The notes under the pieces: generated by a model
Databases searched by the model: none
What the model was told of the DNA's origin: nothing
What the model saw: the letters and a program-made list of their open reading frames with translations, nothing else
Translations under genes and position numbers: made by a program
Shown: piece by piece, positions 1 through 64,000 of the stretch
How the letters are laid out: every line of letters starts with the position of its first letter
Numbering within the stretch: position 1 is the stretch's first letter
DNA from: Naegleria gruberi
Taxonomy: Eukaryota
DNA length: 64,000 nucleotides
Reading direction: 5' to 3' (one strand)
NCBI GenBank assembly: GCA_000004985.1
Contig: GG738845.1

Positions 1-1728
1 GCGCAGAGAGTATTATCAAAAATAAGCAAGCAAGATACAGATCATTTCTCAATAATAGAACATCAAGTTTAGCTGAATCAAAAAACCAAAGACCGAGTAC
101 ATCCTTTGAAATGTACAAGAAGCAATTGTTGGATGCGGAAGAAAAATTTGATGCCTTGGACACAAGTTGGGCTGAATTTGGAATGACTTCTACATCTTCA
201 TTTCTGAAAAAAATTCAAACCCTAGACGTGAAAAAGAGTTCCATGAAAGAAATAGAGGACGATCTAAAACGAAAAATTAAAGAATTCAAGGAAAATGCCA
301 ATAAGAAAGACCTTCAAAACCATATTAAGGAAATTAAAATTCTCAAAATGAAAAGAAGAAAAGAGATGAAACAAGTCTACAAAAAAGACCTTATTTCAGA
401 GAATAAGTTTATTGCAGCATCACTTACCAAGGAAGCTAAAGATGAAAAGAGAGACCTCTTTTCAAGGCAACGAGAAGAAAGAATTAAACAGGCTCGAGAA
501 CAAAAATTACACAATTTACTGGAGAAGAGGGCTCGTACAGAAGACATGATCAAGGATCGAGAAATGGTATGTATTTTCGAATTAGTAAATTTAACTTGGG
601 TTATAGAGGGAAGAAATCAGAAATCAACAGCTCAAAAAAATTTCTCTTCATACTTCATGGAAAACTATAGTTACGATTATTAACTCATTGTACATAATTA
701 AAGAAAAGATTAAGCTCTCATACGAAGAACGAGAAAGAAAGAAGGAAACAATCGAGGAAGCCCCAATGTTGGACGTTCAAGATGCAGACTATGAAAAAAA
801 GAGACAATATTTCAATTTACTTTTTCGTGAAAAATACCAAAATACTCTGGATCGTATTAAAGAACTTATTGGTAATGGTGTGAGAAGATGGAGGGAGCAA
901 AAGAAATATGAATCAATTCTGTTGATAGCCAAATTTTTGACTGACTTGGCAGAGACGTATAGAATTCCTTTGGCTGTTTCTAAATTCAAAAATGCTGTAA
1001 TCAAGGTACAAAGAGCTTACAGAAGCTACTTGCAAATGAAGTCATCCCAAAAGTTATTGCATTTTCTTCAACTTGAAAAGTTTATTCAGAGAAGAGTGGA
1101 AAGAATCGAGAGAGAAATCTCCAAACTGTATAACGGTAAAAAGGGAACGAAACCTCAAGAGGTTAATAGCCAAACTCTTAACAAAATGATGAGTTCAGCA
1201 ACTTTAGGCGTTCAAAATTCGAAAGTACTCTTCGATTTAGTTGCCCAAAAAGAGGAAATTAAGAAAATACCGAAGTAAGTTGCAATTTTTTAAAATTCTG
1301 TACATAAAATTGATTTTAGAGAATTGAAAGAAGAGGTTGTAAATAGATACTATAACGAGAGAAGATCTGAGCATTTCAGAAAATTAAGACTCTTCGAAAA
1401 GGAGACAATGTCAATGAAAAAAGCCTCCGTGTTTTCAGACTTTAGGCCAAAACAAAGTTTCACTCTTTCTAAAAATGAATTACAATCCCTTTTCGATGAA
1501 TGCTACAGACGAACGAGAGAAGATATTCAACGAAGAGAACGATCTCACCTTGGTGGTATCAGAACTGAGTCTAAGATGAAATTAAACCCAGAGGCCCAAA
1601 AATCATCAAACCAGCTATTCAAACTAGCAAGAACAGCAACTAGAATAGCTGTTGGCTTTAAGAACATGTCAAAACCGTCAGAAACTCATCTTACATCACC
1701 TAAACCAGTACAATTTACAGAAAATTAA
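1..1728 (+). CDS. IQ-motif coiled-coil protein (5' partial, starts upstream of window). Exons approx 1..566, 709..1274, 1320..1728.
   Basis: Frame 3 is open from nt 3 into the ORF at 111, so the gene begins before the window. A GTATGT donor at 567 and an AG acceptor at 707-708 join ORF 111..683 to ORF 688..1278. A GTAAGT donor at 1275 and a TTTTAG acceptor at 1318-1319 join to ORF 1324..1728. The product is K/E-rich coiled coil with an IQ motif (VIKVQRAYRSYLQMK). It could be an axonemal IQ protein, but that is unverified. Confidence 0.5.
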
Positions 1729-1753
1729 GAATAAAGGTTTAAGAGATGCTTTA

Positions 1754-4114
1754 TTATGTACCGAAACGTTTTCTGTCAATAACAGGTGGTAAAAGTTCTT
1801 CTGTGTGAGTATTGTAATCGAATGAAGCCATTATCAGCTCATTACCACAAACAGATGAAAATCCAATCATATCTTCAGTCTTTCCTAATCTGTTTGCTAA
1901 AACATAATCCTTAATTTCAAGAGTACTGGAATCCAGAAGGAAGCAACGAGTCAAAGAGGTAACCAAATAGTACTTGAGTGAAAGTTGATGAAGAGAACTG
2001 ATTACTGCTTGGTTCAATTTTTCAGTAGGGAATGACAATGGAGAAATAATAGTTCTACGCTTGTTAGCATCAAAGACAGTAATGGTATTTGGATTGGAGA
2101 GAGAATAAAAGGCAGGACACACACTATCGCATGGATTTAAAAAGCCAATCTTGTATATAAATCCGTTATGTGTTGGTAATTCTATTTCAAAATGAACCTT
2201 ATTATTCTCAGAGATTAAACTCTCCAATCTATAACACAGTACAAGATTCCCTTTTGATACAATCACATACTTTTCATTAGCAATCAAGCCATTAATGGAA
2301 TTTGAAAATACTCTGAATGGTGAGTTTTCATTTTCGAGTGATGAATCAATCTTTGAGGATGGTAAATGGATTGATTGAACTGTCTTCTTTTCAATATTAA
2401 ATAATTGAAGAGTTGAACAATCTCTGGATGCAATTAAAAGGTGATTATTTCCTGCAAATGCTGTATAGTGACCAGGTACAACATTATATTCCTTATCAGA
2501 AAGGTTAATCTTATTTTCCAAAGAAACTCCTCCATTTTCATCTGTGGCAAGTGTTATTAAATAAGTGCAATCAACTGAAGCGACAGATATATGCTTTCCA
2601 TTTGGTGAAATGTCTGACATGGAACTATACCAGTTACCCTTACTTTTAATTTTGACTTGCATTAAAATTGAGGCTGGGTCATTCAAACTAACTTGTCTAT
2701 TCTCGATATTAGATTCTGGCAACTTTAAAAGTGTAATTTGATTAGCCAAATTATCATAAAGAGCCAATCTTGAACCCGTAGCAACTTTTAGCAAATCTCT
2801 GTTTGGTTTGATTCTTATTCTGTCAAAGATTTTATCCTTTAAATCTTGTTGTCTATAGAAAATTTCAGTCTTCATTCTCAAAATGGCACAATTAAGACCT
2901 CCAAAGTAAAGAGATTTTTCCTTCTCGCAATATACCATGTCCAATAAATCATGGAGGGATGGTCTCTTTTTAATGACAGAGACATACTTCTTGCCAACTT
3001 CTTTGTACATGGAAATACTTCCATCAACACCTGTTGAATAAATAACACCAGGTTTTTGGATGCAAATTCTCAATACATCACCATCATGTCCCTTAACTGA
3101 GTTAACAATAGCTCCTAAACGATAGTCACAAAAGTGAATATTTCCCTCAGAATCACCAACAACCATAATGCTATCATTGAGTATTTCCATACACCAACAG
3201 AATGAGTTCTTTAAGGAAATTTTGTAGACAAGTGTTCTCTTATTGAGGTCAAAACAATAAACTCCGGTCATCCCACCAACAAGTACCTTATTACCTCCAT
3301 CAATAATCTTCGTGGTTAGCATTCTATGACTATTTTCACAATGCTTATATTTCTTTCCACTAGGTGGTTCATTGGTTCTTGAAGGTGCAAGGAAGAATTT
3401 CAAACTCAAGTCTTCATCGTTAATAAGTCTTACTGCTCCATCTTCACAAGCAATAGCAATTAAATTCTTTTCAGCACAATGATCCATACTCCAAATAGCA
3501 CCTCCCAAAACTGAAGTAGAAATTCTCTTCGGGCTTTGTCTTTCCAAATCCCACTCTGTAATCATTCCATGGAGACCTGCTGTGAAAAGTCTATTATCTC
3601 CTGTCCATATTATTGACTCTATTGTAGTTCCAATCTTTCCTGGTAATCTCTTAATAAGAGTACAATTTTCAATTGGACGATTAGTGTCTACACTACTTTT
3701 TTGACCATCAATTGACCAAATTTCAATTTCACTATTAAACCTAGCAACAGCTAAAAGTGATTGAGTAGGATTAAAACAAAGTCTCTTAATAGCTGAAATG
3801 TGAATATTTTTAGTAACATTTAATTCATCAACAATAAAACTACTATTACGATGTGTTGTTGGTTGATGTTCTCTTTTTACTTTCTTTTCTTCAACATGTT
3901 CAATTGTGTTGTTGTTGTTAGTAGTGGTTGTAATAATTTTGTCTCCATATTTTGCTGTTGTGTTTGCTGATGTTGGTTCACTCACTTCATCTTCACGAGG
4001 AGTTGATTCTAAAACCTTTTTTGCTGAAGAATGCTGTTGTTGATGCTTTCTCTTCTTTGAGGAGTTTGGTGTTGCAACTTTCTTCATTTTTTTTGTAGAG
4101 CAAATTTTCTTCAT
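1754..4114 (-). CDS. UTP4: U3 snoRNP / SSU processome protein UTP4 (Cirhin), WD40
   Basis: There is strong colinear similarity to human cirhin. RLFTAGLHGMITEWDL...GGAIWSMD...IACEDGAVRL matches RLFSAGLNGEIMEYDL...GGPIWSMA...VGCEDGSVKL. The C-terminus PPVIDRKRFGT matches PPPIKKKKFGT. The ORF track N-terminus at 4243 probably over-extends; likely ATGs are at 4114 or 4087 (MKKICS / MKKVATP). Confidence 0.8.
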   Translation of the reverse strand: MKKICSTKKMKKVATPNSSKKRKHQQQHSSAKKVLESTPREDEVSEPTSANTTAKYGDKIITTTTNNNNTIEHVEEKKVKREHQPTTHRNSSFIVDELNVTKNIHISAIKRLCFNPTQSLLAVARFNSEIEIWSIDGQKSSVDTNRPIENCTLIKRLPGKIGTTIESIIWTGDNRLFTAGLHGMITEWDLERQSPKRISTSVLGGAIWSMDHCAEKNLIAIACEDGAVRLINDEDLSLKFFLAPSRTNEPPSGKKYKHCENSHRMLTTKIIDGGNKVLVGGMTGVYCFDLNKRTLVYKISLKNSFCWCMEILNDSIMVVGDSEGNIHFCDYRLGAIVNSVKGHDGDVLRICIQKPGVIYSTGVDGSISMYKEVGKKYVSVIKKRPSLHDLLDMVYCEKEKSLYFGGLNCAILRMKTEIFYRQQDLKDKIFDRIRIKPNRDLLKVATGSRLALYDNLANQITLLKLPESNIENRQVSLNDPASILMQVKIKSKGNWYSSMSDISPNGKHISVASVDCTYLITLATDENGGVSLENKINLSDKEYNVVPGHYTAFAGNNHLLIASRDCSTLQLFNIEKKTVQSIHLPSSKIDSSLENENSPFRVFSNSINGLIANEKYVIVSKGNLVLCYRLESLISENNKVHFEIELPTHNGFIYKIGFLNPCDSVCPAFYSLSNPNTITVFDANKRRTIISPLSFPTEKLNQAVISSLHQLSLKYYLVTSLTRCFLLDSSTLEIKDYVLANRLGKTEDMIGFSSVCGNELIMASFDYNTHTEELLPPVIDRKRFGT

Positions 4115-4287
4115 CAACAAGAAGAATGAAATTAGTGGTGTAAATAAATTGGTGAAAGGAAAATCAGTTCTGACAGCAGAAAAACCGAAGCTAATTGATA
4201 AAGACATTAAATCATCTAACTCTTCATCAAAGTCATTCAACAACGATTATTACTAGCTAAAAATTGAAAAATTCTTCAACAAAAAAA

Positions 4288-5844
4288 ATGAGCGGCATTT
4301 CAGCGTTTTTAGGGCAAGGTGGAAGCAAACCAACTTTCATCCCCTCTAACAATTATAGAGGAGAAAAACCATCAAATAGGCACTCTGAAAAATCATCGGA
4401 TCACTCAGGTGATCATCATGGTGTTTCTTTTGGAGGCTCTTATATTAAACACATTTCCGAAAATGATAGACCAATGAGAAGAAGAGACTATAACAATAGA
4501 GACTCCAACTATAGAGGAAATAATAGAGGAGGTAAAAGAGATTTTAATAATAGAGGCCGTGATTACAGAAAGGATTTTTATGGTGGATATTACAAGAGAG
4601 AAGATGAGTTTGGTTCTAAATCATTGCCTGAAGAAAAGGATGAAGAGTCAAAAGCTGAGGAAGAAGCTTTGGCTCTCAAATTGGCCGAACAAGATGAGTC
4701 TCTCCAAGCAATTGGTTCCGAATTTTTTATTCCTGTCGAACAAGAATATGACATGTTTTTAAAGAAGTTAGTTAATTGGAAAAACGATTCTCACTCAATT
4801 TCACAGAAAATGAACGATGGTGCACAACTCAAACAATTTAGAGAATATGATGAAGAAGCGTCACAGCAAACAAAAGATTTAATGCTTCAGATATTCAAAT
4901 CAAACAGTCAAACTCAAGCTCCAAAGAGTATTTGTGCTACCACTGATAGAGAGCTAACATCTACTTTTAAAAATTCAGTCTCTGACATTCAAGAAGATGT
5001 TGCTAGAGGAAGAAACAAAAATTATGGACTTTTAGATAAGACAATCCTTCACTATGAGGATATCATGTACTCACTGTGGAAAGCTCCACTTGTTACAGAC
5101 AGAAAATCAGAAAAGGATACAGAATCAACTTTGGAAGAGGATAGTTTTGCAAAATTCCATGAAGAATTCGAACGAGAAAATAATGAGAAAAAAGAAATTG
5201 ATACCTTTTCTAAATTTGCCGATGAATTATTCGAAAAATGTACAGACCTATATAGAATTGCAGAAAAAGCTCCACTCTTTGATGTTACCCAAGATGAACA
5301 AATGCAAGAAGCTATTCAATCTGTTATAGATACCTCTAAGAAATCTGTATATAAGAATACCGATGGTCCACACGATGCTGGACATTTATTTTTTGCTGTT
5401 TCTGATTTATTAGGTAGAAAAGATGAGAGAGAATACGCATCAGACAGAAAAGCAGACAAATCACTCACCAACAATAATCCAAAACGATCTCGTGATGACT
5501 ATGAAAGTGAGGAAGAGAATTTGGAAGAAGATAGACAAGTCAAAGCCACCACCACCTTTGAATTACTGGGTGATAGATTCAGGTTATTACCAGAAATTCA
5601 CAAATATGAGAATTATCTAAAACGTTCTATGGGTGTTACTGGACTTGATTACAATGGAAAAACCTCACTCAATAACAGAAAAAAGCAAATACGACTTGAT
5701 TCCTCAGTTGCCATGCGACACGAATGGATGGATAAGGAACCAAAAGAAACTGCTAAGTTGGCTACCCCTCATACCCATCTCTCAAAAATGGTTCTCTCAC
5801 TGAGCGAAAAATGTAAACAAGTTGTAGATAGTCTGCTCTATTAA
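4288..5844 (+). CDS. Hypothetical acidic protein with an N-terminal RG/RGG-rich region
   Basis: This is a long ORF. The first ATG is at 4288, in an aaaaaaaATG context; the track start at 4264 is a TTG. The N-terminus carries an RGG/RG-rich low-complexity stretch (NNRDSNYRGNNRGGKRDFNNRGRDYRKDFYGGYY). No family could be assigned confidently. Confidence 0.45.
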   Translation: MSGISAFLGQGGSKPTFIPSNNYRGEKPSNRHSEKSSDHSGDHHGVSFGGSYIKHISENDRPMRRRDYNNRDSNYRGNNRGGKRDFNNRGRDYRKDFYGGYYKREDEFGSKSLPEEKDEESKAEEEALALKLAEQDESLQAIGSEFFIPVEQEYDMFLKKLVNWKNDSHSISQKMNDGAQLKQFREYDEEASQQTKDLMLQIFKSNSQTQAPKSICATTDRELTSTFKNSVSDIQEDVARGRNKNYGLLDKTILHYEDIMYSLWKAPLVTDRKSEKDTESTLEEDSFAKFHEEFERENNEKKEIDTFSKFADELFEKCTDLYRIAEKAPLFDVTQDEQMQEAIQSVIDTSKKSVYKNTDGPHDAGHLFFAVSDLLGRKDEREYASDRKADKSLTNNNPKRSRDDYESEEENLEEDRQVKATTTFELLGDRFRLLPEIHKYENYLKRSMGVTGLDYNGKTSLNNRKKQIRLDSSVAMRHEWMDKEPKETAKLATPHTHLSKMVLSLSEKCKQVVDSLLY

Positions 5845-5909
5845 AGAAGAATTGTTTTTTACCCCCAAATTAAATTTGATTTTTATTGTTGTAAACTCCC
5901 TTCAAAAAA

Positions 5910-8900
5910 ATGGGTAGAAAGCAAAAGCAGCAAGCTGGTAATTTTGTTTTTTTAATGTCGTCTAGTTGCTCTACCACATTGATAGTAATACTAATTCTTA
6001 CTTCATGTTTTATTATAGGAAATGTTGAGGGATGGAGACCTTTGGCTAGATTTTTACCTATCGGAGGTGATCAAGTCGATGACTTTGGCAACAGAAATGG
6101 ACAATATGCCACACGAAAATTAATTTATTCTTCTAGTAGGATGATTTTGGATGTTTATCCTTCCTCTAATACTTCACAATGTTATGAACAAATAATAGAA
6201 CCGTCCGATATATTACAGATGGATGAAAAAAGTTTGATTTCTCAACAATTTCATATCTTGCAAAGACCTTTTGAAAATGGAGATTTCAACGAACAAATGT
6301 ACAGAACAAAACAAATTGTTAATAGATATAATGTGACAAACCAATTATATATTTTGAAATATGCTAAAACTCAATTACCACAACCATTTAAAATCATACA
6401 AATCCCTAATACCGATGAAAAAATAATGTGCAGAAGAGATGGATATTTAACATCTTTATTATTCGATAATCATCAATCTACCATTTTATACAGTACTGGA
6501 TTTGTAAATCTTTTGGATTGCGTATACGTGGAGGAAAATGGTGTTGATACTATTATTGTTGTTGGTATTCAAAATATTGAAGGAGGAGCTGCCACTGCAA
6601 CCATTATGAAAATTGATTGGAGGAACAGTGCGTCAAGATCAACAACTTTATTTACTCTTCACACATTCGATACAACTTATTTTGCCAGTTTTATTGGAAA
6701 AATAATGTTAACAAAAACTCAATCTATGGTTATTCTTGTTGGATCAACTACCGAAGATATATTAAGGCTTTACCATGTTACCTATAGTTTTGTTTTTTAT
6801 GTTGGAACCATTATTGATCTTCAACAATACTTGCCTCGTACCTATAAGCCTCCTCTACTTTCAAACCAATTGGAATTACCATGTCAAATATTTCAAAATA
6901 ATACAATCACTCTCTATACAGTAGTAATGGAGGAGTATAGATCAATAGCTATTTTAGAAATTAAAGGCGAAGATAAGGGCTCATTCAGTGTTTCAAGAGT
7001 TTTACCCATCTTGGATATTCCTCGAAATGAGAGCTCGATTTCGAACATTTTCCTTCTAAATAATAATGCCAATCTCTTAGCCGTCTCATATGCAAACAGT
7101 ACCAGATATGTGTCACATATTTACGCAGATACTTCTAGCAATAATATGTTAAAATATGAAACAAGAGCATTTGGTATGAAAGATATAGCAAATATAATTA
7201 ATCTAAAACAAGTACACTTTTGCAATGTATTTGATACTATTTTTTTAATGGAAATAAGAGAAAGATCCATTCAAACATTTACTATCACTACAAAGAATCT
7301 CTACCCAGAACTTGTGAATGATATCAAACGATTCGAAAGTGATTGGAGACCTGATAAGATTGATGGCAAAAAAATTCAGGTCTTGGATTTGGTATTCGAT
7401 AGTGATAATTCTACGTACATCAGTTCAAATAGCAGCTCAGTAGCTGATATTAGATATGAGATTGACAATGCTGACATTGGCATCAAAGCATCAGTAATTC
7501 ACTTATTGCGTATTGATTTTGATGTGAAAAGTTTTACAATCAGAGCTATCAATTCACTTTCTATTGTATACTACAATTTACCTTCCAGTGTCACCAAGGA
7601 TCTCTCTTCTTTCTTTCCCTACTCTAACAATACCATAGTTTTTACAATTAATACAGTCAATAACACAGTTGAATATACTGAACTCTTTGAGTTTGATACA
7701 TTCGCATGGATTCAAAATGTAAGAAAAGAATTTAATGATATTAGCACAGACGACACAATGTACATTTTCGACGATCATCTCTATTTAACCAACTCTACAA
7801 CAGGTGCACTCGTTACAAACTTGGAAAATTACAAGATTCAATATATTACATTTCCAAACCTTACTCAAATAGATCCTTTGGATAAAACCGTCAAAATCAG
7901 TACGGTTTTGCATAAGAACATGTCTGAATATCTTGAAACAGTTCCAAAACCTGTTTTTCCACATGAGCAATACATGTTTTTTGCGACCTCAAGAGGTTAC
8001 ATTTACCAAATGTCAATGGAGGGACTAAATTCACAAATAATAACTGAAAATACTATTTTTGTTGGAAACAGCTCGTGGATACCTATGTCAGGCCTATTTT
8101 TCAACCTCCATCTCTACCTTACTTTCTATCCTGGCCATATTCTCGACATTGAATACAAGGAAATATTTTTAAATGGTAAATACCAACTTTATCCTTACAA
8201 GAAGGAATTTTACGAGTTGGCCTTTCTTAATGATATATCAATGGGAAAGAAGTCTACCATGTGGACAGCTCAGCTTGATTGCTATGCTGAGTATACTTAT
8301 TTCACAGGTGATAAGGAGGCAATTTACAAGTTAGAAATGAGAAATGTTCCACTCTCACTGTACGATATTGAATCTGTGAATATTAATAACATTGCAGATA
8401 TGAAAGCATCTGATAATAGTGGTATGCTCTATTTAATAGACTATAACGGTAACATTTTGATAAGAGACATCTCCTTGTATCCTGATGTGAGATTCTATCT
8501 TGTCATTGCAGTAATTTCTCTTTTGGGTATTACTTTACTGGTTGTTAGTATTGTGTGTATTATTCCTGTAATAATGAGATACAGAAGGAGAAAACTCATA
8601 TTTGAGAAGAGAAAGACCTTTAGAGAACTTGTTAAAAACAAGACAACTAATACTAAGTTCATTCTAGAAAGAAGACTCTATGTTGTGGATCCTTATATCT
8701 TATTTGTAAAGAAGAAATATTTTGCTCCCGACATTATCACTCACAGAAGTGTGGGTCCTCATGGTATTATGTTTGAAGCAACTATTCATAACTCGCCAGT
8801 CATGCTCAAAAAGATAACAACCAGTCTCAAAGTGTACAGACAAGATTTGGAAGAGGAAGCAATGAAGTTGGTATCTATACGTCACAAAAATGTACAGAAA

Positions 8901-9734
8901 TATGTTGGATTATCAGTGGATGATCAAAACAACAAGTATATTGTATATGAAAAACTTCCAGATTTTGAAGGATCCCTTAGAGATTACATTGATTATGGCA
9001 TACTCAAACACCAAACAATTTCAGAAGAGAAAATTTCTACTTACGAAAAGTTCTCAATATCATTCCAAGAAAAACTTGTCTTGCTAAGAGATACTATTAA
9101 TGGACTTCAATACCTACACAAAAAGGGAATAACAATGTGGGGCAACTTGAAGCCATCCAATATTCTCATTCATTTTGTTGAGCCCGAAGAAACCACCAAT
9201 ACCATTCAAGAGCATTTGGACAAGTCCTATCTCACTTCCAGTCAAGCCAATTTTATTTCTGGTAGAAATGTAGCAAAAATAACTGATTATGCTTTCCTTC
9301 ACTATTGTAAAGGTGTAATCTATAAGCCAGAAGATTTAATTTATACAAGCCCTGAGGCCCTTGAAAATGAAACATCTAAATCAGAAGCGTCTGTAGATAT
9401 ATATAGTTTCGCTCTTGTAATGTTTGCTCTTATATTTATGATATCTCCATGTGAGGATGTTCCATCAATTAATACCAGCAAGCCATCCATACCATTCGAT
9501 AGTAACAATGACGAGGCAGTATGGGAATGGTTCTCAAACTCATACAGTAACGATGACTATTTAGGAATGCTAAATTACAACATTTTAAATCATGATAATA
9601 CCAAAGTCAAACAGACTACGATTAAGAATATTAAGAAAATAGTTTCCATGATTGAGAAGATGTGGTCGAGTGATCCTTCATCACGCCCATCAATTCGTGA
9701 AGTTATTGAATTGTTCAAAGAAGTTATTGTTTAA
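5910..9734 (+). CDS. Receptor-like type I membrane protein with an intracellular pseudokinase domain
   Basis: It has a signal peptide, a roughly 840-aa ectodomain rich in NxS/T sites, and one TM helix (FYLVIAVISLLGITLLVVSIVCIIPVIM) followed by RRRK. The cytoplasmic part has a kinase fold with degenerate motifs. The Gly loop is HRSVGPHG. HRDLKPxN is replaced by MWGNLKPSN, so the catalytic Asp is Asn. DFG is replaced by DYA and APE by SPE. Confidence 0.6.
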   Translation: MGRKQKQQAGNFVFLMSSSCSTTLIVILILTSCFIIGNVEGWRPLARFLPIGGDQVDDFGNRNGQYATRKLIYSSSRMILDVYPSSNTSQCYEQIIEPSDILQMDEKSLISQQFHILQRPFENGDFNEQMYRTKQIVNRYNVTNQLYILKYAKTQLPQPFKIIQIPNTDEKIMCRRDGYLTSLLFDNHQSTILYSTGFVNLLDCVYVEENGVDTIIVVGIQNIEGGAATATIMKIDWRNSASRSTTLFTLHTFDTTYFASFIGKIMLTKTQSMVILVGSTTEDILRLYHVTYSFVFYVGTIIDLQQYLPRTYKPPLLSNQLELPCQIFQNNTITLYTVVMEEYRSIAILEIKGEDKGSFSVSRVLPILDIPRNESSISNIFLLNNNANLLAVSYANSTRYVSHIYADTSSNNMLKYETRAFGMKDIANIINLKQVHFCNVFDTIFLMEIRERSIQTFTITTKNLYPELVNDIKRFESDWRPDKIDGKKIQVLDLVFDSDNSTYISSNSSSVADIRYEIDNADIGIKASVIHLLRIDFDVKSFTIRAINSLSIVYYNLPSSVTKDLSSFFPYSNNTIVFTINTVNNTVEYTELFEFDTFAWIQNVRKEFNDISTDDTMYIFDDHLYLTNSTTGALVTNLENYKIQYITFPNLTQIDPLDKTVKISTVLHKNMSEYLETVPKPVFPHEQYMFFATSRGYIYQMSMEGLNSQIITENTIFVGNSSWIPMSGLFFNLHLYLTFYPGHILDIEYKEIFLNGKYQLYPYKKEFYELAFLNDISMGKKSTMWTAQLDCYAEYTYFTGDKEAIYKLEMRNVPLSLYDIESVNINNIADMKASDNSGMLYLIDYNGNILIRDISLYPDVRFYLVIAVISLLGITLLVVSIVCIIPVIMRYRRRKLIFEKRKTFRELVKNKTTNTKFILERRLYVVDPYILFVKKKYFAPDIITHRSVGPHGIMFEATIHNSPVMLKKITTSLKVYRQDLEEEAMKLVSIRHKNVQKYVGLSVDDQNNKYIVYEKLPDFEGSLRDYIDYGILKHQTISEEKISTYEKFSISFQEKLVLLRDTINGLQYLHKKGITMWGNLKPSNILIHFVEPEETTNTIQEHLDKSYLTSSQANFISGRNVAKITDYAFLHYCKGVIYKPEDLIYTSPEALENETSKSEASVDIYSFALVMFALIFMISPCEDVPSINTSKPSIPFDSNNDEAVWEWFSNSYSNDDYLGMLNYNILNHDNTKVKQTTIKNIKKIVSMIEKMWSSDPSSRPSIREVIELFKEVIV

Positions 9735-9832
9735 GCAAGTAATTGTAAATCACTGTAATTTTATTTCTGTGGTACAACAAATATGAATGGTCTTTAAACG
9801 AACTCTTCTCAAAAAAAATAAAACTTTGAAAG

Positions 9833-11773
9833 ATGGAGAATAACTATGCACCTTCGCCAAGCACGGATGAACCCTCATTTTTACCTCCTCTTCCATCTGT
9901 TTTTGAATTATTTGAGGGAGTCAAGACGAGAATATATGACCTCCTGAATGAATCGAAAAATATACTGCCTATTGAATATAATAGTATATCTTCAAGGTGT
10001 GTGGCTCTTGTGTTTGATTTTAAAAAAACTGAGCAAATGAATCACCTTACTGAAGAGGATAAGAACTATTATTTATGCAATGTAATGGTTCATGAAATTC
10101 ACGATACCTTGCACTCTTTGCACGATATCGCTGAAGATAAAGTTGTGAAGGGTGAGGAACTTTCCACAAAGGAAGTACAATTTATTAAGGACCTAACAGA
10201 GCAATACAGTACATCATTGGAAGATATTCTACCAGAATTGGAATCAATGACACAATCTAAGGACCATGTTATAATCATGGATTCTGTTGTCGAAGATGGA
10301 AATAGTAATAGTAAAAAAAAGATGGAGTTTATGGAATTGAAAAATAATTTACATGCATTAAGTTTGGACATTATTTCAAAATTTGAAAACACTCATATTG
10401 CAATGGTTAACGAGCAATTTTTGTACTATTGTGTTGTCATTGTTGACAACATGAAAATAAGACATTTGTTCTTGACTAGTTATAGAATATACCTCACCTC
10501 TCAAGATTTAACCATTAAGAAAGTAATTGAATTGTATGACTTGTTGAAAATATCGAAAATTCAAAATGAAAATATAACCATATCAATAATTGGAAATAGA
10601 GGAATGAACATATTCTCAACAGATATTGCTAAACTTAGAGATGAATTATTCAAGGCAACAGATTTGTACAAGACTCCTCTGCAAGATACAAACCATGGCA
10701 ATAATACCGCAACAACATCTACTATGAATATCTCAAATAATAACATTACAAGTCCAAACTCTGAAGATGGTGTAAAAATTCAAGTGCTAATTCGTAAGGC
10801 TGATAAATTGAGACCTTCTCCAAAGAAAAGACAAGATAACCCAATTTTCTATATGGGTATTGGAAATCCTGAACACTTTGGTCAGAATCGTGATGAGAGA
10901 TTGAAAAGTATCAGTGTAAAGTCTGGAAGATCTCCAGAGTGGAATGAACAGTACAATCTTACTATCTATCCAAATAATGAACTATTGTTAGACGTTAGGT
11001 TGTATTCTAAAGTTGGTGCAACAAAGAATGATTTTGCCTATGGTGTTGTCAATATCCCACTCAAAGAAATTCTCTTCCCAAATGACAGTAATGAGATGAA
11101 ACCAGAACTAAAAGGAAAGTGGGAAATTTGGTGTGGTATGAGTAAAACAGACAATAGTAGAAAAGAAGTGATTGGCGACTTGTATGCAACAATCAAGTTA
11201 GAGAGTCAAGTGTTACCAGAATGGCTCAACTCCCAAAAACAAGTTTTCCAATTGCCACTCATTTGCTTGTACAATAGATTTGTAATCTTTGAAAATTGCA
11301 ATGAAGTTCCTTATGTTTATGGTAATATTTCTGATGAGAAGAGTGAAATTGTTGGAATAGTCCAACAATCTTCCAATAATCTTACCAATTTAATTGACAC
11401 AAAGAATCGAAAGAAGATTTACACTTTGGAAAAGAGTTCATTCTTGAAAAAGGAATACACAATAAGAGATGCTCAAGGACATGTATTTGCTAAGTGTTTC
11501 CACAAGATGAAAACAATCAGAAAGAAAAAGATTAGAATGTACCTTGTCAATGGAGAATATTTGTATTCTATGGAAGGAGGTTGTTTTGATGATAAGAAGA
11601 ATAATAATGAAGCTTTGATTTTGAACAGTTTGGGTTATCCAGTTGCTAGTGTTTTGTTTGGTGACAAGATTAATCCAAGAGGAAATATGATGATAGTCAC
11701 TGTTTTAGATTCTCTGGTAGATCGACCTTTATTAGTAACTTTTTGTTTGTATGTGTTGAGAACAAGTAATTAA
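9833..11773 (+). CDS. C2 domain-containing protein, function unknown
   Basis: It is a single 646-aa ORF with an ATG in an A-rich context. The central region resembles a C2 beta-sandwich (VKIQVLIRKADKL...NPIFYMGIGNPEH...SPEWNEQYNLTIYPNNELLLDVRLYS). Its stop lies only about 20 nt from the stop of the convergent Beclin gene. Confidence 0.5.
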   Translation: MENNYAPSPSTDEPSFLPPLPSVFELFEGVKTRIYDLLNESKNILPIEYNSISSRCVALVFDFKKTEQMNHLTEEDKNYYLCNVMVHEIHDTLHSLHDIAEDKVVKGEELSTKEVQFIKDLTEQYSTSLEDILPELESMTQSKDHVIIMDSVVEDGNSNSKKKMEFMELKNNLHALSLDIISKFENTHIAMVNEQFLYYCVVIVDNMKIRHLFLTSYRIYLTSQDLTIKKVIELYDLLKISKIQNENITISIIGNRGMNIFSTDIAKLRDELFKATDLYKTPLQDTNHGNNTATTSTMNISNNNITSPNSEDGVKIQVLIRKADKLRPSPKKRQDNPIFYMGIGNPEHFGQNRDERLKSISVKSGRSPEWNEQYNLTIYPNNELLLDVRLYSKVGATKNDFAYGVVNIPLKEILFPNDSNEMKPELKGKWEIWCGMSKTDNSRKEVIGDLYATIKLESQVLPEWLNSQKQVFQLPLICLYNRFVIFENCNEVPYVYGNISDEKSEIVGIVQQSSNNLTNLIDTKNRKKIYTLEKSSFLKKEYTIRDAQGHVFAKCFHKMKTIRKKKIRMYLVNGEYLYSMEGGCFDDKKNNNEALILNSLGYPVASVLFGDKINPRGNMMIVTVLDSLVDRPLLVTFCLYVLRTSN

Positions 11774-11793
11774 ATATATTGTAAAATAATAAA

Positions 11794-13773
11794 TTATCTA
11801 GAAACGCAAAAGGAAATCAAATATTTCAAGTCTGTAAGTACATATTTACATGAACGAGTCCAGTTTGCATCATCTCCAAGTTTAATGGTTTTTCCACCAA
11901 TTTTGTCGTCTTGAATCCTGAAAATGAATGAGTATGATTATGAAAATTGTAAAACTTACTTGTAAGGTAACTCAAAATAGGTATCTTGTTTTTCTGCAAA
12001 AGTGCCTATTTCTTTTAGGCAATGAAGAAAAGCAACCATCGCCTTGTCAAACTTAGATTGCCAAAATAAACCGCCATTACTTCCACCTCCGAATAGATCA
12101 TAACTATTCTTGTTATCTAAAGTTTCAATTCTTGAAAAACTGCCCATTGGAATAATCTTGTATTTTGAAAATGCAAAGTGTTTGTGTTTTGACAAGGAGA
12201 AAAGCAAAAGTGCTGCCTGACCCCATGCAGCATTAATTTCATTCCATTCAACGTTTTGTGTTGGTAATCTTCCTAATCTAAAGTTATTGATTGTTCCGAA
12301 ATGGCCTTCATACCAAATGTGGAATGCATCATTAAAAACATTGGTGCTATTGAGTTTTTCCATTTCCTTTGTGACATGTATGATACGTTGTTGGATAGCC
12401 TCTCGTTCTTCATTATAGAGCAAAAGTTCGTTGTGAAAATCATTGTATTCTTTCCAGTAACTCTCTTGAAGGTTTGTAAATTTATCCTCTTTTTCTGTCT
12501 GGTGCTTTTCACGTAAGCTCAACTCTTCTTCCTCTTTTTGTAAAAGGTCCAACTCCTTACGAAGTAATTTCTCTTCTTCCTCTAGTAAGTCGAGCTCATT
12601 TTGTAAATCTGCTTCATTTTTCATACCAGATGATTCTTCAATTATTTTAGATTTGAAATTGGTATAAATAGCTTCTTCCTCCTTTGTCTTTTCCAATTGT
12701 TGATTCAATTGAGATGATACCTGTTCCATACACTCTATACAAAGTGGAGAATCCAATTGAGTAACATCGGATAAATATTGATACAATTGTTTTACATATT
12801 CTACATTCATTTCGTACTCCTCATTGGATATTACACACTTGTCCAAAAAATCAACATCCTCGTTCAATTGATTCATTCTTTGTTGAAGTTTCATTTGTTG
12901 TTGTTCTTTTTCTAATTGTAATTGTCTTAATTGTTGTTGCTCTTTTTTCTTTGCATTTGGATTGAAGGAAAATCTCTTTTTATCCTGTTGAGTCAATTTT
13001 TGTAATGGATTATTTGGTGTTGTTGGTCTAGGATCTTTTACTGCATCTGTTTTTCTTGGCAATGCAAAGGAAACATTTTTTGAGAGAGAAGACGACAAAA
13101 TTTCAGCACTTGGTTGATCTGAATTGGTTGGTAAATAGCCTGAACTTTCATTTAAAGATGTTAAAGGGCTTGATTCATAAGTTCCCATATATGAGGTAGG
13201 AGTAAAAGAATTATCTGTTGGTTGACCATCACTATTTTCAGATTCTTCGAATGATGACATATTCTGATCATAATTTAAATTATAAAATGATGGATCATAA
13301 ACTTTTAAGAATGCTCGTTTTGGAGGATTTTCTTCATCACCATTTGTCTCGAACATTATTTGAACAACCTGATGTTTACACCTATAACAAACAGCACTGT
13401 GTACAGCCTTTTTATACTTTGGAAAATATAACATTTCTGATAATTGTTGAACATCATCAGCCGACAGTTGAGGTGTTGCTTCCGATGATGAAATTGATTG
13501 TAATAAATTTTGATGATGAGGTGGGAGAGGAGTGTGCTGATAATAATAACTAAGAGCTGTTGTTGCTGCATTGATATTACTAACACCTGATGTTCCATTT
13601 GTTGCTTGTTGACTTGTTGAATTGGAGGATCCTGTTGATGTTGTTGTTGACGATCCAAGAATTGCATTCGAAATGTTATTGGTCAACACCTGTGGTGTGT
13701 TGTTATTCGTTCGTAATGCGGAAAGATTCGGCACTGATCGTGTGGAGGATAGTGAACCCTTGTTTTTTCTCAT
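11794..13773 (-). CDS. BECN1: Beclin-1 / Atg6 / Vps30 (PI3K-III complex subunit). Two exons: 11960..13773 and 11794..11917, with a 42-nt intron at about 11918..11959.
   Basis: The BARA domain matches human Beclin. [41 protein letters not shown] matches [41 protein letters not shown]. There is a CxxC...CxxC motif and a coiled coil. After LPYK a GTAAGT...TTTTCAG intron restores the conserved tail. IQDDKIGGKTIKLGDDANWTRSCKYVLTDLKYL aligns with the human tail [37 protein letters not shown]. Confidence 0.85.
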
Positions 13774-13967
13774 TTTTTTACAATTTAAATAGAATAAATA
13801 ATAATTAATTGTAAATTTCTCAAGATTATATCATCACTTCCAATAAGAGTGTGTTTAATCAAAATACTACCAATTAATTTTATTGTTGTAATAATGGCAA
13901 TAACAATTTTTTCTTCAATTTACGCCATATTGCCCCTTCCTTCTTACTTTGGATAAGAAAAAATTGT

Positions 13968-15113
13968 GTGATAAATGTGGGCAACACAAGTCATCAATTA
14001 ATTGACAAAACAAATACATCCACCCTATCATCAAACGGAATTTGGAGAAAAAGAAATATTTTCTCTCCGATGACTACTTCCTCCACTTCTTACCTCCAAA
14101 ATACAACAACACATTCCTCTCTTTTAACTTGTAATAATAGTAGTATTAAATCATCAAATATTTCAAACAATACCGTAATGAATAATAGTGCCTCCTCTTC
14201 TCCAATGATCAATTCACAAGAAATTCAATCATCACAGGAGGAAGAAAATAGGACACCACTAATCAAGCTAAATGTAAAACCAATACCTAAATTATTTACT
14301 GTTTTAAATTATCCTATAATAATTATAATGTCAATTATGAATGTTTTTTATTCATTATTTGTGAATAGTTGGAACTTTTTGCATTCATTATTTTCTCCCC
14401 CACAATCTAAGAAAAAGAAACAAAGAAAATCAAAGGAATATGATAATTCAACTCAAAATAGTTCCACTTCTTCAAATTCCTCCTCGAGCTCTTTACCCCC
14501 ACTGGGGTTCTTGTCTGTTCTGTCAGGTAGGACAAGCCGTTCCAATTCTAATGCTGAAAAACCAACACAACAATCAAAAAAGTTTTTAATTTTGGACTTG
14601 GATGAAACATTAATTCACGCCAGCACTACACCACCAAGAGCTGATCATGAGAGATTGTACAATTATATTTTGGATGTTCAAATAGATCATGTAAATTGTA
14701 CATTTTATGTTTCTGAAAGGCCTCATTTGAAATTATTTATGGAAAAAGTATGTGAATGGTATAATGTTGTAATTTTTACAGCTAGTGTTAAAAATTATGC
14801 AAACCCAGTCATTGATAGATTATACCATTCTGATAAGATTGTAAAACGATTATTTAGATCATCATGTTATGTCACTGAACATGGTGTCTATGTAAAAGAT
14901 TTGAAAACAGTGACTGATGATCTCAGTAAATGTATGATCATCGACAATAGTCCTATATCTTACATGTGGTACCAAGAAAATGCAATTCCAATTTCAAATT
15001 GGATGGGAGATAATGAACGTGACAGAGCTTTGCTAAATTTACTGCCCTTCTTGGAAGCAATGAGACATTTGGAAGATGTAAAATCAATATTATCTTTTAG
15101 AATTGGTTTATAA
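13968..15113 (+). CDS. CTDNEP1: CTDNEP1/Dullard/Nem1-like membrane-anchored FCP/SCP-family phosphatase
   Basis: It has the DxDxT catalytic motif (FLILDLDETLIHAS). Similarity runs the length of the NIF domain. The C-terminus DRALLNLLPFLEAMRHLEDVKSILS matches Dullard [25 protein letters not shown]. A hydrophobic segment (IIIIMSIMNVFYSLFVNSW) precedes the catalytic domain. The ORF track start is GTG; the true start is uncertain, and the first in-frame ATG is near 14070. Confidence 0.7.
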   Translation: MINVGNTSHQLIDKTNTSTLSSNGIWRKRNIFSPMTTSSTSYLQNTTTHSSLLTCNNSSIKSSNISNNTVMNNSASSSPMINSQEIQSSQEEENRTPLIKLNVKPIPKLFTVLNYPIIIIMSIMNVFYSLFVNSWNFLHSLFSPPQSKKKKQRKSKEYDNSTQNSSTSSNSSSSSLPPLGFLSVLSGRTSRSNSNAEKPTQQSKKFLILDLDETLIHASTTPPRADHERLYNYILDVQIDHVNCTFYVSERPHLKLFMEKVCEWYNVVIFTASVKNYANPVIDRLYHSDKIVKRLFRSSCYVTEHGVYVKDLKTVTDDLSKCMIIDNSPISYMWYQENAIPISNWMGDNERDRALLNLLPFLEAMRHLEDVKSILSFRIGL

Positions 15114-15149
15114 AATCAAAATAATCTCCTTTATTCATTTTAGAATTAG

Positions 15150-15515
15150 TTAATTATCTTTTAGATATTCTTCATATTGTTGAGGGGTAATGCATTTTTT
15201 GAATGAAAATGCATGAATTCCTTTCATTTCTTCTTGGAGTTTAGTATTGACAAGTCTTTGCCTTTCCAATAATTTCTTTCCCTCAAATTCAGGGCTTACA
15301 ATAAATACAGAAAATGCTAATTTGCAAGTAATTTAATAAAATTTAATTAAATTTAATAAATACCGCTTCCACACCCTCCACTATTATTTGATTAATGATG
15401 ATAATTAATTTATTTTGAACCTTAAAACATACCTTTGATCTTCCACTTGAACAAAGGTTGCTCCGATTCTTTCTTTTAATAATTCTTCAAGTTTTGATGC
15501 AGTTAATACACTCAT
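15150..15515 (-). CDS. BOLA2: BolA2-like protein (Fe-S assembly/Grx partner), not in the ORF track. Three exons: 15433..15515, 15364..15380 and 15150..15316.
   Basis: The spliced product is [88 protein letters not shown]. This is very similar to human BOLA2 (HVEVEDTT..CSCSFRVLVVSAKFEGKPLLQRHRLVNACLAEELPHIHAFEQKTLTPDQW). The introns are GTATGT...AATAG (52 nt) and GTATTT...AATTAG (47 nt). The ATG lies in a tttaaaaaATG context. Confidence 0.8.
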
Positions 15516-15693
15516 TTTTTAATGTAACTACCTGACCGAAGCGATGGACTCCATGCCTCTACTATTAATCTTTTTAGTCATTGTTTTTTATTCTATTCAG
15601 TTACTAGTATTAAAAGATGATGAGAAACTGTGAACTTTAAACTCTTATAAACAATACAGAATATGAAGTTTTACAAATTAATCATTTAAAAAA

Positions 15694-16404
15694 ATGGGTG
15701 CTTTTCTTTCTCTTTTCAAAGGTGCAAATTTGACCCAATCAAGAATTTTAATATTAGGTTTGGATAATAGTGGTAAAACCAGTTTACTGATAAAGATGGG
15801 CCTGGTGACTAGTAGTAGTGATAAGAAATCTTCAAAATCCCAAACTGATTTGGATGATGATTTAACGGTGACGCCAACAATTGGCTACAATGTAAAGGAA
15901 TTTTCGTACAAAGGAGTTGTTTTTAATTGTTGGGATTTAGGAGGACAAAAGAACATTAGAAGTCTTTGGAGTAAGTGCTTCAAAATAGTTTCCGTTTTGA
16001 ATTTAATTTATTATTATATTTTCATCATCTGACAATTTAATTTATTTTACTTAATGACATTAATAGAACATTATTATAAAGGATCAAATGGTATTATATA
16101 TATTGTAGATAGCGCAGATCATAATAGATTAAAAGAATCTAAACAAGAATTATTTCATCTATTGGAAGATCCTGATCTGAAGAATGTTCCGGTTTTAATT
16201 TTTGCTAACAAGAGAGACAAGGAAGGTGCTATTTCTGCAACTGAATTGATTGCAAAATTTGAATTGGAAGACTCGTTACAGTTTGTTAATGGAAAACATG
16301 ATTGGTATGTTGAAAGTGTGAGCACAGTCACAGGTGAAGGTATTGAAAGTGGATTGAAATGGCTGGTCTCTAAACTGAAACAAAAACCATCAAAAGATAA
16401 CTAG
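15694..16404 (+). CDS. ARF-like (ARL) small GTPase. Two exons: 15694..15970 and 16067..16404.
   Basis: The N-terminus MGAFLSLFKG has an N-myristoylation Gly2. The P-loop is GLDNSGKTS. WDLGGQ is present. After the GTAAGT...TAATAG intron (96 nt, phase 1) the sequence reads LWKHYYKGSNGIIYIVD and NKRDK. There is an unusual S/K-rich insert between G1 and switch I. Confidence 0.8.
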
Positions 16405-16600
16405 GATGTATTTTACTTGTACTTTATTCAATAATAATATTCAATACTCTCTTTATTTATTAAGAGCTGAGCTTCTTTTAACTTGTAAATAAATCCAAAT
16501 AATTCTCTTGTTTTTCAAATTCAATTATTTTGCTGATTAAAAAAAATTGCAAATACAAGTTGTTAAAATTTCGTATTTCCATCACAAACAATATAACAAA

Positions 16601-17140
16601 ATGGAGACTCGGGACGTTAGATTAATATTTAATTACACCACCAAAATTGCTAAAAGCTATAACTTGAGACCAGAAATAACAAAATCAAAAGGAATTTCTA
16701 TCAATAGTATACCGTCACTTTTGAATCAATTAAAATCACGAGAGGAAAATGCTTCAGATGCAGAACATTTGGATTACATGAAGACCAGTTTATCTATTTA
16801 TTCATTACCACTCTTTACAGTTCCTGAAATTATGGAAGGAAAACATAAAACCTCATCAACAACAACAACAACTGAAGAGGAGGAAGAAAAACCTGAAGTT
16901 ATTGCAATCACTGATGAAACAAATGATGAGAATATCCAAACAGAAGTTATCTCCGAAGAACAACAAGAACCAGAGGAAACTGTACAACCTGAGGAACCAG
17001 CTGTTGAAGAAAAGAAATCAAAGAAGGATAAAAAGAACAAGAAGGATAAAAAGGAGGATAAGAAAGATAAAAAGAATGATAAACCAAAAGGAATAACAAA
17101 GTTGGAAAAGATGAAAGAAAAGTTACACAAAAAGAAATGA
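16601..17140 (+). CDS. Hypothetical protein with an acidic middle region and a C-terminal KKDKK-repeat tail
   Basis: It is in frame in ORF 16547..17140, and the first ATG is at 16601. The C-terminus has lysine/aspartate repeats (KKSKKDKKNKKDKKEDKKDKKNDK). No confident family was found. Confidence 0.4.
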   Translation: METRDVRLIFNYTTKIAKSYNLRPEITKSKGISINSIPSLLNQLKSREENASDAEHLDYMKTSLSIYSLPLFTVPEIMEGKHKTSSTTTTTEEEEEKPEVIAITDETNDENIQTEVISEEQQEPEETVQPEEPAVEEKKSKKDKKNKKDKKEDKKDKKNDKPKGITKLEKMKEKLHKKK

Positions 17141-17189
17141 TCACCTTATTAAATTTATTTATTTTAAAAGATGACAGATACCCTAGATA

Positions 17190-18215
17190 TTATTTCATTA
17201 CAAACTTGTTACAAAACGTTTTTAAAAAGTCATCAAAAGGAACTGTCTTATCTTTCAAAAGAACCTGCACTATTTCACTATCACCCTTCTTTTCCAAATT
17301 TACATTCAACTTAAACTGACCTAGTTGATAGCTGTCATCTGAGCATCTCTTAATGGTTATATTATTATTTCTTAGGGTTTGTTCTATTGGTTTAATACTA
17401 GCAGTAATCAGCTCATCGATTCGGTCATTCTTATTGGATGTGGATGTTTTGGTTTTTAATCCTTCAATTTCCTTCCTCAGCTCTGTTATCTTATTTTCCA
17501 ATATTAATTTAGAGTGCTCATTTTCACATCTTAGCTTTTCGATTTGCTTCTCCAGATTCATTACATAATTCGTCAGATCCTTCACTTGATCTTTTAATTT
17601 TTGATTTTCAACAAGAATATTTGGAAATACTTCATGAATTTTCTCCTTCAACGTATTCATTAGGAGTAAATGTTCCTTGTTTGTTGAATAAAGAGATTGT
17701 GAAAGAGTAAGATTATTCTTCTGAAGTTGTTCGATTTTATCTTTCATCTGTTCCATTTCTTTCTCTGCTGAGCCAGTCTTGAGTACATTTTGCATCTCAT
17801 CCCAAGAAAGAGCCGAGCTATCTATCGATGTTGATGACTGAGACATGTCAGAGTAACGGTTTGATGAAGTTGTTGTCATTAATAATTTTTGTAAATTGTC
17901 TTTTCTTGTTGAAGAGTGTCCACTGATGGAACTAAATCTACTCGAATTACTTTCGTTACTGACTGTTGATTTTGTATCGTCAAGATCCTCTCCGAATGCT
18001 GAGTTATTGTTGCTGCTACTACTGCCTGTATTTACTAAATCACTCGAGTTTAAATTATGATGAAAATTATTTAGATGATTATTTGTATTATTCGAAGGAC
18101 TATAGGTTTTTAATGATGATGATATGAGGTTTCCATTGGTTTGAATTGAAGTGTTATTGCTTGGTTGATTCGACAAATCCGAAAGCCAACTGAGACCTCT
18201 TTGGTTTGTATTCAT
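17190..18215 (-). CDS. Coiled-coil protein with an S/N-rich N-terminus
   Basis: This is ORF 17190..18296 trimmed to the first Met (MNTNQRGLSW). The longer ORF overlaps the tRNA gene. The central heptad-rich region is LEKQIEKLRCENEHSKLILENKITELRKEIEGLK. Function is unknown. Confidence 0.45.
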   Translation of the reverse strand: MNTNQRGLSWLSDLSNQPSNNTSIQTNGNLISSSLKTYSPSNNTNNHLNNFHHNLNSSDLVNTGSSSSNNNSAFGEDLDDTKSTVSNESNSSRFSSISGHSSTRKDNLQKLLMTTTSSNRYSDMSQSSTSIDSSALSWDEMQNVLKTGSAEKEMEQMKDKIEQLQKNNLTLSQSLYSTNKEHLLLMNTLKEKIHEVFPNILVENQKLKDQVKDLTNYVMNLEKQIEKLRCENEHSKLILENKITELRKEIEGLKTKTSTSNKNDRIDELITASIKPIEQTLRNNNITIKRCSDDSYQLGQFKLNVNLEKKGDSEIVQVLLKDKTVPFDDFLKTFCNKFVMK

Positions 18216-18288
18216 TTTTTCCCGCTTTAATTGACTACAAACAGCAAAAAAATAATAATTTATTTGATTTTTTACATAAAAAACCAAT

Positions 18289-18361
18289 CGCCCCACGTGG
18301 GGCTCGAACCCACGACCGTTGGATTAAAAGTCCAACGCTCTACCGACTGAGCTAGCGGGGC
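18289..18361 (-). tRNA. tRNA-Lys(UUU): tRNA-Lys (anticodon UUU)
   Basis: The reverse complement reads GCCCCGCTAGCTCAGTCGGTAGAGCGTTGGACTTTTAATCCAACGGTCGTGGGTTCGAGCCCCACGTGGGGCG. It forms a canonical cloverleaf. The acceptor stem is 7 bp including one G-U pair. The D-arm is GCTC/GAGC. The anticodon loop is CTTTTAA. The T-arm is GTGGG-TTCGAGC-CCCAC. The discriminator base is G. Confidence 0.9.
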
Positions 18362-18447
18362 TGCTCGTAAACTAATTATAATAATCCGTATTATATTGGA
18401 ACACAATAAATTTTTCGCTAGTGGTTTTTACATCAATCTCTGGTTAA

Positions 18448-18495
18448 TTTTCTGATTGACGTGTGAAATGTAATGGTACCTCGTCAATCAGAAAA
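18448..18495. repeat. Perfect 14-bp inverted repeat (hairpin) 90-135 nt upstream of the tRNA-Lys gene
   Basis: ttttctgattgacg at 18448-18461 and cgtcaatcagaaaa at 18482-18495 are exact reverse complements. They are separated by a 20-nt loop. Confidence 0.6.
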
Positions 18496-18667
18496 CAGCA
18501 AACTGTAATGACTTTACAATTTTTTGCATTTCCGAAGAGAGGAAGTATCAATAAAAAACACTTTGACATTTTATTCTGGAAATGAAACTCTAATATTGGA
18601 AGTAAATTACAATAAATTTGAATGATGATGACGTGTTAATGTGCTTGTTGGGAAACATTGTTTCTCA

Positions 18668-18698
18668 TGTGTTGCTGTACCAGTTTGCAAGCAACACA
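18668..18698 (-). terminator. Stem-loop just downstream of the IRE1 stop codon; a possible 3'-end hairpin
   Basis: tgtgttgc and gcaacaca form an 8-bp stem around a 15-nt loop. It lies 16-46 nt past the IRE1 stop (18714-18716) on the minus-strand transcript. ORF-track entry 18665..18847 overlapping it is judged spurious. Confidence 0.3.
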
Positions 18699-18713
18699 AT
18701 AAAAATTATCACT

Positions 18714-30500: not shown

Positions 30501-32807
30501 GATTTTGGAATTTTCATTTCTTGAAGAATTTTCTTTACACCAGCTTTAGGAGTTCCATTCCAACGTGGCCATGTTGAATCTGAACAAAGTTTGTAACGAT
30601 CCAAGAATTTATCAAAGTCCATCTTGAAATAATAACCACTATTTCTAACGTGTACATTTTCAGTGATACCTAAATATTTAACTTGTTCCATGACAACTTC
30701 ATCAATAAATTCATTTGGTTTCTTCTCATGGTTTGGTTTGATACATTTTACAAAGTGATGATGTTTTCCTTTCATTTTACCAACAAATTTGAAAACATCT
30801 TCAGTAAATTGCATTGTTGTGGTTTTTTGCAATTTACCAAATTCAATTTTTTCATCTCTAGGGAAGATTTGTTGCATGAGACCTGATTGTGATTTTCTCA
30901 TAGCAAAAACTAAATCTTCAAACAGTGTATCCTTATTCATTGAAATCCATCCTTCAACGTCATATGTTACTTTACCAGCAAAATGTTTCAAATCAAATAT
31001 TAATCCTGCAAACTTGGATTTTTCATAGCAAGCCCATCCAGTTCCAAAATTAGTATTCAATTTTTGCATGTATCTTTCATCAGTACAATTTGGAAGGAGA
31101 GATTCTTCATCCAACAATTTGTAAATACCAAATGGTTTTCCTTCAATAATTTCAACTGTTTGATCAACATTTTTCAATGGAATTGGATTATATGGAATAC
31201 CCTCTCTTACATATTCATCTTGTTCAGCTTGTAACCATTTTTGCACATGTTGCTGAATCTTTTCATTTACAAAGTTAATGTTCAATTGTTCTAGAGTATT
31301 TTTTTCCTTTGTATGTTTTTCATAAATTTCAAAACCATAAATATCAAGAATGCCTATAGAATATTTTGCATCATCAGGTCTTTTTACAGCTGAATTGATA
31401 CGACGAATGAGCCATGAAAATAATCTTTCATAGATACCCTTTGCAAGTGCATCTCTATTGAATGAAGCCATTGTAGAATTTTGAACTGTTTTTGTTGCTT
31501 CCTTACCAACGTGAATAGTTCTATATAAAAGTGCCTCTCTGAGTGTATCAAATTCAACTTGGAATAAGAAAGCTGCTGTTCTCAATGTATCCTTATTATC
31601 AATTTCTGCTGTGTCTTTACCATTTACATTTAAATCCTTAAACTTGACATTACCCAAGTGTAGAATACCAGCACAAAGTCTGAAAATTTCCATTTGTTCT
31701 AAAACTGAAATACCAGCTTCAGTCATGCTTTGTCTAGTATTCTTAAATTCTAACTTGTCATTCATGCCGTTAATAGTTAAGGAACTAGATGAAGAATTTA
31801 AACCGTTTGCAGTTAAATAATTGAATTTTTTTGCTTCTTCCAATTTCAAATCCTTTTTCATTGATTCATCTGCACCGGCACACATTTGATAGAAAATGTG
31901 GAAATTTCTTTCACCTTTTCTTTGTGACACTACACGTGATTTTTCTAACAGTGATGTTGTAATGTGTGCTCCTTCTAATTGTCCTTTGAAATTGAAGAAT
32001 ATTTCCATATATTTACCAAAACGACTACTATTGTCGTTTCTCAATGTTTTAGCATTACCAAAAGCTTCTAATACTGGATTTGCTTCAATAAGAATACGTT
32101 TAATATTTTCTGTAATTAATCCAGAAATTGAAATGGCACTAATATATTCAAGTAGGATTTTACAACTTTCTGTTTTACCTGCACCACTAGTTGTTGTTAT
32201 TATGTTTGGTCAGAATGATGAATATTCAAAATATGTCCACACACAAATGTTGCAATAATGTGTTATCACAAAATTACTTACCTCTCACCAGAGACCACAA
32301 CAGTTTGTCCCTGACCGGTTTCCTTCATTTGTCTATAGGCATCCTCCGCGAGAGAATATAAGTGAGGACCAATTTCATAGGGTTGTTTGGCGTGATAGAA
32401 ACTTTATAAAGGTTGAATGTGAAAATATTAACAAGTTATACTTACGTCTTGACATGATTCTTATAATTCTTTGTTTTGGAATATGGATTGATAGCAATTA
32501 TTGTTGGACCAAGATAGGTATAAAATTGAGAAACTCCTCCATTGATATCTGGCTGTTTGTTACTATATCTGTTTTTGAGTATTCGTGTGACTGTCTGATC
32601 AGTTGGTTCTTTTATGAGTGATAAATCATCGAGTGTATCCGATTCAAAATTACGTTTATAAAGTTGATATAAAGCAAATTCAGAAGTTTCATTAGTTCCA
32701 TCAACATCGGCTGGGTTTACATTATTCACAACTTCTACCTCAGCCTCCGCTGCTTCTTTTAGTTGGGTTGACGAAGAGTTTGCGTTCACTCCACGAGGAC
32801 TCAACAT
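27509..32807 (-). CDS. Myosin heavy chain, class I-like, with four tandem TH1 tail domains (about 1719 aa). Three exons: 32446..32807, 32282..32401 and 27509..32186.
   Basis: The motor domain has YTYLGPTIIAINPY, GESGAGKTE (split by a 95-nt intron), NDNSSRFGKYMEI and LDIYGFEIYEK. There is one IQ motif (IQRNFRKYKARQK). The tail carries four repeats of the Myosin_TH1 pattern, for example LRRKDSLLKWYLGDYLHVAS...LVQKINKRYLVQDRKLLVTDQAVYNLD...DGFFILKVPGEYDYIF. The introns are GTAAGT...TATAAAG (44 nt) and GTAAGT...CAACTAG (95 nt). Confidence 0.85.
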
Positions 32808-32927
32808 TTAGCGATACTTGATTTTTTTTATTGTGTATTGACAAGTGAATGAAATGTTGTGACATCCAAAAACAAGAGATTTGTCAAGTTTTTCTTCAGT
32901 TGATTACAGTTTTCTTCTTACGTAGCA

Positions 32928-35654
32928 TTACATTCTCGTATTAAACCTTTCACTAATTTCAGTCAGGAACTGGTCAATCTTCTTAATGGCTGCAGATGCA
33001 GAAGGATCTTCGATAATGTTAATTTGTCCTTCAGCTCCTTGTGGTATCTTTAACACTTCCTTTTGTCCTCTCACCATTCTCAGCTTTGGATTGATTCTAA
33101 TCAATTCAGCACCAGAATTTTGCTTTAAAACAGTGTCTGACATTGTTCTAAGTTTTTGTTCTGCTCCTATTTCTAAAATACATAATGACCTTCCTTCCTC
33201 CTGGATTGCCTTTTTGATTTTAGTGGTCCAAGTTCTAAATGGGATCATTGATGTTTTTATCCATTGCTCATCAGTAGCGTTCATCTTTGCTCTTGGTCTT
33301 GCAACTCCTCTACAGCTCTCACAGAAAATTCTGTTAATAACTGGTTGTTTCTTTGGATTGTAGAGGTCGATATCCTCTTCAGATTTTACTTTTGAGTTCA
33401 GCAGGTCAGAATACTGCATGGCCTTCTTATTGAATGGATCTTCATAAGGACTCGATGCAAGAGCTGACTTGGGAGTATTAAAAACTGTTGGCGTGGTTAC
33501 TGAAGGAGTGGGATTGGTTGATGAACTAGCAGAAAAGAATGAAGCAGTTTTTCGATCATCCTTAATCTCTGGTTGATGAACAGGTATGGTTGGATTGGCT
33601 GTTGAAAAATCACTGATTGGCATGTCAACAAAAACTGTACCAAGTTTTACACCTTGATCACCTTCTTGGATTGTTCTAAGTTTTAGAGAGTGGACACTAT
33701 CTCTTGTTTTGAGGGAGAAGTCTAACATTCGAACAGAAGCAACCGAAATGTCAGGTAGCTGGCTGTGAGGTCTTCTTAATGATCCCTCTGTTCTTGGTCG
33801 TTGCGCCAAGTTTGACTTCTTGACTGGTGTTCCCAATAAAAACCTCATATTGTATTCTCCTACAAGTTGCCAAGGTTTTTCTTCAACCCTCGTAATCAAT
33901 GTGTTTTTCCGCAGTAATGGTTGAACTACAACACTAACCTTACCTCTAACTGGCATATTTTTCAATACCTTATTTGATAGAGTGTCTTGAGCATTAATGA
34001 TAACCGAGTCAACAAAAATACCATCCTCTTCTCTCTTTCTTCTAATTGTTGGAGAGACTTGACTAGTGAAGGAAATAACGGGAAAAGGCTCATCTATTGT
34101 ATCTTCTAAATTATAAATTTGGACTGATATGATAAATTTTACATTGGTTGAGCCAGCCACCAAAGTAAAATCTTTTGGAATAATTGGAACAGGATTCTTT
34201 CGAAATTCTTGAATATCTCTTTCTGTAACTATATCATCCGAATTATGAATATCTGTGTAGAATTGGTGATAATGAATCATTGGATCAATAATTGTAACCT
34301 CCATGTACCCTTCCTCTGAAGGGTCAATTTCACCATTAACAGCAAATGAATGCAACGTTACATGAACGTCTTCTGAAAACTCTTGGAATCTAGATTCATC
34401 TCCACTCTTGTTCTCTATCAATAATTTAAGGTTATTATTTACATTATGCAAGTGAATTCCATTATTATGTATGTCAGTGTTATATTCTTCATTATTCTCG
34501 TCTTCTGTATTAATTAAATTATATCTCTGTAAAACAGCATCTCTCCTTTCGATTAAGCTCCTGCTATTCAAACCAGATTTAATTCCTTCTGAAGTTTGTT
34601 CTGCTATCTTTCCAATATCTGCCAGTGACCCTAAAACATAATTATTCTTCCCATATAGAGACGATACTCTTCTTGAGGCAGATCCTGGTCTTTGATAATT
34701 TTCTGGATTTTTAAACTTTTCTGGAACATCTTTGTTAGAAAAGAATTGGTAGAATGCTCCTCTTTTTTCCCCTATTTGTGTAGGTATCAACTTGTCTGAG
34801 TTTCCCTTATGGAAAACAGCTCCAGAGATTGGAGTATCCATGTAGAGCTTTTTTTTGAAATAATCTGTTTTTCCAGTAGCAGAATAAAAATTAAAATCTT
34901 CTTCAGATACCGAAGTAAAAAGTGAGTCAGAAAATCCATCTTCTCCTTTCTTTGTATGATGGTGTTTGTCTTGAAATTTTAAAGGTGGAGCTCTTCCACT
35001 TTCCTGGTTGATTTCAAATCTAAAATCTTCCTTAACTCTAAAAAATGATTTACAACAAGGTATTGCACATTGCCAAGTCAATAAATCTCCTCTCGTTTCG
35101 TAATATTCACTTTCCTTAAATCCTTCCTTAACCAATTCTCCATCAATACTAGAAGTGACACAGAAAAATCTGCTTGGCATGTTCATAAATTTCTTCTTGT
35201 CTTCTTGAGGAGGATTTTCATCTTTCTTTTTACTCTTATCTTCGACTTGAAATCTGGGGTCATTTTGAAGAAAAAATACCTCTTTCCAGTGATGGATGGA
35301 TTTAATTGCATTACTTGATGATTGCTTTGAGCGTTGAGATCGGTTTAATGCTTGTCCCCAAAATCCATAAAACAGCTCGTCATCCTTTTTTAATACAACA
35401 GGATCACATAAATCTTCAAGTTTCAAACCAGATTCCGCATACATTTTGGCTCTTTTTTCAAATATTTCCTCTAATATTTTGTTTCCTGATGTTGAGCCTG
35501 ATTCTTCTCCCACAATTACCAGCAAGAAGTATGACAAGAAAATGGACTGTTGAACGATTTAGAAATCAAATGAAAATAAACCTACCTCTGCAGCCCTTTC
35601 AAAAGGATCTGCTTTCTTGTTCCTCTTGAATTTTGCCAATGCTTTGCTTGACAT
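32928..35654 (-). CDS. Sirtuin-fold (Sir2/DHS-like) protein with degenerate catalytic motifs and a roughly 550-aa insertion. Two exons: 35586..35654 and 32928..35546.
   Basis: The N-terminal part aligns with sirtuins. LLVIVGEESGSTSG matches VVLTGAGISTSCG. FLQNDPRFQ matches FFQSDPLPFY. VTSSIDGELVKEG..YYETRGDLLTWQC matches TQNIDTLERQAG..IIEAHGSFAHCHC. The C-terminal part matches too. FCESCRGVARP matches CDVCGELVKP. SLCILEIGAE..GAELIRINPK matches VIVVGTSL...NLE. The catalytic His is Arg, GIPDFR is lost, and NID is SID. Exon 1 (MSSKALAKFKRNKKADPFERAAE) is joined by a 39-nt GTAGGT...AACAG intron. The track start at 35537 is a TTG. Confidence 0.5.
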
Positions 35655-35725
35655 TGTATAATAAAGCAGAGATCCTCACTCTTTTGATAATAAGGTATTT
35701 TTTTTTGATGTGGTTAAATTTAAAA

Positions 35726-35740
35726 TTTTTGGCGCCAATT
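35726..35740. promoter_or_regulatory. E2F-like element TTTTTGGCGCCAATT, about 72-86 nt upstream of the sirtuin-like gene ATG
   Basis: It has the same TTTGGCGCCAA core as the elements at 38451, 44307, 52381 and 56615. Confidence 0.4.
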
Positions 35741-35798
35741 ACTGAAGCATTTGTAATTCCGTCCACAAATTGTTGTGTTTTAACAAATTTACAACTTA

Positions 35799-38336
35799 CT
35801 ACCTAAATGATTTTATTGATCTATTTTTGGAGGAAGAATGGTAAAGAGTGGATCTTTGGGATAACGAATTTGTTCTTATGGAGATTGAGCCATCCAACAA
35901 TGCACTCAATGAAGGAGCTTTGTTCATATTTCTTTGATTGACTTGGGACTTAATAGAAGGAGATGAAAAGAGTATCGAATCACCTGATACTTTCTTTACT
36001 TTACCTCCACTATCTCTAAGAATATCAGCCATTACTTTTGAAGTTTCTTTCATTTCAACTTCGTTATTTGCATGATGAAGTGCCAATAATTTTTTGCAGG
36101 AACAAATGTGTTGATAAGCAAGAGGGTAGTTTTTCATTGTTGCGTAAACTATCGAAATATTTCTCTGACTAATTATTGTGTCAATATGATTTGTTCCAAA
36201 CAATCTTTCCCGAATAGATTTTGCATGGGTATAGAGTCGAAGTGCTTCAGTAATTTTCAATTCTCTTATTTTAGAATCATCTATTGAGGTTGATTTTTGC
36301 TGTAATATTTCTCTTACAAGTTTTTCATCCTTTTGATTATTTAAAAACGAAGTTAAATAGAGATGACCAAGGTTTGTATAAATAACAGCTGTAGCTTCGT
36401 GATCAAAGCCAAATGAGCTCTCAAAGATTGCTTTACATTTTTGATACTTTTCAAATGCTTCGATAATTTTACCTTGTTGTCTTAAAATATTTCCAATATT
36501 ATTTAAAACTGTGCCAGTAGAAGGGTGGTTATCTCCATAATACTGTTGTTTGTGTTTCAATACTCTGTAAAGCAGATCCATTGCTTCGTCTCCTTTCCCA
36601 AAATTAAGTAAAAGAGAGGATATATTTTCGAAAACAAGTATTGTTTCCGTGTGAGTATCTCCATAATGTTTCACATATATCTCCTTCGCCTTATTGTAAA
36701 ATGATAAAGCCTCCTCAAATTTTCCCATTTCCTGTCTCAGATTTCCTATGTACAAATAACCCACAGCTGTTTCAATATGGTCCTTACCGAATTCTATTTC
36801 TCTAAGCATGATTCCATGGTATAAATATTCATCTGCTTTTTCAAACTCTTGCATTGTAATATATAGGCTCCCTATCATTAGATAACAAGAAACTGTTGAC
36901 GAATGCCTTTCTCCAAGAATTCTTTCTCTTATGTTGAGAGCCTTTTCATAGAGTATTATCGCTTCCTCTGTCTGTTTCAAGCTTTTGAGACAAGTTGCCA
37001 AGTTCACCAAACTAGTTGCATAATCAGGATGGTCAATAAGAGAATTGCTTTCCAAAATACCTTCTCCCAGTCTATAATATTGGTAGGCCTTGTGATAATC
37101 TGCAACGTATAGAAATACATTTCCAATGTTATTGTAAACAGTGGCTGTTTCTAAATGATCCCTACCAAATATTTTCTCTCGAATTTCTAAAGCCTTACAA
37201 AGGCATTCCATAGAGTTTTCAAAAGATCCAACAAGACTATACACCACTCCAAGTTGTGTATAAGCAGTTGCGATCTCGTTCGTATTTACATGGTAATATT
37301 TTTGCTTTTCTAAAAGATGTTTTCTATAATACTCTATCGAGTGTTTGTACTTTCCTTGCAATTTCATTAGATAACCCAAATCATTGTAAATTTGTATTGA
37401 AAACAAGGCTAGAACTCTATTATTGTGCTTTGATTTGAATAAACCATCAACAATCTTCTTGGCCTCCAATAGGTACAACTTTGCTTGTTTGAATTTTGCA
37501 AGATGAGTCAATGATTCTCCCAAAAGAATAAAAATATAAATTAAATCCTCATTGAAACTACCTAAATGTTTCAATATCATTTGTTTGCATTCCAAAGCTT
37601 TTTCAACTGCATTCTCCAAAAATCCAGAATGAAGTAGCTCACAGGCAATTACCTTAGTTTGCTGTATCTCTCCCTTATCTATTGAGTTTGAAGGTGATAT
37701 GTTCTTTTTTAAAGACCTCTCATTTTGGAAGTTTTCTTTTACTCCGTTGAAAATAAAAGTGGTCTCTTTGAAGGGCGATAGGGCAGTGGATGGAGAAAAA
37801 TGGTTGGGAGAAGTTATCAAATTTTCACAAATCGAAATTGAAGTTGCCTTACTTAGTGGAGGAGGTGAGATGGACACTGTGATTGGCTTATCCTCAGTAA
37901 ATCCTTGCAAGAAGGGTGTATGGCCATTGCTGGGTGTATGTTCTTCGGAACTGATATGTTTCTTGTATTTCTCTACATCATCAGATAGATGTTTTCTGAA
38001 TGGTGTTGGAGTTTGTAAAGGAGGATAGATGTTCTTTCCGCAAGTTATTGGAGAGTTGTTGATTGTAAAGGGTGTGATGGGTTGTGGGGAAGACGGATTT
38101 TCTAATTCATTGTATGAGATATGAATAAAATTTGGATCACTTTCTTGTTGAATTTGTTTTACCCTTAATGCCCATGCCTCCTCTAATGATGTGTTTTGTC
38201 CTATATTTAGTGGTTGAGGGTGTGATTGTTTGGTTGATGAAAATATGTTGAAGGGGGAGAGGTTGTTGTTGAGATCCTTCTTTGGAGTTATTACTGGACG
38301 AGAGGGTGATAGAAAATTGGCATTCAAAATATTCAT
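35799..38336 (-). CDS. TPR-repeat protein (kinesin-light-chain-type TPR_12 repeats) with an S/P-rich N-terminal region
   Basis: There are multiple 42-aa KLC-like TPR units (ALNIRERILGERHSSTVSCYLMIGSLYITMQEFEKADEYLYHGIMLREIEFGKDHIETAVGYLYIGNL, and others). The ATG at 38336 was verified. Confidence 0.6.
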   Translation of the reverse strand: MNILNANFLSPSRPVITPKKDLNNNLSPFNIFSSTKQSHPQPLNIGQNTSLEEAWALRVKQIQQESDPNFIHISYNELENPSSPQPITPFTINNSPITCGKNIYPPLQTPTPFRKHLSDDVEKYKKHISSEEHTPSNGHTPFLQGFTEDKPITVSISPPPLSKATSISICENLITSPNHFSPSTALSPFKETTFIFNGVKENFQNERSLKKNISPSNSIDKGEIQQTKVIACELLHSGFLENAVEKALECKQMILKHLGSFNEDLIYIFILLGESLTHLAKFKQAKLYLLEAKKIVDGLFKSKHNNRVLALFSIQIYNDLGYLMKLQGKYKHSIEYYRKHLLEKQKYYHVNTNEIATAYTQLGVVYSLVGSFENSMECLCKALEIREKIFGRDHLETATVYNNIGNVFLYVADYHKAYQYYRLGEGILESNSLIDHPDYATSLVNLATCLKSLKQTEEAIILYEKALNIRERILGERHSSTVSCYLMIGSLYITMQEFEKADEYLYHGIMLREIEFGKDHIETAVGYLYIGNLRQEMGKFEEALSFYNKAKEIYVKHYGDTHTETILVFENISSLLLNFGKGDEAMDLLYRVLKHKQQYYGDNHPSTGTVLNNIGNILRQQGKIIEAFEKYQKCKAIFESSFGFDHEATAVIYTNLGHLYLTSFLNNQKDEKLVREILQQKSTSIDDSKIRELKITEALRLYTHAKSIRERLFGTNHIDTIISQRNISIVYATMKNYPLAYQHICSCKKLLALHHANNEVEMKETSKVMADILRDSGGKVKKVSGDSILFSSPSIKSQVNQRNMNKAPSLSALLDGSISIRTNSLSQRSTLYHSSSKNRSIKSFR

Positions 38337-38450
38337 ATTATTGAAAAGACATTCCGTAAAGATGTGTTTTGATTTTTTTTAAAAACGTTCACCACACCTC
38401 ATTCAATTAATGAATAACGGTGCTTTTGGGAGGGAAAAGTCGTTTTGACG

Positions 38451-38467
38451 TTGGCGCCAAGAAATTT
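38451..38467. promoter_or_regulatory. E2F-like palindromic element TTGGCGCCAAGAAATTT in the divergent TPR/DRC2 promoter, 22-38 nt upstream of the DRC2 ATG
   Basis: The TTGGCGCCAA palindrome amounts to two overlapping E2F half-sites. Confidence 0.4.
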
Positions 38468-38488
38468 CTTCTACAACTATTTAAAAAA

Positions 38489-40183
38489 ATGAGTGAACCA
38501 TCATCTATAGACAATCAAGAGGAAGGTTTGGAAAATGCAACTCCGTCACCTCTGCCAGAAGGTGCCGAAGAGGAAACAACACAAGGATCACCAACACCTC
38601 AAAATGAGGAAGGAAATTCTCCTGGTAATACTGACAACGGAGAGGAACCAGAAGATGACGAGGCAGGGTTTAGGCCATATGATCCTAATGGATCATTAAC
38701 TGGAGGAGTGAATGAATCTATTGTACAACAAACATTAAATGATGCAGCAAATGTTATTCAGGATGTTGAGGTATTAAGAGAGGAAGAAAATAGACAAAAA
38801 AGAGAGGAGCACCTAAGGCAACGAATTAGAGAATTGAAAGAAGAGGAACAATCATATTCAAAAATTAATATGACAAATATCAATGCGAATTGGTTATATT
38901 TAATGAGAGAAAGCAAACTAAAGGAGTTAAAAGACTCAATTCAAATCCAAGCTCAAGACCACGACCGATTGGTTGATAGAAAAAATGCAACCATCCAATT
39001 AATGTACAGAGAATTAGACGAGTCTGAAGAGCAATACAGATCTGCTTTGAGGACTCATATGCAACACATAGAGGAACTTCTTCAATTACAAGATCAAAGG
39101 TTGACAATATTGCATCAAGAGTTTAACAATGATCTGTATCTATTAAAAAAGGAATATGAAGAGGAAACGCAAGAATTAAGACAAAAACACAAGCAGGAAA
39201 TGCAAGAATGGGAGGAAATAACAAAAGAAATGGAAAAGAGGGAAGAAAAAACCAACGAAACAATGGAACTCGATTTTGCTCAAACAAAGGAAAAGATAAA
39301 AAATAGATATCAGGAAGAATTGATCCAAATGGTTGGTAATATGAATGACAAGATTGAGGAGTATAGAAAAATTACAAAGCAGGAAAACAACGACCACTAC
39401 GAATCAATGAATCAAAAATATAAGGATTATATTATTTTAAGAGAAAGAGATAGTAGTTACATTGAAATTATCAAAACTCAGACTTATCAAATTAAAATGA
39501 AGGAAGAGGCCCTTGCCCATTGGAAAGCTAAATGGTTAAACAATTTAAGAGAATGTGAAGAAAGAAATAATAAGCTCATTAAAGAAAAAGACCAACTTGC
39601 TCAACACTTTAAAGAATTGAAAAAGAAAATGAATTCATTCAGAGAATCAGAGAAGAAGAGGTTAACAGAACTTGTCAAAATGAGTACAGAAACAAAAGAA
39701 GCTCTTAAAGAAAAGCTCGAAAAAGCTTCAAGAATACTCAAATTGTCGGAAGTCAATAGGAGATACGAAACGGAAAGAGAGAGATTACTTCCTTTCGAAA
39801 GTGATATGGAAAACCATGTTGGTTTAGTTTCAGTCGCAGAGTCATCCATTGAGGAGTCTAATGTCGATGTTGATGAAAAGAACTTTTCTGAATCTGAGTG
39901 GCAACAACTGAATAGATTTTACAAAAGATACAATAAGGTGTTGCTGGATAATCTTGCCCTTGATCAAGAGAAGGAGCACCTGGTTGACCAAAACAAAAAG
40001 CTCAGAGACATGCTTAAACAATATCTTGATGGTATTTCAGTTAATGAAGATGTCCTTAACAATAGAAACCCTCTGTTGATTGTGGACCCTCTCACAAAGG
40101 GTAAGTCTGCCAATGAGGATAAACATATGGTTGTTGTTACATCTGATAACGGTGGTGGGGAAAAGGTAAAGGTTTCCAATTAA
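38489..40183 (+). CDS. CCDC65: Nexin-dynein regulatory complex subunit 2 (CCDC65/DRC2), an axonemal coiled-coil protein
   Basis: [35 protein letters not shown] matches [35 protein letters not shown]. The C-terminal [58 protein letters not shown] matches human [54 protein letters not shown]. The real ATG at 38489 sits in a tttaaaaaaATG context; the track start at 38420 is non-ATG. Confidence 0.75.
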   Translation: [564 protein letters not shown]

Positions 40184-40216
40184 CAGAATTCTTCCATAAA
40201 GCTATAGTTTCGACAA

Positions 40217-41991
40217 TTAGTTATCATCTTTATTCTGGATAGAATAGTCATCTCTATCCACAATCTTCATCCAACTTACACAATCCAATAAAAACTTTGT
40301 ACAAATAACGGTATGACCAGTTTCTCGTTCAACTTTAGCAGCATTTTCAATGGTAATTTCATTGTCACCAATGACAATATTATCATATTTTGATTTCCTT
40401 TGTGGTTTTTTAAAAGCAGTTTGAGAAACTGTTCCACCACCAAACTCTACTAGTTCAGTTAACTCTTTCTTTGTTGGATTTTTTGCCTTGGGATCAAATT
40501 TTCCCATAAAATAGAACCTGTAACCTGAAAATAATCTAGTATCTCCATTTGCCAATCTCTCTCTTGCTACTTTGCAAGAATCATATTTTACATTTGAATC
40601 TCCAAGAGCACAATATTCCAGTTCGTCAATATGAGAATTAGAGCTAATTACTTTTTCAATCCAATCAACTCCTACAATCCACACTCCAGATACTACTCCT
40701 ATACAATATTTAATAGTTCTTCGTGAATATCTATTATCATCCAAAGTGGTTATGAGATGAGTTACCTCGTGAGTAAATTCTGTAACTACATCAGCCCCAA
40801 GAACTTTTGCAGCCAAATCTAGCTTCTTCTTTGTGTCTCCATTAAGATTAGAGCCAATTAAACAAAGTTTTTTGAGTTTAGATCTCGATATTCTTTTCCT
40901 GCCAGTGGTGCTGGAACTTGTTTGAGAGTTTGTTTGCTGAGAAATGGCCGTGCTTACACTTGGTGGAACCAGCTCAGAAGGTTGGAAATTACTGGTAAAC
41001 GTTGTTAAGAAGGGAAACTTTTCATTCGAAAACCCAAACACACCATATATATCACTCAAATCAGATAGTAAATCCTCAATTTGTGATAACTTGAGTCTTT
41101 TAGCGCTCAAGTCAGAATCCACTTTTGATAATGCCTCCTTTGATCTACTGCCAGAACTAGCATCAATTATTGCTGTTGTTGAAGAATCTGAAATATTTCC
41201 ATCCTGCTCTGATGAAGAGGAAGGTTTACTTCTTGTAAACTTTCTCTTTCTGGTTAATGTTGTAGAAGTGGAGCTGCTTCCATAAATGTTATTAGTATTT
41301 GATTTTCGATTTGGTTGGGTAGGTTTTGGTGTTTTAAACTCGATATTATTTGCGGCAAGTTTGGTTGGATCGGGATACATTGAGCATAATTCTTCATATG
41401 TGTTTCCAGTTGTTGAATTTGGGATGTTATCAGAAACTACTTGTCGTTTTGGAGAAGATGGTTGTAATTCTATTGTTTGATTGAATTTCTTCTTCAATGA
41501 ATGAAATGCCTCAATCAGATTGGCAAGAGATTGCATAGGCATTAAATCTCTCTTGGATAGGATTGGTGTTTTACATAGAGGACACTCTTTCTTAGTCTTC
41601 ATACCCTCTTCAATACATTCATAACAGTAAATGTGACTGCAATGGGTGGCTGTTGGTTCTGTCCATACATCCATACTATGAATTCAAGTAGTTAGTTTAT
41701 AGTTGAAGGAAATTTTGATGTGAATTAAAATTTTAATTAGAAAATCCAATTATCAATCTTAACCTACCAAATAGCACAGCGTAATTCACTTTCAAAGGCA
41801 TCAAAATCCCTATTGGTTAATGGAAACGGTTGAAACTCTGTACTATTTTTGTTTGGAGGGGTTGGAAAACTATCAGATGGTGGCATTGAATGTTCATCAT
41901 CAGCAAAATCCAATCTCATAGAATCCGAAGTTTTGGAATTTTCTATTGGAGAAACTTTTTGATCCGACGATGAGGTTTTTCGTCTAGGCAT
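40217..41991 (-). CDS. BRCA1: BRCA1-like E3 ligase: N-terminal RING finger plus C-terminal tandem BRCT domains. Two exons: 41768..41991 and 40217..41675.
   Basis: The RING is split by a 92-nt GTAGGT...TCATAG intron. ELRCAIC|MDVWTEPTATHCSHIYCYECIEEGMKTKKECPLCKTPILSKRDL matches BRCA1 [53 protein letters not shown]. The C-terminal about 200 aa form two BRCT-like repeats (LCLIGSNL...GVWIVGVDWI...; LFSGYRFYFMG...). Confidence 0.75.
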
Positions 41992-42156
41992 TTTTTATTG
42001 TAACTGTATTTAAAACAATTCCTCCACTATTACGAATTGTAAAAAGGTTATTAATTCTTGCAAATTAAATCACCATTTTGAATAAATTAAATAATAAAAT
42101 TTTAGATTATTAATTTCGGATATTTTGTTGTTATTTATTTTACGCCATTTAAAAAA

Positions 42157-43899
42157 ATGCTTCGTTCTGTCGTTAAAGGTGCTTCACATTGTTTGTCAAA
42201 TAAGAATTCATCATCTTTGCTGGTTAGTCAAAGATTGTTGAGATCATCACAACAACATTATTCCACCGGACCAACATTCCAATATGAAGATCTCTTCCAA
42301 GTTGGAAAAGATGGAACTGAATATAGGTTAGTCAGCAAGGATCACATTTCCACCATCTCTGTTAAAGATGAAAAAAGTGGTGAAACCAAGGAAATTTTAA
42401 AAGTTGAACCAGAAGCCCTTTCAAAGATCACACAAGCTGCCATTTCTGATATTCAATATCTTTTACGTCCAGCCCACTTAAAACAACTTTCAAATATTTT
42501 GAAGGATCCAGAGGCTTCCCAAAATGATAGATTTGTAGCCATGACTCTTTTGAAAAATGCAGTTATTGCATCTGGAAGAAAACTTCCTGGTTGTCAAGAC
42601 ACCGGTACTGCTATTGTTATGGGCAAGAAGGGACAATTTGTTTGGACTGATGGAAAGGATGAAAAACATATTTCAGAAGGTGTTTTCAATACATACACCA
42701 AGCAATATTTGCGTTATTCTCAAGTTGCTCCATTAAATATGTACGAGGAAAAGAACACTGCTTGTAACTTGCCAGCTCAAATTGATTTATATGCCACTGA
42801 TGGTGATGAATACAAGTTTTTATTTATTGCTAAAGGTGGAGGTAGTGCCAATAAGACTTATCTTTACCAACAAACAAAGGCATTGTTGAACCCTGCCTCA
42901 CTAATGAAATTCTTGGAAGAAAAAATCAAATCAATTGGTACATCTGCCTGTCCACCATATCACTTGGCTATTGTCATTGGTGGTTTGAGTGCTGAACTCA
43001 CTCTTAAAACTGTCAAATTGGCCAGCACCAAATATTATGATGAATTGCCAACATCTGGTAGTCCAGGTGGTAGAGCTTTCCGTGATGTTGAATTGGAAAA
43101 GGAAATTTTAAAACTGACTCAAAAAATGGGTATTGGTGCTCAATTTGGCGGTAAATATTTCTGTCATGATATTAGAGTTATTCGTTTGCCACGTCATGGT
43201 GCTTCCTGCCCTGTTGGTATTGGTGTCTCTTGTTCTGCTGATAGACAAGTAAAAGGAAAAATTACCAAGGATGGTATCTATTTGGAAAGATTAGAAACTG
43301 ATCCAGCCCAATACCTCCCAGAAGTAAAAGAAAAAGATTTGAGTGAACAAGTTGTCAAGATTGACTTGAATAGACCAATGAAGGATATTTTGAGTGTTCT
43401 GAGCAAATACCCAATCAAGACAAGACTTTCATTGTCTGGTCCATTAATAGTTGCTCGTGATATTGCCCATGCTAAATTGAAGGAAAGACTTGATAGAGGA
43501 GAAGGTTTGCCAGATTATGTCAAAAATCATATTATTTATTATGCTGGTCCAGCCAAGACTCCTGAAGGATATGCCTCAGGTTCTTTCGGTCCAACCACTG
43601 CAGGTAGAATGGACTCATATGTAGACCTCTTCCAAAAGAATGGTGGTAGTTTAATCACTTTGGCTAAGGGTAACAGATCTCGTGAAGTCACTAAAGCTTG
43701 TTCTGAAAATGGTGGCTTCTATTTGGGATCTATTGGTGGTCCAGCTGCTATCTTGGCTGCTAATAACATCAAGAAGGTTGAAGTTGTTGAATATGCTGAG
43801 TTAGGTATGGAAGCTATCTGGAAGATTGAAGTTGAAGATTTCCCTGCATTCATTATTGTTGATGACAAGGGTGCTGACTTTTTCAAGGATTTGAACTAA
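42157..43899 (+). CDS. Class I (Fe-S dependent) fumarate hydratase, fused alpha+beta, with a mitochondrial presequence
   Basis: The [18 protein letters not shown] Fe-S hydro-lyase signature is present. At about 580 aa the length is typical of FumA/FumB-type enzymes. The N-terminus [31 protein letters not shown] looks like a transit peptide. Confidence 0.85.
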
Positions 43900-44306
43900 A
43901 TTTTCCCACCAATTTTCTTTCCTATTGCGTGTTTTTTAGAAATAAAACTATTGTTTTAGTGTTAGTTTTTATCCCTTAGTAAATTTTTTTGTGACTTGAA
44001 CCAACTTTGGCCACTCCATAAAAGTTCCATAATCAGAAGTAGATATGGTCCGTTAAATATCTTGATAGCATAGCAAGTCCACTTCTTCAATTTCTTGTTG
44101 GATATCAGCTTGCTCAGTGGGTCTGATAACAATGGTAGGATTGGAATTTTGGATAAAAGAAATATGTGCTGTTTCAATCGAACTTTTCTTTTCTCTGTCT
44201 GTTGCATACAATTTCGCAGAACTGAGACATTTTCATATTGAACTCCATCCTTAGTTGCCAATTTGTTCATTATTATTGTCGCTTCACCATGATTGTCATC
44301 AAGTAA

Positions 44307-44322
44307 ATTTTCCCGCCAATTT
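44307..44322. promoter_or_regulatory. E2F-like element ATTTTCCCGCCAATTT, 31-46 nt upstream of the CDC16/APC6 ATG
   Basis: It is the canonical TTTCCCGC E2F core followed by CCAAT. A degenerate copy TTTTCCCACCAATTTT lies at 43901-43916, just after the fumarase stop. Confidence 0.45.
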
Positions 44323-44352
44323 ACTTTCTTTTTAAAATATTAATTTAAAAAA

Positions 44353-46313
44353 ATGCAACAATTACCAACAACACCTAGTTTTATTCTGGACTCGATAAAG
44401 AAGAAAGTAGAGTTTTTTATGGATCAACAGGAATATAGGAATGCCATATTTCATGCAGATAAATTATATCATTTAACTTTTCAAAATAAGAGAGATTGGA
44501 GTGTAAACAAAATTGAAAATTATTCCGATAAAGAACACGAAGCAATCTACTTGTTGGCTAAATCTTTCTATGGATCGGGGCAATACAAGAGAGCTTTACA
44601 TTTACTTACATCATCATTTGTAAATTTTTCTCAAACAGCACCAATGGACTGTTTCTTTTTGGCTGCTAAATGTTTGGAAAGATGTGACGATTGGTTGGAA
44701 ATTCTGAGCTTATTAGGCGACAATGATAATGAATTTGAACAAATCTTGGCAAGAAATGGATCTGAAAAGGTTGGTATTTCATTTTTATTACGTAACTACA
44801 ACTTGTAAAGTTTATTGCCAGTTTGTGTTTTTTAAGAGCCAAATCATTTGACATGATTGATAACAAACAGAGAGCAATTACATGGTATTCAAAGACTCTT
44901 GTTAATGACCCAAATTTTTATGAAGCATTTGAGAAATTAGTTGAAAAGAATTTATTGACAAACGCAAGTCAAGTATCACTTTTAAATCAAATTAATTTTT
45001 CCCAAGAGGATCAGTGGGTTAAATACTTTTATGAAACAAAAATTGATAGATATAGCTTTGTTATTGAAAATAGTAAGACTGCTCTTAAAAAATTGAGCGT
45101 GGAATATAACTTGTCTAAAAATCATGATGTAAGATGCAGTGAAGCAGAAAGGCACTTTTATTCCCAAAGATTCAATCAAGCTTATGACATTACCAAGCAA
45201 ATTATTGAAGAAGATCCATACAATCAGACGTGTTTACCAATTCATATTCTTACTTTGATTGAACTCAATAAGAAAAGTGAATTATTTTCACTTTCACACA
45301 AATTAGTTGATGATTATAAGGAATCGGCTGTTTCTTGGTTTGCCGTAGCTTGTTACTATTACAGCATTAAAAAATTCGCATCAGCACGGTCTTACTTTAC
45401 GTAAGTATATTCTCATAAGAAGGGTATTGATTGTAAACTCTTGTTACAAAAACTAAATTGAACAACTAGAAAGGCAACTAATCAAAATCCTCACTTTTTG
45501 GAAGCTTGGTTAGGCATTGGACATTGTTTTTCTGGTGATGTAAGTACAAGCAAATACCCTTTGTAAATAATTAAACTTTTCAAAAAGAATGAACCAGATC
45601 AAGCAATGGCAGCTTATAGAACAGCTTATAGATTGTTTACTGGAAGTCATTTACCGCCTCTGTATATTGGGATGGAACATATGAAAATTAACAATCTTAC
45701 ACTAGCTCAAAAATTTATTGAGCAAGCCCTAACAATATGTCCAACAGATCCCCTAGTACATAACGAGTTGGGTATGATTTGCTACAAGTGGAAGCTCTAT
45801 GATGAGGCCAAAAAACATTTTGAGAAAGCCTTACGACTTAATCCAAGAAAAGATGATTACTCGAGTAGTGAAGGAGTTATTACAAACCAATACTCATCAC
45901 ATTTTGTAGATAATGATAATAACCTAGTTGTTCAAATGTGGGAACCCATCCTTTTCAATTTGGCCAATACTTATAGAAAATTGAAACAATATGAACCAGC
46001 ATTAATCAATTACAAAAAGTGTCTGAGTTTACAACCAAAAAATGCCTCAATATACTCTGCTATTGGTCAAACATACCATTTACAACAATACAGTGGCAGC
46101 TCCAATTTACACACAGCTATAGAGTACTACCACAAGGCGCTTGCCCTTCAGCCAGATCATTCATTTACAGCAACAATGCTAAGTAAGGCACTAATTCAAA
46201 TATCCAGTCAATCACTGGAATATTTATTACAAGTTGAAGAACTGAGTGATGAAATGCAATACTCAATAGAGGAAGATGAAAATGCAAAACTCAATCAAGT
46301 TGTTCATCATTAA
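44353..46313 (+). CDS. CDC16: Anaphase-promoting complex subunit CDC16/APC6 (TPR). Four exons, approx 44353..44769, 44811..45400, 45470..45539 and 45588..46313.
   Basis: Similarity to human CDC16 is extensive. ERHFYSQRFNQAYDITKQIIEEDPYNQTCLPIHILTLIELNKKSELFSLSHKLVDDYKESAVSWFAVACYY matches ERHYYNCDFKMCYKLTSVVMEKDPFHASCLPVHIGTLVELNKANELFYLSHKLVDLYPSNPVSWFAVGCYY. DQAMAAY, LPPLYIGMEH and PKNASIYSAIG are present. The introns are 41, 69 and 48 nt (GTTGGT, GTAAGT, GTAAGT donors). They join ORFs 44353.., 44823.. and 45606... Confidence 0.85.
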
Positions 46314-46361
46314 TTGACTATCACCAGAAAACCCGTGTTAGAAATAAATTAATTCTTTTAA

Positions 46362-48047
46362 TTAGAGATTTTTCAAAACTTCATTCAAAGTTTGGAGGAA
46401 GATATTAGCATGATATTGGTGGAAGACTAACATTGGTCTGAGACGAATGGTGTTTGAACCACAAGCACCAGCTTCGACACCTCTGTGGAGCATTTGTTTC
46501 AATAATTCTCCTTGCTTGTTAGAATCGAAAGCAATGAAAGTACCAACACCTCTAACATTATCAATCTTTCCTGGATATCTTTGAGACAATTCTTGCAAAT
46601 GCTTCATCATGTAAGCACCAGTTTCATTGACCAATGACAAGAGATTATCTTTTTCAATAACATCAATAACATGACCAAATTGGATAGCACGGGTGTAATC
46701 ACCAAGCCAAGTATTGAAAATTCTGTATGGCATGTCAATCTTGAATTCTGGACGATGGAAAATACCAGCAGTTTGACACTTTTTGGAGAAACAGACGATA
46801 TCAGGACCATTTTCACCCAAACCCCATTGTTCATGAGCCCAGAAAGTACCAGTAGCACAGACACCAGTTTGAACTTCGTCACAAATAAAGGCAACATTAT
46901 TTTCCTTAGTAATTCTTCTCAATTCTCTGAAGAAATATGGCAAAGCATGTCTGTCACCACCTTCGGATTGGATAGGTTCAACAACCAAACCAGCAACATC
47001 ACCCCAAGGTGAGTTGGTTGAGTGGGAGAGTTTGATAGTCTTTTCAACTTCTTCCAAACATCTGTCCATTTCCTTCTTATTTTCAACTTCATGTTCACTC
47101 AATGGATATTTCAATTGAGGGAAGTCACAAACTGGCCAGTTGAAAGATGGGAAATCAACTTTGTGAATAGCCTTGCTGTGGGTGGCAGTAAGAGATCCAA
47201 GAGTTCTACCGTGGAATGATGCTTTGAAGGACAAAATTGACAAGTTTGGTGTACCTGGAGCATTGTTGAGAACAGAAGAGTCCATTTCTTGTTGGGATGG
47301 TGACTTGCCACCTCTTTGCAATTGACGATATCTACAGAAAGCAGTCTTGTAAGCATTTTCGTTACTATAGTCAAAATGAAAATTAGTTCAATTTCACAAA
47401 TTGAAACTTACGCTTCAGCTCCTGATGACAATGTAACAACATCAGTCATACCCTTTGGCATAACTCTAACAAATGATTCATTAAGAATGTCAATATAATT
47501 GTGTGGTGGATTGATACCCAAACTTGGTCTATTCAAGAAGCTGGTAGCATATCTGGAATCAGTTTGGAATTTTTCAATGAGATATGGATGGTTGTAACCG
47601 AGAGGGAGAGCAGAAATTTGAGTGAAAGTATCCAAAATAACATTGTCATCAGCATCAACAACAAAGTTACCCTTGCTCTTTTCAAAGTTAGCAACAAAGT
47701 GAGCAGTTCTCATATCCTAAATTAAATAATAAATATTTTCAATTTCCACAACGATTCTACATACCTGAATTTTGTTCATTCTCTCAACAAGTTCTTTGCT
47801 CTTTGGACCTGGACGTTCAGCAGATACCAATTTAATATTGTCATATTCTCCTGGGACATAATCTGGTTTCTTGGCATCGTTCAAAGCCAAAGTAAAGTTA
47901 CGTTGGCAAGCTAATCAAAATCCACAATATTTATAACATATTTTCCTACTATAAAAATCATCTGCAGCATCATAACTTACCCTTCTTTGCCAAAGTGGAG
48001 GTAGCCTTCTTTTGAGCAGCGTAAAGGATTGTCTTGTTTGCAAGCAT
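46362..48047 (-). CDS. ABAT: 4-aminobutyrate aminotransferase (GABA-T/ABAT), mitochondrial. Four exons: 47981..48047, 47765..47910, 47412..47716 and 46362..47364.
   Basis: IQSEGGDRHALPYFFRELRRITKENNVAFICDEVQTGVCATGTFWAHEQWGL...FSKKCQTAGIFH...YRIFNTWLGD is near-identical in pattern to human ABAT. The N-terminal exon encodes a presequence (MLANKTILYAAQKKATSTLAKK) after gaaaaaaATG. The introns are 70, 48 and 47 nt with GTAAGT/GTATGT donors. Confidence 0.9.
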
Positions 48048-48407
48048 TTTTTTCAACGAAGAAATTTTATTGGATCACCATCTTGAATCAATTCTATCCG
48101 ATTATTCAACGTTCTTTGAGAGTATTATTAAGGTCTTTTATGTTTTAGGATGAATTATTTTGTGCTGAGGTGATTTCAAAATAAAGAGAAACAAAATAAT
48201 TAATATGACAATTAATTGGAATAAGCTGAAATATTTGGTATTTCGAAAAAAATTACAAAAAAATTAAAAATAAATTAAAAAAAAACCCTACAGCATTTAT
48301 CACTCCTTCAGTCAGTGGTGTTTGTTGTTCAACTGATCAAAAACATCGCGCCTTGTACAAACTTCAAAAAATTATTTATTTATCATTATTATCTGTCGGA
48401 AAAAGGA

Positions 48408-51400
48408 ATGAGCAATAATCCACAAAATCCTTTTCAGAGAGGAGCTCCTGTGAATGCTCCAGGTACTTTTATACCATCTCCTAGGCTCTCCCCTCAAAAT
48501 AATAATTCACGAAATGTCACTCTACCACCACAACCTGTATCCTACTCAAGTAGCATTATGACATTAATTCCTCTTGATGCACCAGATGAATGGGATAAAC
48601 TGTTATCACAATGTTGGACAACACTTTGTGAGGAAATACAATTGCAACAAATAAGAAAAGATGAAAACTTGATATTAACAAAATTACAGGAAAAAAACTT
48701 TCCACCAAACAATAAGGTACCAATGTATGGCTTATTGTATGGAATATTAACAGCAGAAGATGCTACCCAATCTGGAATATTCTTTAGAATTTTAAACGCA
48801 ATTGTCCATGACCATAAGACTTTAAGTGATGAATTGAAAAAGTTTATAGAATCTAAATTTTACAAACTTCAGGATCCAATAACAGAAAGAATAGCAACAT
48901 TTTTGAATGATTGTATCAAAATTAATCCTCAATTTGATGCACCTTTCATTTCACTTGTTAAAAATATGAAAACCTACGAGTTTACGAAGAGAAATCTGAC
49001 TCTTGCCGATAAAATTTTGGACATTTGCTACCAAAATAAGGAATGGATTTATGCGAATGCCAAAGTTTTAATGAAAGTTTTGTATAGTTTCTTGAGAATG
49101 ATTGAGGATATGAAAATTTTTGGTGTGGATCGTCAGTATGAAGCTCTAATGAGAAAACAACTTCAATTGGTTGAAGATATAATCAGAGACAATTTACAAA
49201 AGGAGGCTATTCAATCTATGGGACGTGATTTTGTCAGAGTTGTTTATAGTCTTGCTAAGAAATACAAAGTGAGTGATAGTATGGAAAAACTTTTAGGAAA
49301 TCAAGATTTTTTAAAGATTATGAACTACCCTTCTTCATCACGCGTTTTAGATTGCAGAATTAGCCATGATATGTACACGCAAATTTCATTTTTAATAAGT
49401 AATGTCAAATTTGGTAATCAAAAAAGATATCAATCATGGTTTGCACAAAGATTTTTTGCAACTCCAGAAAGTGAAGCAGTTATTCCTGACTTGGTTCGTT
49501 ATATTAATTGTGTCTATCACCCACCTCATGAGTCTATGCCTAGATGGGCAGTACTAGGTTGGTTATTAAAATCTGTAAAGAATGAGAAGATTTTGGAAAA
49601 TACCAAACTAGCGATTGTTTATGATTTATTATTTACTATATCAAGTGATATGAATGAAGAGTTTGTAAAGAACATTGTTTCTCCAACATTCTTAATCCTT
49701 TCCAACAATGTTGGTAAATACCCAGAAATTACAAATTCCCTTCTAGACTTTATTTTCTACTTTATTGAAAGAACAGATCAATATTTACATTTAACCAAAC
49801 AACAGATTATTGGTTCATTACAGACCTGTACTCAAAAATTTGGTGCCAGTCATATTGCAACTGTAATAGAAAAAACTGATAATGAGAGAAGAGAAAGAGT
49901 TAAGAAATATTTCACAATCCAAAGTACACCACAAGTACAACCACCAGTTACTGTTACTCCTCTTCAAATACCTGAGGGAGCTCAATCAAATTCAAACAAT
50001 AAGTCCCCAACTCTCTCTCCATCAAAGATACCACCAAGCGCAAAGCAACCATCACAACAAACAAACCCTCCATCATCCGTTGATCCAACCAAGAACAATC
50101 CTCCTCTGGCTGTCAAAACAAATAATAGATCTGGCACAACTCCTTTAGCTCCAGTTTCTGTAAAATCTCCAACCTCACCATCAAGACAGCCATTTGCCTC
50201 TATTTCAAAAGAAACTGATAATAAGACTATTCGAGAATTGATTGAAGAAACCACAAAGACAGCAACTAACAAAACCAAATTTTTGGAATCGTTTGAACCA
50301 CTCATATCAAATCTTACCAAGCAAGTCGGTGACTATTATGACTCAATTTCGTCAACTAAACAAGAAGATAAAGAGGTAGAGGAACTAAGAAAGACTTGTA
50401 ATCAAACAATCAAGGAAGTTGTGGAGTTTTTCTCCAATAATGTCCTCAATCAACAACCTACAGATATTCAAGCTTTTGCCACATTTATCATGAGACTAGT
50501 TAGTTTTGAAATGTTGGCCCAAACACAATCAAATACATACAACCTACAACAAGGAAATCCTTCAGCAGTTATTGTACAAACCATTCTTAAAGAGCGTGCA
50601 GAAGATGAGAAAAAACATTTTGAAAAATGTTTACTTAGAAATCAATCAACTTTATTGTGTTGTCTTTTGGATGAAATTTGTACTAGAGTTCTATCATATC
50701 TTGGTAATCAAAACAAGGAAGCTTCATCAGCTGAAAAGAATAGAATTGCTAAATTGAAAGAAAAATTCTCCCATCTTGTCAAATTCATGTACAAGACGGA
50801 CATGTCACTTGGATATAGACTACTTTGTTTTTATGTCAGTAAGATTTACAATGATAAGATACAAGCATTGGATTTGCTTAAACCAACAAGCACTGATCCA
50901 TTTATTAACATTTTAATATTCAGTAACCACTATAAGTACAAATCGGGATATTCTGTATTTTATGATTGGACACTTGGTGCTCGGAAATCCAGTACCGAAG
51001 GAGCTCAAACACAAGATCAGGTTTTTATCAAAGATTTATCAACTTGCTTGGAAGATAATCATCTTCTTTTTATTAATTTGTTGCCAATTATTTCTAGAGA
51101 TTTTTCTCATTATATTCAAAAGAATAAGGAAGAATTTTTCAAATTAATCATAACCAAGTTACATCCATACGAACTGCAGCATGTTAACACATTTGTCCAA
51201 AATGGAAAACTTAAAATTTTATTCTCGCAAGGAAAAGCGAAGAAGGCTTCGGGTTCTGCTCAAACAAACCTGAATGGATTAGATTATATCTCTCAGGCGA
51301 TAGTAATGATTCAAAATCTGAATGATCACTTCTCAGACGATTACGAACACCAAATGTTTTGGACTTTACTCTCTAATGAAATCTGCTATAATCATACACT

Positions 51401-52382
51401 CTTCTGTATCAATCAAACAGAAGAGGAAAGCGAAAAGAAGACCAGCCAACAACAACAACAAGTAGGTCTCTATTACAAATTCCCAATATCCCAATTCATC
51501 ATTTCTCTCCTAAATACTTTATCTCAACATGAAGTTTATTCTGATATTCTTCTAACTCTTGTACAAAGACTTACAGCTATTAATCCTGACGGAGAGGCTT
51601 TGTTTAGCTATGAATTCATTCAATACGTAATGACGTTACCATTTGAAAAGTATACTACTTTCCCTTCAACCCTTTTGCATCACTATTTACAGTGCCAATA
51701 TATCAAAAATGATGGTTTCCTTCTTGAAGTTACTGAAAAGCATATTATTGGCGTTCTACAGGAATATCTTGAAAAGATGAACGACAAGAATGCCGAAACT
51801 TGTCAAGATATTCTTATGCATCTCTATTATATGAAACTTTTAACCAATCACTCACTTCACTATATGTCTTCAAACACCAATAATCATTACTTACTTTTTG
51901 AATGCGAAAATTTCCTCAAACAGATCAGAAAGATTAAGGGTCAATTGTCAAGTAAGAATGAAAAGATGAAGTTTATATTTACACAATTGATAGGAGATTT
52001 CGACCAGGGAGAAAATGAAGAAGATATCAACGAAGCAACCACTGATGATGCTGACGTCAAGATGACAGAAAAAACAGAGGAAGAAAAGGAAGAAGAAGAA
52101 TCTCCAAAGCCTCCAAGAAGTGCCAGAAACAAAAGAAATAAGAAAGTAGAGGTTAGTGAGGATGAAGAGGAGGTAGAAGAAGACGAAGAACAAAACAGTC
52201 AGGAAGAAGATGATGAAGAAACAAAACCTAAAAAGAGAAAAGTCACAAAGGAACAAAACGAGGAAGAACAAGAAAATGATGAGACCATTGAAGAAGAAAT
52301 ATCAGAAGATGAAGAAACCAAAGTTTTGAACAATATCAAGTCCAAGAGAAGAGGCTTTGTCAGAAGAAAGAAGGTAAAATAA
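48408..52382 (+). CDS. INTS3: Integrator complex subunit 3 (INTS3/SOSS-A) homologue
   Basis: [58 protein letters not shown] matches human INTS3 [68 protein letters not shown] matches KLALFYDWLF. The acidic C-terminus [13 protein letters not shown] matches EEEDTKPKPTKRKRK. The real start is the ATG at 48408; the track start at 48315 is non-ATG. Confidence 0.8.
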   Translation: [1324 protein letters not shown]

Positions 52383-52398
52383 ATTTGGCGCCAAATTT
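52381..52398. promoter_or_regulatory. E2F-like perfect palindrome AAATTTGGCGCCAAATTT, overlapping the INTS3 stop and 53-70 nt upstream of the Borealin-like ATG
   Basis: The 18-bp perfect palindrome centres on GGCGCC. It amounts to two overlapping TTTGGCGC E2F half-sites. Confidence 0.45.
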
Positions 52399-52450
52399 TA
52401 AAAATAAAACAGTTACGCTTGTTTAAAAGCAATAAAAAAAGCAAAAAAAA

Positions 52451-53275
52451 ATGAATCAAGACTCGTTGTTCACTCAGTACGTTAGGAGAAAAAACCGAGT
52501 GAGAAGGAAGAAGGCCAGAACTCCAAAACGATTTGCCACTTTATTGCAACAACAACAAATTGAAGAGGTCATAGTTCCATCCTCATCAACAGAGCATTTC
52601 GATGAGGACGAAATAAACTGCCCAACAGAAAGTATCGGAACAAAAAAAACTTCATTCAAAGAAGAAGATATCGAAATAGAAATACCTAGATCTGAAGATT
52701 ATGAATCTGCCAAGGAATCAGATGCCGAATTCAAAGATCCACGAACACCACTCAACCAACTCTTGAGAAAGAGGCATTTTGATTCGTGTGACAAGGAAAA
52801 CTTTGTCCTCTCTACCCGTAAAATTAAATCTATGCTAATGGACGAGGAACAACTCAATTTCCTTCTCTATGCATATGATAAGGAGATTGATATCAAAGTG
52901 AATACCGTTAAGTCCTACACAGAGATCAATTGTAAAATGTTTGAAATGAGGCTAAATATGATTTTAGCTCGTCTTCCTGATTCTGTGAAGAATATGACTG
53001 TTGGAGAATTCCAAGAAAAGTATAACGAAGATGTAAACACCCTCCTCAAGACCAGAGCTGAAGAAAACATTCAAGAGCTAGAAGAGAAATTTGCTAAACT
53101 TAAGAGTTCCGCATCCTCTCACAAGACTCCATCTGTAAATAGGTACCGTGCTTCAGCAATGTTTCCACCTCAATCTAATCTTCAAACACCTCAACACCAA
53201 CAAAAGAAGAAGAAGACAACTAACTTTCTCAATACTCCACTCAACCATAGCAGATTGCAAGCAAATAAAATGTAA
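52451..53275 (+). CDS. Borealin/Nbl1-like protein (chromosomal passenger complex subunit), tentative
   Basis: The central region (KIKSMLMDEEQLNFLLYAYDKEIDIKVNTVKSY...EMRLNMILARLPDSVKNMTVGEF) resembles the Borealin N-terminal domain ([21 protein letters not shown]...EILRLPKALREMNWLDYF). A KEN box (DKENFVL) is present. The product is basic and S/T-rich. The assignment rests on a short motif only. Confidence 0.4.
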   Translation: MNQDSLFTQYVRRKNRVRRKKARTPKRFATLLQQQQIEEVIVPSSSTEHFDEDEINCPTESIGTKKTSFKEEDIEIEIPRSEDYESAKESDAEFKDPRTPLNQLLRKRHFDSCDKENFVLSTRKIKSMLMDEEQLNFLLYAYDKEIDIKVNTVKSYTEINCKMFEMRLNMILARLPDSVKNMTVGEFQEKYNEDVNTLLKTRAEENIQELEEKFAKLKSSASSHKTPSVNRYRASAMFPPQSNLQTPQHQQKKKKTTNFLNTPLNHSRLQANKM

Positions 53276-53293
53276 ATAAGTTAAATTGTTTAT

Positions 53294-56200
53294 TTAATTA
53301 AGAATTCCAGACACGTCTAAATCATCATCATCTTGAGCTGTTTGAGATGCCCTAAATAAAGCTTCTTTAGTGGTTGAGCTTAGTTCTGAAGAGCTCAACT
53401 TTGGAATAGCCACATTCTTCTTTACAAACTCGAGTACGGATGGTTGTGAAATTGGTTGCTTCTTTTTCTTTGTTTCAACTTGTTTGGTAGGTTCTTCTGT
53501 TTGTTTCTCCTCCACTCTCTTTCTCTTCTTGTCTTCACCCCCCAAACTAGAAATTCTGGAAAGAATATTTGAAGAGGTGGAAGACTGATTGTTGGAGTCT
53601 TTGGTCTTGACAGGCTCCTCTGGAGTATTCTTCTCATTTAATGCAAGGAAAGGATTAGAAGATGAGTTACTAACAGAAGTCGATTTAGAGGTGATTTTTT
53701 TCTTTAGATTGTTATCAATGCTCTTCTTCTTTGGTCTCTTTGGAGAAAACATTTGGGCAAGAGGTTTTGCTGATTCAGACTCGAATTGGAACTCCACTTC
53801 ACCATCCAATTTATCCTCTGTAGTATCAGATTTTGTTGGTGAAATAGTGGCTAATGAACGCGATGAAACAGGTGATTGGCTCTCAATTCTTACAGGAGAG
53901 ACTGTATTGATTATTTCTACATTGGTTGAGGAGGTATTGGACTTTAACAATTGTTTCACTACTTCGCTGACTTGCTCTTTTGTCATGTACTGTGTGGAGG
54001 TTGAGGGTGTGGAAACGAAGGCTGATTGTTGATAGGAATGAGGCCATGCTGGGTTCTTTGCAGATTCTTGAACAAAAAGCTCTGTATTCTTAAGTGTCGC
54101 AGAAAGTTTGATATCTTTTTGAGATTCTGCAAAATTGGCAATGATATTCAAGCTTGACTTCATTCTCAATAGTTTAGCAAAATTCAAAGCAGCTGAGTAT
54201 TCTTTAAGCTCTATACATCTGGTAATGATGGTAACTATTAATCTATCAATTTCAACGATACCTTCCTTTGTGGCATTCCCCTTTCTGAAGGATTGATTGA
54301 AATATATATTCTTAATAAAATATCTGAAATACGAAAGTTTAACAGATTTGTCATGGCCTTTTTCTAAATCTATTGATGACCCAATAAATACATCCTCAAC
54401 ATTAGTAGCGTTGAGCTTGAAGGAAGTCATATCATGAGTAGCGGTTGGAACACCTTTTTGATTATTGCATAAAATTGAATAGATAGTACTGTCATTAATA
54501 ATACTAATAAAATGGGTATTTTCTCCCTTTTTCAAATCACACCAAGCAGAGAAAGAGTCAGTATCAGGGTTCATCAAGTACAATATTTGAGTGGAGTCAA
54601 AAACGTAAAGCAAGTCTTTTGTTCCTGTACCGAAACCAATCCAAGCAAGTTCAGAACAAGGTAGAGGTCTGTGTGCCTTTACACATGAAAACATGTTAAT
54701 ATCATACCAATCCAAAAATAAGCATGTACCTTGTTGATAAACAATCACCAAATTATTATCAGATCCACATAATGAAACAATATTTCCTCCAATAGCAATA
54801 TTTCCAAGGTCTAAGTTATCTTTAGTCTTAACCTTTACAAAAGATGTACGAGTACTGCCCTTATTTTCCTTTTCTATTGCAGCAGCAACAAATGAGGAAC
54901 CAAGAGTAACACATAGTATTTTTTCATCATGGGGGAGAATTGATTTCCATCCCTTATCCTGGTGAGTGAGTCTGAGCTTTCTAAATGAAATAACACCATT
55001 ATCATTTAGATTATTAGGATTGGATCCAAACACTATACCATTCTCGCTAAGAGCTGCTACGTGCGGTTTGTTATTATCTTGGTATTTCTCTTCAGAATGA
55101 CCTGCTAAATTAAATTTGATATGAATATTATAGTAAGGAGCTCTGTCAGGTGTCATGTTGGTAACTGAGGCTGTTATTAAGCCAATATGTTGTGTTACAG
55201 CTAGGTATCTTTTGTGATCATTTCCAACCTTTTCAAAAGGAGAAGAAGTTGGTTGAAGAGCTTGGTGCTTGTGCATATATGGAGCAAGAGGAATAGAGGT
55301 TTCAAAAGCGTGATGGGAATCTTCTTTGAATTGAGATTCCACTAGGGTTGGACGATCAAGATCCACTACTTCAAGTGGTTCTATTTCTTCCTGTTCCTCT
55401 AACTCTTCTTCTCTATCATTCAATATCGAATCGATGTCATCATGAATTTTAGGCTTTGATTTGTTTGGGGTTGGTTGTTTTTTTGGAGGCTCTGTTTCTA
55501 TCAAAGACATAATATCATCGTCATCCATCATTTGAAGAGATTTGATATACCTTTCACAATCAACAGCTTTGTATGTTGTTTTTTGCTTTTTTAGATTAAC
55601 AAAATTCTTAATGAGATGAACCTTTCCATCAAGAGTACAAACATAAAACTTGTTGTCTGTAGCTGACCATTCAATAGAGGTCACTAGAGATTTCATTTGA
55701 AGTGATTGATAAGGTCTTGGTCTTTTAGATGTGAGAGAATCAACTTCATACAAGTTGATATTCTTATCTATATCAATCATTGCAGCATGTACAGAGTTTG
55801 GAGAGAAGGATGCAATGTAATTATTTACGTCAATCTTGCCCAGAGATGACTTTTTCCAACCATCAATATCAGTAATAAGAGTAGAGTTGGGAGTTATAAT
55901 AGAATCAGAACACAAGTGCCATGACATAACCAGTGGACATAAGGCGTCTGCCTTGGATTGATTATTCCAAAATGAGAGTAAATCTTTTGAAATATGGTTT
56001 GAGTTTGAAAAGATTTTGTCTTCCTCGTCTAATTTAAATAAACTAAACTCTCTATTTCTGTTCAATAAAGCAATAACATCATTGTCATTAATTTTGACAG
56101 AAACAGTGCCACCTTGGGTTGAAATTGTACGAATGGTTTTTGGCTCCTCATTATTACTAACATCAATAATCTGCACTGATAATTTTTCTGACATACTACC

Positions 56201-56595
56201 AATTGCAATGATATTCTTCCTATTAATACTCAAGCTGGTAATGGTATGGTCAGAGCGAGAAATGAGAGCTTCAAACTCTAATGATGGATATTTGTAGCAA
56301 TTTACTACATTATCCTTTGAACCTACAAATAAATGACATCCATCCAAAGAAAACACTGCACAAGTTGGCTCTTTTTGTTTTGTTTTCACTACTCTTTGAT
56401 CTGCTATTTTATCATCCTTGAGTGATAGCACCATCAATTGGTTATCAGTATCGGTAGTAACGATTGACCTATTCATATGAATAAACTTCTATTATTTGAA
56501 AGTACATACTCTTCAGTTGGGTGATGAACCAACCAGCAACACAAAGAAGATTTAGATTTTCCTCCATTGTTTATCAGTATGGATTGTGAAGCCAT
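53294..56595 (-). CDS. WDHD1: Ctf4 / AND-1 / WDHD1 replisome protein (WD40 plus SepB domain). Two exons: 56510..56595 and 53294..56468.
   Basis: The N-terminal WD repeats align with human WDHD1 (EPTCAVFSLDGCHLFVGSKDNVVNCYKYP...IAIGSMSEKLSVQIIDV). The SepB domain matches (NLVIVYQQGTCLFLD...LPCSELAWIGFGTGTKDLLYVFDSTQILYLMN matches EQLFIVYHRGTGFDGD...LTRKSYLAWIGFSAEGTPCYVDSEGIVRMLN). Exon 1 (MASQSILINNGGKSKSSLCCWLVHHPTE) is joined by a 41-nt GTATGT...AATAG intron in phase 2. Confidence 0.8.
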
Positions 56596-56614
56596 TTTTT
56601 TTGAATTATTTTTT

Positions 56615-56626
56615 AAAATTGGCGGG
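56615..56626. promoter_or_regulatory. E2F-like element (minus-strand reading CCCGCCAATTTT), 20-31 nt upstream of the Ctf4 ATG
   Basis: The plus strand reads aaaattggcggg. Its reverse complement is the TTTCCCGCCAA-type core seen at 44307. Confidence 0.4.
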
Positions 56627-56829
56627 TTCTTAAAAAGAGTGGGAAATAACAATTTGACAGGAAAATAATGTTTTGAAAATATTTTCCAATTCTGACTTAT
56701 AAAATCAATCATTAATTCTTTTTGTCATTAAACAGAACAGTAATACATTAAATAATTATAATTGGTGGTATTGTTATTGTGAATATTGTTAAAATTAAAT
56801 GCTTTTTTTGAAAATAATAAAATAAAAAA

Positions 56830-57501
56830 ATGTTAAAACGATTCGTCCGTTCTGCCTCAATTTGTCAATCATCGATATGCTCTCACCAGCATTCAATCAA
56901 TTTTAAAATAATAACATTATTGAATAGACGTAATTTTCATAATCTTCCTTATTTTCAAGCAATATTGTCGGAAAAGGATTTTGAAAAGTTAGAAAAAGAA
57001 CAACAAACAGAGGAGGATTTAAAACCACAATCAAAATCACCAGAAATTATCACCAATACAACAAGTGAAAATCCATCATCACCACCATTCAACAACTCTG
57101 ATGATCCATCACTATTTGCTGAATTTATGAAAATGAAGAAAAAAGAGGAACACGACATGGAAGGATATAATAACCCTTTCTATAGAGATGTGGATGAAAA
57201 AACAGCTATTGAATACCAAGATGCTATCAATGATAAGGAATCTACCCCATTTCCGACATGGATGATGAATTTCTATAGGGTTGCCTCTATTTCTGTTGTT
57301 GTCATAGTATGTTATGGACTTGTTGTGGCAAAACTAGATGAACAATCGATTAATGAACGATATGCTCTCTTAGAAAAGAAGAGAAACGAAAGAGAGGAAC
57401 AAATGAGAAATATGCAATTTGAATTGGAATTAACAACCTCAGTAAAAGAGAAAAAGAGTCTTTTTTCTGGTTTGAAAGCTCTTGTAGAGGAAGAAAAATA
57501 A
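56830..57501 (+). CDS. Hypothetical mitochondrial-type membrane protein
   Basis: It has a presequence-like N-terminus (MLKRFVRSASICQSSICSHQHS), one TM helix (VASISVVVIVCYGLVVA) and a C-terminal coiled coil. The ATG is in an aataaaaaaATG context. No family was assigned. Confidence 0.4.
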   Translation: MLKRFVRSASICQSSICSHQHSINFKIITLLNRRNFHNLPYFQAILSEKDFEKLEKEQQTEEDLKPQSKSPEIITNTTSENPSSPPFNNSDDPSLFAEFMKMKKKEEHDMEGYNNPFYRDVDEKTAIEYQDAINDKESTPFPTWMMNFYRVASISVVVIVCYGLVVAKLDEQSINERYALLEKKRNEREEQMRNMQFELELTTSVKEKKSLFSGLKALVEEEK

Positions 57502-57630
57502 ATCATTTTCATTCTCTAACAACAATGCTTGCTAAGAGATATCGATGATTTGGGATTCATTCTCAACTTTTTCAATAGGAACAATTTTAATTATTTATAA
57601 TAAATCATTTTTAAAAAATAAATTAAAAAA

Positions 57631-58107
57631 ATGCTAGAATTGTTGAAGGGAAAACCTAAACTTGTCGCGGAACTTATTCAAACGCTACCATTCAGCGCCC
57701 AGCCATTGAAAGTAAATGGACAATGGAGACCAGCAAAGTTAAGAACAAGACAAGTTAAAGCTCTTTATGAAGCTTCTCGTTTACATAATATACCATTCCC
57801 AGAACAACATTTGTCTTTGATGGAAAACCAAGGAACGGAACAACCAAAGAAGCACGGATTCATAAAACCACAACGTTTGAGAGGTGAAGTTAAAAATTAT
57901 AGTGATAGAATTGATAAAATTAACAAGGCTTTGGCTCAACAAACACCAAAGATTGAAAAACACAGAGAAGAGGAACGTGATAAGAGATATAAGGATTGGT
58001 ATGATTTGGGATTATTTGGTAAAGTTTCTACAGATGATCCAAAGAATAAGTATATGGTGGACAAAATTTTGAAGGCTCAAAAGAGTCCAGCCAAGAAAAA
58101 GAAGTAA
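57631..58107 (+). CDS. Hypothetical small basic protein, possibly mitoribosomal or nucleic-acid-binding
   Basis: It is 158 aa and lysine-rich, with a KKKK C-terminus. The ATG is in an aattaaaaaaATG context. No confident homology was found. Confidence 0.35.
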   Translation: MLELLKGKPKLVAELIQTLPFSAQPLKVNGQWRPAKLRTRQVKALYEASRLHNIPFPEQHLSLMENQGTEQPKKHGFIKPQRLRGEVKNYSDRIDKINKALAQQTPKIEKHREEERDKRYKDWYDLGLFGKVSTDDPKNKYMVDKILKAQKSPAKKKK

Positions 58108-58441
58108 ATGATAAATTTGAATATATAGTAATAACCTAATTAAATTGGAATAATCGGAAATTAACTCATCACTTTATTGATAAATAAGGTCTAGTAAAAA
58201 TCACAAAAATTTATTATATTTATTTATTATGTAAGAAATCATTCAATTAAATTGTACCATCCTGTTTTCAGTTCTATTAATATATGAAACCAATAATTTA
58301 GATACTAGTAGCAACAACTTTTTCAATTATTGTAAAGAGGATCCATTATGGTTGGAGCATAAGACGCAGTCCATTCAATTATTCCTCATTCAAAAAAATA
58401 CCTCACTCTGATTGCTTGATAGTCATCCACATCACTCAACA

Positions 58442-59431
58442 ATGGAAAACAAACCATCATCGGAAGCTGTACCAGAAAATGCAAATGAACACTGTCCAGG
58501 TGTAGAAAGTCAAAATGCAGGAAAGTCATCATCTTGTGCTGGATGTCCAAATCAGTCCTTGTGTGCAAGTGGAGGAATGAAGAATGGTATTAACCAAACT
58601 GCTGTAGAAACTGAACAAATCAAGGAAGCTATGAAATCGATCAAAAGAAAGTTTCTAGTTTTATCTGGTAAAGGAGGTGTTGGAAAATCTACTGTTTCCT
58701 CCCAATTAGCTCTCACTATGGCACTTTGTGAAAAGGATAGTGTTCCACAAGTAGGAGTTTTGGACGTAGATTTATGTGGGCCATCTATTCCAACAATGTT
58801 TGGTTTAGAGGGGTATCAATTACATCAAAGTAATTTAGGATGGACACCTGCATACTATGAAGATAATTTGGCTGTTGTTAGTATCGGATTCATGTTACCA
58901 AACAAGGATGATGCTGTAATATGGAGAGGACCAAAGAAGAATGGGTTAATCAAACAATTTTTGAGAGATGTTTATTGGGGAGATTATTTGGATTATCTCA
59001 TTATTGACACACCACCAGGAACAAGTGATGAACACATAACAATTGTTCAATATTTGAAAAATGTGGATATTGATGGAGCTATTATTGTGACAACACCACA
59101 AGATGTCAGTTGTAATGATGTAAGAAGAGAAATTAATTTTTGCAAAAAAGTTGGAATACCAATTATTGGAATAATTGAAAATATGAGTGGTTTTGTTTGT
59201 CCAAATTGTAAGAATAAGGCAATGATTTTTAAACCAACAAGTGGTGGAGGTCAACAATTGGCTATTGATTATGAAATACCATTCTTAGGAAGTATTCCTC
59301 TTGATCCAATGGTTATGCAATCCTGTGAAACTGGTAAAAGCATTGTTAAAGACCATCCTGAATCTCCAGCTTCTCAAGCAATGAAAGAAATTGTTCAAAA
59401 AATAATTACTCACAAAAAGAACAATCAATAA
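58442..59431 (+). CDS. NUBP1: Cytosolic Fe-S cluster assembly factor NUBP1/Nbp35 (Mrp/NBP35 P-loop ATPase)
   Basis: The N-terminal ferredoxin-like 4-Cys motif is [24 protein letters not shown]. The Walker A is [11 protein letters not shown]. Conserved CPNC/CxxC ([10 protein letters not shown]) is present, as are the ParA/Mrp family motifs [10 protein letters not shown] and ENMSGF. Confidence 0.9.
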
Positions 59432-59734
59432 ATGTAAATACTATTCTCTCTTCATACCCTGTTCTAGATTAAAATTCTTCTTCCAACAATGTAGATTCTC
59501 AAATATTGAGCATAACATTGTGGTAGAATAAAATTAGGGCTACTTACCTCTTCAATCAACGATTATAAAAATAAAATACGATAAAAACACACGACAACAG
59601 GTCAGCAAAGTAAAGAGTTCGTTTGGAGTCAAGGGGTTTCCCTCTTATACAAGAAGGAAGACAGAATTGAGAGGCCAAAGCCAGCTGCAACTCCGTTAAG
59701 GGTTTTGAATAACATTAGGGTTACTAAGTGTCAT

Positions 59735-60874
59735 TCAGAAAAAGTCTCCACTTTCAGAAGAACTGTCAGTGAAGGTGGATGGTTGATTAGCCATCACAAT
59801 AGCATCAGATCCAAAGCACTTTGCAAACTTATTAATAATAGTTTGCATTGCAATCTTCTTCTCTTCATCAGCAAATTTATGAGCCAACTCAAAACATTTG
59901 TCAAGTTGACTAGTGAAATCATTAAACTCTTTTTCTTGAGCTTCCTTGATTTTCTTACTTTTAAGCTCTTTAGCTTCTTCTCTCATTCTTTTAGTCTTGT
60001 TTGGTTTGCGTGCGTAAACTTTGAGAGGACAAGATCTCTTAATCAAAATTGGATTATCCAATTTATCATTCAAGTAAAACTTGAGTTCAAGAGCAACCAA
60101 CTTTTTCTCTTGATGGTAGGAATAATCGAATTGAATTTTCATTTTACATTCAAATTCATCAGCATTCTTACTGGTTGGATCCTTGGTTAAGGCTGATTCA
60201 ATATTACCTTTGAGCACTGGTTTAGCTAATTTGATTTCCTTATTAGTTTCAGCATCAACAACAGTGGCACGACACAAAAGCAATGGAACAGTAGTAAGGA
60301 AGTTACCACTTGCCTTTTGAATAATTTCATACTTCAAGGAAGAATACATCTTTTCAGGAAGGTATTCAGAAGGTTTATCCCTTCTAGTTTTCAATAAAAC
60401 TTGAGTATCCAAGTTACCAGCAGATTCATCAACATGAATAGTTTTCCACACACGTTCAGAGGTGGAAACAGGAGTAGAGTCCTTCTTTTTCTTGGAAGCA
60501 ATAATCTTTTTTCTCTTTTGAGTAGATTGATCTTCATCTTCATCATTAACAGAGGACATATCGTTAGAGTCAGTACTGCTATCATCTAGATGAGCGTTTT
60601 GTACTTCAAAGAAGGAAGAAAACAAGTCAGTCTTAACTTCACCGGATGGAGATGGTTGAAAGTCATACATCAAGGATTGGAAGGTATTATCCAATTCATT
60701 GGTAGCCTGTTTGGAAGTACCAGAAACAAGGATAGCAGGAGTGCCCAATACAATTTGTTGGGTATCAATGGAGAGAGTATTCTTCTTGGAACTAACAGGA
60801 GTGGTTGGATCCAAAGAGAAAAAGTCGAATGGCTCGTCAAAGAAGGCAAAGTCGGTTGGGGTTTCAGCAAACAT
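59735..60874 (-). CDS. Hypothetical protein, probably nuclear (acidic N-terminus, basic KR-rich central and C-terminal regions)
   Basis: It is a 379-aa ORF. Residues 1-110 are acidic and S/T/D-rich. It has a KRKKIIASKKKK NLS-like stretch and a beta-rich middle segment. No confident family was found; a DNA-binding fold is speculation. Confidence 0.4.
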   Translation of the reverse strand: MFAETPTDFAFFDEPFDFFSLDPTTPVSSKKNTLSIDTQQIVLGTPAILVSGTSKQATNELDNTFQSLMYDFQPSPSGEVKTDLFSSFFEVQNAHLDDSSTDSNDMSSVNDEDEDQSTQKRKKIIASKKKKDSTPVSTSERVWKTIHVDESAGNLDTQVLLKTRRDKPSEYLPEKMYSSLKYEIIQKASGNFLTTVPLLLCRATVVDAETNKEIKLAKPVLKGNIESALTKDPTSKNADEFECKMKIQFDYSYHQEKKLVALELKFYLNDKLDNPILIKRSCPLKVYARKPNKTKRMREEAKELKSKKIKEAQEKEFNDFTSQLDKCFELAHKFADEEKKIAMQTIINKFAKCFGSDAIVMANQPSTFTDSSSESGDFF

Positions 60875-61011
60875 TTTTAAAAGGGAATAATTTTGTTGTA
60901 TTGATTGTTCAATTTAGTGATTGTGTAATAATTATTAAAAAAGTGGCTATTTGATGATAATTAAAGGTTTAATAATGAGCGATATGGAGAGTGAGTTGTT
61001 CGAGATATTTT

Positions 61012-61278
61012 TCATCCTTGTTGTTTATTAAAAATAAAACTCGCGTCAGTTTTTAAAGGTGAACAAGCTGGAAGATATTTTACAATTAATTCTAAAAATA
61101 ATAGCCAATAATTGTCTACGAAACGTGCTGTTACAATCTCTCTTTCAGTGCGTTTTTGAATTTGCTCTTGTTCATCCATGTTTTTTAGAATAATGTAATT
61201 AAGAAATGTTAAAAAACATGACTCTACATCTAACAGGCTGAGATGATCTTCAAGTTCTGCAGTTACAAATAATTCCAT
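61012..61278 (-). CDS. Small hypothetical protein of about 88 aa
   Basis: This is ORF 61012..61311 trimmed to the Met of MELFVTAELEDHL. It is helical and hydrophobic-patterned. No homology was recognised, and it could be part of a split gene. Confidence 0.3.
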   Translation of the reverse strand: MELFVTAELEDHLSLLDVESCFLTFLNYIILKNMDEQEQIQKRTEREIVTARFVDNYWLLFLELIVKYLPACSPLKTDASFIFNKQQG

Positions 61279-61667
61279 ATTATGTATACCTATTGACTCC
61301 CTTTTCAGCAAAAGACAGGCTTCTCATCTGGATTCTTCAATAACTTGTTTAAAATTTTGTCATTTCGATAGAATTCTTGTTAAACAACGGTATCGATTTC
61401 AGTATAATACTATCACTTCAAAGAGTAACAGAACGTGTCAAACATTGCAATAGTGAACTTTTACAAAAATCCCCACAATTTCAGATTATATTAAATAAAC
61501 ATTGAAAAGCAATTATTTGTTGTATTTTAGATTTAGTGTGGAACAAACATCTGTCCTGACTTCAATAACAAATTTTCACTCGCTGCTGTCTGTGGCTGTA
61601 GTGCAAAATAATAATTGCAACAAATTTAATTTAAATGATTCAAGTAAAATAAAATATTGCAGAAAAA

Positions 61668-62627
61668 ATGAAGAGAACAACACCAGCTGCCTCATCATCT
61701 AGAGGTGTGTCATCATCGGCAGCTACATCAAATACAATAACTGAAGGTCCAAAAGTACAAATTTTAAATGATGAACAAAGAAAATTAACAGTGGTATATA
61801 TGAAACAAATCATAAAAGAATTATCACAACATTCGGATGGTATTATGGATGGTGTACTTCGAGAAAAATTTTCAGACCAAATGGTTTTTATGGAAAGCAT
61901 AAATCAATTGAATATTAAAGGAAGAATTCGACACTTTAAAGTTGGAAAGAATATAATATTCCAACATGTTTCAAAGGAAGATTCTGTAAAATATAAAGGA
62001 TTGACTGATGAACAAATTGGAATTTATCAAATGATTGAACTTTCCGGAAACAAGGGTATTTGGAAAAAGAGCATTTCTAAAAAAGCCAAAAAGAATGAAA
62101 AGGACCTTGAAAAGATATTAAAAGCTCTTGAATCTAAGCAATTAATTAGAAAAATTTCAGACATTACACAAAAGAAGGGAACTCAGATTGTTTATATAGC
62201 TTCACATATAGAACCTAGTAAGGAGATTACAGGAGGTATTTGGTATATTGATGGAAAATTTAATTCGGAACTTGTTGATAAACTGAGAACAGAAACCATA
62301 ACTTATTTAGAAAAGAAACCAAAGAGAACACATGAAGTATTGGAACATATTAAATCTTTGGCTATTATAGATCATGTTGATTTGGGATCAGATGATATGC
62401 AACAAGTTATTGACACTTTGGTTTTTGATGGATTTTTAGAGAAAATTATTGATAATAATAATGTGGGAAATCAATCTCTTTACAGAGTTGCCCTATCAAG
62501 TGTTTCAACAGAAAACGCTTTTGTGGATATTCCTTGTTCTACTTGTCCAGTATTTGATCAATGTACAGAAAATGGAGATATTACTCCAAAGACTTGTCCT
62601 TATTTGAAAAAGTGGATGGATTTTTAA
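61668..62627 (+). CDS. POLR3F: RNA polymerase III subunit RPC34/C34 (POLR3F)
   Basis: GIWKKSISKKAKKNEKDLEKILKALESKQLIRKISDI matches human GIWSRDIRYKSNLPLTEINKILKNLESKKLIKAVKSV. TGGIWYIDGKFNSELV matches TGGAWYSDQDFESEFV. The C-terminal IPCSTCPVFDQCTENGDITPKTCPYLKKWMDF matches APCGLCPVFDDCHEGGEISPSNCIYMTEWLEF. Confidence 0.85.
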   Translation: MKRTTPAASSSRGVSSSAATSNTITEGPKVQILNDEQRKLTVVYMKQIIKELSQHSDGIMDGVLREKFSDQMVFMESINQLNIKGRIRHFKVGKNIIFQHVSKEDSVKYKGLTDEQIGIYQMIELSGNKGIWKKSISKKAKKNEKDLEKILKALESKQLIRKISDITQKKGTQIVYIASHIEPSKEITGGIWYIDGKFNSELVDKLRTETITYLEKKPKRTHEVLEHIKSLAIIDHVDLGSDDMQQVIDTLVFDGFLEKIIDNNNVGNQSLYRVALSSVSTENAFVDIPCSTCPVFDQCTENGDITPKTCPYLKKWMDF

Positions 62628-62697
62628 ACAATAAATTGTACAATCAAATTTTATTAAAAGCACCTCTTCAAGATAATTTTGGATAAATTCAAAAAAA

Positions 62698-64000: not shown

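Follow-up and report, generated by a model that had tools for sequence, protein, structure and literature searches.

A predicted receptor-like pseudokinase with an orphan ectodomain in Naegleria

To our knowledge, receptor pseudokinases, which are well studied in animals and plants, have hardly been addressed in free-living excavate protists. By sequence, a pseudokinase is defined as lacking at least one of the VAIK Lys, the HRD Asp, and the DFG Asp (PMC4718504). HER3 (Asp166 to Asn) and the JH2 domain of JAK (HGN) both bind ATP, and both work allosterically (PMC4718504, PMC6287396, PMC13519141); HER3 activates a partner kinase in this way (PMC4718504, PMC13259870, PMC13519141), and JH2 is a regulatory pseudokinase. 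Plants possess many receptor-like pseudokinases of the IRAK family (PMC13519141). In Entamoeba histolytica, the transmembrane kinase PATMK is a possible pseudokinase whose ectodomain carries 25 CXXC repeats (PMC2211552).

A gene of Naegleria gruberi (NAEGRDRAFT_45081) can be set beside these systems. It is a single uninterrupted ORF with an ATG start, a complete CDS at 5910..9734 on the plus strand, encoding a receptor-like pseudokinase of 1274 aa plus stop. All features described below lie on the same strand of the window, the 64 kb stretch of DNA that was analyzed. The public model XP_002683146 spans only aa 78-1274, leaving the N. gruberi N-terminus truncated. Other public models are also imperfect, with a gene fusion in N. 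lovaniensis and mis-splicing in one N. fowleri model; a practical result is that gene models in three Naegleria species need correcting. A literature search found no paper naming the locus tags, describing the gene, or describing Naegleria receptor pseudokinases, nor any expression, localisation, ATP-binding, or activity data for NAEGRDRAFT_45081.

Predicted topology and the ectodomain

The N-terminal signal peptide (5910..6029; aa 1-40) is predicted from a basic n-region, a hydrophobic core, and V-E-G right before W41, with hydropathy placing the hydrophobic stretch at aa ~12-40. In the orthologues the hydrophobic leader ends in G/A directly before WRPLARF, and the -3/-1 rule is obeyed in 4/4 lineages as judged by eye and by hydropathy. 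The mature N-terminus that follows, WRPLARFLPxGG, is invariant across all orthologues. Hydropathy also identifies one strong transmembrane (TM) segment (8493..8576; aa 862-889, FYLVIAVISLLGITLLVVSIVCIIPVIM), which is the best conserved segment of the protein, with 68% of its positions invariant, and is directly followed by RYRRRK, as expected from the positive-inside rule. The juxtamembrane linker (8577..8741; aa 890-944) is basic and conserved near the membrane, while its remainder is poorly conserved (20% invariant); the C-terminal part, the only part modelled because the AF2 model begins at aa 925, has low pLDDT.

Between the leader and the TM helix lies a large ectodomain (6030..8492; aa 41-861), an orphan predicted to be mostly beta. 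The initial annotation put it at about 840 aa; about 820 aa is found. The description of this region as heavily N-glycosylatable is not borne out statistically, with 13 sequons (N-x-S/T) present against 9.4 +/- 2.8 expected from composition. Eight of the 13 are nevertheless positionally conserved in four lineages. The ectodomain also contains 6 invariant Cys, and the conserved sequons and Cys are confined to the N-terminal side of the TM helix. A type I (N-out/C-in) receptor-like membrane protein is thus predicted, with support from the signal peptide, the conserved sequons and Cys that precede the TM helix, and the positive-inside residues that follow it. Such a receptor-like pseudokinase may reside in the plasma membrane or in an endomembrane. 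Adjacent to the membrane, an ectodomain module (8250..8489; aa 781-860) is 62% invariant versus 32% for the protein overall among three independent lineages.

Profile searches found no relatives of the ectodomain beyond Naegleria-clade orthologues in 1.84 billion representative proteins, in Pfam (E<=10), or in the PDB (E<=10). No paralogue sharing the ectodomain was found among the 1.84e9 representative proteins, the gene being single-copy and unexpanded; tblastn of both domains gave no paralogue within the window, and no synteny was found with the loci of other species. A gene restricted to the Naegleria clade best explains this distribution. The ectodomain was said to have no recognisable repeats, and hhalign of its 130-column segments against each other agrees, giving <=1% probability. 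A beta-propeller was considered and dropped, as the hhalign search yielded no evidence for repeats or blades. Structure prediction, as the initial annotation had proposed, produced an unusable fold (AF2 with a 3-sequence alignment; pLDDT 34, pTM 0.27), and any ligand binding by the ectodomain is pure conjecture.

The kinase-like domain and its active site

The cytoplasmic part contains a protein-kinase-like (TKL-like) pseudokinase domain (8742..9731; aa 945-1274). Pfam profiles match aa 958-1267, with PK_Tyr_Ser-Thr at 8.7e-14 (51.9 bits, cutoff 23.1) and Pkinase at 1.7e-13 (51.0 bits, cutoff 31.7), scores far past chance level. AF2, for which an orthologue fragment (P0007) served as the fourth-lineage sequence, predicts a confident bilobal kinase fold (pLDDT 76.3, pTM 0.81) in which strands and helices put the motifs in their correct places, contrary to the possibility that the domain is not a kinase fold. 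With this model, Foldseek retrieves 1962 PDB kinase chains at E<1e-3, the best being IRAK4 (1.6e-11). The top PDB matches by sequence profile are RIPK1 (5.6e-11), BRAF, and IRAK4. TKL kinases are therefore the closest by both sequence profile and structure, at an identity of just 16-25% and with a different first rank, RIPK1 by sequence and IRAK4 by structure. The gatekeeper position is Tyr in 3/4 lineages and F in the fourth; the Tyr aligned with it in IRAK4 is the gatekeeper of that kinase. A TKL-derived pseudokinase is the best explanation of the cytoplasmic part. The overall architecture first read from the letters, a receptor-like protein with a signal peptide, one TM helix, and a cytoplasmic kinase fold, is borne out by the ORF, hydropathy, Pfam, the PDB profile search, AF2, and Foldseek.

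Two inserts are specific to the family. One of ~30 aa between beta7 and beta8 (9171..9266; aa 1088-1119) is shared by all orthologues, and AF2 models it with low confidence. The second, of ~40 aa in the C-lobe (9492..9614; aa ~1195-1235), which AF2 models as helical, is missing in the other kinases aligned. A seed-limited profile search with the kinase domain, which samples the N. gruberi kinome rather than enumerating it, found a single orthologue fragment (P0007), otherwise distant TKL kinases (48 bits or less), and no close N. gruberi paralogue. A paralogue with intact HRD/DFG that could act as a co-receptor was likewise sought and not found. One sequence with HKN plus DYF (P0009, 22% identity) was set aside as an ancestor or paralogue for being too distant.

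The catalytic loop (9138..9161) reads W1077-G-N1079-L-K-P-S-N1084, within ITMWGNLKPSN, and is the counterpart of HRDLKPxN. Asp is replaced by Asn, Arg by Gly, and His by Trp, the His being kept in all other lineages. N1079 aligns to the HKD of RIPK1 and to the HRD of active kinases, so the catalytic Asp is missing as originally claimed. The same holds in four lineages: by the sequence definition the protein is a pseudokinase in N. gruberi, N. lovaniensis, N. fowleri, and a metagenomic lineage, the last three all carrying HGNLKPSN and DYG. Catalytic-base Asn and the exchange of the HRD Arg for Gly are thus found in every sampled lineage. The loop retains the Mg-binding Asn N1084 and an LKP of the Ser/Thr type. 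The HRDLAARN/HRDLRAAN signature of receptor tyrosine pseudokinases (HER3 type) is absent, the loop reading NLKPSN, and no homologue of the ectodomain is found beyond the Naegleria clade.

Most of the remaining active site is intact. The initial reading of MWGNLKPSN, DYA, and SPE is reproduced. D1126-Y-A (9285..9293; motif TDYA), the DFG counterpart that is DYG in orthologues, keeps the metal-binding Asp, and S-P-E1149 (9348..9356), the APE counterpart, keeps the Glu. The Gly-rich loop S947-V-G-P-H-G952 (8748..8765) aligns to G-E-G-G-F-G of IRAK4 and sits just N-terminal to beta2 in the AF2 model; GPHGIMF is invariant in 4 lineages. The change reported in this loop as HRSVGPHG is real, but its degree was overstated, as only the first Gly of GxGxxG is lost, to Ser (SxGxxG). 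The beta3 (VAIK) Lys K967 (8808..8810) and the alphaC Glu E983 (8856..8858) are kept, as are D1163 and R1259, the equivalents of D220 and R280. With the second and third Gly of the Gly-loop, K967, E983, N1084, and D1126, the full set of ATP- and Mg-holding residues is preserved, and the impression of a broadly decayed kinase site was exaggerated.

Selection and competing explanations

When N. lovaniensis is compared with N. fowleri, the kinase domain has a dN/dS of 0.09, the ectodomain one of 0.11, and the TM helix plus juxtamembrane region one of 0.06, with dS of 0.64-0.96. With dN/dS about 0.1, purifying selection acts on every domain. Within the kinase domain, invariant positions make up 0.44 of the N-lobe and 0.33 of the C-lobe, so that the N-lobe is the better conserved.

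The protein is most likely a receptor or co-receptor that uses conformation or scaffolding to signal via an unrelated partner. The reading held to be probable is that of a type I membrane glycoprotein of the Naegleria clade, whose large orphan ectodomain would face the outside or a lumen and whose nucleotide-binding, TKL-derived pseudokinase would serve as a cytoplasmic switch or platform. The pseudokinase would still bind nucleotide, with poor or no phosphate transfer, in the manner of HER3 (HRN) and JAK JH2 (HGN), and would serve an unrelated active kinase or another effector as a conformational switch, an allosteric activator, or a docking platform. The exceptionally conserved TM helix and membrane-proximal ectodomain may be where the protein homo-oligomerises or meets a membrane partner that would couple ligand binding to the cytoplasmic domain. 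As the initial annotation suggested, signalling may proceed via scaffolding rather than phosphotransfer.

Full retention of the ATP/Mg site is equally compatible with residual catalysis, and an atypical but competent receptor Ser/Thr kinase, working on itself or a substrate at a low, biologically used rate, is an unlikely alternative. In its favour, invariance extends over the ATP/Mg residues, the Ser/Thr-type LKPxN, the Glu of APE, and the counterparts of D220 and R280, the N-lobe is the better conserved lobe, and HER3 and JAK2 JH2, with Asn at the same position, are weakly active in vitro (PMC4718504). However, Asp166 is the catalytic base and its replacement by Asn the defining pseudokinase lesion, the HRD Arg is also lost, along with the His in N. 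gruberi, and HER3 is reported to signal without needing its weak activity (PMC4718504). Slightly less probable still is a surface or endomembrane glycoprotein that does not signal but serves adhesion, phagocytosis, or trafficking; its dead kinase fold would provide only a stable cytoplasmic domain for docking or anchoring, and ligands would induce no switching. An ectodomain unlike any known ligand-binding domain and a single-copy gene, not expanded in the manner of typical receptor families, would suit such a role, as would the function of Entamoeba PATMK, a possible pseudokinase, in phagocytosis (PMC2211552). Yet a purely structural domain should not keep its nucleotide-binding residues so strictly, and the kinase domain is under purifying selection as strong as that on the ectodomain.

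An artefact of sequencing or assembly, or a decaying pseudogene, is effectively refuted. The N1079 codon (9144-9146) is AAC, a single base from Asp GAC, and public gene models are imperfect in three species. Against this, the ORF is uninterrupted over 3.8 kb, dN/dS is about 0.1, the W1077 codon differs from His at 3/3 positions, and HGN and DYG also occur in three other independently assembled lineages. Neither frameshift nor sequencing error restores HRD, as three independent assemblies from other lineages encode HGN with different synonymous codons around it.

A narrower version of the preferred signalling reading is put forward tentatively. In it, a clade-specific, single-copy sensor would use its all-beta ectodomain to read an environmental or prey-derived cue and signal through the conserved interface of TM helix and membrane-proximal module to a non-homologous partner, with the ATP-bound HGN domain as the switch. 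If true, this would represent an independent heterolobosean invention of HER3/JAK-JH2 logic, and the N. fowleri orthologue could be a surface antigen or drug target. More generally, the Naegleria protein could serve as a simple model for dead-kinase receptor signalling without a paralogous active partner, because it is single-copy, conserved, including in the brain-eating N. fowleri, and combines an orphan ectodomain with a convergent HGN in an otherwise intact ATP site. It is also predicted to be a lineage-specific surface protein of that pathogen.

Comparison with known receptor pseudokinases

By its sequence, the Naegleria protein belongs to the HER3 (HRN) / JAK-JH2 (HGN) type of ATP-binding pseudokinase. 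Like HER3, it appears to be a single-pass receptor of type I topology whose intracellular pseudokinase has Asn in place of the catalytic Asp and still carries the beta3 Lys, the Mg-binding Asn, and the DFG Asp. It differs in its non-homologous ectodomain, in a catalytic loop of the Ser/Thr type (NLKPSN) rather than the Tyr-kinase type (HRDLAARN), and in keeping the alphaC Glu that HER3 has lost; no paralogous active partner was found for it, and its origin in Heterolobosea is independent. The lesion of JAK JH2, HRD to HGN (PMC6287396), is identical in the N. lovaniensis, N. fowleri, and metagenomic orthologues, with WGN in N. gruberi. In contrast to the Naegleria domain, JH2 is cytosolic, in tandem with an active JH1 and behind FERM-SH2, and has DPG and no Lys-Glu salt bridge (PMC13519141, PMC4718504). 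The HGN common to both is convergent.

The IRAK, RIPK, and RAF kinases of the TKL group provide the best sequence and structure matches, with a Tyr gatekeeper aligned with that of IRAK4. Unlike them and the plant RLK/Pelle kinases, the Naegleria protein has two large inserts and no LRR, LysM, or death domain. The Entamoeba histolytica TMKs (such as PATMK/TMK96) are protist membrane proteins as well, of type I and with a kinase-like domain on the cytoplasmic side, but they form a large family with CXXC-repeat ectodomains, whereas the single-copy Naegleria protein has 6 Cys in 820 aa and no repeats. Because the catalytic Asp is missing while the ATP-binding residues are kept, the Naegleria protein counts as a lineage-specific case of a well-known type, the receptor pseudokinase, rather than as a new kind of system.

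The receptor-like gene and its kinase-like domain

The pseudokinase gene is a single, uninterrupted ORF (5910..9734, + strand, ATG start, 1274 aa) in AT-rich (~33% GC), gene-dense DNA. Residues 78-1274 are 100% identical to the N. gruberi 'predicted protein' XP_002683146 (NAEGRDRAFT_45081, D2UY32), which identifies the window as N. gruberi nuclear DNA. That model begins at M78 and thereby lacks the signal peptide along with 37 conserved residues of the mature protein (window 5910-6140). Because residues 41-77 are near-invariant among orthologues (GWRPLARFLPxGGDxVDxFGN...), the longer ORF is the true coding sequence. Public gene models for this family are flawed: in N. lovaniensis, C9374_005200 runs the receptor together with the PseudoU_synth_2 gene upstream of it (locus L001 8161-9999), although the receptor's own ORF begins at 9789 with its own leader, and N. 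fowleri CAG4719661 departs just past the transmembrane (TM) segment through mis-splicing, FDP41_002165 being complete.

The neighboring genes encode a WD40 beta-propeller protein (1754-4243, -), an upstream ORF without a Pfam match (4264-5844), a C2-domain protein (9833-11773, +), a Beclin/Atg6 homologue (11956-13773, -; APG6 BARA 2.2e-51), and a NIF/CTD-like phosphatase (13968-15113, +; 4.6e-48), none with a functional tie to the pseudokinase. An intact transmembrane kinase lies 9 kb away and is unrelated to it: a 1050-aa IRE1-type ER stress sensor (18714-21866, -; Pkinase 4e-45, Ribonuc_2-5A 2.5e-29) with a beta-propeller-like match at its N-terminus.

The cytoplasmic domain has a TKL-type kinase fold and so passes the fold test that the initial annotation had proposed. 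Residues 958-1267 match PK_Tyr_Ser-Thr (8.7e-14) and Pkinase (1.7e-13), both beyond the Pfam gathering cut-offs, and a profile of the orthologous domains retrieves RIPK1 (5.6e-11), BRAF, and IRAK4 from the PDB. AlphaFold2 models residues 925-1274 (pLDDT 76.3, pTM 0.81) with the beta-rich N-lobe, alphaC, and helical C-lobe usual for kinases, and Foldseek relates the model to 1962 PDB chains at E<1e-3, the best of them IRAK4 (1.6e-11). All orthologues keep two family-specific inserts, one of ~30 aa between beta7 and beta8 (low pLDDT) and a helical one of ~40 aa in the C-lobe.

The catalytic loop reads W1077-G1078-N1079-L-K1081-P-S-N1084, in which HRD is gone and LKPxN, with the Mg-binding Asn, is kept. 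Aligned to G-E-G-G-F-G of IRAK4, the Gly-loop (S947-V-G949-P-H-G952) has lost its first Gly alone. Also retained are the beta3 Lys (K967, in VMLK), the alphaC Glu (E983), the Asp of the DFG counterpart (D1126-Y-A), the Glu of the APE counterpart (S-P-E1149), and the equivalents of D220 and R280 (D1163, R1259); the gatekeeper is Y1013, Tyr as in IRAK4 and Phe in the metagenomic lineage. The base Asp, replaced by Asn, is therefore the sole catalytic residue missing, which bears out the reported loss and leaves the nucleotide/Mg site otherwise complete. The HRD Arg is lost as well, and the His in N. gruberi only.

Conservation across Naegleria

Orthologous loci were recovered from N. lovaniensis (L001), N. 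fowleri (L003, encoding the full-length protein P0004, FDP41_002165), and a fourth lineage represented by two metagenomic contigs, L002 (JGI 3300002220) and L004 (ENA ERZ27315067). All four loci encode H-G-N-L-K-P-S-N and D-Y-G amid differing synonymous codons, so the lost HRD is no sequencing error, and HGN is thus the ancestral state of the family. The N. gruberi W1077 codon differs from His at all three positions. Between N. lovaniensis and N. fowleri (Nei-Gojobori; dS 0.64-0.96, unsaturated), dN/dS is 0.11 for the ectodomain, 0.06 for the TM plus juxtamembrane region, and 0.09 for the kinase domain, indicating strong purifying selection across the whole protein, dead kinase included. An artefact or a pseudogene is effectively excluded, and the initial annotation's overall reading describes a real gene correctly.

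Gene order is not shared: N. gruberi window 1754-13773 has no synteny with L001, L003, or L002. On the N. lovaniensis, N. fowleri, and metagenomic contigs the pseudokinase gene comes after a PseudoU_synth_2 gene, and in both genomes it comes before a PH-domain gene; neither flank was found beside the N. gruberi copy. In the three relatives, the kinase N-lobe is split after ..EEAKQLA/..AKSLV by a short intron of 68-74 nt (L001 12869-12936; L003 11102-11175; L002 ~4575-4615, GTAAGT...AG). N. gruberi lacks it (corresponding site ~8870), so it was lost or gained inside the genus.

Topology, ectodomain, and constraint

Hydropathy marks a hydrophobic stretch near the N-terminus (aa ~12-40) and a single strong TM segment (aa 862-889), directly followed by RYRRRK. 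A further hydrophobic stretch at ~aa 1160-1180, SVDIYSFALVMFALIFMISPC, sits inside the kinase domain and is read as a helix buried in the core of the fold rather than a second TM. The N. lovaniensis, N. fowleri, and metagenomic leaders likewise close on a small residue, either G or A, with position -3 occupied by V or A and an invariant WRPLARF right after, and so have the look of a cleaved signal peptide.

The leader-to-TM region measures about 820 aa, slightly less than the ~840 first given. Its description as heavily N-glycosylatable holds only in part: the 13 N-x-S/T sequons do not significantly exceed the composition expectation (9.4 +/- 2.8), but eight of them, and six cysteines, keep their position in four lineages only ~42% identical. 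Together with the positive-inside rule, these conserved sites support a predicted N-out, C-in type I glycoprotein, with a correspondingly putative localization.

When three orthologous ectodomains were combined into a profile and run with HMMER against 1.84 billion representative proteins, the matches were limited to the N. fowleri/lovaniensis cluster, N. gruberi itself, and the metagenomic relative; neither Pfam nor the PDB yields a match at E<=10. The ectodomain is therefore an orphan confined to the Naegleria clade, and the gene is single-copy. Comparison of segments against each other by hhalign found no internal repeats, as initially noted, and the AlphaFold2 model, nominally almost all beta, has a pLDDT (34) too low for a fold. 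The suggested co-receptor paralogue, with intact HRD/DFG and the same ectodomain, was found neither among the 1.84 billion proteins nor in the window, and a word-index-limited kinase-domain profile search gave no close paralogue (nearest non-orthologous match, 48 bits).

The share of positions invariant among N. gruberi, N. lovaniensis, and the metagenome, as three independent lineages, is 32% for the whole protein, rising to 68% in the TM helix, 65% at the mature N-terminus, and 62% in the membrane-proximal 80 aa of the ectodomain; the kinase N-lobe (44%), C-lobe (33%), and juxtamembrane linker (20%) follow. That the TM helix surpasses the globular domains in conservation suggests a specific contact within the membrane, either self-association or binding of a partner.

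Possible roles and known receptor pseudokinases

The domain would bind ATP with impaired catalysis, and its part would be that of a conformational switch, an allosteric activator, or a docking platform, roles established for HER3 and JAK JH2 (PMC4718504, PMC13519141); the TM and membrane-proximal module would couple to a non-paralogous partner. A less probable rival reading is real but weak kinase activity, some of which is known in vitro for HER3 and JAK2 JH2. Alternatively, the protein might be a non-signalling membrane glycoprotein anchored through its dead fold; Entamoeba PATMK, which may be a pseudokinase and works in phagocytosis (PMC2211552), offers a comparison.

Pseudokinases make up ~10% of eukaryotic kinomes (PMC13519141). 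A literature search found no description of this gene or of Naegleria receptor pseudokinases. The gene could gain in importance if its orphan ectodomain or conserved TM interface proves to define a novel sensing module, or should the protein prove important in N. fowleri. Another recovered protein, P0009 (L005 3182-4744, Logan SRR7812565), is a 520-aa cytosolic kinase-like protein of a compact eukaryote in which Asn again stands in for the catalytic base (SHKNLKPSN) and DYF for DFG; with an identity of only 22% to the Naegleria domain, it is probably an independent pseudokinase.

Receptor pseudokinases are already known, and the Naegleria gene is a fresh, lineage-specific example. Closest to it in sequence and structure are the TKL kinases RIPK1, BRAF, and IRAK4, at just 16-25% identity, with RIPK1 ranking first by sequence and IRAK4 by structure. 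Unlike Entamoeba TMKs, it is single-copy and without CXXC repeats. The HGN lesion is the same as in JAK JH2 (PMC6287396), by convergence, and close to the HRN of HER3 (PMC4718504). The Naegleria protein probably works in a mode similar to HER3, but its Ser/Thr-type catalytic loop (LKPxN) and unrelated ectodomain place it outside the HER3 family.
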